Origin: Rhodosorus marinus CCMP1338
Lineage: Eukaryota; Plantae; Rhodophyta
DNA length: 64,000 nucleotides
Reading direction: 5' to 3'
NCBI GenBank assembly: GCA_029953675.1
Contig: JAMWBK010000003.1
Location: 310,001-374,000 of the forward strand
The translations under genes were made by a program, and so were the position numbers. Every line of letters begins with the position of its first letter. Within the stretch, counting starts at the first letter, position 1. Below, piece after piece: positions 1 to 64,000 of the stretch. Under the pieces are notes generated by a model. It saw only the letters and a program-made list of their open reading frames with translations. It made no database searches and had not been told where the DNA came from.

Positions 1-502
1 GTTCCTCGCTTTCCTTCCCTTGTTCAGATCGTTTTTGATACCACTCTTTGAGCATCGTTCCGCCAAAGTACAGGAACAGAACTGCAGCAGCTAGGGAGGT
101 GTACTTCACATCGAGCATGAGCGGGAACGCTACTCCAAGAGCGGCAGATAATATCGTCATCAAATAGAGCGCTACAAGTGCACCTACCAAAACCTGCAAT
201 CTTCCATTCTTCATCGCCAAAATGGCCGCGATAAAAAACGTCCTATCCCCAATCTCGGTGACCAAAATGATCAAAAAGCTCTGGAACAAAGCCGTAAAGA
301 AACCAGTTCCTGTAAAAACCAAAACCAGGCCCGACAAACAAGGACGCCCCTCAGAAACAGAAGAAAAAAAGTCCAAATTACACTTGTCGACAAATCCCTT
401 ACCAGTAAAATACCCGTGAAAAGAGCTGGGCAGACTTCCCAAAGCTTCATGCGCTGCTGCTGAAGCATCCACTCCGGCCCCTTGAGAAACTGTTTGTTCC
501 AT
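1..502 (-). CDS. GDT1: GDT1/TMEM165 (UPF0016) family Ca2+/Mn2+ transporter, 5' part (runs off window)
   Basis: ATG 502; exon 502-403, GT-AG intron 402-310, exon 309-1. Spliced reading MEQTVSQ...GTGFFTALFQSFLIILVTEIGDRTFFIAAILAMK contains the E-x-G-D-[KR]-T motif followed by hydrophobic helices. Confidence 0.9.
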   Translation of the reverse strand, partial: MEQTVSQGAGVDASAAAHEALGSLPSSFHGYFTGKGFVDKCNLDFFSSVSEGRPCLSGLVLVFTGTGFFTALFQSFLIILVTEIGDRTFFIAAILAMKNGRLQVLVGALVALYLMTILSAALGVAFPLMLDVKYTSLAAAVLFLYFGGTMLKEWYQKRSEQGKESEE

Positions 503-860
503 TCTTCCCACCCCTCCCTCCACCAGAAGACCGTCTTCAAACTCTTTCACAATCCACAATCCTCTCTCTCCCCTCCCCCCCCGTAACAGAACTCCAACAC
601 ACTCACCAACGTTTTCTCCACAGCTAACAACTACTAACCCTCTTTAACTCCATATCCGAAACCCTCAAATCCATTTCTTAGTAGAGTTTTCATTACACAA
701 TATTCCCAAACACATTTGTCAGTCAGTGACCACCGCGACAGCACCGTACAGATACCCTCCCCCAACCACCACTCCCACGGTGGTCAATCACCTGACGTGA
801 TCTATGTCAAGAGAACACGAGTTTGATCTCTCCATTGGTGAGTTAGTTGATTTGGTTTTG

Positions 861-1285
861 TTCATAGGTACTATCAGGTATTTTTTCCTATAGTATGAGT
901 GCTGGGCGTCATGTCCATGACGCCCTTGAAAAGTCAGTTGACTCACTGGTTTGTCAACGTCTCCTAGCTGAGCTGATCTATTTTTATAGAACACCAGTTT
1001 GGTCTCCAATGTTGAGTTAGTTCATGGTACTAGCGGGTTTTTTTCGATGGTATGAGTGACGTGGGTATCAAGTCCATGACGAAGCAAGGACGCCACGGAC
1101 ATGACGCTCTTGCTTCACCCGATTGACTTACTGGCTTGTCAACGGCTCCTAGCTGAGCTGATATTTCTCTATAAAACACCGGTTTAGGTCTCGATTGGTA
1201 CGACAGTTGACAGGGTTCTTCATAGTGCTAAGAGGTGGGTTTCGATGGCATGAATGCTGAGCGTCATGGCCATGCGCCTTGACTC
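861..1285. repeat. Degenerate tandem repeat, ~185-bp period, ~2.5 copies
   Basis: Core CTCCTAGCTGAGCTGAT at 961-977 and 1146-1162; TTCAT-GGTACTA..GTATGAGTG..GTCCATG block recurs at ~861, ~1021 and ~1218. Confidence 0.7.
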
Positions 1286-1782
1286 CACCCAACTAGGACG
1301 TTGAATAGTCACCTCAGACACAGTACACACGTTATACACCTGATCGCTCCAGCTGTGCTTCTCCAGGGTTCTTCGACGGTACTAACATTTTCATTTGGTG
1401 GTACTAACAGACAACTGCTTCAATTATTTGAAGAACATTATTTAAATCGTTGCTTTAGTACAACCATGCCGTACTAGCCGAGATTGTGAGATAGGGGACC
1501 TCACGGGTGGTGGGTAAGCACAAGTGAGCCAACGATACTCGTGAAGCTAGGAAGCAGAGGTCAGTCGCAGACAGGACGACAACAAGCAGCCTGATGAAGT
1601 ATGGAAAGGGACAGTTATGATCAATATTGACACATCCTCGTTCAGATGAACTCCTTGCTTGTCTCAGATATCTTTAGACAGGCAAAGGTTTCCTTCTGAG
1701 TCTCTACCCGGCAAAGCTCACTAGAAAGTCCGTTTACACAAATTTAATTGTCATTAACTACAAATGGTTTTAAAAATGTTAA

Positions 1783-3392
1783 TCAGTGGTCCTGAGACCA
1801 TTGAACGCTTTTCAAATCTACTCCTTCCTGTACCATCTCCCACAGAGGTGACATCTTCCGCAGCCGTGTAACCTCTCGAACTGTCTGGTCGCCCACGAAA
1901 TCGATCTCTTCGCTCGTGGTGAATCTACCAATACCGAACCGGATTGACGTATGGGCGAGTTCATCATCCACACCTAGAGCTCGAAGAACGTAGCTGGGCT
2001 CGAGGGAAGCAGACGTGCAAGCAGATCCACTTGATACTGCAACGGATTTGATAGCCATTAACAAAGATTCGCCTTCAACGTACGCAAACGAAATGTTCAG
2101 ATTGCCTGGATACCGCTTGTCCACGGATCCGTTCACAACAGTGTCCTTGAGGCCCTCTCGTATCCGATTATAGAGTCTGTTTGAAAGCGCCACAGTGTGA
2201 TTATAATCCGATTCCATTTCCTCATTTGCTATTTGACATGCTGCGCCCAGTCCAACCACAAGGGGCGTTGGTAGGGTTCCAGAGCGGAGACCACGTTCTT
2301 GCCCGCCTCCGTTGATAACTGGCTCGAGTCGTACACGAGGCCTCCGTCGTACGTAGATAGCTCCAACACCTTTTGATCATTGTTTTCACATGAAAACGGA
2401 GGGGAAACGGTGTTAGACTCGTTCTTTTCCGGGGCCGCTAGTAGACACTTTGGAACAGGACTATCCTCTGGTCACTACCTTTTGGACCGTACAGCTTGTG
2501 ACCCGAAATACTCATCAGGTCGATGTTCATCTCGTCGACGTCCATTTTGATCTTCCCTACAGCTTGCGCAGCGTCGGTATGGAAGAAGACTCCATTCTTT
2601 CGGCATATTCCACCAGCTTCTGCGACAGGTTGAATGACTCCGATCTCGTTGTTGACGGTCATCATCGAGAACAACGCGGTTGTCGGGCGAATAGCCTTCT
2701 TCAGGTCATCAAGATCAATCAATCCCTCCTAATAGGATAGTTCTTTCAGGTTTCTACTAACAGAACTATGTTCGCTTGTTGCTGTGGAAGCGCTCTTCCG
2801 ACTTACCGAGTTCACGGGCAAGTAAGTTACTTCCACTCCTTGCTGCTGCATGACTCTGCAGGAGTCCAGAACACACTTGTGTTCAGTCTGCGTTGTAATT
2901 ATATGGTTCTTCCTCGCTTTGTAAAAGTTTCCCACTCCCTTCACAGCGAGGTTATTGCTCTCAGTCGCCCCAGAAGTGAAGATGATCTCCTTCGGATCCG
3001 CGTTAATCAAATCTGCCACGGATTTTCTGGCCTTCTCGACAGCCTCTTCAGAATCCCATCCGTAGTAGTGAGTCTTCGAATGCGGATTTCCATATTTTGA
3101 AACCAGGTACGGAAGCATCTGGTCAAGCACTCTCGGATCCAACGGAGTTGTAGCCTAGGTCACATAGCAGATATCAATCGACGGGAAGCGGCCTCAACGT
3201 CAACGATCACGTTAAAACCCTCAATACAAGCAATACACTCACCTGCATATCAAAGTAAACTGGTCGGCCCCCAAGTGATACCTCAATATTCGCAGTTTTC
3301 TGCAAATGCTGCACCATCTCATTGGTATCTCCAGCTTCCGAAGACATCCATCTACTCCTCCCAACCAACCTTCCAATCCCACGTCTAAACAT
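1783..3392 (-). CDS. NFS1: Mitochondrial cysteine desulfurase (NifS/IscS), 4 exons
   Basis: Exons 3392-3243, 3154-2807, 2728-2479, 2369-1783. Presequence MFRRGIGRL..., [30 protein letters not shown]-Lys [10 protein letters not shown], catalytic SSGSAC, C-terminal SPLWEM...W. Confidence 0.97.
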
Positions 3393-3723
3393 CCTTCCCC
3401 AAAGTCCTCAAAAAAAGAGTCAAAACAAAGCCACTCCTCTCCAACTTGACGACCAAAAAACAATAAAAACACAACCACAAACCACCCCACCAAAAAAGCA
3501 ACGCTCTCTCAAACGAACTACCCCTTCTTCAAACAGTCCTTCTACCCGCAGAAAAAATCTCCTCAAATCGTCTTCTCCATCCTCTAAACAAGAAAAACAA
3601 ACCAAAAACCGTCTGCTTCTGAGACACCTCTGCCGAACCTCTTCGCTCATAAAAATACCAAATCTCATTCTCTCTTCCACACCGGAAAAAGGATTTGCAC
3701 AATACATCCAATTAACATATAGA

Positions 3724-3809
3724 ACGTGTCTTTATAGATAACTAATCCAATTAATATTTAGTACGTGTCTTTAGATTACCTATGTACTAATGAAAATACT
3801 GCACGTGTC
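3724..3809. promoter_or_regulatory. Three ACGTGTC (ABRE/G-box-like) motifs spaced 39-40 bp, upstream of NFS1
   Basis: ACGTGTC at 3724, 3763 and 3803; the first two lie in a duplicated AATTAA..TAG.ACGTGTCTTTA unit. Function inferred only. Confidence 0.4.
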
Positions 3810-4967
3810 CATGCTGGATCGGTTGCGGTTTCACTGTTGGTCCTCAGCGAAAGTTTGGACTGAGCTGTTCGTTTTATTGGAAAGGTACCGACTGTAGAGT
3901 GACTTTTGCGAAAGCTTGTGCGTTATAGAAAGCCAGAATGTCCGAGAGAGGAATCTGTTCGTGGGGTCTGACTCCCTAACGTCGACTTCTGTGGTCGTTT
4001 GCTGATCATGCTTAAATGAGGCGATGAGAGTCCTGCCCACGTCTTGTCGTGAACATCAGAACTCCAGGGCATATCCTCTTCAGCGGATAACCAGAGGGTG
4101 ATGTCGCACTGGACAGCAGGGAGGCCTGGGCCGGGTAAGTTCTGATGGTGTTGCCTTTTGAAACGGCAGCCCAGCTAAGTTCATGCAGAACTGGCCTGAG
4201 GCAGGAGGACGTCCTTGATATCCGCAGATTCTTCCATCGAATATCTTTTGAAGCCTTTTGTAGTCTTGCTACCCTCGATCGCCGTCTCCCGAGCATTCCT
4301 TTCACCTTCGCGCTACATGAGAATGACAACTTGACGACGAAATTTTTCACTAAAACGGTAGTAGTATCATCTATGTACTATTCGCCAAGTGTAGTACGAG
4401 TTCCTTTTTTTCTTGAACCTCTTCAAGCTCCCGTCGGTAGAAGCCAATAAAAATGTGACGCGTGGAATGTATCCAAGAGATAATTGGCTTCAGTTTACTC
4501 TTCTCGACTCGGCATTGTCATATTGGTTTGCTCCCCTTCACCATCGACTGCTTTCGCTCGTCTTTTGACTTGGTTGAAGCACCCGTTGGCTTCGTACTCT
4601 GTTTCGTAGCGACCCAGGGCGTCTTGACGGCCTCATCACGAAGCTATCTTTGAATATCTGCTGTTCAAAACGCTGCTTTATTCTTGGACGCGTCTCTTCA
4701 TCGGCAACCATCTTGGTTCCCGCTACGGTTCTCAGGGTGTCGGCTCTGAATAGTGGATGATGATGAAAATCTCCGATCCTGAGTTAAAACAGCTTGGTTT
4801 GCCAAAAATTCGACGAAATCAGGAAATGTGGTTTGGTTAGTCCACCGCTTTCATGCTGATGTCGGAGTTTGCGAAGGACTTGGGAAGGGCTGGGGCGGAT
4901 GAAGTTTTGGAGTAGCAAGTGGAAGACGTTGATTTGAGAGTCACTGTAAAATATCTGGAGTTTTCAG

Positions 4968-5457
4968 ATGCATCCAAACTTGTCCCTACATTTGCATCCA
5001 TCTGTAAGCGCAATTCTGAATCCCGTTTCGTTCGGCTTCTTGTTCTCCAGCTGATCCTCGAGAGCTAGTTTTCTATCCCTTCCTTGCTGCCTGGACGCGC
5101 TGAATCTTATTCAATCTTTCTCTATGTTGTATGTCTCTCGTTCTGAATTGCGAGCAGTGCAAGGCGGAGATAAAGGAGCTGCACAACTGCCATGAGGTGC
5201 ACCGGTTCCTGAGCTTCTTTGGAAAATGTAATAATGCAAAGACCGCCTTGGATCTATGCTTGGGGAAGGAGGTATGGCACTAAGTACACATTGATATCGT
5301 CACTCGAAAAAATTGTACTATGTCACATGAATGGGACTCATCCTCCAATTTTGATCCCGCACACCAGTTTCAAATTCGAAGGGAGCTGAACAGACAATGG
5401 AAGCTTGATAGGGATGAGATGTTTCGCCAACTCGACGGTGAAGCAAGTTCTCCATGA
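4968..5457 (+). CDS. CMC2: Twin CX9C mitochondrial COX assembly protein, CMC2-like (79 aa, 3 exons; not in ORF track)
   Basis: Exons 4968-5003, 5158-5271, 5368-5457 give MHPNLSLHLHPSCKAEIKELHNCHEVHRFLSFFGKCNNAKTALDLCLGKEFQIRRE...; two CX9C motifs and an MHPxLxxHLH start typical of CMC2. Confidence 0.9.
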
Positions 5458-5797
5458 AGGATCTAACTATCTAGCATAGTAGAGTGTACACTAAATCACT
5501 GTTTACGAAAGTTTACGTAGATAGTTCTTCGCGTTTTCAACTGTGAATAATTGAATCGGTTTCGCTCCCCAACGCAGTTTTGCCCGACCTCTGCAGTATG
5601 CTTGCATACAATGAGAAATCACTGGAGCATGTCCTTTCCTTCTCTGAAAGACTCTAGCTGATCATGCAGCACTTTACTGAATGAATCGCAAACCATTCCC
5701 CCAATCTGCCACGGCTTCAGAACCCCCCCCAACTCAGCATATTCACACAGTGCTTGGTAAAGATCTCATTTCCATCACATATCAAACTTTTTATTAT

Positions 5798-6441
5798 CTA
5801 CTTAAGAGGAATGAACCGGGAGGAGTTGGTAGCTCCGATACCCGGCTTACCGTGCTTCACAGGCTTATACGTGATGCTAAATTCACCCAAATAGTGAGCA
5901 ACCATCTCCGGCTTAATTTCTACAGAGTTGAACGTCTTGCCATTGTATACACCCACAACAGATCCAATCATCTCAGGAACGATAACCATGTCTCTCAAAT
6001 GCGTCTTCACCTGAGCAGTGATCAATAATCCAAGGGCATTGACGGGTCAGAAAGAGCAATTTACGTCAACTTATCCCGTCATAAAAGAAGATCTCTTGAA
6101 ACACTTACTGCAGTTGGCTTCTCATTTGGCTGCGCTGCCTGCTTGGCCTTCTTCAATTTATTAAGAAGGGCTCTCTGCTTCCTCTGCCAACCCCTGGTCA
6201 ACCTTCTCCTCGCACGAGCGTGGTACAGCACAATCTGCTGCTCCGGTTTCAAGTCCAAAAGAGCCTCCAAATCCGTTCCTCTGTACGTAAACGTACGGAA
6301 AGTACGTCTCCTAGGCGGCGCTGCTCCTACAACAGGAAACCAAAACACTCAAAAAAAACTTTAGAAAGGAGAGTCATACACAAAAACCATCCAAAACCAC
6401 ACCAAAAAGAATCAAAAAAATCAAAACTTACCCTCTACCAT
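5798..6441 (-). CDS. RPS15: 40S ribosomal protein uS19 (RPS15), 3 exons
   Basis: Exons 6441-6432, 6326-6109, 6010-5798. [45 protein letters not shown]-terminal [12 protein letters not shown]. Confidence 0.98.
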
Positions 6442-7885
6442 TGTGCACTTTCCCAAACAAATGCAAAATACACCAACCCAACTTCCTTAGCCCGCTTTCC
6501 TAGACGCCCTCCTTCCCTCCCCCATCCACCTCGTCTCCTTCGAACCAACTCAAGCCTTCGAAAAAGTGCACAAATTTTTCATCCCGTCCGCAAAGCCCGA
6601 GTTTTTGCTCAATTCGTCACCAGCGCGCCGGTGACTCAACCACACGAAAATCTTCTAGAAAACTTTTACTTGATTAAATCAATTTTTAGGTATCTAAACG
6701 TTAATTTACAATCACATCTTTTTACCATTACTTCTTCGCCCCTTACGAGCAGCAACCAAAATTATGAAAGGACTAATAGTTTTAATAATTCAGCAATTCT
6801 GCTGGGGGATGATTTTTCTCCTACTGGTTGGTGTTGTGGCGGAGATGGGTTATTTTTATTTATCGGGTGTATTTTATGAAATTTTACCCTAGAAAAAAAC
6901 CACGCCGCCGTCGAATCAGGCGTACGGTTTGTTCAATTGTTTATTGACACGTGGCGGGTGATTTTTTGGTGGAGTGTTGAATTGTACAAAATACTAGTTG
7001 TGTACTATCGAATCAGGTTTTGGTGTCAGCAGCCTTGGTGAGATCGGTAGAGGGGGTTGATGATATCTGCTTCTGACTAAGATCGATGGCGGTGTTCTCT
7101 AGTCCGCGTTAGAGTTGACACCAGAAATAAGCTCCACTATTCACGTCTTCTAAGGATGGTGAGACTCCGAATGGATCCTCGTCATCTTGGTCGTCGATCA
7201 GATCACGTTTAGGTTGGTGACTCCGTGTTCCAATGAACTTCCGAAGCTAGTGTGAATAAAATACTTGCTGGCGAACAGGTGTTTTCTTGAAGAAAAACAT
7301 TCCTAGGCAACCCAACCTGAGCTTCATGGGAGCATGTCGTTTCCTGCCGTCTTCGAATTTATTCTCGTATTTGGTAATATTTTTTGGTCTTTCTTGATGA
7401 AGGACGCGATGGAAAGGTCACTCTGCGGTGCATTGCTGTGAGTTCGACTCCTAATTCATCCGAGAACGGAAGCAGAGGATGACTAGCGAGCTCCTTCAGG
7501 GACAAACCACCGAACCGATCGGGAACGACGCTCAGCATGCGCTCCAAAGAATAATTCTCGAGTGTCGAGGTATGGACGTGTCTCTTTCGAAACTCGTGTC
7601 CTACGAAACGAGCCATGCGCATTTGCTCACAGATGATTGGAAGTCGAAAAAATTCTTGTTTCGTAGGTAAAGCGAAGCACTGCAGCAAGTTATTCGCATA
7701 AAGTTTCATTTTACAGTTTTCGCATGGAGTTGGAACATCATTGAACATCCGCCCACGTTCATATGAACCGGTCAAACGGATATATCACAGCTGACGTTAT
7801 GAAATCAAGTTAAGTGAAGAGTAGAGTCTAGAAGACGTGTTTTCGAACGTATGAAGAAGAGCATTGAATACCGTCACCGATGGAA

Positions 7886-10183
7886 CTACTTCCTGCCGGT
7901 GTGAACCTCCTTCATGGCCAACCCGGAAGGATCCTTGTTCTTCTTCCATTCCTGGTCCCACTCGAGGGCGGTGGATGTGGAGCAAGCAATGCTTGCTTCG
8001 GTGAATACCGAGTGCCGAGCAGAAGCAGTTCCAAACTTCTCTTCAAAAATACGCCTGTAGAGGAAAGCTTCCTTGGACTCTGGCGTGAGGAATGGATAGG
8101 TCCGCTCACGAAGAGCAAACTCTGCATCGGTAACAATTTCTCCAGCCAAGTCCTTCAGTCCATCAATCCAGCTGTAGCCAACCTAAGGTGCGCAATAGAG
8201 TTAAAAGGAGCGTGGTTAGATCATTATGAATGAGGGTAGTGCTCCTCGACTCCTTCTCAAGGCTTACTCCGTCTGAGAACTGCTCCTTCTGCCTCCACAA
8301 GACGTCGTCCGGAATATACGGCTCATCTGGTGTGTCGAACGCTTCTCGAAGGATATGCTTCTCGATTCTCTTGCGCCCTGTGTTATCCTCCCCAGCAATC
8401 ATTTTCCATGGCGCGAGCCAATCGTTCATGCAGTAGGACATGAAGTCCTGGTCCAAGAACGGCACCCGAATCTGGACGGCATTACAAGAACACGAGAAAA
8501 ACAGTCAGCTTCTCATCAACCAGAAGCTTCCCTTTCCCATGGCAGTATCGCCATGGGAAAGGGAATACATAGTTCCAGCTTCTACTCACTTCTACGCCCC
8601 ACGCCATCGTGGACTTGTTGGCCCGCAGAACATCGTAGTGGTTGAGGAGCTGAATCTTCCTCTTCGTCTCCGCATGCAGCTCTTCGGCGCTCGGCGCCTT
8701 GTGGAAGTAGAGGTATCCACCGAAGATTTCATCCGCACCTTCACCTGAGAGAACCATCTTTACTCCCATAGCCTTGATCATTCGCGAAAGCAGGAACATG
8801 GCAGTTGAAGCTCGGATAGTTGTCACGTCGAAAGTCTCTACGTGTTGAATAACATCCGGCAAGGAATCAATTCCATCTTGCACGGTGAAAACAAACTCAT
8901 GGTGAACCGTTCCAACGTAGTCTGCGACTTTCTTGGCGGCGATCAGATCTGGAGCTCCCTTCAATCCTATTGAGAAAGAATGGACCTGTGGCCAGTACAC
9001 TTGACTGCCGTCGTCCCTGGAGTCATGAGCATGCCTGCACACAATCGCAGAGATAAGCGAAGAGTCGAGACCTGGAAGAACAACATCAGGATAGCGGCAG
9101 AAATAGCTGTTAGAGAACTAAAAAAAAAACTTGAGGATTGTCCCTCCCTCGTACGGATGAAGTCAGACCCTACCTCCTGACAGCAGAACGCCGTAGGGTA
9201 CATCCGTCATCATTCTCTTCTGCACAGAGTTCTCCAGATGATTGCGGACAGCTGCAAGAACTTCCTTAGTGCAGTCCCCGAAGGGTGCTCCAGGGCTTTC
9301 GCAAAAGTGATTGGATGGATACCGGGGCAGCAACTTCTTTTCCCTCTCCTAAAGTTGTGTTCGATGTTTGATTTAAGACTTGGCCTTTCGACAGGTAAGT
9401 GAACTGCCAGTCCGTGAGGATTCTCGCTTACCATCCACATGCCCTTGGCGGAGTTGTAGTTGTACGTGAGGATAGCTCCGGGGTCGACCTGGTCGACTTG
9501 GACGCACCACTGGTGAATAGCCTTCATCTCCGAAGCGAAGAGCAAAGAGCCGGCAGCTGTATGTCCGATGTAGAGGGGATCAACGCCCATTCTGTCCCTC
9601 CCTACGAAAATGCAATCCTTTTGCAAGTCGTACAAGCAGAACGCAAAGTCTCCATCAATCAGGTTCATCACCTGCGTACCACAAGGACAGAATCCAGAGT
9701 CAGTTTCCGACGTCAATTTGAGAAGGCAAACCTTAAGTTTTCGCTTCGAGTTACCTTCTCAAAGTCCTGGAGTTCCTCATAAAGCATGGCGATGACTTCG
9801 CAATCACTCCTCACTTCATGGCTGTAGTTCTTCAAGTAGGTTTCCAGCAAGAACTTGTAGTTGTAGATCTCTCCGTTAACGACCAAAACGGTCTTTGTGT
9901 TTCCGTGTTCATCTGTTCGTACGATAGGCTGCGCACCAGTCTCCGGTTTCACAACAGCCAAACGCGTATGACCGAACGCAACCCTGCTCTGACTCTCAGA
10001 CGCCGGCCTCGAGAACTTCCCGGGCCAGCAGCCGAACCAATCCGGTCCGCGGTGAGTCAGGCACTTAGACGCCGTCAGCGCCCAGTCCCTCGCCGTGGCG
10101 GCCTCCCCAGATCTCAGCAGGCCGTTGGCAACTCCATTCGCGGAGTCCGCTCCAGCGAGAAGCACAGCAGTGATTCCACACAT
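7886..10183 (-). CDS. ASNS: Glutamine-dependent asparagine synthetase (Ntn amidotransferase plus synthetase), multi-exon
   Basis: ATG 10183 MCGI (Cys2 nucleophile), [20 protein letters not shown], spliced [58 protein letters not shown]. Confidence 0.96.
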
Positions 10184-12026
10184 CTTCTTATACTTCAGTA
10201 AATACCGTAGCTTAGACAATTACAACTCGCCAGTTGCTTCCCACAGCTACCCCTCACAAGGAAGCTCATCCCGATAACTCCCCGCCAGACGACTCCCACT
10301 AACATGATCTCCTTTATAGTCATCTATCATCATGAAGGATATTTCGCGTTTTCCTCAAAATGCGAACTGCTCACAAAAAATATGAACCAAAAAGACGTAT
10401 TTCTAAAACCGAAATTGAAACTATGGTTCGAAACGGGTTCGAACCTTTACCGTATAAATTTAAAGTATATACAGCCATCTTACTTAAAATATCGGTCTAT
10501 ATATTTAGTTTATATGAAGCGTACGTTGGATATACTATAAAGTGATGAAGAATGATTCGGTGACACGCTTCGATAGTACGTTAAGTAATGGCGGGCGTAC
10601 TTGTCGTACTATCGACGCGTGTTATAAAATAATTGGAACAATCTCGCCGATTGACCAGTACAAACGAATTATCTCAACTTTCGTGGGTTGATTGGTTGTA
10701 TTCTTTCCACTAGCATTTCATCATTTGATTAATTTATAAATAACTTCATGTCTTTTAGTTGGTATTGGCTTATCGTTTGACTGTTGCAAACATAAATAAC
10801 GAATTTCTCTATACATTCTCGCTCTAGATTGGTTTGTCTTCCACTATCCACATATTTCATTGGAGTATAAAAACAGCTATAATAGTGTAATGTTTTGTAG
10901 TTATCAGTGTTAGAAATGGATCACGTTCATCCAATCAAAACTCTCCTAGTATCGGCTAACCCAAGAAGCAATCAGAGCGCAGACCGTTCAACATCGATAA
11001 AACAATGAAAATTCTAGAAACGCGCTTGTGAACACGTCTAGACCGCATGTTCATTGACTGTAATCAATCAATTTTGGATTCTGAAAACGCGATCGGATAG
11101 AAAAATAATTGAATCAGGGTAAGATGGTTGGGACGTCCCGTATGTCCCTGGCATCAATGGAGGCAGGGCTAGGTTACCAAGCAATGGAGCATCGAGCTGC
11201 CAATGAGAAATAGGTCGGACAGGTTGGTTATGATTGGTCGGACGGGTGACGAGTAAGAGCTTGAAATCTACCCTAGGTATTGCCGTCCCAAGCTTTTCGA
11301 TAGGAGACGCTGGTATTCGAAACTGAAGGAGGTTCACGCGAGTTTGGTCGTCGCTTTGAGAACTGTTTTAGTGATTATTCTGTATGAGGACTGCTTGTTA
11401 CCAGATACGGAATCAGCAGTGAAGGCCTTTCGTTCTTTTTTTTTGCAATTCGATCCTCACGGTTCTCCTTAGTCAAGCTAGTAACAGGCAGCTGCACCCG
11501 CAACATAGCCGCTCACTTCTTCCGTCGGCTACCTCTTATGTACCCTTCAAAGCCGATGAGGTGCTATCTCTCTTCTCATGACCCGCGGTCATCGTGCTAG
11601 CTGTCACTTGACCGCCACACGACGAGATATGCAAGGAAAAGCACCCTTGCACTTGGCTACCATCAGTTAAAACCCCTGCCTGCCTGTCGTCTATAGCCGC
11701 GTGACTATTGGAATCCGCCAACTATATTCGACAGACTACTGCCCATACAGCTCGTTGAAGATCGCCGAAAAAGAAGCGTAGTTTCTTCGCTCGTTGCAAG
11801 GCGTCACTTGTCCTGCTCGGGCGATGAGTTATATATCCGATTCAGCCTCGGGCTAGAGAAGAGCTGAAGACGGAGACCTCATCGATGTCTCTCGCAGGCA
11901 GTTGTTTTCTGTTTAAGGCTAGTACTATTAGTTCAAGTCGTATCGTGGAATACATAACTTTTTTGGTTTGGACGAAACAGTACAATCGCGTGATGATATC
12001 TAAGTTGCTTTCCAATCCCACAGGAT

Positions 12027-12748
12027 TTAAGTTTCTGAAGCTGCTTCCACTTCCGAGGTCTCTTTCGCAGGGCTAGGAGCAGAAGTATCCTCAACGCATG
12101 CAATCTCTACAGAGAAGGAAAGGTCTTCTCCTGGTTTGAAATCCTTGCGCATGTCGTTTACCTGAACGGATCAGAACGGTCTCACGTCAGAAGCCAATCA
12201 CTCGTGAGTGACCTGAGAGTATGGACGATGCGCAATTACCTTGGGGTCGTACTCTGGGACAAATGCTTGGCCCTCGCACTTCTTAAGGTTGCTACTTTCA
12301 ATGGCATATGTGAGAGAATCTGCCAGTACTTCTTCCAAGGCGAAACTGACGATTTTTGGTTTCATGAAGGGTGGAACTTGACCTTTCCTGAACCCTGGAA
12401 ACTTCGCATTTTTCTTGAACTCCCCAAAAATTGTCTGAAAGACTTCCTTGGATTTGCCTCCTGATACTTTCAGACCGAACTTGTATTTGGCGGTTACCTC
12501 ACCCTGACCCTCCTCGCCGAACAAAACATCCAACCTCTCCTTCGACTCTGAGGTCAATTAAAACAAATACCACACGAGGCACAGAAGAAGTCAAAAACTA
12601 GGACTGTCGAATCATCCAATTCCTGTCAAATCTCTAAATCCTTACCAAGGCTGTAATCCATTCGCCATCTTGAGCATCGAGACCCCCGCTGAGTGCTTCT
12701 CGCACTCGTCAACACCCCGGCGCTCAATCCAAACCCAAGCATATCCAT
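12027..12748 (-). CDS. Plastid-targeted trigger-factor ribosome-binding (N-terminal) domain protein, 3 exons
   Basis: Exons 12748-12646 (transit-peptide-like MDMLGFGLSAGVLTSARS...), 12547-12240 (KKNAKFPGFRKGQVPP, the GFRxGxxP loop) and a short last exon ending FKPGEDLSFSVEIAC...ET* at 12027. Confidence 0.8.
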
Positions 12749-14461
12749 ATCGTCGACGGATTTTATTCAAAACGTACCTCTACGAATCCAGAGCCGAAAT
12801 CTCTGCGTCATTCCGGTTCGGTGTCTCCAAACCTCTTCAACAACCCAATCTCAGTGTAGCAACGCGGTCCCGACAAAGCACAATCCTGAACTCGTACAAC
12901 CTCCGCATGCTAGTAAACAACCCTCCTTACGATTTATCAACAACAACGTAATTTCCTTTTTAGTTTCTTTTTATCAAATATTTTAACCCCACTTGACTTC
13001 TGACCAGAGGCCTTACTTTCTTCGATTAATCACCGATCAACGAAATAATGGTCTGGGGGGTCTCCAGTTGTAGTACGTAGTACTACTCGTCACAAAGTCT
13101 TGCGTAGTAACGAGTTTCAGCCAGCGCATTTGGAAGTAGTACATTTGTATCTCTAATTCTCGTACCTCACGAAGCTGAACGAACTCTCTCTGCTCTGTGG
13201 TCTAGTGGGCACTGTGGAGACGCCTGATGGAGTCTCAAAACTACAATTTGAGGGATTTGTGGTCGAGCATAATGGGTTTCTAGTGCGCAAGAGTTGAGGA
13301 GACACCAAAAAGCTTCGTGATTCCTTTCTAATGCGTGCACGTTGGGGATGAGGAAGCTCGGTATTGGGAGGACGAAAACGTATCCGAGGTTTGCTTCTTG
13401 ATTAAACGAGGTGGAGAAGGTAAGGAGCCTACCAGAAACATCCTATACGGCCGTTCCAGCCCTGCCTTAGCTATAGAGGCCCGTACTCTCTGTCTAGCGT
13501 AGTTATCCCCCTCTCAAGGTTGTTGTCCCCAAATAAACCATGATGACTTGAATACAGTTTCGCGAGGAGTTGAGTCTCCCTCGCGATCCAGACACCCTCT
13601 ACGCCTCTCGCTCACTAGCCTTCGCAAGCCCAGAGGATGCTAATTGGTACCTGGCTCTAAATCGCACAATCACGGTCAGCTGAGGCAGTTCAGGATCCTC
13701 AGAATCGCAGGTACGGGTAGCCAAGAGGCGTCAATGAAAAGAAGAAAAATAACTGAACCCTCAGCTTCTTTGTGGGACACAAGGAGTTTTCCATTTCGTC
13801 CCAAACTGTCCCAGATTTTTCTTAGAGTACAAATTCCATTTTCTTCTAAGTTGGCAGTAGATTTCTGGGCTGGAATTCTAGACCATACATACCATGGAAG
13901 GTTGTTTCTCCACTATTGGTTGAGAAAGGACAACTGTCCTTACCCATGATTTTGTGTGGATGAATGCAACCCAATAATTGAGATGTATTTCATCGGGCGA
14001 CCATGATTCTGGACCACCACGAAGCAGAGATATTCAGTTTAGCGCCTAAGCAGTGGATCGAGGGACGACTCATCTGGTGCAACAGTGAGTAGGGTAAAGG
14101 TTCCAGAGGAATTAACCAGGAACTGAAATATTTGACCAAGTCCTCAAAGTATGCTGCACACGTCAACTTTGGAAGACGAACGGGACACGTGTGACTTGTT
14201 TCGGGTCTCGGTTATTAGTTGTGGTCAGTCCAGATTGTTAGTAGGTTGGCTGTTGAACTGCTATGCATGCCCACTGGAGTGGGCAAAAGCTTCTTCAATA
14301 GCTTTCGCTTCCTTCAAGGAGTGGAGCTGTTGGAGCGTAGCGAGTTTTTCTCCAGGTATTTGTTGAACGTGTGTTTTATATACTTCGCGCTTTTCAATAA
14401 CGGCTAATCCTCATCTATTCTACAGTATCTAAAACATGAGACTTTCTCTTGAGAGCGAAAG

Positions 14462-16903
14462 TCATTTCTTGGTCAGATTCGAGCTCCATCTGCTTAAGTT
14501 AGATTGCAATCTGCTTTGGGGGAATCGCTTTCTGCCGGCGACGACCTCTCCAGACGAACGCCTGACATCAAAGGCTCGCCTTACCGCAAGTTCGGATAGC
14601 TGACCAGCAACTTGGACACCAATATCAGATGCGCTGTTACCGAGTTCCGGCAGCAGGGTTCGCAGAGTTTCCTGGGTCATGTTCTTGCTCGAAATTTGCC
14701 TGTTGCTGAGGAACTTGACTATTTCTTTGACGTTCTCTAGCTGAACAATTTCCTGAGGGGCAGGACGAGGTTAAAGCATGTCAGTATTCCCCTTCACGAG
14801 AACCCTGTGACGGACTCTACGATACATACCTCTTTGGAGAGGTCTGGTACAAGGTTTAAGACGTTGACGAACGGCAGCGCTCGAAGCGGTGCCGGAATCC
14901 TTCTCTTAAGTTCCATTGTGGAAGAACGCGCCACCACGTCCAGGGAGGCCGCAATTTCGTCCGCAATAATCGAACGAAGGAACTGTCCGTCTTCAGAGTT
15001 CAGGAACTTGAGGCTTTCGGTCGGATCCATTGCCTCCTCAGACGGAGTGTCAAAGTCAACGAACGCGTCTCCATCGCCGAGGAAGCCAGCTGACGAATCA
15101 AGAAGGACCTGGAGTCGCTTCGCACTAAAGACCCCATCCACGTACACAATATCACGGAAAGCTTTTCGCAGAAGAGGGGTGTCGGTGGACATAACCCTCT
15201 TCGACACATACGGAAAAGCTTCCATGATCATCTTGAACTTGGGATCGCCCGTAAGAGCAATGCCCTCAAGCACTCCTAGGGCTCTGATGACAAGCGCTGC
15301 GTAAGGAGGGATTCTGAACGGAAAGTCGAAAGTGACTTGTGACAGCTCCGATGAAAGTGTCTGAAAGTTTATCGACTTTGCGCCCCCCCCTTCCAGAGCC
15401 TGGTCCAGGATCGCGCCAAGCACGGGCACTACCCGCTTTCGATCAACGTCACCATTCAGGAAATCAAGTTCGATGAAATCCTCAACGACCGCTTCGTAGT
15501 CCCGGTTTCCCAAGTGAATAATGGCAGCGACGAACACATCACTCTGCCCACTTCGAACTTCGCTCATGAGCCCGAAATCCAAAACAACAAGCTCATCCTT
15601 TTCGTTCACCATCAGATTCCCTGGGTGCGGATCGGCGTGGAAAAACCCAGTGTCCAAGAGCTGCGTAAGAAAGCACTGTACGCCGAGCCTGACCTTATCA
15701 TTCAACTTGTCATCCGGTAGCTCAACAAGCTTAATTCCATTAACCCATCCAGTGGTAAGAACCTTCCTTGAAGTCGCTTGGAACTTCACATCCGGTACAG
15801 CTATCCCCGCTACTCGCGACGTAATCTGATCTCGGAATTTCATTCCGTTCTTTCCCTCATTCACGTAATCCAATTCTCTGTAGGTCCCAGCGGCCCACTC
15901 ATCGAAAAGGGGAATGAACTCCGTTTTGGCATTTGAAGTCGCATCCTGAAGAACTTGAGCAGCTCCAAATATCTTCCGCATGACATACATGTCAAGAGAT
16001 ACCTTTCGAAGCATGTCAGGGCGTTGTACTTTCACTGCAACCGCCTCTCCAGTTTCAGCCAACCTAGCTTTGTACACTTGTCCCAAAGAAGCCGCGGCGA
16101 TCGGGTTGGGGGACATATCCTTGAATATCTCGTTCGCAGGACGTCCCAACTCCTCCTCAATCATCAGCATTGCAGTTTCATTGTCGAAAGCCGGTACCTG
16201 ACGGATGGAGGATAATAGTGGCCGTACAAGTTAGAGGGAGACATCTCCATGCTCCTTTCGAATCTTTCAATGCAACAAGAAGTGAGGCTTACATTGTCAC
16301 AAAGCTTTTGTAGCTCTTCCATGACTTCAGGTCCAACGAGATCAGGTCGAACGGACAATCCTTGACCAAGTTTTATGTAGGCCGGTCCGAGCTTACTGAG
16401 AATGTTTCGAAATTCTTCAGCCCGCCTGCGCCGTCTCGCTGAGTCTTCCTTGATCATGTTGGTTTTCGACGCAAGAATGCCGTTCAAGATGTACGGAGTG
16501 AGTAGAGAAGAGACCTGAGCATAGGTAAGGAGTACAACAAAATTTAGAGACGTTTTTCCGAAATGAGATCTAGCCGATTTTGCTAGCTTTTGGGAAGGTA
16601 AGTACATGAGCATACCATGAGAAGCCGCTTCTGAACCTGCAGCGGTCTTCTCGACCAGTACCTTGCGATACCCTCTACATCATAAACCATAGGAAGCTCA
16701 TTCTCGTCCAAAGTAGACTGCGTAATCTCTTCTAGTATATTATCCGCCGCCGTGGTGCTCTCCACCGTGGTCAATTCAGACCTCGGCGGAGGCGCAAGTG
16801 CCGATACAACAGTCAGTCCATTCCGTCGATTCACAGACCGTCCCGTACATTGTCGCGGGTTCCCTATCTGCAGCCGACCGCCGCAAAATCCAAGCCCTTC
16901 CAT
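14462..16903 (-). CDS. ABC1/UbiB atypical kinase (ABC1K), likely plastid-targeted, multi-exon
   Basis: LSKLGPAYIKLGQ, RPDL, PIAAASLGQVYKA, VAVKVQRP, ELDYVNEG, FFHADPHPGN, LDFGLM, FRIPPY. Transit-like N-terminus MEGLGFCGG... Confidence 0.95.
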
Positions 16904-18475
16904 TGCTAGAAAGTTGCCCCTACCAAATCCGAAGCAATCTGACTACCACCCCCAAGCGCTTCGCATTCGTCCTGATGTCTCTCCTCATATCAAAGCCTCC
17001 TCCTGGCCATGTCCACGAAAAGTCGCCAATTGAAAGAAAGCTTACTGCTAGTTCCCGATACTGATCAACTGTGGTAAATTATTTTAAATATACGGAGTAG
17101 TTTTATCCAATAGTACAATTATAAATTCTATTAACAACCAATAATACATATTCTGTATTCCAAGTTTCCGAATCCCAGGTCTTCACGTATGAATCTAGCC
17201 AAATACTTCAAAAGTAGAAATAAGTAACATTGCAACTATGCCCAATTAAAACTGACAACGAACTTTGCTTGACTAATAAAATTACGACGCGTGTCCAAAA
17301 TACCTCGTCCACGTAATTTCCAAGTACCCAATCAGATGATAGCATTAAACCGTTCTCCAATGCAAACTAAGTATCAGGAGTTTATCCCATAATTGAATAC
17401 CACGTGTTGACATACAGATTGTATTGTGGTAGTTTTATAGCCGTGTTTTCTGGGGCCCTGAGCTCAGGGTGAATGAAATCCCAAGTGTTCAAATTGATAG
17501 ATGGATAGATCGTAATTGGTTGGACAGCAGATTGTTTCACAGGTGAGATATTAAATTCCCATGAGCAGTCTATGACGGTTTCCCTTTTGTTTTTCAAAAT
17601 AATTTCATACCCTTCTTTTTCTGCGAAAATTGAAAAACTATTTCTTCATTCATATGATACTGGAGTATTAGTATGGTTTTATGAATAAAACAGGATGTCA
17701 GTGACAGCGGGAGGGTAGCATGGAGAGTACCGTTAAAAGTTTGTTTTGGATGATAAAAATCTAGATATTGACTGAATCGAGTTTCGTTGTCCCATGATGG
17801 GACATGAACTGTTGGCCAGGTCTTTGTCTGGCGAGAGACAAGACATATACCACAATGTGGACGGGCGAGATGCGATCTGCCAACGCCCAAGGATGCAACC
17901 AGGCAACTCGTTCATTATCCACCTTACATCCAGCGCTGTAGTGATTCTTGGAGGTGGGTCTCTTTTCTGCAGTAGCATACCTGACAACGTAATTGACTGC
18001 AACGTGAACGGAACGACCAAATGGCGAAATGATTCGATTCCAGGAGGTGCTACTTGGCGATGGGCGGGAGCTGGCCTTTTAACATATACCCCAAGTCATT
18101 TTTAGTTATGATATAGAACTTTGTATAGCAACCATAGTACACTCATTTCAACACTAGTGCTCGAGCCTTGAACAGCTCATACCACGTGTGTACTGTCAAG
18201 GCCTTCTTGTAGCACTGACGAAGCGAACGCGCAGAGTCCCCGCGGTGGTCTCCTTCTCTCCGCCTCTTGTTGCCTGTTGACATATCCATACGTTTCAAAG
18301 GTTCCACTTCAATGAGAGCAGCTTGAGTTCGTGCGGATCATGCAATGGCCTCTCTGTTAAGAGCTCGACATTCGCATGTCGCACTTAAATATACGGCAAT
18401 TCCCATTATTAGCATTCCATCGAAGTCATGGCACGTTTTCCCCGTTTCCGCAGCTTGCTGCAACGATCTCCTTGT

Positions 18476-19855
18476 TCATGCCAGCTTGAAAGGTTCCATT
18501 GATCGTGACGTGCTCTTGCTAGCAGATTTTCGAAGGTATAAGGCAACGGCCGTAAACGCGAAGACCGCCATCAGGGCGATCATGAACTCCAGCAGAAGGA
18601 CACCATACGATCGCGCCAGCAAAGGCTCGATACCACCTTGTCCTCGCCTGCGCCACTCAGAAGCAAAACCGTATCTCCTTGAGGGCGTGCTCGCCCTGTT
18701 CTGACCGTTGGTGATTAGCTGCTTAGGGAGGGGGATTGCGTTAAGCCTCTCGTTCGCCGTGTGTATCGCCGCGGCCAGGGTGAAGAAACTGGTAGACCAA
18801 TTGGCCAGAACCTCGTTGTAGGTCTCCTGATCTGCGGGATTGAACATTCTAAAGCAGTCATCCCTGGCTGACGAAAAGTCTCCATAAATCTCCCACGTAT
18901 ACGTGTAGGGAACTTTAGCAGAACCGAATGCCCAGTCGCCAGCGGTTCCAAACGCGTTGTAGCCGAAGAGTTTGTACACGTTTCCGATCTGGCAGCTCTC
19001 ACAGTGCTCCTGTGCGACTATTCCGGCAACTTTGCCCATCTTTTCATATTCGTCGCGATCAGGGAGCTCAGGCCGATGGTCCCAAGGGAGCAACATGGCC
19101 TTATCGCCAGAATGAACGCTCACGAAAGCATCGGGTCGGACGGACTCCACTAGAGCCTTCACAGCTCGACTCTCATTTTCTGAGAAGGGCTCTGTGCCGG
19201 GGCGTTCCTCTTCGGCGATAGTAGTAGTATCAGTCTTGCCCCAGAGAAAGCCCCAGTTTCTGTTCAGGTCAACCCCGTTCGAATTTAGCCTCTCGCAATA
19301 CTCGCCCATCTCCGCAAGGCGGCGACTTGATGCACCAAGGACTGGAACCAGGTGAACCTCCGATCTTTGCAGTTCATCTCTCGCCGTCTCTGCGTCAGTA
19401 CCTTCACCATTGCATATGTCTTGCACAACCTTTAAGGCGACTTCCGAAGTAATTAGCTCCCTTCCGTGCTCTCCAAACACAGCTACAATTCGCGTTTTCG
19501 ATTGAAAAGCACTTGAGACCATCTCTCGCAGTCGGTTCTTAACATTATAGCCCAACACCACGACCAAGGGAACCTCACTGTCATCCACACCAGGCACCGC
19601 GGCAGGTTCCAGCCTCATATGGTTACACGTCTCATCCAACTCCCTCAGTTCATCCAAAATCTCATCAGTTTTATGATACACACTCCAGTCCGGTGCTGCG
19701 AAGGTCTCCCTCTCAGCTTTCTCCTGCATCGAACCTTTCAAATCCGCCTTCGCCCCGATCACTGCCTGGGAAACAGACGAGCCCCATACCCGCACTCCAA
19801 GCTCAACCAGCAAAACCACCAACACCGCCCACAGCTTCTTCATTGAAAACCCCAT
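18476..19855 (-). CDS. Zinc carboxypeptidase, peptidase M14, with signal peptide and C-terminal TM (single exon, 459 aa)
   Basis: Zn ligands GEHGRE (HxxE) and SVHSG, substrate motif VDLNRNW, catalytic Glu in YTWEIYG; hydrophobic N- and C-termini. Confidence 0.92.
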   Translation of the reverse strand: MGFSMKKLWAVLVVLLVELGVRVWGSSVSQAVIGAKADLKGSMQEKAERETFAAPDWSVYHKTDEILDELRELDETCNHMRLEPAAVPGVDDSEVPLVVVLGYNVKNRLREMVSSAFQSKTRIVAVFGEHGRELITSEVALKVVQDICNGEGTDAETARDELQRSEVHLVPVLGASSRRLAEMGEYCERLNSNGVDLNRNWGFLWGKTDTTTIAEEERPGTEPFSENESRAVKALVESVRPDAFVSVHSGDKAMLLPWDHRPELPDRDEYEKMGKVAGIVAQEHCESCQIGNVYKLFGYNAFGTAGDWAFGSAKVPYTYTWEIYGDFSSARDDCFRMFNPADQETYNEVLANWSTSFFTLAAAIHTANERLNAIPLPKQLITNGQNRASTPSRRYGFASEWRRRGQGGIEPLLARSYGVLLLEFMIALMAVFAFTAVALYLRKSASKSTSRSMEPFKLA

Positions 19856-20842
19856 TCTACCTTTGTATACTCACATCATTTCACCCATGAAATCCCAATC
19901 CACCATGCCAATTCCAAAGCCCATCCACGCCCTCCTCAACACTCCCCGTTTCAAACCTTTTATGGCATCTTCTCTAAATCCAAAACTGGGTTAGAACGTC
20001 GACGAGTCACACGATGTGAGATGAGATGTGTCCAAATCTCCGATAACCAAATTTTAGCAAATCTACATAGTAGGAAATTTCTCCCGAGAACAGGTATATT
20101 CAAAATTTAGAGTTAAAAAGGGCATAATCTAAGCGTACTATCCGTTGTTAAGAAATTTTGGCTAATTTTTGGATTTGAATAGTGAGGTTCGTGTTTCATG
20201 TCCAGCCTAGGGTGGTGGTTTTGACGATCGTGGGGTTCGCCCTGAGCGTCACTAGTGACCTCGTGGTATGCGTTCTCAGGATGTAACGTAGTAACAAACT
20301 GGATCTGGGGTTGCATGGCCACCTCGCAGTGCTAACAATTAGATCAAATTCAATTGTATAGCCTTCCCCCTGCGCAGTCGCGCTCTCCAGAAGTCTTATG
20401 CTTTACGGGATGGAAATTGATAGTTGTAGCACGCGTTATGGATAATTGGAGCTCGGTTTGGGGATTTCCAGGGTTTTGTTGCCCTGCCCTCACCCGATTT
20501 CGGTGAACCCAAGCAGATGAGACTGGTGCAAAGTCAAACTGTTCTGACAACACATACACACACACACCAACAGTCCAATTCCTCGTGTTCGTCTCTCTAA
20601 CTCGATCAGGCCAAAACTGCGTCCCTCAAGGAACAAAAAAAAAAGCCTTCACAGACACCCATTCACAAACTGAAACCAACTTCCGCGCAACCTTTGCAAG
20701 GCCTCACCTACCGAAAGAACTCCAACCAACCCTGAAACGAACTACCCTGATTGGTTATCTCTACCGATTCCAACCAACCCTGAACAATCAAAATTTCCCC
20801 AAAATAAGCAAATATACCCACACAACTAAACCTTCCAATATT

Positions 20843-21120
20843 AAAATGCGATACAATATCACCCCAAGACACGTGGCATAAAAAGAATCGAACACCAGTG
20901 AGGGAGTGTGTGAGTAATAACTCTTTGTTTATTGAATAATCGATACCTATCCATTTTTAAATGCAATACATTTAATGTTCGCGTCCCCGTGACACGTGGC
21001 ATAGATTGAATGGAACAGTCTGTCACACTCTTTTTTGTGTTGAATAATCGATATCCGATGATATTTAAATGCAATACAAAATATATCAGCGCAGATATGA
21101 CACGTGGCATTAAATGAATG
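20843..21120. repeat. Three-copy ~110-120-bp tandem repeat, each carrying GACACGTGGCAT (G-box)
   Basis: GACACGTGGCAT at 20868, 20991 and 21099, each preceded by TTAAATGC(A/G)ATAC; TGAATAATCGATA shared by two units. Confidence 0.85.
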
Positions 21121-21247
21121 GGACAAGCTGTCCTGAAAAAATGAGCGAATGGGTTTGTTTCTCTATGGTTGTGTGTCTTCACGAAGGGTTGCTTAGGAGT
21201 TTAGCTTGGGGAGGTGGGGCAGGGACGGGTTGGAGTTGGTAGAGAAG

Positions 21248-21270
21248 CGTGTGTGTGTGTGTGTGTGTGG
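21248..21270. repeat. (GT)n microsatellite
   Basis: About 10 GT units directly visible. Confidence 0.9.
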
Positions 21271-21370
21271 ATTGGATGTGGAAGAAGGCTAATGCTTTTC
21301 AAGTTAGAGGTTGTTTTTGGTTGGAACTGGAGCAATTCTTTTTTGGGTTCTGTATGAATTTTGATATACT

Positions 21371-22773
21371 ATGAGGGTTTTTCACGGGAGGATATTTCTC
21401 GGGTTTGTCTATTTATGGCTTGTCCAGGTTTGCTTGAGTGAGATTCCGGTATTTTTTGTACACTATGGACTGTGCTTCCCGCCATTCTCGATTGAGCTGG
21501 CTGCAATGATGGCGAAGGAGGTTTACTACGTCGGGGAGCCTGATTGCGAGCTTACGACCCCGCGTGACACGGTTATCCACCAGAAGGATATTCATTACTA
21601 TTTCGGTCAGGAGGTGCGTCGGTGATCGAAGCAATCAGATTCCCTCCGGAGAAAGTCTGTTTTTCTAAGAAGAGCTCTTTTGCAAATCAGACTAAAGAAG
21701 TAGATCGCTTGTATCCCGCGCCAAATTCTCCGGGACCGGGGAACATGACCAAGGAGCAAAGGTTTTATGAGATAAAGTGCATTCAGCGGTATTTCATGAT
21801 CCGCGATCTCATGATAGAGGAGAAACTGGACAGAATCATGTACCTTGACACTGACATAATGTTATACGTTCAACCTGATGTTCTATTCGAAAAGGTAAGT
21901 ATCTTCAGATCCTAGCCAGTGCGTCGGCCAGTCCACACTTCGTCAGGCTCATGTACGACTATGGACCATTTGAAACTACTCAGATCGTTGCAGAGGCGAA
22001 ATACGTGCCTGACATAGTGCTCTCCAGCGAGATTCATTCGAAAGCACCGGCGTACGTCAGCGTGTGGTCTCTAGATGGGATCACAACGATGTGCAAGTTC
22101 ATTTTGCAGACTTTGAGGAACAATCGTCAGTACTACTTTAACGACATGATCTTGACGAGCATTTACTACCAGAAATACGTCGGATCCAAACTAAGCTTCA
22201 ACGTAAGCCAGAGCTTCCCACACCTTGAGTCCTATTAGCCTTCCGCCACGACCTAACCGTATCCGTTGTCTCCGTCTCCAACAGCTGGATGGTGCTGAAA
22301 CTCCTAGCTCAGTGGCCGTTGTCAGGGATTTACCAAGCCGCGAGTATGGGCTTAATCTGCGGGAATTCCATCTTCCGCTGATATTCGACTGGAAATTTGA
22401 TGGAGAAGAAACGACGTACTTGCTGCTTCCAGAGGAGCCGCATCCGAGGTATCCTGATGTGCCCGTGATAGGAAAGAGGGTTTTCTTCTGCAAGAATATC
22501 CCATTGCTCTACGACCTCCGTACGCAGCAGTTTGCCGCGGTCGGCACGCTGCACATGAGAGGGCCAATGAAAGACAACTGCGAGTTTTACCGCCCTTGGA
22601 TACTAGAGTTGCCTTGCGTCTGCGATGATCTCCTCTGTCTGAAGTGTTTAGGCTTTGCTCAGTTCAGGAAGGAGATGCCTGAAATCGGCAGGCTTTTTGA
22701 GGAGGAATGTACTGCTATGAGCACTGTCATTGAGAAAGAGGACGAGGAGGAGTTCGAATCCGAGCTCTATTAA
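21371..22773 (+). CDS. Secreted/Golgi putative GT-A fold glycosyltransferase-like protein, ~4 exons
   Basis: Signal peptide followed by IPVFFVHYG; later YEIKCIQRYFMIRDLM..IMYLDTDIMLY (DxD after a hydrophobic strand) and TLHMRG. In-frame GT-AG junctions at ~21613/21691, ~21895/21981 and ~22203/22279. Confidence 0.6.
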
Positions 22774-23162
22774 GTGACTCGATCATGACAAAGGGAAGGG
22801 AGGGAGCAGAGGTCGTCAGGACGAGAGGACCTGCGTTTGCACACCTTTTTGATAGCATTCGAGCTGTAAGCCTGCTCTAGTTGGTGGAGGGGAACCTCTG
22901 GGTTGTTGCGGAGTAGTTCTTGCTTTAAGAGTGCGTCAGATGCCGACGTTGGAATCGGAACTGCTCCTGTCCGCTCTGCTACCCTATGTTAGCTCGAAGT
23001 TTTTGGTACTATTGAACATATCACTTTTATCTTCCTCTAGAGTTATTCTTAAATCGTCTCACATATGTTGAGCGCTGTGCCGTGTTAAATGAAGGGCCGG
23101 AAGGCTGTCACTGTACAAGTTTGTCAAACTGTTCCCCTGAAGAGCAAAACACGTTTCGGTTA

Positions 23163-23621
23163 TTATTGACGATGTAGAGTGTACCTCGCCGCTTCCTCCA
23201 TGCTGCTTACTTCCCGGAGCAAAGCATCGTGTCTCTCGAGAATCCGTCTTATCCGAGTGAGAGAATCGTCTACGAAACGTTCGACCTGAATAGAGAGTTC
23301 TCGTCTTCGTTTCAAACTCCTATGGTAAAATTTCACGGGGAAGCGCTGTGGATTAGGACCTCATCACCGTCTGCGATACTGCTAACGATCCCTCCTTTAC
23401 CTTATAGCTGATTCTCGGTTTCTCATCTGTCTTCTAAGCAGAACCATTAGCCTCTCATCCTCCGACATGTTCTTGACTGCGGCCGCAGTTGTGCCTCGCT
23501 GGTCCCTCATCAGCTCACCCTTGAGGTCCTCGGGAATAGGCCGGCGCCTATGCCGAGTCCTCTTCGCCTTCTTCTGCTGGGAAGCCCCACCAATGGAACT
23601 CTGGATCTCTCTTCCATCCAT
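23163..23621 (-). CDS. Small bZIP-like transcription factor (2+ exons; start uncertain)
   Basis: Spliced basic region RRQMRNRESAIR|SLKRRRE followed by a short amphipathic helix; stop at 23163-23165. Confidence 0.65.
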
Positions 23622-26600
23622 CCCCACCGTCTAGCTCTTGCCAGAGTCAAACCAATACAGACTATCGTACAACCAAGTTGCCCATCCTCGCACCTTCCCT
23701 GGCGCCCAGCCCACCTGCTTCCAAGCTTCGACATCTTCAATCGCAAACTATATCAACACGCCAGCAGAATTCCCAGCCACGCTCTGAAAGACCAAAAAAA
23801 AGGCGATGTACTCAGCTACTCGGCAGCCTCGCGGGTTTTTTTAATTTTTCTCTTGTATCCATGACGCTCTTCCCTTCAGTTGCTGCCAGTCAACAAACCA
23901 GACAACGGCTACGAAGATTTTGCCGCTGTCAGAAGAAAACTGAAATCTGGGCCTTTTTCTGATCGCCCCAAAAAAATGCTCTCGCCCAAAAAAAAAATTC
24001 AACCTTTCGATGTCCTTACAGCCTCTATCGTCCCTTTCGCTCCCCCTGAACGCTTCTACCCCCTTCCTAGAACTTACCTCCCGCTCGTACACATCTCCAC
24101 CAGTACAAAAAAACTTTCCTTCTAAAAGTGCAACCCTCCAAAGCGGATGCAGCAATCCCCTTTCTTTACCCGCCCTGCATACACACACGTACCCCCCTCC
24201 CATCGGAAGAAAATTCCCATTCCCAAATCAAATAAACAAATAAAATTTATGAGTGTTACATAGTACCGCAACTTTACCACCCCCCCTCTCCTCCCTTTCA
24301 CAACTGTTCAGTACGCTCGTGGATGGATTAATAAACGGACACATTTATTCCTATTCAATAAAATTATAAATGAAAAATATGAAAATCTTGGGCCAGAATG
24401 GGAAAATTATGGCCCGACACTAAAAATACGGGCAGAGAGCCCCCACCTGAGAAATGGGGAAAAAAAGGTTCCGTCTGTGAGGGTAAAAAAAAATGGGGGT
24501 GAGTGGGAGGGGGTAGTTACGATAGATGAGTTTTCTCCCATTTTTCTATTTTCTTGTTTTCCATGGAACGTTCCATCTAACCCCCTCCACGATTTTTTTA
24601 CTCTCCACAAAGTTAACAAAGTTATGCTAAAAATTATTATTGTAAACTAACCAATCGCTCTAACGCCCGACAATTTCTCCCCCCCCTACCGATCACGGTT
24701 TGAGTTCCATCGGGAAATCACGGCGAGACTTATCCTAGCTTTTTAGAAGCGTTTCATTTATTCCCAGAATTCATTAGTCTCACAGACACTCTTATCAATC
24801 CATATTGGTTAAATTGACTGATAAAAGTTTTTTCTTTCCATTATTAAGAAAAAACTTATTATGGTTTTTAGATGGTTTTGTGGATATTCCTCAGTTGACT
24901 TCATATGGAACGTCCCGGGAACCCGCCACTAATATTATTTTTTGAAAACCTTGGGCGATCCGTCTTAAGTGTAGTCATTTTTTGGTTAAGAAATTTTCTT
25001 GTACGTACGGCCATTTCAGTAGTTTAGTGTATTGCTTGGGACGGAATTTTTTTTTTTTTTTTGGCTCTCCACTCACACGTTTGCAAAATGCTTTGAAAAC
25101 GGTTTTTATAAGAACGGAGGTGAGTGACTTAACGAGGTGAAAAGGGGGAAGGACGGGTTGGGCGGGGCTGCTGGGCTCCATCCTCTCCCCTCCTGATCTT
25201 TTCTTTTTCGGTTCTATCAGATTGACAGTTCGTGTTTACTTTATCAACAAAAGAAGTAAAAAAAGTATACCAGCATCCTACATACTGGGATTCTTCCATA
25301 TCAATTCTCGTAGAAAACTTGATTCTCGTCAATCTCTGCAAAAGGTTGAAGCCTTCGTACGGGTTCAAAAATAGACGTGTCCAAACCGTTAAAAATTCGT
25401 CGCCCAGTTTCCATTGGAAGGAAATACTGAAGGCGAGTTCTGATTTGCCTTCCCAACCACCGCCTGGCTATTTTATTTCGTAAGCAACGGACAAAAGAAT
25501 TGAAAACAAATAAATATAGTGCGGACGGAGTCAATATAATAGATCAGACCAGAATCTACGAGAGCTTCAAGATATCGACATGTATGTCTCTAAATATTAT
25601 GATAATGAATGCAATAATGACAGATTTCGTACGTCAAAAATGGAGTTAATCGATATTCAATTTGGCTTTGGCTTATTCCATGAAGTCCCATGTCTGATTA
25701 TTTTAAATTATTGATACTTCTGTCCGTCAGTAACCTGGCAATAAGATTTCTACCTACAAAATTTTATCGAATAACACTTTACATGATAAAGACGGACAGC
25801 CGGATCGATCGCGTTATCGATTGACTGTCTGGTGATATCGAATGTGACCACCAGACGGTCTAGTAAATACTAGTTTTGAGTATATTATCCGTTCGGTAGC
25901 CACGCGGGCATTGTTTTCTAACAATGTTCGATTTTCTTGTAAATATGCGGATTTCGGAGCGGCTTCTTTGGCCAAAAAAATGCCCGCTCTGAAACAATCA
26001 AAAAATATATACATATTAAAAAACACCAAGATGGCTCTCTTTCAAAAGCTAGGACCGTACTTAGTACGCTTACACATGGTACGAAGACATCAGATCAGAT
26101 GTGGACAAAAGGAAGTCCAATACGGATTGGATAAAAGGGATTTGGAATGATGTTTATTGGACAAAATCGAACAAATAAAAACATACAAAAATAGTGTGCT
26201 CAATGATGAGTGGATAATGAGAATTTTAATCTACCAGTATCTGTAGGGATAGGCTTTCGCTTATAGTGGAGTTTCACAAATCATCGTTATTGAAGGTAAT
26301 GATATTTGATTTTTTTTTGTTGAAATATATTATGGAAGGTTATATCTAAATCAGTTGGATATCCGACGGGGTTTGGCGATGGAGAGGAAGACGACTCACG
26401 CAGTTAGAGAACTGGGGGAAGAAGTAATGGAGCTTTTGGTTTGGCCCCGTGGAGGTTGATGGTGAGGATGAGAATTTTCTATCAGGGATAAAACGTGATA
26501 AGAGATCGTGTTCTTTTTTTTTTGGATTTGTGAGCGAAAGGGGGGGGGGGGAGGAAATTTCTATCGCATCCGTTGTTTAGCCGTGGAGGAACATTGCTGA

Positions 26601-26933
26601 AATCTTTAGCGTATCGGATTCTATTTTGGGGGATGAGCTTGATTTGGGAGTTCGGGACGAGCTTCATTTGGTAATTGGGGATGAGTTTGGTTTCGAGGTC
26701 GGGGATATTCGGTAGGTGGTTCATATCAACAAAACTATTGTCAATATTCGGGGGCCATTAATTTAGTTAGCGAGATGTTTTGGTGGTAGAACGAAAGAGC
26801 TTTCGTTCAACTCTGATGTGGAGTTTCCCCGCTGGCCATAGCTCGATCGCATGAAACGAGAAAGTCAATTTGAAGTACTCATTTGTAAGATTTGTGCTAT
26901 TTCCGCTGGAAAGCCCATGCCCCAATATCCCAG

Positions 26934-27568
26934 GTCCTAATCATTGCGACTATTATCGGGTCTGGAATGAAGGTTTCAGGCACCCGCCCTGTCCCCTTCA
27001 TAAACAGCATAATTTTCCGGTTCGGCTTTCGTGGGCTTCTCGAAGCGCTCTGTGCTGTTTGTCTGCTTTTCGTTTTCCGACAACTGGAGAGACAGCTGAG
27101 CTCCAGAAAATTTGGGGCCTACATCGCCATATCGCAGGCAGCAACTGCAGCCCTTCAGTATTCTCTGGCACGCGCAACTGGCTATCGATCCCAAAGTGGT
27201 CCTTACGGGATTATATTTTCTCTCCTGGTGCTCTTCCACTTTGAGGTATTGCGTTCAGTGTGTTCAAATTCTCGGTCTCCACGAACGGGCCTTTTTGCCT
27301 GAACGCGCTCGAAATAGTTGGATATTAGTTGCTCAATGTGTTCAACGTCGAAACTCATTTTTGTTTTTCCCATCGTCAGGTTCCCGTTCTCTCCAAGTTT
27401 CCTGTTTTCGAGTATGACGTGGTGTCCGACAAATCCTTCATCTACATGGCAGCACTACAACTCTCGGTATATAGCGGCTTAAGAAGCGCTTCTGCATCAT
27501 GCATAGCCACGTTCGTCGGACTCCTCCTAACTTCTAGATCCCTAGGGGGGTTTGCGTCATCAGGTTAA
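26934..27568 (+). CDS. UBAC2/Dsc2-like rhomboid pseudoprotease (N-terminal exon unresolved)
   Basis: Exons 26934-27245 and 27380-27568: LLFVFRQLERQLSSRKFGAY, SGPYGIIFSLL, VP..KF.VF....SDKSFIYMAALQL, as in plant RBL20/UBAC2. Confidence 0.75.
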
Positions 27569-27730
27569 CTATCCCTTGTAAAAAACTCAATCATTTTTTC
27601 CGAAAAGGAAGTCGATCCTGAACCACCTCGAACCCATGGCTCCTTATATCCGATGAAGACGATATGCCGCAAATTGAATTCGTCGCCATAAATACTTTTC
27701 GAATCTTCCCGTTGCGGCGTGCGCAATATC

Positions 27731-28766
27731 CTAAGCCGCCTCTGAGAACACGAATTGGATGATCTCCTTCGCCACTTCAATATTCAAAGAGTTGCCTAGT
27801 AATCTTCTTCGTTGACCCTCCGAGGTATGTGGTGGGAACCTAAACGACTTTGGAAAGCCCATCAGGCTACAGAAGAAATGTTCCAGGTCAGAGAACGAAA
27901 ACTAGAAGCGCTGGGATGGTATGAGCTCACCTCATTATCTCCCTTGACGAGAAGAGCCGTACTGGTGAGTCCGGTCCGCATTCGTAGAATCTCAGCGGTT
28001 TTATCGAGTTGTCTGTACATAGCAGAGGACCGCCAAACGTATGATGTCCGTAGCCTTTCGTGAACGTCGAACATGAAAAGCTGGACGGTGTCACAATGTC
28101 ATGCTTGTAGCCGGGTCTCAGAAGCTGCTTTCTAGGCTTCAAGTCCGTTTGTTCATCTTCAACAAGAAACGCTTGAATCGGTTTTGGGTCATTTCTCGAC
28201 TTGCCGTGCTCGTCAAAATACTTAGAGCCCGGTATGGAGCGCAGAGGCTCGGATGTACTGCTAGAGGCGAAGGCCCGCTCTCGAGCCACAAGGTAGTACC
28301 TTTTCCTTTCGTTCGGGGTACCGAAATCGGTCGAACTTAGTTGAAATTGTACAACGTTCAGGTTGATATCCTCGAGGGCTTTGATGAGCTGCTCGCAACT
28401 TGAGGAAGTTTCAAATGGTGGTACGTTCTCAAGAATCACAAACTTCGGACGAGCTCTTGGCAAAAGGCTCACAAGGTGGGCCAGAGCATCAGATCGAGAG
28501 TCCGCAGCACCAAGCTGCTTACCCGCCGTCGTATGGGGTTGGCACGGTGGTGACAAAAACCAAACTGCATGCGATAACCGCTCCGGAGCAATCTTCTCAA
28601 GTGAGGCTGGCTCGGGCTGAAGACCAAAGTTCTCGCAATACACGGTATTCGCGATCAGGTTTGTATCAAAAGCACGCTCAATTTGCACACCCAGATCCCT
28701 CCCAAGCAAGCTTAGAGCCATGTGCCATCCTCCAATGCCGGAGAACATTTCAACTGCACTTAGCAT
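27731..28766 (-). CDS. DNMT2: DNMT2/TRDMT1 tRNA cytosine-C5 methyltransferase, 2 exons
   Basis: Exons 28766-27931 and 27866-27731. Motifs MFSGIGG (I), LSPPCQP (IV), LENV (VI), ERKRYY (VIII), TFTKGYG (DNMT2 TRD), LMGFP..F.FP and LLGNSLN (X). Confidence 0.92.
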
Positions 28767-29577
28767 GCTTCATTAAGCTCCTCGTAGTATCCTCCTTAGC
28801 GTATTTCCGTCCGGCGTAAACATAACCCAATTCGGCAAGTCAATAGTTCACCACCATACTCCAGTGGGCACTCCCACGCTTGCTGGAGCGACGAGTCGGT
28901 CACTACTAGTATGGACCGTCCCGGTCCTTATGAGGCGCTCGAGTTCACGGGCAAAATACCATTGCAGAAGTGGAGGCATGATAGTCGAGGACGGTGCCTA
29001 TGTCGAAGTGAATCAGAAAAAGGTTTCAGTCTGACTCTGTATGGTTGAATCTCAAGTGTGCTTGGGCAGAGGACTATCACGCTGGGTTCATTGATAGAAC
29101 GACGCTGGTTTGGTCCGCATCCATTTCAAGGCAATCTATTCTATTTTATTAAGTATGAATAGCGAATAACACGATGTCCACTGAAAACATTGAAGCGCTG
29201 CCTTAACAGGATGGATAGCACCACAGACGAGGAGCCATCCGTCGGGGAGTACAGACGCCTGAATATGATAACTACTGCATTTACAACCAAGACTTTAGCA
29301 CAGGATTTTTCCATTCGCGGGCCGGCACACAGCGGCTTCGAGCGAGAGCTTATATACGTGGTGACTCACTTGGAGAGCGGGATCTTCGAGCTGATCACCA
29401 GTCTGCCCTCACCAAGCATAGTAATTCTATCGTCCTTAGGCAGGATTCGTTCACCGCGGGGTACAGTGACACAAGCTTTGGCTCTTTTGTTCGCGTAGCT
29501 CCGCCGCACGCACCCTTCAAGTTCACGAGAAGGGACATTCCAGCATTGGACCGATCGTGCCGAAACAATGAGCTGAT

Positions 29578-30612
29578 TTAAATGTCGTCCACATCGTCGT
29601 AGTCGAAGACAATGTCCAGATCTCCCTGGTCCTCATTGTCTGACAAGGCCTCGTTGAGCGCTGTAGAATCGGGTATTTCGCGGTAATGCTTCAGACTGCG
29701 CGCCTCGTCAGGAGAATACTTAAGAATGATATCTGCTTTCTGGTCCTGGAAGTCTCGAAGACCAATGAGCACAATGTCACCTGTGTTCACCCAAACCTTC
29801 TTCCTCATTTTTCCGCGAATGTGGCACAGTCGTTGTCTGCCGTCGAAACACGCAGCCTCGCACCTACCATTCCCCAGCATACGCTTCACTTGAGCGTATT
29901 CTGCAAATGCCATAGACGGAACAGCAAAGCAAAAGTCAACGGTCAGCAGGCTTTCCACGAATCCAAGCCAGACAAACAATTTGAAGTAGGCCACCGATCA
30001 CAAGGGAGTGAAAGATCAGAAACGAGGAATTCACACTAATCTGTATCCTCAAAGAACTCATAAGAGCTCTAGGAATCATCAGTATTAAGTGGTAACATCA
30101 GAAAGGGCCTTAGAACTCCTTATAACTCGAACCTCAACCTTCAAAAGGTATGAGATCAACTACCAACATCAAGCGAGGCGCAAACCATTATAAGCAGCTC
30201 ATCGCGCGTACAAAAATCAAGCAAACCACAAGTCCCGGTGAAGGCGTAGTGAGCTTTTCTACTCAACGTGTAGAGCTAAAAAAGCAAGCAGGCGCAGAAC
30301 AGCGGATGATATGACAAACAAACCAAACAATCAGGGAGACACAAACTCGAGGCGGAAAACGTGCTCACAAACTTACCCTGGCCATCCTCCTTGAACACCA
30401 GCTCACGCTTCTCGTCCTCGTTGTCATTCTTTCCTCTCCTTCGATTCTTTCCTCCCTTTCCTGTTATCCACAGCAGTAAAACAAAAAATACACCACCGCT
30501 CCGTTAGAAGATCGAATCCTTGCAAACAACCTCATCAAAACGTCCTATTCCTGTCCAAAACAAACACCAAACGCTCAAAGCATCTCAAAAACTTACCCTT
30601 ATTCTTAGGCAT
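29578..30612 (-). CDS. EIF1A: Eukaryotic translation initiation factor 1A, 3 exons
   Basis: Exons 30612-30597, 30460-30377, 29900-29578: [46 protein letters not shown]...[11 protein letters not shown]..., acidic tail ending DDVDDI. Intron 2 is 476 nt. Confidence 0.98.
30012..30086 (-). ncRNA. Intronic box C/D snoRNA, predicted guide for 18S rRNA Gm1572 (yeast numbering; snR57-like)
   Basis: Minus strand: C box CTGATGA (30082-30076), D box CTGA (30019-30016). The 12 nt GAATTCCTCGTT just upstream of D are complementary to conserved 18S AACGAGGAAUUC. Lies in the 476-nt eIF1A intron. Confidence 0.8.
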
Positions 30613-32131
30613 GTTTTCTAAAACCCAGTCAATATATAGATATGTATATGTATAGATATATAGATACACAACCTTCCCCAAAAAGCCTCACATCCACCAA
30701 CTTCCCGCCCTTCACCGGCCCCAACAACTCAACTCCCAAAACCAATCTGCTTTTATACCCCCCCCGGAAAATGAGTCTCCTGTCACTCGCTTCCGACGGC
30801 ATTCGCCACAATTTTTCCCAGGCGAAATGGTCCTAAAATCATTTAGTAGAAACAAAATCCAACATATTCTGGAAAAGCCTACTATTGAAGCTGTTTCGCC
30901 CCAGTTCTCGAAACCATATTTTTCAATATAAAAATCGTTTGGTTGACCATCTCATCGATCCTAGGGGTTGTAAAATCCCCAAACTTCATCCAACAAATAC
31001 AATATCATTAGGGGGTATAGACAAAAACAATTTGCTTCACATGCAATGAATAGAAAAAACTTTAAACGCTGTAAATGAGATTCTTTGAAATATGTACCCC
31101 TTCTATTATACGGGAGAAAATTCTATTTCGAAGCGTTCTCAAGGGGTGTATCTGAATCTACTTAAGAAAACTATCAAAAAACACCGCCGCAGCACCGTCA
31201 ACGAGAAATTGATTGATACTGTAGTTTTTGATCGGAATATTATATACTTTTACTCTGCTACATTAGTCTGGTCGAACTTGTTCGAATGAAAAAAATGTAG
31301 ACTAGAATTCGGACTGGGCTGGGTTTGGAATGTGGTAGTGGACGTGCACTTTCCTCAAGGGCTACCATAGCACCGTTTGTGAGGAGCTCTGTGCCAGAAG
31401 AGCTCTATGGTATGGATCCTGACTATACCGTTTTTGAAGCACTATTTCGCGTTCATTCAACTGCTTCCCGACGCCCGATGAGACCCTTCGTCGCTGTTCT
31501 GCCTATACATTCTGCTTTTCTGCTGATTGACTAGCTCTGATGAGAGTAGAAGGCACTCGCCATCTACGCTGCATTCAAGTGGCGTATATGCAAACTACGC
31601 AGGCACCAGAGCTTGTGAGGTTTTTTCTCTCGCTGGACGCCACTCTCCCCAGTGATCAAATGGTCAAGCCCACGCGAATACGAATAACTAGATGACTACT
31701 CGACGAGCGCATGGATGGAATGCTGACACTGAACTGATTAAAACTCGCTTTTATGATTCACTCACCGAATCAGGCTTGTGACTGCACTCGTAGCCATCCC
31801 CGATCGTACAAGGCAATATGTAAAGCCAAATTCTTTTCTGCTAGTGAAAAGACAGCACGTGAGAGGAGATGTTCTGCTTGAACTCAGGTGGACTCAGGTG
31901 GACTTACTATTCTCACATTCAGCAGTCTTGCTTTTCTCAGCAATCATCTCTCGAGCCTCTCATTCCCAGCCCGAGGCTGGCTCCCTCACCGTTGACCAAG
32001 CGGTGATTTGCTGAGGATGGTGATAAGCTATCCCCAGGCAGTCGTGACTATTACCCAACCGCGAGCATTGGGAAACTTGAGAAGGAGAAACAATTTAGGA
32101 ATGTTCAGCTCTGTGAGCGATCGATTAGAGG

Positions 32132-35100
32132 ATGCTGAAATCGGCAGCGCATCTTGGCCCGATCACTGCCGTAAGATGTTACCACCAGGAGCTGTTCTTC
32201 GGTTGCGGACCTACAATCTGTAGATCGGATGGATCAACCTATCTAAGGCTGCACGGTGGAGAGACAATCCATCAAATAGACGTTTACGAGGAGCTTCTCG
32301 CAGTTTCTTCCTCGTTTTCTGTACATATTGCTAACTCTGAAGGCATCCTGAGTTCGTTCTCTGGTAGTGAGTTCGTCCTTTGCTTGAAGTGGTTGGACGA
32401 ACGATCACTGATCGTGGTAAGAAGCAGAGGCCTCGTACAACTAATTGAGAAAGACGGAGATTTGTGGCAATGCAGCCGAATCTCTCAGACAGACGAAAGA
32501 GGCGTGATCTGGAGCGCCGCTGTGCATGTTTCCGAATTTGCTACTGTGGCAATGGGGACCTCGTTTGGAGAAGTACTACTTTGCAGACCAGAGGTGCGCT
32601 GAACACGTCGTTGAAACGACCACATACAGCTGTGCAGATCTAAATTCCTGACATACACGAAGCTCGCGTAGTTTGAAATAGAGGCAGAGGCCTACGCGGT
32701 GAGGTACAGTGGTCACAGAGGACCGATCTTCGGCTTGGAATTCGCAGAGCATGGTAGACTGCTTGCATCTTGTGGAGATGATCGAACCGTAAGAGTCTGG
32801 AAACGTTCATCAAATGCGGATCTTGAAGGGTATATCTCTGTCGATCAAGCCACTCTGATGACACTATCAGCAGCTCAAAAAAGGTTTGATCCATTTCCAC
32901 GCAGGCTCGTGCAGTTGCATTCGTTCTGGGGACACTCTGCAAGAGTGTGGAACGTCGTTTTTTCGGATGTAGAAAATGATAATAATTCGAACGAGGATCA
33001 ATTTCTGATTCTCAGCTGCGCTGAAGACCGATCCTTTCACGCCTGGGATAAGGACGGCCTGATTGCTGTCAAACGAGGTCACGAAGGTTCGTCGGCTTGT
33101 TGCGAAACAAGACATTTTTGTCACTTGACCATAGGATGGCTCTGATCCAGAAGTGATTCTCAATCAATCAGGGAAGAACGTTCGGAGCATTGCCGTTCAG
33201 GGTGGTGAGGATGGGGTGAAGGTGATCACTGGTGGGGACGATGCGGCGTTGAAGAGCTGCCCGCTGCCAAACCGATCAATCGATAGGCCATTCGCTCTGC
33301 CGCTGGCGTTTCCGGCCGAGGACCGCGGCGGAGGAAATCGTGAAGGTACGTAAGCGCATAGTATACCAAGCATTACTCACTTCACGAGGCTTATTCTTAG
33401 ACTACTGGGATGGGTTTTCTTCTGACAAATCGGACCAGCCGTGCGAGGGGTTCAGCTAATTGGAGGCGAACGAGCCGTCGTGTCGACCGACTTCGGGAGA
33501 ATCTTCACGGTACTTGTTCGCCAAATCAATCTTGAGGAATCCGGCGTCATCATCATCTTCTAAGGCCACCTCTCATCCTGGTGCAGGTCTGCTTCTCGGA
33601 GCGGATTCCAAAATGGAAACTACGTCATGCGAGCAAGACGCTTCGATACTCTCCGAACTCCTTGGCGGTCTCCCGGGCGATGAACTTGATTGCCGCGGGA
33701 GCGACGTCTGGGGAAACTGCATTATTTAATTTGAACAGTGTAGAAAGCAATATGGTCGATATAGCCGACCATTTATGGGTAAGATAATACCCGCACTTCA
33801 ATAGTCACGGATGCCAGTAGACAATCCGTATCCTGACTACCGACTCACTGGATTTTACTGCAATGTCTCAGACAATAGGCCCCGCGTTTCGTGGGCTTGT
33901 CATGGGAATTTACTTCGACAACGAAAGAAACTCCGTGTACCTCGCGGACCCACACGGCAGCCTGCATCATTTTAAGCGGATCACGAGCGAGGGTAAAGAG
34001 TCACACTGGTCTCGTTGCAGAGTCTTGACGTCGAAATTCGGGGCGATAGTGACCACGGTAGTTTGTTTAGAAGACTCATTGTTCTGCGGTGACCGGAAAG
34101 GAAACGTTATGAGTTTTCGACGTGAGTTTTCAGAGAAGGAGAACGGTCAACAATCTTTGACTGAGCCAGAGCCTGAGTCAGCTCTGATCGAAGTCAAGTG
34201 CCACAAGGATAGGGCGGTGGATATAGTTTCCGCCCCTGACAACCAGACGGTCTGATCGCCCAACCAAGATCACGACGTACCGTGGTGGAGATGATCTTCT
34301 TCTCAATATGACTCTCTACCTTCGTAGATAATTACCGGCGGTGCGGACGGTAGTATTGCTGCAGTGGACGTTCGCAACGGAGATGTGCTTTGGCGCACGA
34401 AAACCCACGAGGGAGTCAATTGCCTGGACCGTCTTTTCGTGGTTAACGAGGATATCGTAGCCTCTGGATTCCGCTCGGTGAACTTCTACATCTGGAACCT
34501 TAGCGCTCGACTTGAGCTCACCTCGGTGGAATGCGGTGGTTGGAGAAGACCTCACGATTTTCTCGCTGTGAACGATGACCCAAACGAGGTATGAGGGGGA
34601 TAGCCATAACGCTTGACCCTGTCACCTTGAAGCGTATGTTGTTCCTTGAGAGCTTGTTGAGAATTTATCTCACAACTTTTTCTAATTTGCTTGGGGTACA
34701 GGGAGGCAGTTTTGTATATTGGAAAGCGGACGACCTGTTTTTGTATAGCTTTAAGTTTCAGGAGGGCGTCCCAAAGAACTTGATACCGGGTCGAGGGTTC
34801 CACGGGAACCGAGCAAACGCTTGCTGCTTTATCAGCTCCAAAAGGGCCGTGAGCTTTTCTGAGGATACGACCGGCCGGGTCTTTTCTGTTGATATTGATA
34901 AGATGACGATTTGCTCCCGGCAGACTCTCGTTTCCCATATATCCGGTGTTCACGCTGTGGCTTTTGACCAGGGTAAAAGTTTGCTGTTTAGCGGCGGTGG
35001 AAAGAATGAATTGCTGTGCTGGTCTGTTGGGACTGACGGTGTCATCAGTCTCAAAGCGACCACAAGAATCAAGTGAGGCGTCAAAAATTTTACTCCGCTT

Positions 35101-36034
35101 CGCTATTGCAATCCGGAAGCTGACTTTGCAGCCTCGCTTGGATGTCACCTCGGTCCTCAGGGGTGTAAAGTACAACACAAAGGCTGCTGCTAGGGTGACG
35201 TCGGCTATAGCCATGGATGCAGGGTTTATGGTTGTGGGGAGATCCGATAGTTCAGTGTGCACAGCAACCTTGCGAGAGTCCAGAATCGTTCAATTTGTCG
35301 CCGACGGAGGCAGACACCACGGAGCTGTGAAAGCAATCGCTACTGTTGATGGCGAATATGTCGTCACGGGCGATACCTCCGGGTGAGGACCACACTTCCC
35401 AAACTCCCAGGGCGAAGCTACCCGTGCGGCGCTAATGGAGTTTTTGTGGTACCCGTGTTAAACATTAAAATTCGCGCTTTTTTCTCGTTTCCAGTTTGGT
35501 ATGCGTTTGGCACTGTCCTGCGTTTGGCGAGCTCAATTTCTTGTACCAATTCCAGGCTCACGCACTTGGAACGAACGGTGTGGACGTCCTGACGATTGGT
35601 TCGTTTGCTGTCATTCAATTTGAACTGGTCGCATGAAGTCTCCAGTTGCCTCTGCCGCTTTGTTTTTGACTGTGCATGACTTGTTCTGTTGTTCAGGAAA
35701 AGAGTCTATCCTGGCTACCTGCGGTGATGACCAAAGCATTGCTTTCTGGAAATGGACGAAAGAAGGAATGTTCCTGCTACAACGAGTTGAAGAAGCTCAT
35801 ACCGCTGCGGTAACGGACATGAAGGCAGTCCAGGAGAGCGAATGCTTCTTATCCGTGGGCGCAGATAGGAAGCTGATCGTTTGGTCACATTCGGAAGCAG
35901 AAGAGGACCATCTGCGAACCTTTTCGGCCAAACGGACTGTACGAACATCAGTGAACGACCCGGCTTGCGTCGCAGTCCGTGGAGACGTCGTTCTTGTTGC
36001 TGGATTTGGAATTGAAGCTCTTAAGATCAGCTGA
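32132..36034 (+). CDS. WDR6: WD40-repeat protein WDR6/Trm734 (tRNA 2'-O-methyltransferase partner), multi-exon
   Basis: WD repeats YSGHRGPIFGL...SCGDDRTVRVW, WGHSARVW, TGGDDA, ATCGDDQSI; family-like motifs ECGGWRRPH, GFHGNR and FSGGGK. In-frame GT-AG introns (e.g. 32594-32671). Confidence 0.82.
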
Positions 36035-37254
36035 ATAGGAAATAAAACAGGAGATCTATGAGCCGGACTTTTCGTTGGCGGCATTGGAAATATCAAAGGA
36101 CTGCACGACATGCCTCCCATCCTAGTTTCATGCTCTCAATCGTCTTCAGAAACGACTCCTCACATACCTCAGCCGTTCAACTCGCGGCGAAGAGTGTCGT
36201 TTTAAGACACCTTCGAGCATTCAGCTTCGAAATGCACAAGCAAGGAGCCCAGCCGTCACAGCCAACCTCTCCAAGCTCGGAAGGATGCTCTCGCAGGTCT
36301 CACTGTCTCTTAGGTACGAGGAAAACGGTAAAAGCCCCTGCGCTCTCCGAAGTAGACAGTCTAAATCTTCGAGAAGCTTAATGTTTCCCAAACGCTAGCT
36401 ACGATGGACCAGAGCTGTGGGTTCTATGACTACTGTAGGCTTTCTTCTTGCGAACGACCAAGTCACCAACAACTTGGCCGCCGACCGCCTGCCGGAGGTT
36501 TGTTCGAGTTGCCGAAGAGCTCGAGCTCAACAGGAACGCAATACCGGCCAGGAGCTGCGCATCGAGGTTGGCGACTCCAGAGATTGGCCTCATGAAGGCT
36601 ACACATCGCTTCAAGCCAGGCTGAGAGGGTGAAGGCTTTTCTTGCCGCACCGCTAGCGCGTCGCGAAAGTGTATGGTGACGCACGCTCGCTGCTGCGTAG
36701 TGCTCTTCGTCCGAGAGGCACCAATCCAAACTATGCTTCCTGTGCAACCATAGATTTCATGGGTCGGACAAAGCTGAAATGTCAACTCACCCATGAGATG
36801 TTGTGCCTCTGAACTAGGATACACTTTGATTAGCCCCCTCGAGCACTGGATACCTTCACCAACCCGCAAGTCGCTAACCATAAACTACATTCATGATGCT
36901 CGACATCCACGTGCAAACCTCCGGATTCGTTTCCAATTCTTCTCAAGCTTATTTTTTTCAGTGAACCGGACAAGCCTCCAGCAAGCATTCTTGACGCCGT
37001 AGCGCCCATCGGGTACCATGTAGTAAAACACTGAAAGGTGCAGATGTCGCCCAAAAGTCGTCGCTCATAATGTTGACTTGTCCTTGTCTCGCTCTCCTCT
37101 CCTCGCGAGAATGATTGAGGTCTAGAAGCTTCTTTGACCACGCCAATCGTAAAGCGGGTGCTTTTTGGTAGATTGTGGAGGCAACAGCACTTCATCCACG
37201 GAGACTGTTCACGTTTCTGTTCGTCTTCTTCGCGGCCTTTAGGCAGCTGCTTTT

Positions 37255-38125
37255 TCTTCTATGATCTTTCTCTATGAGAAGCTTTAGGTCTTCTTTAAGT
37301 GGAAGAGCGATGAGGGTGGAGGTGGGCCGTGAGTTTGTTTGGTGAGAAGGGTCGAGATAGAGGTGGGTCATTTTGCTGGCTGATTGCTTTTCTTCTATGA
37401 GCTTTCTTTATGGGGAGAAGGTTTAGGTCTTCTAAGAGGAGGAAGAGCGACGAGGGTGTTGGGCCGTGAGTTTGTTTTGTGAGAAGAGTCTAGAGAGAGA
37501 GGTGGGTCGTTTGTTGGCTGATTGCTTTTCTTCTATGAGCTTTCTTTATGAGGAAAAGGTTTACGTCTTCTAAAAGGAGGAAGAGCAACGAGGGTGTGGG
37601 TGTGAGTTTGTTTTGTGAGAAAGGTTGAGAGAGAGGGGGGTCGTTTGTTGGCTGATTGCTTTTCTTCTATGAGCTTTCTTTATGAGGAGAAGGTTTAGGT
37701 TGTCTTCTAAGAGTAGGAAGAGTGACGAGGGTGCTGGTGTGAGTTTGTTTGGTGACGGGGGTCGAGAGAGGTGTGTGGGGTTTGTGAGAAGGGTCGAGAG
37801 AGAGGTAGGGGTTTATGGGAAGGGTTGAGAGAGAGGTGGGTCATTTGTTGGCTGATTGGGTTTCTTCTATGAGCTTTCTTTATGTGGAGAAGCTTTAGGT
37901 CTTCTAAGAGGAGGAAGAGCAACGAGGGTGTTGGTGTGAGTTTGTTTTGTGAGAAGGGTCGAGAGAGAGGTGGGTCATTTGTTGGTTGATTGCTTTTCTG
38001 CTTGGGCTTTCTTGATGTGGAGAAGCTTTAGGTCTTCTAGAAGAGGAGGAAGATCGACGAGCGCGTGGGTGCGAGTTTGTTTTGTGAGAAGGGTCGACAG
38101 AGAGGGTGGGTCTTTTGTTGGTTGA
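37255..38125. repeat. ~135-bp tandem (minisatellite) repeat, ~6.5 copies, GA/GT-rich
   Basis: GG(C/T)TGATTG anchor at ~37378, 37516, 37651, 37850, 37985 and 38120; units carry TTCTATGAGCTTTCTT..GAAG(G/C)TTTAGGTCTTCT..GAGGAAGAG..GTGAGTTTGTTT. Confidence 0.93.
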
Positions 38126-38494
38126 CTAGTGGGAGACTTTAGGTTTGCTGTTGAGTGAGATTGGTACTTTTTGGGGGGGAGAGGGTTCCCTTGGAAGAGA
38201 GAAGGCCAGCTAAAAAGGTGATTTCGTTAGGCTCGTCGGAGAGGACCAGTTGTTGAAAGAGAGATGAAAGGCTTTGGCATAGTGTTGTTAAGATCAAGTT
38301 TTCATTATTAAGCAAGAGCTTGTGGGAGAAGTGGGGCACATTTCAGAGAGGTTGATGTTAGCGAGATTGGTACTGAGCCGTGGCTCTTTTTCTTTGGCTT
38401 GAAGAGATTGGCTTTGAGGAGATGCTTTGCTTTCCGGCTGGCTTCGGTTATTGAGAAGCTTTGGATGAGAGCGTAGAAGAAGTGTGTTAAAGGG

Positions 38495-40895
<2,401 letters not shown>

Positions 40896-42170
40896 ACGGG
40901 GTTTACGGGGAGGTTTTATGCTTCCTCCTTCTCCCTAAGGAGAGGGAAGGGAATGGACAAATCACGCACATTGTACAGATGAATTCCGCGGCTATGGGAT
41001 GCTCAATAAAATTCCGGGCCGGTTTGAAAATACTTTCCAAATTTTTGCTTTTCCGTTCCGTTTAGTCTACAATTAGCCCTTTCTCTCTCGTCACCGGCAA
41101 ACAGAAATCTCCAAGGGCGCCAGCGCCGCAGAACAAATACAAAAACAATAACAAAGGCACACACACTCACTCTCACGCGCAGTCACTCACTCTCACACGC
41201 ACTCACTCACCCAACTACTCACTCACAACTACAAATATGGCAGTCACAGAACGGGACCAAAAACAAAAAAAAATTAATAATCGCTCAAACTTTTTCGGAA
41301 AGCCTCCGTTTCAAAATATAAAAGACCCCAAAAACAAAAAACACCACCAGAAAGGAAAAAAATCATTCCCCAAAAACTGTAGAGGACAAATTGGGATCCA
41401 AATACTGGGTCCTCATCCCGGCATGACTAACACCTTGCTTGCCGCACAAACCTTACGATAATCCAACAACAAAAAAATTGGGAGTGCAACTCGAAGTCCA
41501 GTCCGATCCAATCCGTCTCCTCTAATACAAAACTCTCATCGCACCATGCCCAGTCGATCCACTTGGAAACGTGCTGTAGTACGTAGAAGCCTTTCCTGCA
41601 TTTCCTTAGAAGAGCTCTTGATAGTCCAACGCAGTGGGTGGACTCCTGCGGGGCGCTGTTTTCGTAAGTGACCGACGAGCAAAATCGTTCCTTACATTTT
41701 TAAACTTAGCCCGAGGGCATCCACGAGATCCACGAGCCGATCTTCACATGGGAGAGGTAACCATCCGGAAGAATACACTTTCCAAAGCTACACGGTTGTG
41801 GCTCTAGGTACAGCTCCCCGTGTGGAAGTACTCTTACGTCCCGTCAGCACTTGAGCAAGAGGTTCGCTACTCCCGTTTCTGAGAAACGGTAATATCAGGC
41901 AATTGACAGCGTTTCCGTCCCCTCGTTAACATTGTTTCAAGAGAGCAAAATTATTCTTGAAGACGTGAGCAAAGCATTCCAGATGCTGGTTTGATCTGTA
42001 CGCATGCGCCAGAAATATGCACTGCAGTTCGATGGCCACTCGTTTGGGTCGCGTTCCCATGCTCTCTTTTGCAACCGCTTTCTCCTTCCCACTGCTCATT
42101 TCCCACTCTACTTGGCAGGCACGCCTATGGACGTTCTACTTCATGACCTTTGCGCCTAGTCAAAATACCA

Positions 42171-43115
42171 TCACTTGTCCGCCCCAACCCCCTCGTCATC
42201 ATCTTCGTCGAGTTCTCCCAACAACTTCATCAGTGCATTCGTCGCTGCGTTGTGTATCTCCTGTTCTCTCGCCGTACTGAACCTGATGACCGGTCTCAAT
42301 TCAGTCATCAGTTTCACCGCTTCCAATCTTATTTTCATGGAATCAATCTTCAACCTCTTGGCGGCGAGCCTATCCGACTCCGACGAGGACTCCTGGGCGC
42401 GATCGGCTTCCCTTCGACGATCCAGAGTGCTTGAACCGATTGCTTTTTTCAGGATCATTTCGGTATTGCTCTCGTCCTTGTTCGCAGGCTGACCCTGGGA
42501 TGGACCGGCCTCAGGCGGTAGTGATGGTAGCCGCATCGCCGGGCTGACTTGTGGGCCCTGGTCACCTGATTCTGCGCCAGTTATTCTCAACTGCCTAGTC
42601 GCTTTCGGTGGTACAATGGCCTGGCCCTTGGCGTGGGCAGTACTACTCTGTGCTCTAACAAATTTGGCATCTGGAGGCTCCATTTCCGATGTCTTCCGAG
42701 CTCTCCTCTGAAGGAGTTTGGTATCCTTTAAAGTCCGATACGCGGCGAGGCATTCGAACTGGCCTCTGACGGTGAGCTCGTCGTTGAGTACAGCTCGTGC
42801 TTGGTCCGGTGTATGAACATCTCCATTGTACAGCAAAAGCGCGACATGATGCAGGTCATCTTCACTGTCGTACGTCCCAAAAGTCTTTGCTTTTTCCACA
42901 CAGTCTGAAAACTTTTGTGTCTTCGATCGAATCTTCTTCCATCGCTGCTCTACTGCAGGCATCGACCTCGTCGTATTCGGCAAAACCTGCTTGAACTCTT
43001 CATAAACTCTCACAAAATATGACTTCTGCTCTGCTCGAGAATCCTTCGAAGCCTTCAAATATGCTTTGCACAATACCACATCCTCCTCCTCATTCCATAC
43101 AGTCCCTCGCGGCAT
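42171..43115 (-). CDS. Myb/SANT-like, NAM-associated-domain protein of the PIF/Harbinger ORF1 type (intronless, ~314 aa)
   Basis: ATG 43115: WNEEEDVVLCKAYLKAS...Q...RVYEEF...RS...EQRWKKIR...KFSDC...SEDD...ALLLY...QFECLAAYRTL, then a low-complexity and coiled C-terminus. Confidence 0.7.
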   Translation of the reverse strand: MPRGTVWNEEEDVVLCKAYLKASKDSRAEQKSYFVRVYEEFKQVLPNTTRSMPAVEQRWKKIRSKTQKFSDCVEKAKTFGTYDSEDDLHHVALLLYNGDVHTPDQARAVLNDELTVRGQFECLAAYRTLKDTKLLQRRARKTSEMEPPDAKFVRAQSSTAHAKGQAIVPPKATRQLRITGAESGDQGPQVSPAMRLPSLPPEAGPSQGQPANKDESNTEMILKKAIGSSTLDRRREADRAQESSSESDRLAAKRLKIDSMKIRLEAVKLMTELRPVIRFSTAREQEIHNAATNALMKLLGELDEDDDEGVGADK

Positions 43116-44044
43116 CCTCAAACACTCCTCAAACACGAAACCCTCAAAAATTCCCCCAAAGAACCAAATACAAAGCAGAGCTTTCACAAAAAAAGATCTA
43201 AATAAAGACCCACCAAAAACCAGACGAACTCTTTTAACCCATTCCGAATCGATGGATTGCTTTACAAGGACCTATACGATCCTCCTTCATCCTCAGTCAC
43301 CTTCCATTTCCGACCAAACTTCACTGTTTTCTAAACCTTAAAATCTTAGAAATTCCTTCCAAGCTGCTTCTTTTCATCCGTTTCCAAACCTTTCGCTACT
43401 TAGTTCCTCCTGCATTTGCTCTCTCTGTTCGTCTGTCCCTCTTTCCCCCTCAAAACGCGACAAAAATCTTCAGAACGAGCTCACTCCCACAACCAGAACC
43501 CAAACCTTCCGGAAGCTTCTCCCAAGACTCTCAAACTAACAACGTTCCCTGTCTCTCAAACACACAATGAATAAACTGCCCAGCTGTTTGCAAAATCGCC
43601 GCAGTCCTTCACCTCTTTCAGCCAGAACAATAAAAGAAAATAAACACAAAAGTCCTCCACTTGTTCAGCAAGCACACACTCCACCCAAACCCTACGGAAA
43701 CCCACGAAAACGTCTGCTCTTCTTCAAGCTTCCCTCTACCTTCTCCTCTCAATGCTCCTCATATACAAAAACCAATTCCACTCTCTTCCATCCTCTTCAC
43801 CACCTCATCCCTACCCTCCCAAAAAAAACAGAGACCGCTTCTTTCCTCCTCCTCCCAACCAACCAATCTCAAACTAAGCAGCTTTCTCCAGTTTATCTTC
43901 TCTTAATATCTCTATTCCATTCCTTATCTCTTACCTCATCCTCCTACTTTCATCACTGCCTTATTCCCCCTCTCAATTCCCTCCCTCCCCCTCCAAAAAA
44001 AAAAAAACCAAAAACGTCATCATCCACCTCTTCCTCGCCATTGT

Positions 44045-44840
44045 CCCTCATCAACTGGACTGACTCTCCGCATTCTTCCCCGAAAGTCCGTTGAGCTCCC
44101 GATCCCCAAAGTTCTTTCTGGATGGAACAGAGTGTCGGCCTTTGAGGTTGTCTTTTGGAAGCATTTGGACTCACTACTTGTCGTTGTACAAATGGTGCAA
44201 TGTTGAAGTAGACCTGGCTCAGTCTGGCTCAGTCTGGCCTCTCCCCATTTTCCCATCCATTTCGCTCCGCGTTCTTCTTCGCATGTGCTCAGCAATCACT
44301 CATTGAGCTCGACCCGAAAATTTTTGACATCTGAGAGCCATTGGGGGGTTTGGAGGTTTTGGGCCGGATAACAGTCGGTTTGGTATTAGTGCGATGTTGA
44401 AGAGACCTGGATCAGTCTGGGCTCCCCATTGTCTCATCAACTTGACTGACTCTCTGCATTGTTCCCCAAAAGTCCGGTGAGCTCCCGATCCCAAAGTTCT
44501 TTCTGGATTGAACAAAGTGTCTGCCTTGAGGTTGTCTTTTGGAAGCATTTGGACTCACTACATGTCGTTGTACAAATGGTGCAATGTTGAAGTAGACCTG
44601 GCTCAGTCTGGCCTCTCCCCATCCTCGTCGCTCCGCGTTCTTCTTCGCATGTGCTCAGCAATCACTCATTGAGCTCGACCGGAAAAGTTTTTGATATCTG
44701 AGTGCCATTAGGGGGTTTGCGGGTTTTGGAAGCTTTGGGGCGGATAAATGTCGTTACGGTAATAGCGCGATGTTAAAGTAGACCTGGATCAGCTTGGCTC
44801 TCCCCATGTTTCCATTCACGTCGCTCCGCATTTCTTCTCG
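44045..44840. repeat. ~385-bp tandem duplication plus a partial third unit
   Basis: CTCATCAAC..GACTGACTCTC..GAGCTCCCGATCCC..TTGGAAGCATTTGGACTCACTAC..GTAGACCTGG..CAATCACTCATTGAGCTCGACC occurs from ~44045 and ~44433; internal sub-repeat GTAGACCTGG(C/A)TCAG. Confidence 0.9.
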
Positions 44841-45235
44841 TAGGTCCGGATGTGCAAAGCAAAATTCATCTTCGCTGAGCCGATCGGAAGGTCGTCCCTA
44901 TTCACCAGTGCGGGTGGATTGGAACCATTGGACCGGACAAGAAAACTCATTGTGATATGAGTTTCATGGTCTATACGAAATCAAAGAAAAAACTGGCTCA
45001 GTCTGGCTGGGTAGATCAGCATACGCGTTAGAGCTCCCTTCGTTCACTAGTGTGCAATCTGCTAGAAGTAGTTGACCTCCGTCGTATTTCTCCAAACTTC
45101 GGTGCCCTCTATTACTGTTCCCTGCCCCAGAGGCCCACCACTTGGGCCTTATTAATCAACGTCTGCCAATGCATGGCCGCCTATTTTGAGGCCCTCAATG
45201 ATTCCACCTCAGGTATACAGTATACTATCTATCAA

Positions 45236-46073
45236 AGAGTGACTCGTGTGCTCCAATGGTGGCATATACTGACAACAACTCGTGTCTACGCTGGGCGACA
45301 GCCACGGACACCCATTGCGGGAAGGGGTGTGTGGCGTACAGGGGTCCCATATCAGCATATCGACACGTGTCGGTTAAACTGCAAGTACGCACGGGAGATA
45401 TTTGCATATGGTGAAGTACAACTGAGATATCTCAACACGAATGCCCATATCATTCGCAGGTCTTTGAGCAAAGGCTTCATGCCCTGGAACACAAGAGTTT
45501 GATTGACGAGGCCTTCCGCGAACATGTTATGCTCCTACGAACGCAAAGACGGACGCGAAGAGATTAAAGATCGACAACGCTCTGGAGTACAGACGATGAA
45601 GGTGGGTGTGCTTTGCGACATCATGAGGTGTACTGTACCCTCACTGCCGCAAAGACGGACGTGAAGAGATTAAAGATCGACAACGCACTGGAGTACAGAC
45701 GATGAAGGTGGGTGTGCTTTGCGACATGATGAGGTGTACTGTACTCTGACTGCCGCCTTATGCTGCGTTCGTAGGAGCATAACATGTGCGCGGAAGGCCT
45801 CGTCAATCAAACTCTTGTGTTCCAGGGCATGAAGCCTTTGCTCAAAGACCTGGGAATGATATCGGCATTCGTGTTGAGATATCTCAGTTGTACTTCACCA
45901 TATGCAAATATCTCCCGTGCGTACTTGCAGTTTAACCGACACGTGTCGATATGCTGATATGGGACCCCAGTACGCCACACACCCCTTCCCGCAATGGGTG
46001 TCCGTGGCTGTCGCCCAGCGTAGACACGAGTTGTTGTCAGTATATGCCACCATTGGCGCACGCCGGTCACTCT
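45236..46073. repeat. Long inverted repeat: 310-bp arms (45236-45545 / 45764-46073) with a 218-bp spacer containing a ~106-bp direct repeat
   Basis: Arms are reverse complements with ~4 mismatches over the inner ~290 bp (counted by eye). Spacer units at ~45542-45647 and ~45648-45756. Outer IR match 45205-45232 vs 46233-46262. Confidence 0.97.
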
Positions 46074-46310
46074 ACCGGCTTCCCCCAAAAACTCCTGAAC
46101 CCATCGTTGGGTCGTCAGCATATCCCCCAGCGCTTGATGTTCGGCCTGTGCGGGAGGACTGGGCAACCGCGATATTGCGGCCTTGGCATAGTTGGAAGGA
46201 CCGGCAGAATAGCGTAGCATAGTATATCGGGTGGATAGATAGTATACTGTAGACCTCTGGTGTTCACTAACTTCCGAATGTAGTCCTCCTGCGTCAAGTG
46301 AATCTCACGT
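45764..46310 (-). mobile_element. Degenerate, internally deleted Ty1/copia RT-RNaseH relic (with + strand partial copies at ~45205-45650 and ~46380-46460)
   Basis: Copia pol landmarks occur in order across frameshifts: LTQEDYIRKL, GLQY..PDI.YA, AIS, AEHQAL..W..FLGEAG, PMVAYTDNNS, HID..YARE, GEVQLRYLNT, AD. The + copy is followed by GAAGGTGGGTG|TG (PPT/LTR-start-like). Confidence 0.72.
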
Positions 46311-47874
46311 CGCCAGGATCTACGACCCGGAGGCGAACGACTTCCGACATTCTCGACACTGGCGAGTGTCGGAGGATGTCAACGCAATCCTGCCGGTCCT
46401 TCCAACTATGCCAAGGGCGTACTATCATCACCGTCCAACATATTCTGCATTTCTGTAGTAAGCTGAACCAATGCAATGCAAATGCAAAACTCCGGAGAGA
46501 GTGGCTGGTGAAGAAAACATGGCTCGGTGGTCATAAGAGCTACTAGCTCAGTGTACAAACCAGTTTAATGGCATAAGTGTTGGAACTCCATTCCTTGGGA
46601 CTGCTCGACTCTTGTGGCATTGTGAGCTTCGATTCTGCATTGTCCACTGGCAGGATGAAGCCAAGGCGGAAGGAGTGCTGACTCAGTCTGGTGCGCTAGT
46701 TGAGCATATGAGATTTAGCTCCCTGACTATCTAGTGCTCGACTCAGCGTAGTACGGTCATGGGTTCAGCGCTCGTTGTCCTTTTTGAAGAGCAAACTTTT
46801 GATACCCTGACGTGATCGCCCGGTCCTTGTCTGCAAGTCTGAGCTCAGGTCTGGATTGGGATCACCCGAAGTACTATACTGAAGATTGAAAAGATTTTCT
46901 TACTGCTCGGGATGGCTCGGTCTACCCCGTCCAGTACGAGTTCAGTCTGACAGTGTCTCGGCTTTAAGCGGTCGAGATCAGTCCCGTTCAATTCTTTAAT
47001 AACTCAGTCTACGTTGTCTGTGGATTGAAGATTTGGTTCGGATTTTACTTGTAGTATTGCACGGACTTTGAGATTTTCGCTCCAGCAACCTGAGCAAATC
47101 CTGAGCAGTTGAGGGTGTTCCTGGCTTTTTGGTTGGTACAGCTGATCGATTGCTGGGTAATCGAACGCTTTGTCTCGTCCCCTCGCGCTCCAAATGGATA
47201 ACCTGGGAAGTGCTCGCGACTCTTTCACGAGCGGAGCAAAGCTATTTTTTGATTGTTTGACAGTGGTGAGAAGATCCATGTTGGGGACGTCGCGTTTGCG
47301 CTTCTTTCCATATGTAAGGTTGGCTCTCCTTCTCAGCTAGGAACGCCCGGAAAGGGTTAAAAGTCTGTCATTTTCTGCCAAACCCCTTGGGTTCTGAGCA
47401 GGCAAGCCAGTCGATTTACGAAAGCGGACTAATGAAACAAGCATGTCCTGTAAGTCTTGCAGCGGCTTCGGTTCGCAAGAGGTCGTTTTGCAATTCTTGC
47501 GAACAATCTAAATTGCTTCAACACGCTGTTAAGCTTTCTACTGAACCTTCAATCTCTCTGTCGTCGTCACGGAGATGAAGTAAATCTAGTCGTGGACTGA
47601 GAAGCCAGACCCTAGGGCAGAATGTCAAGAGTTCTTGAGAGTCTATTGAAAGTCGATTTTGAGTCCGCCTTCTGGTACTCAAGGATTCGTTTTGCTCTTC
47701 TTGTTGCGCCGAAATATCCATCTTTCTACCGAATCTCTCAAGGCTTTTGTCGTCGTCGTCGTCGGCATGAGGACGGAGGACCGTTGTTAAGCACATTTGG
47801 TATTGAGAACGGACCAAGCAGGGGATGTCAAACTTTGTGAGATTTTGATGTGGAATTGGTTTTGAAAAAAAGCC

Positions 47875-50099
47875 ATGGAAGAAGCTTTGGAGAAGATCTC
47901 AGCTGGTCTTGTTGGTGGAAACAAGGGAAGAGATCGCCGTTCAGCGGCGGAGTCGTCGAATCGGATCACAAGCGACGAGGTTTTGACCAAGCCTCTTCAT
48001 TCATCTCTTGATTTCTTCGGTTCTTACAAGGGTAAAGATTCTGCTTCGGGACATCCTGAACAAGTTAATGTGAAGAAGAGGAAGAGGGATAAGCAGGATG
48101 ACGAAGCCAAGGAGACCAAACCTGTCGCTTTGGGCGTCAGAAAGCGTTACAGAGTCAGGACTGAAGCAGGTCTTCCGGATCCCATGCGGTCGTTTCAAAA
48201 GTGGAAGTTGGAAAAGGCCTTTGAATCGGTTACTGGGGCGTTTGAACTGACCGAGATTCAGTCACAAGCTGCTCCCTGTATGAAACAAAAGTATGAAGTG
48301 ATTGCAGTCGCACCAACGGGGTCGGGAAAGACATTGGCATACATCGTCCCAGTGGTTAAGCTAGCGATGAACAGGAAGAAACCGGTAAGGACAGTTTGGA
48401 AGCCATGAAAGTGGTCTTTTTCTCTTTGGTTGCTGAGAAACAATGCGTGTTTGTTTTCTGCTTTTTTTCCAGCTTGGGGCAGCAGGATGTTTGATCTTGG
48501 TGCCAACGAAAGAGCTGGCGGAACAAGTTGCTAGGGTAACTCAGAGGTTTCTTGACGCTGCTAAAGTAGATGACGAGATAAAACTCAAGCTGGTTGTTTC
48601 CAAAGCGCATGTGAGCGGTTTAGCTGGAGGCGGATCCAAGAGGTTAGCTTCGGGTTTTTATTGGAAGGAATACAGGAAGAGTCAAGAAGCATTTGCTCAG
48701 GTCCTTGTATGTTTCATGTGCAGGGCTAATATCCTTGTAGCAACACCGATGAGACTGGTTCATGCTATACGATCTCGAGCGGTTGAGCTGAGCAGAGTTC
48801 GGGATCTTATACTCGACGAAGCGGACAAGCTCTTCGAGGATGGTTTCATGGATCAGCTGGATGAGGTCCTGATGGCTACTGGAGGGAAGAAAACCAGAAT
48901 ACATTTGTTTTCCGCAACGCTTCCGCCAAAGGTGAGGAATCCTCCAATGAAATGGGAGTGGACAGATCGCTGATGATCAAAGCATGCTCTCCGCTGACCT
49001 TTTCCAAGGTTGAAGAAGTAGCTCGTACGGTGATGAAAACGCCCGTCAAAATCGTAGTTGGCGGACAGAGCTATGGCGGAGGTACGGCCGCCGTAGATGC
49101 ATCAACCGTGAAGCAGAGGTTCATGTTCGCAGACGGACAGGTAGGTCCAAATATCTGTCTAAAGCTTGCGGTCTATGCTTGAGAGTTAGGGTGTCATCAA
49201 ATCTCTAGTGTATCTGACGGGAGGTTTCGTACCCCCTTCGTACCGTTCCGCAGGGAGAAGCTGGAAAAGTTGCTGCTTTCAGGAGGCTGCTAACTGAAGG
49301 ATTGATGCCACCAACGCTGGTCTTCGTACAGTCGCAGGACCGAGCTTCCCAATTGTTCAAGGAGCTGGTTTTTGATGGTGTGAATATTGATGCGATTCAT
49401 GCTAACCGAACTGCAGCTCAGCGATCCACTGCTGTGGAGAATTTTCGTAGTGGAAGGGTATGCTTGCCAACGAATCCGCCAGTTACCGTCGGTTTTCGGA
49501 CTATCGTACTGAATGAAGGCCAAAAACATGTCTTTTAGGTATGGATTCTGATTGCGACGGACCTGATGGCGCGAGGCATAGACTTCCGAACGATTAATAC
49601 AGTGGTGAACTATGATCTTCCGGCAAGTCCATCCGCTTATGTCCATCGAATCGGCAGAACTGGTCGAGCGGGACGCACTGGGCAAGCAATCACCTTCTTC
49701 ACCGAAGACGATAAGCCGCTTCTTCGAAAGATTGTGAATGTCGCCGTCGCGTCTGGGGCTGAGGTGAGTGGTTTCTGTACGCAGCCTACTCAGCGCAGAA
49801 CCTTCGGTAACTTAATGCAGGCCACGTCTTGTTCGCAATCGGGGAAACAGGTTCCGAAGTGGATGCTGGATATCAAGCCAGGTGAAAGAGTGAAAGCCTC
49901 GCTTCAGGAGAAAAGACAGCCGAGAAGAGACCGAATCGGCACCGCCAAGCTGAGCGACGTCGCGTTCAAGCGACCAAGCAAGAAACGGAAACGTCAACGT
50001 CACAATGGAATAGGGTCTGATGATGCGGCCGATCCGTCTGATGCCGCTGATGACCCCGGTGATGAGGATGTCTTTCAGGATGATGAGGACGACGAATAA
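47875..50099 (+). CDS. DDX52: DEAD-box RNA helicase DDX52/Rok1, multi-exon
   Basis: [75 protein letters not shown]. Confidence 0.92.
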
Positions 50100-50305
50100 A
50101 TTCCCGAAACGAAACGTGGGTCCTGGCCTTGTGCAGCATCGCACCGAAACCAGCTTGGACAACGTGATGAAGCGGGGTGGCTGCCGTTCTTACTACAGTC
50201 AGATGAGTTTTCTATATTTAAAAAAATTATTTCAGCAACAATGCGGTATCAAGCATGTCCACTTACAAGACCGGGGCCGCAGATAAATGCCATGCTGGCG
50301 ACGTC

Positions 50306-53300
50306 CTAGCCTGTAAAAATTATGTCCTTCCTCCTGATGATCCCAATCAGGCGCCCTTCGGAGAGCACGAGCGCGTGCGTTGGCATTAACATAACAAACA
50401 TGAAGTGCAATTGTCCCAATAGCATTGTATCGGTAACAGTGAGCGGCGCAAGGTCGACAGGTATTCTGAATTTTTGCTGCAATAGTGACACATCCCTTGA
50501 CGAGGCGCCTCCTTTGCGTTCTCTCTTCAGCGGTGGCTTTTTGTACCTGTCCTCTTCTTCTGCCGTACTCGATGGCTCCGGCTTGTTCCCGCTTTCACCT
50601 CCGGCTTCGTCCGAAGTTCCCGACGAGGAACCTCTGGCACCATTCTCCACAATGCCCTCCTCGAGTACTAGATCATCAGATGAAGGCAGCCGTGGAACGA
50701 GAGGAATTGGAACAGGAGAGGTCACATCTATAGTCCCGACCTCGTCTAATTCCACGCTGACTGAGTTCGGGTTGACGCGTGCCTCCATCTCAACCTGGAA
50801 TAAACGGCAATTCGATAGCCCTCGATAAGCTTAAGACGACCATTAGGAGACGAGCTCTAGTCGCGGTTTTGATTGTCCGCTCATCTCCAAACAAACGAGA
50901 AACTAGAGCTTGTCTCACCGATGAAGAAGATCCCTTCTTTGCGTATACGAGCTTTGCCCGTTCAATCATGTAAACGAGCGTCGACCTCCTAACTGAGCCA
51001 ATGAGGCCCCCATCGGGTCCAACAACCGGATAAGCGTCCAGGTCCATGCCTTTATCTCGAACAAGTTCTTCCGCTTCCTTAACAGTGCAAAGCCGAGGAG
51101 CAGAGACAACCTCACGATCCATCACCTGTCGAGCTGTCATCGTCGGTGCCAAATCTCTCCTCATGTGTGGCATATAGGCCAACTTCTACTCGCGACATCG
51201 AGAGAATAACGTATAAGAACCGTTTTCAGTTCCTCTCCAAAAAAAAAGGCTCTTCTTCCGGCAAACTACCTTCATGATGATCAAAGTATCGTACAGTCCA
51301 CGTCCAAATCCATTGCCTACAATAACCGCAAGGAGTACAGCGAGGAGCGACGGGATGACGTGGCTCAGCTGTCCAGTCACCTCAAAGAGTACGACCGCAC
51401 AAGAGAGGGCTCTGGTCACTCCAGCAGTAAACGCTGCTGCTCCAACAACAGCAAATCCACCCGGGACAATGGCCGACCCAAATATAACTTTCAAGACTTC
51501 TCCGTATAGCCTACCGATTGCCGAACCCAGAAGGAAACCTATAGCAGGATCAGGTAGACATGACGAAGACTTGAGGCCATGGTTCATAAGCTTCGTATGG
51601 ATTCAACTGCATCAGGGTGAATACGTACATGGAATAAAGACTCCAGCGGGCACTGGAAGACCAATAGACACCACGACGAGCGGAAACTTGATCAGGAGCA
51701 GAATAAAGACGTCAAACCAGGACAGCTTCAAGTGGTCAGAGGAGAACATCTCGTTAATAGCCTCACGGGGATCCAGTCTAAAGAGCCGGGTGTGATAGGA
51801 CAGGGCCGCCGAGACTAGAGCGACGCTTCCGACTATTAGATAGCGGTTTCCACGCATTCCTATTATTCGACCTCGTAGGTCATACACGGTCTTCACGCAT
51901 TTCACAAAGAAAGCCCCGGCAACACCTGTGGTAACGAGGAATGAGATAAATGATTCCAAATCAGTTTGCGAGGTTGCAACGGTCTGTCCTCGAAGATGCG
52001 TGCCTCACCCATAATGACCCCCAGGAACGCAAAGAACAGCAGCTGTCGGCGTCGATAGTCATTCTCATCGAACTGCGTGTTGTCAAGTGCCTCCACAAGC
52101 GGCGATTTGTAGAATATATCGTAGAAGACAGCACCAGTAAGGGTTGCGAGTATGGATTTCCAAAAGGTTGGTACAAGATAATATGACGACGTCGTCTCCA
52201 AAGCGTACAAAACTCCACCGATTGGAGTGCCTAAGGAATCCAAAATGCTCCCGCTCAGTCGCTATGCGCGGACCCACAGACAAGGTCATGATACGAAACC
52301 AGGCAAGCCAACGTACCAAACGAAGACGCCAATCCAACGCTACACGCACTGACCATGAACTGTAGTCTCAAAGCGCGATCCCTCCGAAGCACTCGAAACA
52401 TAGGAAGCCTCGACAAGTGATGAGCAATAATACATGCAATATGTACATTCGGTCCCTCCCATCCTACTGGAAGTCCACCTCCTAGAGAATGCGATTCAAA
52501 GGTTGGTTAGCGCTCGTCTTCGGGGACTGCATATCTCAACCTCTCTTCGCCGTGAGACTATACCTATAGCACAAATTAGACCCACGGATTTGGCCAACAA
52601 GGCCCACATGCTTAGGGAAGGTTTGTACTTGTCATAAAAGCCGGACATGATGGCCTTCATTTGGGGAATTCCGGATCCCTCCGCTTCCACGCTCAGTACA
52701 CGGCAAACGAGCGTCGACAGGATGCAGAGCACGACACCGGTGAGAATATATATAAAGAACCCGAGCCAACCCCCCGTTTCGGTTACTGAGATTGATTCTC
52801 TTGCTGAGGAGACCATGTGAACGCTCAAGTCGATCAGAAAGATTATCGCGGCCGGTATGACTCCAAGTAGAGAGAGGTAGACTATCACCCGCCCGAGGTT
52901 CACCATCTATGGACGCGGATTGGAGACAATTGGATATGTTTAGCACCAAGGATTCTACGAAGCAGGCAAAGAAATTGGAGATTTTGGGGGAGAACTGAAA
53001 CTGACCTGAATTGTAACTTGCCCTTCGGCAAACGCCCTGAATCCAGATCGAAGTCTATCCCGTACGCTGCTCGTTTCGGACTGACGGCGAAAACCCTGAA
53101 GTCCTTGAGGCTCTTCATGCTCCTCAAAAAACGAGAATTGAACCTCCGATACATTCGCTCTGTTCCCATCCTCATCATCAACGCTCGTATCCTAGCAAAA
53201 AAGTGAAAAACCCCAAACCCCGACGGAGTCAAATACATGAACGAGGAAAGACGATCATCCCACTTACGCCTTTCTTACCAAAAATTGACTCGATCGTTTC

Positions 53301-53326
53301 AGGGGTTTATACCCGTCCTTAGCCAT
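50306..53326 (-). CDS. CLC chloride/proton transporter with two CBS domains (CmClC-like), multi-exon
   Basis: ATG 53326 (MAKDGYKPL..., inferred via an in-frame GT-AG intron). EGSGIPQMK, spliced GGGLPVGWEGPNVHIA, GGVLYALETTS, LPVPAGVFIP, VVGAAAFTAGVTR, GLYD, and CBS repeats. Confidence 0.95.
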
Positions 53327-54876
53327 CTTGTCCAACCAACGCTCAAAAACAAACGGACAAAACCCACCTCAACAACACATCCCCTCAAATTCCTTTAAAC
53401 TGCTCTGCTCCAGTCCCGTCCAATGTCCAGACATCAAATCTTCCTAATCATCTTTGAGGAGGTTAACATGTTAAACCTTAAAACATGCCTCACAATCTTC
53501 AAGAGGAATCCGAACAAGCAAGACAGCCTGTTTCTTTCATACTCGTTCCGAACTGATGTGCTGTTCCTCTTCTTTAAACGGAAATCATTGGAGTCAGCTG
53601 ACATCGTCGAAAACGGAACTGTCAGACAGCAGTCGGGTTTTCCAGAGATGGATTCGACTTGATTGAGCGTTGTCTATAGAGTAGAACGCAGACCTCTAGG
53701 TGCGTTTTAAAGCGTTCTATACTCGAGTTGAACGCCAGTGGACGCCACCACCAGGATCGAGTGAAGATCGGGCAAAACCCTTGACCCGATGCCAATGTGA
53801 AACGGGCAGTAGCAGCGCATCCAGCAAGGATTTGCATTGTTCACGAGATACAGCTCCTCTTAACTACGCTTCTTGCGCTTGTATGTTGTCTATTCGTCGT
53901 CGAAGCCTGTGGACCACCTCGATCAAGAGAAGATATGTAACAACTTGGACCGGAGCAAGGCTGACTTGGTTGAAGTGAATCCGCTTGGACAGCAGTGATT
54001 CGAGAGATCGGATAAGTTTTGCGTCTGTTTTCGCTAGAGGTTTCTAGTCTTCCTCTTAAGTCTGTGAACCAGTTCAATCGAGCGAAGACCTCGAAAAGCC
54101 CTAACCAAGGACCACCGAAATCCCCGGTGGGACAACTAGAGTTTGAGCGGTTCAGGGCGTGGAAGACAAAAGCCTGTGTTGACTTGAAGCTTGTCTTCTT
54201 GGAAATGATTCATCGATTGGTCTATTCGTCATATGCAACACCAGGCCACCTGGATCGCGAGGTCCTAAACGCTTGAATAGCAACTGAGTTGACCATTTGG
54301 ATCGTGAAAGGCAGTTGGTTTCGTGATTCCAGGGAACACCGCCTTAGCGTGTTCAATAAAAGCACGTACGCCAAGCGGCGTTTCATGGACTGGCATGGTC
54401 TTCTTCGAATGTCCCTCGATAGCTCGAAAACCCGCTCCCTACTAACTAATCAGAGGCATATGCATGCTCTTCGTCGACGGTCCCTCGCTAGCTAGCTCGA
54501 AAACCCGTTCCCTACTAACTAATGGGTTGGTTCAGAGTCAGAGGAGCTGATTCCTGAAAGTCTGTAACGCACCTTGAGGAATGGAAGCTCTCAGGTGTCC
54601 ATTAATGCACCGTATCCATATCCTCCGGAAATCCTGAGGTTGTTCCTAGGGCTGCCCAAAACCTGTATAATTTTTTAGACAAGTCCTGTCTGGAGAATGC
54701 GCGCTCAGCACGCTTCATCGACCTAATAAGTTGTTAAGAGTTTGGAAACATCTCTGCGAGCAGGGTTTGAACCTCCGAGACAACTGCCAAAATGATGCTC
54801 ACGTAGCGAGAACGCTTACAGCTTTTCAGAGAGTCGGCGGTATAGTAGACATTAAATATCGGACTCCGGAATCATT

Positions 54877-55302
54877 CTATGCCGCGACTTTGGCTGCTTC
54901 GAAGACCTGGGTAGAACTATCCATGAAGCCTTCATCGTAGATTACTCTGATTATTAGAGAACAGCTCGGGCACCTGGCTACTTCTTCCCCTTCTAGCAAA
55001 TCCTCCTGGAAAAAAAAATACCAGACAGAGTTGGTAAGATCATCAAACCCAAGGTCTCTCGTAGAGCAAGGACAGCACCAAGTCTTACGAAAGAAATTTG
55101 GAACACGTCTCCACACGGGCAAGGATAAGTGTACATTCCCTCATCATCCAGCCTCTCCATGTCCTCAATCTCTATTTCGTCATAAAACGACTACAACGCA
55201 ATCAAACACAAAACGTCAGACCAAACCGAATAGAACAACATCACCAGCAACCTGCAAAACAAAGCGCACGGTCGATACAGAAGAATAAACGGTACTCACC
55301 AT
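54877..55302 (-). CDS. DPH3: DPH3/KTI11 CSL zinc-finger protein, 3 exons (first exon is only ATG)
   Basis: ATG 55302-55300|GTGAGT intron; [11 protein letters not shown]...[14 protein letters not shown]|[24 protein letters not shown]. Confidence 0.95.
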
Positions 55303-56773
55303 CGTTGTGCTTGTTCACAGCCTAGCTCTTCACCCCAAAACAGTCCAAATGTCCTCCCTAACACTACATAAGTTGAGTTTCTCAAACTTCCACGCAGAGC
55401 TCTGCCTTCCGAGTCGCCAAATCTCTTCTGACACCGGCGGTAAAGTATCCGTTCCGCCCGGCCGGAATTTTATCCAGTCGTTTCCACATGAGTTGGAGAA
55501 AACTATTTAAACGTCATTTTCTCACGTATAATATTTATTGATTTATTCAGTATTTATATTGCTATATTCTTATAAATGACGCGTATTGGCAGATGACAAT
55601 TAAAGATTGCGAATGGCGTTGGGAGACTGGGCCATCTTGTGACGGGGCTGTGCAAACAGTTTGGGGTTGGTTTGGTCAGTTGTTAAGCTTTCAGAGCACA
55701 CCGTAATCTTAAGTTGCGAGCTTTGGGTTCTATCGCCCTCTCTATAGGATGCTTGAAGCTAACCTAGAAATGGTATTAGAAGGTGCTGTATGGACTAGTA
55801 TTCGGAGAAGCTCTTGTGTCTTGCTTATACGCGTTGCTTGAGTTTGCACTGGTGCTTTGAGAGCATCACGTGGCTCTTACGAGTCCCAAGACCCAAGGGA
55901 ACCAACGCAGAGGTCTTTAGGGTGCTCCAGTTCTCGTTTGGTTTGAAAACCAGATTATTGCCAAGCACCGCTTAGCTTCCCTAGATGTGGTTGTTTTCTC
56001 GGTAAATGCTTGTGTACTCTCCCGTAAGGAACCAGTACCCTTGCTCTCTATATAGGAGTGCTTCCAATGCATCCCTGTAGGTAAACGATCTTCTTCATTG
56101 AGCTGACCGGATCCAATGACTTTCCTTGTTTTGTATGAGCTCTTTCAGTAGTTGTGTCGATGTATAACCTATTGTATAAATATCTAGAGAAGAGATTTAG
56201 TCCCGAGAATAGTCACCTTGAGAATATTTTAAATATGGTATTTAACAAACACTTTTGGACTAATTTAATCTTCTCCGTGTTAGCTCTTGCTTAAGGTCTT
56301 CGAGCACCTCTCGCGCTCTAGCTCGTAGGGTGTGTATACCACTGTTGCGAAATATATGAATCTCGTTGGGATAAGCCGGATTCGTGTCCTGGCCAAGCAT
56401 GTCCCTTGACAATTTAATGACGACGAGAAAATCACAAATCTCTACAGGCTGAGTTTTCGAAAATGGACAGCATCAAACTTGAGATCTTAGGAACATATTA
56501 CGTCAAGCAGACGTCATAGATAACAACAGAACGAACCAAATGCACAGGAAAAAATAAAAAAAAAGCGACCATAACCAAAATAAGTTGTGGGCATTACCAC
56601 ACTGAACAATACTTCTAGTGGGTTTCTATAGTCACAAATAAAGGGGGAGAAACAATAAGAATCAAAACTATGGACACATCATATTCTCACACCGGAATAG
56701 GGTGAAGGGCAAAAAGCAATTTGTCTACAAAAAAAAGAAGATCCGAGTTCCGCGGGGAGCCCGTGCTCCGCCG

Positions 56774-57338
56774 TCATCGACCTCTGGAATTGTTTCGTGC
56801 CGGATTATACATGTCATCAACCAGAGATTGCACCTATTGAATGCGAGGAAACGAGAATTTAGACCTTGCGACCAGCGGTGTGGACCGGCTTGCTCAAGTT
56901 CCATACCTTCCAGAGGAGTTCTTTGTTTTCTGCTTCCAGCTCAGTAGCCTTCTGCTGTAGTTTCGATATTTCAGTCTGAAGGCTGTCCAGTTTCTCCTTC
57001 TTTTTCTGACGAGCATTCATCGCCAATTCTCGAGACCGTAGCACTCTGTGAGACAGCGCTTCTTCGGTCTTTGCATCATCTTTCTGGCTTGCACTTCGGG
57101 ACCTCGACTATAAAGTTTATTGTAGGGAGCGAGATCAGAACTACAAACTCGAAACCGACTGCAAAGCTCCCAGGAGCACTCAACCTACCGGTTTCTGAAT
57201 TCCCTGCGGCTTCTTCTGCTGGCGCTTCTTTTCCGCAAGTACTTGTCTCCTGAGCTTTCTCTTATCTGGAGCAGAAAGCTCTTGACCAATTTCCCTCGAG
57301 CGTCCTTCAGAAGTACCTTCGCTCATTACTCCGATCAT
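56774..57338 (-). CDS. bZIP transcription factor, 3 exons
   Basis: Spliced ...QKP|SRSRS...HRVLRSRELAMNARQKKKEKLDSLQTEISKLQQKATELEAENKELLWK|VQSL...; heptad leucines present; stop at 56774-56776. Start 57338 or 57326. Confidence 0.78.
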
Positions 57339-60300
57339 ATTCACCACCTCTCACCCATGCGCACCGGTCCCCCGGGCCACTACCACCATACTGTGTACAC
57401 CCTGCACCCACTGCACCCACCACCAATCAATGACAATGTACCAGATCCAAGCTTTTCCACGTTCATCCTCTCCCTCCCCAAAACGTAAAAACACATCCTC
57501 TCTAAGACCAAAAACCCTTTACGCCATTGGGGCCTACAAACTTATGCCCCGATTCCATCAACCGCATCCTCTAACCCTCCATACGTATTATATACCATCA
57601 TCTCTTAGTATCCCAAACCCTTCCCCCCCCCCGCGCTAATTTTTACTCAAGACTAACATCATCAACCTTTCAGACCCAAACAACTTTTTTAAAAACTTTA
57701 TCAAAAACGAGATCCCCCTCCAAAAAAATTTGCAAAAATACTATCAACACTTTCCACACAATTACACCAAACACCTAAAAACCCTACTAAACGATAGAAA
57801 AGGCACTTTCCGGGAGGAGAGGGGCGGGGGAGGGAGAAGGAAGGGGGTAAATGCAATATTGTCATCTAATGGACCCAAAGAAATAGGGCAGAGAGGGCAG
57901 AGAGGTGGGGGGATGTGATCAAATAAAGCGAAACGAGAAGAAAAGAGGGCAGAGAGACGAGAGAGGGGGAGAAGGGGGGGGGGGAGGGGGAAGAGTGGGT
58001 GAAATATGACTTTTGTATTTTACTAATAAAAATTATGTCAACGAGAAAGAAAAGTATACATATCCAAAAAACTGCAAAACATGCTTTCAATGTAAGTAGT
58101 ATCGAAGAAAATAATCAATTGTGGGTTCAAAAACTATTGCAAATCATAGGAATCATTCTATTGTGAATCATCCGTTCGGTTGGGGAAAATTGACGCGGGG
58201 GTAAGGAGGGGGAAATTTTTTTGTTCCAGTGAAGGAATTTGTATTTTTGGATAAAATACGAGACGGATAATCCGACTTGATTTTATGAAGAAAATGAGGT
58301 ATGTGGAAAATTAGAAGAAAAACTTAAATGCTCAACCAGATAAATGTAAGAAGTTCTCAATCACTATTGTGACTTCACGGATTGTTTGCTGTCTTAATTA
58401 ATAAGCTTCCAGGCATCGAGGGCACTAAAAATAGATCTAGCATGAAACTGGGTTCATTTTCCCTCGTAATACGTTTGAAAGAGTGTCGATGAGAGCCGGA
58501 CACAGCCTCGCTCCCTTTCCCCTTCCCCCCTCCCCCCTCCAACTCCGTTCTAGACGGGCGTAGCTCTTCCTCGTCGGCAGACAATGCAACTGTGGGAAAA
58601 CCGTCTCGGTTGGAAAATCTACTTTTTCAAATTAATTCGACCAATCTCTAGTGAAATGCTCTAGACTATAGGGGAGGGTAACATGTCCACGTTGCACATG
58701 GAGAACCGAGTCGGACTACGAGTCTCCAAGGGGTAGTTTGTTTGATGGAAGTTCCTAAAAAGGGTGGCAAGAAGGCGTCAGAGTCTTCCAAAAAACAACA
58801 CGTGCCTAGCGTCCTCCTCTTTTATTGTTTAAAAACAGTTTTTGATATCAAACCCCGAAAAACATGTTTTGATTGGTAAACAACTAATTATGAATCACGA
58901 TTATATTTATACTTAGGGTTAGACGTGGACCTATTCGACGCTCGAAAAACGAGAGAAACAGATGTCCACAGCCCACAGATCCCTACTACGCTTCATTAAC
59001 ACACACCAAGGAAAAAAATATCTCCATCGGTTTTTCTGTTAAATATTCTACAGTTTCTCCTGAATGTATCTTTTTGCCCATTTTGCTTCTTCTTTTTTTG
59101 AAGATCTGTTGTTATTTTTTCTGAATATGAATAGAAACGCAGGCCCCTCCCCCCCCCCCGACTCTTCCCCGAATACCAAAAAGGGTCTAATTTCGCATCT
59201 TTAACAAGAAAACTGGAGTTTCGGGTACATTGGGGTCGGTGTGGGGAAGGGCAAAGGAGGGCTAAATTTTTTTTTCCCCAATTCCACTTACCAGAAGATC
59301 CGCCATAATGCAAGTTTGCAGACCAATTGGGGGACTTTTAAAAGAATAGGAAAATACGAAACGCCTGCGAGTGCAGTATGGCTCCCCCTTTTTTTCAAAA
59401 TAATCCATCCCGGCGATGGCGAAGTGTATAAATACCACGCCAACTTACACATTGGGAGATGCTAAAAATAAGTACAAAATTAAAGGGGATTACACTTGGT
59501 TTGGGGAGTGTTCTAAATTTAGACTATTGCTACAATAAAACAATTCCGTTCCGGGAAGATTTGAGGGTATTAGAGCATGTATAGATTAGATTATGGAAGT
59601 GCTCGGGCTTCCCTCGCCTTACACTTCTGTTGTGCTTACGTTCCGGGACTCGCGATTAGGGAGTTGAGGTTGCTTGTGTACTCTGTCTATCCAATGAGTT
59701 GTTCTACACCGCTGGACTTGATCGAGTTTTGAGGATGGCGTGAGGCCTCGGATTACTCTGACAAATGCACTTGTCTTGGTTGGGTCCTGCAATTGAGAGT
59801 TGCAAGGTCTCTGTCGATGGTGAATGGGTGGCCACCGAAGATGGTTGATTGTATCGCGCTGGCTAAGGAAAGGATATGTTGCCCTTCGAGCCAGAGAGTG
59901 CCATTTGGCTTGGAACGCTTTTCCTAGAGCAGGCTGGCTGTTTGGCTTAGCCTCCCAACTCTCATCAATCTAGCGATAGGAGTGATTGGCGTGCGTGCTC
60001 AGCGCCAGAGTAGCTCTGCGCGTGCCGCGATTAGCGACCACCATTTTATCCCTCATTGCTTGTTCAGAGACAACAACCCTGAGAGGAACAAGGCTAGGCT
60101 AAGAGAAGGAGCCTCCTAAGACTTAGGCCGCAGTAGAACGCCAATACCTACAGCATAAATCTCAACGATAGAGAGGAAACGCGAGGGTGCCTCATCACGA
60201 TCGCGAAACGAAAACAGGCCCTTTCACTGCCTTTGCTTTGGAGAACCCCCCTGATACGTTGCTGTTTCGAAAGTGAGACGATTGGAGCGATTTCCGATAT

Positions 60301-62402
60301 AGTTCAAATTCCCCAACCCAGTTCGCTCACGCTGAACTGAATACATAGATTTGTGTTGATTCTTGCCTGCGTAGCCACCTCAAGACCGATTGGAAACGGG
60401 CCCAACTACCTTATCGCCCTCAATCGTTTTTGAAACATAAGGAAAACAGGAAATTTCCGAGTTTTCGTCAATTCGGACAATGCTCCAAGCTTCTACGACG
60501 TGGCGTGGCCGACGCCTCTCGAGGCCAAGTCTGCCAACAGGAACGGAAGGCGACTTTCTCACCTGCATCTTGCAACCAACTGGTGCGGATTGGGTTTCAA
60601 GAAAACAGCTTTTTCCGAAAAAGAAAATATTCGAATTTTGTCAACCGGAGAGCTCCTTGAGGAGTGTAGTCATTTGGACGAGAATGGGAACCTCCTCCAG
60701 AAGATGGCGTCTATATAGGAAAGCACTAGATTTTGAGACTCTGTCGCTATTCAGGGATCGCTTCCTCTGTATCCGTTCTGCGCTCCACTTGGCAGCAGCA
60801 GAGGGTTGTTCTCCAGACGGTTTGGTCCGAGCCAAAAAGCTGGCGTGTCCTGTTTCCAGACAAAATCTTCTAATAATCGGAGGATCAACGAGGTTGTGAT
60901 ACCGGAACGGAAAGAAGCGTCTTTGACAATGGCATTGAGGATAGGGACAATGGTAGTAGAGAAATATAGATTCTGAGATGGACCACGTTTTGATATTGAG
61001 CAGTCTGGGTGGGTAGGATGTTGACTTCATCTCAAGTATCTACCTGTCGCTGGTTGGCTTAGACTGTTGACATTATCACGCTACCCACCCAGCTTACACA
61101 GGAGAAAACAAAGCTTGCGAGGACAGTCCAAAGTTCGGTGGAGCTGTAAAGTAGTGAACCTCTTCAAAAAATGCACCTCCACGGAGACTCGTCCTCATCC
61201 AACGTTGAAACGGGAGGAGCCCGCGATCGGGCTTGAGGGTGAGTCTAATGGTTCACCTGGTTCACTTTTGCCTTCTGCTAAACGTGTTTCCCCCGCGCAA
61301 GAAGCTTGTTCGGCAGTGTATTGGCTATGAAGACTGTGGCGATGATTAGTTACACGGCGATTTCCGCAATAGCCAGAGTGAAATCCAGCCCCTTTTTTCC
61401 ACATCGCAGGTTGTGATAGCGTAGTTCACCTTTTGCCGCTCCAGCACTCACAGAGACAAAGAGCTACGCAGGTTCATGGTCCTAGCCCGTCAGCTTGTTG
61501 AAGAGGTGTCAGCCCCAGGTGGGTGGCTCTAAGAGAAATCCATCCTTAACGTCCAGTTCAGTGCACCAGCCATGGCATGATGCATTCGTTTGGAGTCGGG
61601 TCTCATGGGTCTGGTCAACTTCCTCCGCAAGGCTTTCAAGAAATGGTCGGCAATTCTTCCATACCTCCCCGAAAGGCGACTCCGATGACGCATTCGTGTT
61701 CTAAAGCGGCGTCGCAGCTCTTGTCAACCCTGAAATTCGCAGTGGACGGCATGACCAATGATGCGTGCGAATGTGTAATTCGATGAGTGCACCGCTTTGT
61801 TGGACATCGTTTATCCAATAATTTATCGTAATATACCATAATTTAACCATATACGATTTCTCGATGTCCCAACCTATCCAGGACAAAATTCCTTGTCCGA
61901 CAAATGGGACAGCAGCACAAGCTCCCGCTAAAGTGAGTGCTCAATGATTCCAGACACCTCGTATGACCAATATGCAGGTCAGATATCCTAAAAGTATTAG
62001 AACACGGTTAAAGTACAACTCAGACTTTTCGGAAAGCAAGAACACATCAACCCTTCAGCTATGAGCAATGTGTCCGGCGTGCCTCTGCCTCGGGAGTGGA
62101 GCTTGGTGACGCTGCGGATTCTCGATTTATTCATTCACCGTCATCGAAACTGACAACATGTCTCCTCCGAACATTGTAAAAAGATTTAAAATACAACTCA
62201 GACTTTTCACAAAGCAAGTTCTCATCCGACACCAACGCCTGTCCCAATGTGGATGGGCTCCGCCCGTGGCCGAAGCTTAGGTGCGACAAAGGACCATACT
62301 GATTTTGTTCAGTTACCGCCGTCGGAAGGGACATTTTAGGCGAAGTTGTTGACATGAAGACTGGGCTTTCTCAATAGCTTGGTGGATTCTTTGATTGTTT
62401 CG

Positions 62403-64000
62403 ATGGGGGTTGACGACAATTTCATGGAGGAGTCTTCATGGGAAACGGGGTTGGCTCTCTGGCAGAGTCCGCCGGAAGCGATTGGATTTCAATGGGAGTT
62501 CGTAAGGGAAGTAGTTGAAGGCCGATTTTCTGAGGCTCTGAGGCGATTGAAGCACAAGGTCGTGGAAAGAATATTGGAAGGTTCAGTTTCTAGTTTTGAG
62601 GAAGATGGAGATGAGCTCGAGCACTGCTTCTTGGCGTCCGTTGTGCTGCTCCGCATGTTTCAGAGGGACAACATCTGTGGCCCCAGCTTGACGGAGGACG
62701 AGCTCGCTGGACTTGAAGCAAACACTAGATTCGAGCCGAAGGATGATGAGTTGGACGTTGACGGTGAAATTTTTGGGAGGTCAGTGCGACATACAAACCT
62801 GCTTTTGGCTATCCGCCGAGTTCTCGTGGAGAACGAGCGGAAGCTTTCTCAACGGTTTTGGAGCGCAACGCTTTGGAGCGCTAGAGCGGGAAGAACGCAC
62901 CAGGACGTGCTTACAGGCCCATCACCGACCCTGAAGTCTGAGGTCCAAGGCGCTTACACGTCCGCGCTGAAGTCCTCCGAGACTAGGAAGAATCCAATCC
63001 TCGGTGGGCTAGTGCACATTGAAATGGCTCTTGCGAGCAACAGTTTCCTCGACAGCAGCACGAACGAGAAGCACCTAAAATTCGCCATGGACACTCTCCA
63101 CACGAAGATTGAGCTCAGCGGGGCCCTTGGTGTAAGGACGAAGTGGCAGAAGGAAGCGAAGGCGAACCTGGTAGCTCAAGTTCTTCAAGAAGGAGAAGAG
63201 ATCGAACGGAATCTATCGATTCCAACTCAGTGCAAACGGCCGCGCAACATCCCCCTGGAGGACACAGATGTGCTGGGCTTTACAAAGCTCAGCACAGACC
63301 AAAAACCAGACAACGAGCGGACAACTCCGACCGTTATGGACCACTTCCTGCTCTCTGCCAAGGCAGAGTCTGTGGCTGCCAACCTTCCCTCAGGTCAACT
63401 CACCACAGAAGAAATTCGTCCGTATTTGAACAGAGTATTGGACGGCTGTGAGGAGTCCACTCCGCCCCTAGTCCTTGGGAAGGTACTCCTATTCAGAACC
63501 CGAGGAGAGCTTGGAAAAGGTAAGGATCTGCGGATCGGCGTTTGGATTCACAAGAGAGAGAGGTATATAGAGATCTTATTCCTTTACGCACTTACGTTGT
63601 AGGTCGCTATGCTGAGAGGAGCATGAAGCAGGTGGAGGAACTGGTTGATTACTACAAGCAGGGCAACCCTATCGATGATTGTGGCCGGCTGATTGGGTTG
63701 GAAGCGAGCGGGTACCCGGCGATGTGGAAGCTTCAAAAGGAGTTTGCAATTTTACTGGGCACCATTGGACTGGTGAAAGCGGCGTCTGAAATATTTGAGG
63801 GCCTTGGCCTATGGGATGAGGTTATCGATTGTCAGAGGCTCATGGGCAACGAGCAGAGAGCCAGAGTGCTTATCGAGAAGCGGCTGGATGAAGAAGGAGA
63901 GAGGCCGTGGTTGTTGGCTGCAATGGGAGAGGTTACGCGGGACGAAAAGTGGTACGTCAAGGCCTGGGAGGTGAGCAAAGGAAGGTACGCAAAGGCCATG
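62403..64000 (+). CDS. TTC27: TPR protein TTC27/Emw1, 5' part (runs off window)
   Basis: Long ORF with FQRDNICGP, LDVDGE, ELSGALGVRTKWQKE (TTC27-like motif). After a GT-AG intron at ~63521-63603, TPR-like LWDEVIDC...LIEKRL...WY.KAWEVS..RYAKAM. Confidence 0.85.

Follow-up and report, generated by a model that had tools for sequence, protein, structure and literature searches.

The second intron of the eIF1A gene of Rhodosorus marinus, a unicellular red alga of the class Stylonematophyceae, very probably contains a functional box C/D methylation-guide snoRNA directed at the 18S rRNA nucleotide equivalent to yeast G1572. This reading is preferred because four other red algae have the same boxes, guide core and spacing in the corresponding intron. 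The predicted mature RNA (about 75 nt, positions 30012-30086, minus strand) lies in nuclear DNA; all coordinates refer to the window, i.e., the whole stretch of 64,000 nt that was analysed. The location of the RNA is given by its boxes, and its ends were placed about 5 nt 5' of the C box and about 4 nt 3' of the D box, as would be expected from the protection of the termini by the C/D snoRNP.

The host gene was modelled with its introns on the minus strand from a start ATG at 30612 to position 29578, the same 1035 nt as the annotated gene. Exon 1 (30612-30597, 16 nt) is followed by intron 1 (30596-30461, 136 nt), exon 2 (30460-30377, 84 nt), intron 2 (30376-29901, 476 nt), which hosts the snoRNA, and exon 3 (29900-29578, 323 nt), all on the minus strand. 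Intron 2 begins with GTAAGT, ends with TTGCAG and is inserted in phase 1 past codon Q33 of the sequence ...KEDGQ. The spliced product of 140 amino acids is 100% identical to the R. marinus protein NDN08_002854 at NCBI (JAMWBK010000003.1, GCA_029953675.1). The splice junctions are supported by a spliced transcriptome contig (L001) from another strain of R. marinus, because the eIF1A coding sequence runs through it without interruption. The three transcript contigs (L001-L003, from that strain and from relatives) are all spliced and are therefore uninformative about the intron itself; an 11-mer match in L003 sits within a convergent coding region and was dismissed as chance. Besides intron 1, the only other intron measured in the window is one of 83 nt, inferred in a CLC-like gene (52008-51926), and by comparison with these two the description of the 476-nt intron as oversized in the first-pass annotation of this DNA is fair. 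The gene calls recorded for the locus in the assembly collection queried list eIF1A alone, so that the snoRNA is indeed absent from protein-centred annotation, as had been anticipated.

The snoRNA lies in the sense orientation within the intron. The C box UGAUGA (30081-30076; all elements of the snoRNA are on the minus strand) agrees with the consensus in its six core letters; it is preceded by a C at 30082, so that the R position of RUGAUGA is not a purine. The 11 nt that follow the C box (UUCCUAGAGCU, 30075-30065) lead to two candidates for a D' box, CUUA (30064-30061, 4 nt) and AUGA (30061-30058). Both lie inside a predicted 7-bp hairpin (AGAGCUC/GAGUUCU, 30053-30070), which the minimum-free-energy fold places between the C and C' boxes. 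Nine nucleotides (UGAGUUCUU, 30060-30052) separate CUUA from the C'-like box UGAGGA (30051-30046), the position of which is conserved in the orthologues, and a spacer of 13 nt (30045-30033) extends from there to the antisense guide. The guide GAAUUCCUCGUU (DNA GAATTCCTCGTT, 30032-30021) is complementary at 12 out of 12 positions to the 18S rRNA sequence AACGAGGAAUUC. It is followed by a single spacer nucleotide, U (DNA T, 30020), and by the D box CUGA (30019-30016), which matches the consensus. The element measures 66 nt, C and D boxes included, or 67 nt from CTGATGA to CTGA if the leading C is counted; the latter span, and a 12-mer ending one nucleotide 5' of the D box, had been noted in the first-pass annotation, and these positions were confirmed. 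A branch-point-like CUGAC, identified by its consensus match only, is located at 29942-29946 (minus strand). Its A (29943) lies 72 nt 3' of the end of the D box, in agreement with the roughly 70 nt noted before, and 42 nt 5' of the 3' splice site; the D box itself ends 115 nt from this junction.

A single copy of the pattern TGATGA-N30-60-GAATTCCTCGTT-N-CTGA is present in the window, and 100 dinucleotide-preserving shuffles contained none. This bears on the alternative that the motifs meet by chance in a long unconstrained intron, or that they belong to a snoRNA-like splicing regulator of eIF1A. Parts of the pattern are by themselves compatible with such a reading: the 12-mer alone, allowing at most one mismatch, is unremarkable (two found in the window, 0.6 expected), and the 10-mer ATTCCTCGTT recurs at 51942-51933 without any boxes. 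The composite arrangement, absent from the shuffles, argues against it, as do the comparative data given below.

In the 120 rDNA stretches listed, nothing complementary over at least 10 nt was found for the segment that follows the C box. Since this segment folds into the hairpin and lacks such a complement, the RNA appears to be a single-guide snoRNA. A second C/D-like pair is present upstream in the same intron (GCGATGA, 30205-30199, and CTGA, 30101-30098) and was rejected, as no conserved rRNA complement accompanies it.

The fifth nucleotide 5' of the D box is C30024, which faces the G of 18S rRNA AAC-G-AGGAAUUC. By the fifth-nucleotide rule, the G of AACGAGG, equivalent to yeast G1572, is the predicted target of 2'-O-methylation. 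In yeast, Gm1572 of 18S rRNA is guided by snR57 and the methylation is stoichiometric (PMC4344503). The yeast 18S rRNA at this site reads ...CUUCAACGAGGAAUUCC, according to a published antisense oligonucleotide, ggaattcctcgttgaagagc... (PMC12900514), and primers for the SSU rRNA of distant protists have been placed on the same stretch (PMC3045979). The earlier claim that the 12-mer complements conserved 18S rRNA and points, five nucleotides from the D box, to the position methylated through yeast snR57 is thus borne out by the published sequence and modification data. Regarding the breadth of conservation, at least 120 eukaryotic rDNA stretches, from contigs that contaminate prokaryotic assemblies, were retrieved with a 22-nt pattern across the site; all of them contain AACGAGGAAUUC, a presence given by construction, as the search pattern includes it. 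No rRNA gene was found in the window, and no 18S rRNA with the target site in viral contigs. We infer the presence of the target in the 18S rRNA of R. marinus from its universal conservation and from a guide core that is invariant in five red algae.

A snoRNA in which the guide core AUUCCUCGUU is followed by one spacer nucleotide and a D box was found on the sense strand of the phase-1 intron after ...KEDGQ in all five species. In R. marinus the intron has 476 nt, with 66 nt from C box to D box and CUGA as the D box. The corresponding values are 257 nt, 80 nt and CUGA in Cyanidioschyzon merolae 10D (AP006499.2, about 275.6 kb; L090, 1675-1754), 349 nt, 84 nt and CUGA in Gracilariopsis chorda (L091, 1724-1807), 278 nt, 83 nt and CUGA in Agarophyton chilense (L094, 1656-1738), and 250 nt, 86 nt and AUGA in Chondrus crispus (L093, 1667-1752). 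The comparison of eIF1A introns across red algae that had been proposed as a check on the element thus returned the same guide core and boxes in four further species. The C. merolae orthologue resembles that of R. marinus in its intron position, its 12-nt guide, its spacer and its D box; it differs in having a consensus D' box, CUGA, after a stretch of 19 nt, where R. marinus has the hairpin. The guide of the florideophytes (GUAUUCCUCGUU) forms 10 contiguous pairs with the rRNA, and that of R. marinus is longer, with its 12 of 12. The D box is located 98-142 nt 5' of the 3' splice site in all five species, and the snoRNAs lie about 50-115 nt 5' of the branch point candidates.

When the five species are aligned, the blocks without any variation are UGAUG in the C box, the larger part of the C' box, AUUCCUCGUU/ATTCCTCGTT in the guide and UGA in the D box. 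Invariant columns elsewhere are few and isolated, and flanks and spacers are otherwise unalignable. The aligned C' box reads UGAGGA in R. marinus, Gracilariopsis and Agarophyton, UGAAGA in C. merolae and UGUUGA in Chondrus. The two Gracilariales are 81% identical within the snoRNA, as against 41% over the remainder of the intron. With Rhodosorus left out, a sequence model was derived from the other four species and searched against 97 kb comprising the window, the loci of Galdieria, Porphyra and Pyropia and that of one intronless relative; its sole match was positions 30014-30045 of the window (minus strand, E=0.008). Such a pattern of conservation marks a C/D snoRNA maintained by purifying selection, and other explanations for it are hard to find. 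Boxes, guide core and spacing recur in four other red algae in introns that cannot otherwise be aligned, and the conserved letters are those that define C/D snoRNAs and those that complement rRNA; on these comparative data, chance co-occurrence of motifs and a snoRNA-like splicing regulator are both effectively refuted.

Exactly one nucleotide separates guide and D box in all five red algae, as it does in the metagenome homologues treated below, a constancy relevant to what the RNA does once bound. Three nucleotides 3' of the target G is the Bud23-dependent m7G (yeast G1575), the equivalent of E. coli G1338 at the P site. The rRNA region around the m7G position folds late. To our knowledge, the corresponding position carries no Gm in humans, and the modification would accordingly not be universal. 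These points are compatible with a genuine snoRNP that serves mainly as a folding chaperone of pre-18S rRNA, or acts on another RNA, with the G left unmethylated or partly methylated. Mere pairing, however, would not call for the exactly kept one-nucleotide spacing, which the fifth-nucleotide ruler needs, and the yeast counterpart methylates its target stoichiometrically (PMC4344503). We consider a principal role other than methylation very improbable, and guided methylation of the G remains the favoured function.

The main structural weakness of the R. marinus snoRNA is the missing terminal stem. No stem adjoins the boxes, and the best duplex of the 14-nt flanks has a free energy of +2.9 kcal/mol. 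An external pairing (AGGCC/GGCCU, 5 bp, lying some 30 nt beyond the box at either end) is matched by 7% of shuffles. Box-adjacent stems of about 4-5 bp are frequent and are scored by snoRNA finders, and they are not obligatory for the box C/D class. It might be supposed that the boxes are intact in a copy that is nonetheless crippled, i.e., that the stemless RNA fails to form a stable snoRNP and is degraded with the intron, any methylation being guided from elsewhere. Gracilariopsis, whose orthologue has a 4-bp stem (CUGU/GCAG) where R. marinus has none, lends this some colour, and so does the finding that the intron contains no intact copy in Galdieria, Porphyra and Pyropia. However, the orthologues of C. 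merolae and Chondrus likewise show no significant pairing of the flanks, and in many intronic C/D snoRNAs the terminal stem is unstable or absent, short or external stems serving instead. Decay would, moreover, be expected to erase first the very features that are perfect here, namely the consensus C and D boxes and the 12 of 12 complementarity of the guide. A crippled copy is therefore judged very improbable, and the functional snoRNA is retained as the best explanation.

Public metagenome contigs were scanned with the pattern C box, N30-60, GAATTCYTCGTT, N, CTGA. At least 80 stretches with the layout of C box, guide and D box were found; by a rough estimate, the size of the collection not being known exactly, chance would yield only a few. 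Many of the matches resemble genuine snoRNAs. Among the matches listed, stems of at least 4 bp adjacent to the boxes are formed by 56% of 77 distinct sequences, versus 30% of shuffled ones. Several of the matches form tandem clusters. In three contigs (L056, L080 and L089) the match is flanked by exons of an eIF1A that is 100% identical to that of C. merolae 10D, and the same layout is present in AP006499.2. Among the matches listed, only these C. merolae contigs have eIF1A exons adjoining the snoRNA.

At gathering thresholds, Rfam yielded no match in the window. A permissive search of 701 bases around the site returned snR57 as the only snoRNA family, at 20.7 bits and E=2.4 (threshold 50). 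The alignment covers the whole model (30009-30088, minus strand), with the C box, UGAGGA, the guide and the D box aligned. The match thus agrees weakly with the idea of an snR57 counterpart, and it is not independent of the features from which that idea arose. The Rfam search that had been recommended as a check on the element accordingly gave a divided answer: snR57 was the only snoRNA family proposed, and the score remained below the gathering threshold of 50 bits for membership in RF00474 (snosnR57). The orthologues of the other red algae gave no Rfam match to snR57 at E<=10. In a permissive search of the whole window snR57 was not listed; the four matches obtained (Afu_513, TB11Cs5H2 and two lncRNA fragments) were regarded as noise. 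The Afu_513 match overlaps a coding exon.

Yeast snR57 (Rfam RF00474) and the R. marinus snoRNA have the same predicted target nucleotide and a guide 5' of the D box with one spacer nucleotide. Both are read as having a single active guide, and the C'-like box of the Rfam snR57 consensus is also UGAGGA. Differences are found in the yeast guide, which has a G-U position (GAAUUCUUCGUU), and in the D box, which is AUGA in the consensus and CUGA in R. marinus; outside boxes and guide, the similarity between the two RNAs is nil. Yeast snR57 derives from a polycistronic snoRNA precursor, whereas the R. marinus snoRNA is located in an intron of a protein-coding gene. Yeast snR57, too, has been described as keeping a conserved C'/D' motif while its second guide is inactive (PMC3116282). 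Common descent of the two RNAs is plausible. The earlier proposal of an snR57 counterpart hosted in an intron can be upheld in the sense of functional equivalence by predicted target, i.e., the same target and one D-box guide, which is separate from membership in the Rfam family; for the latter the score, 20.7 bits against 50, is too low.

The intronic snoRNAs of animals, plants and fungi are likewise in sense orientation, hosted by highly expressed genes of translation and present as one per intron. As part of the translation machinery, eIF1A fits this usual pattern of hosts. We know of no previous description of eIF1A as a snoRNA host, and the literature searched mentions neither a snoRNA in an intron of eIF1A nor any snoRNA of Rhodosorus. 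In C. merolae, 11 of 39 introns have been reported to contain stable intronic box C/D snoRNAs, in a preprint that does not list the hosts and leaves the snoRNAs themselves for later work (10.1101/2025.12.01.691491). The snoRNA intron designated 'Q117' there may be the eIF1A intron, going only by the number of the chromosome record. A homology survey covering the snoRNA families of plants detected no C/D family in C. merolae (PMC5122169, supplement).

The position of intron 2 is common to R. marinus, C. merolae, Galdieria, Porphyra/Pyropia, the three florideophytes and the green alga Chlorella vulgaris. Since Chlorella shares it, the insertion site predates the red algae; the intron of C. vulgaris (about 360 nt) contains no guide-like 8-mer. 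Galdieria has kept the intron (92 nt) with neither snoRNA nor guide inside, and Porphyra umbilicalis and two Pyropia assemblies have kept it (320-338 nt) with no intact copy inside. A supposed decayed relic in Porphyra (TATCCTGTT...TTCCTCGT) was rejected, its alignment score against the Gracilariopsis snoRNA being below the mean of shuffled introns. As Galdieria and the Bangiales are devoid of an intact copy, the element is dispensable at the eIF1A locus in some lineages. On present sampling, the association of snoRNA and intron is found in three deep red-algal lineages without being universal among them.

With motif layout, complementarity, intronic sense orientation and conservation read directly from the sequence, the steps of maturation and action can be proposed from established C/D snoRNP biology. 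The snoRNA would be transcribed within the eIF1A pre-mRNA, and its C and D boxes would form a kink-turn that recruits Snu13, Nop58, Nop56 and fibrillarin during splicing of the intron. The debranched intron would then be trimmed by exonucleases to the protected snoRNP of about 75 nt. In the pre-ribosome, the 12-nt guide would pair with 18S AACGAGGAAUUC, and fibrillarin would methylate the 2'-OH of the G that faces C30024, five positions 5' of the D box. We regard the R. marinus snoRNA as the orthologue of one that has resided in the eIF1A intron since before the split of Cyanidiales, Stylonematophyceae and Florideophyceae.

We lean, with considerable reserve, towards the view that snoRNA and eIF1A intron have been linked since the last common ancestor of the red algae, and that the snoRNA is why the intron persists in intron-shedding lineages, by which C. 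merolae (about 39 introns) and the intron-poor florideophytes are meant. The last common ancestor of the living red algae is more than a billion years old by usual dating. If this view is true, the locus would be one of the oldest documented syntenies of a snoRNA with its host intron. The notion of 'introns kept for their RNAs', proposed for the thermophilic Cyanidiales, would then extend to mesophilic red algae, and in Galdieria and the Bangiales the guide would have moved to another locus or the methylation been lost.

The biochemistry described here is that of textbooks; the modest addition lies in the locus and in the synteny of snoRNA and host intron across Cyanidiales, Stylonematophyceae and Florideophyceae, so that the gain is one of annotation and evolution, not of mechanism. 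The genome of R. marinus acquires a predicted functional RNA gene that had not been annotated, and one specific rRNA modification adjoining the P-site m7G is predicted for red algae. An intron-deletion strain exists in C. merolae and offers a handle for genetics. The locus also provides a concrete case for why particular introns may persist in intron-poor genomes.

The phase-1 eIF1A intron of R. marinus that carries the predicted box C/D snoRNA is about 220 nt longer than the orthologous introns. The upstream portion of this intron (eIF1A intron 2) holds a second C/D-like pair, GCGATGA ... CTGA, spanning 108 nt on the minus strand (30098-30205). No conserved complement of the would-be guide of this pair was found in the 120 eukaryotic rDNA stretches recovered with a 22-nt pattern across the 18S target site, and no counterpart of the pair was found in the other red algae.

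The guide core, the 10-mer ATTCCTCGTT, is present again in the window on the minus strand (51933-51942). This copy belongs to a CLC-channel-like gene, in which it sits at the 3' end of an intron inferred to span 83 nt (51926-52008, minus strand). The sequence around that copy contains neither a C box nor a CTGA downstream, and the site overlaps a weak match to the Rfam family Afu_513 (19.9 bits). About 0.1 occurrences of this type are expected by chance per window, and the second copy is read as a chance match.

Some of the metagenome homologues (L016, L020, L021, L032 and L047 among others) have a double-guide form, in which the 18S guide is accompanied by GTTATCCCTGTC, located upstream of a D'-like box (CTTA or CATA); we take GTTATCCCTGTC to be complementary to ACAGGGAUAAC, a conserved stretch of large-subunit rRNA. 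Two or three tandem copies are present at several of the metagenome loci. Eukaryotic 18S rDNA contigs, many of them rDNA units of about 9 kb, occur in the genome assemblies of bacteria and archaea: at least 120 assemblies that serve as species representatives contain them (L098-L177 and further loci), which means that these assemblies are contaminated.

Directly downstream of R. marinus eIF1A, on the same strand, lies a gene for a C-5 cytosine DNA methylase domain protein (27927-28766, minus strand; PF00145, a precomputed match on the NCBI gene call). In both Gracilariales, the region that separates eIF1A from the gene for ribosomal protein L13 gives weak C/D-snoRNA-like Rfam matches, far under threshold: a ceN89-like match in Gracilariopsis chorda (L091 1046-1102, minus strand; 18.8 bits) and a GlsR7-like match in Agarophyton chilense (L094 1217-1259, plus strand; 18.1 bits).

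The phase-1 eIF1A intron after ...KEDGQ is common to Galdieria (L004 3169-3260), Porphyra/Pyropia (L007 3101-3438, L008 3101-3426 and L009 3101-3420) and Chlorella vulgaris (L096, approximately 1278-1637), and an intact snoRNA is absent from this intron at all five loci. The position of the eIF1A intron thus either predates its association with the snoRNA or has outlived it.
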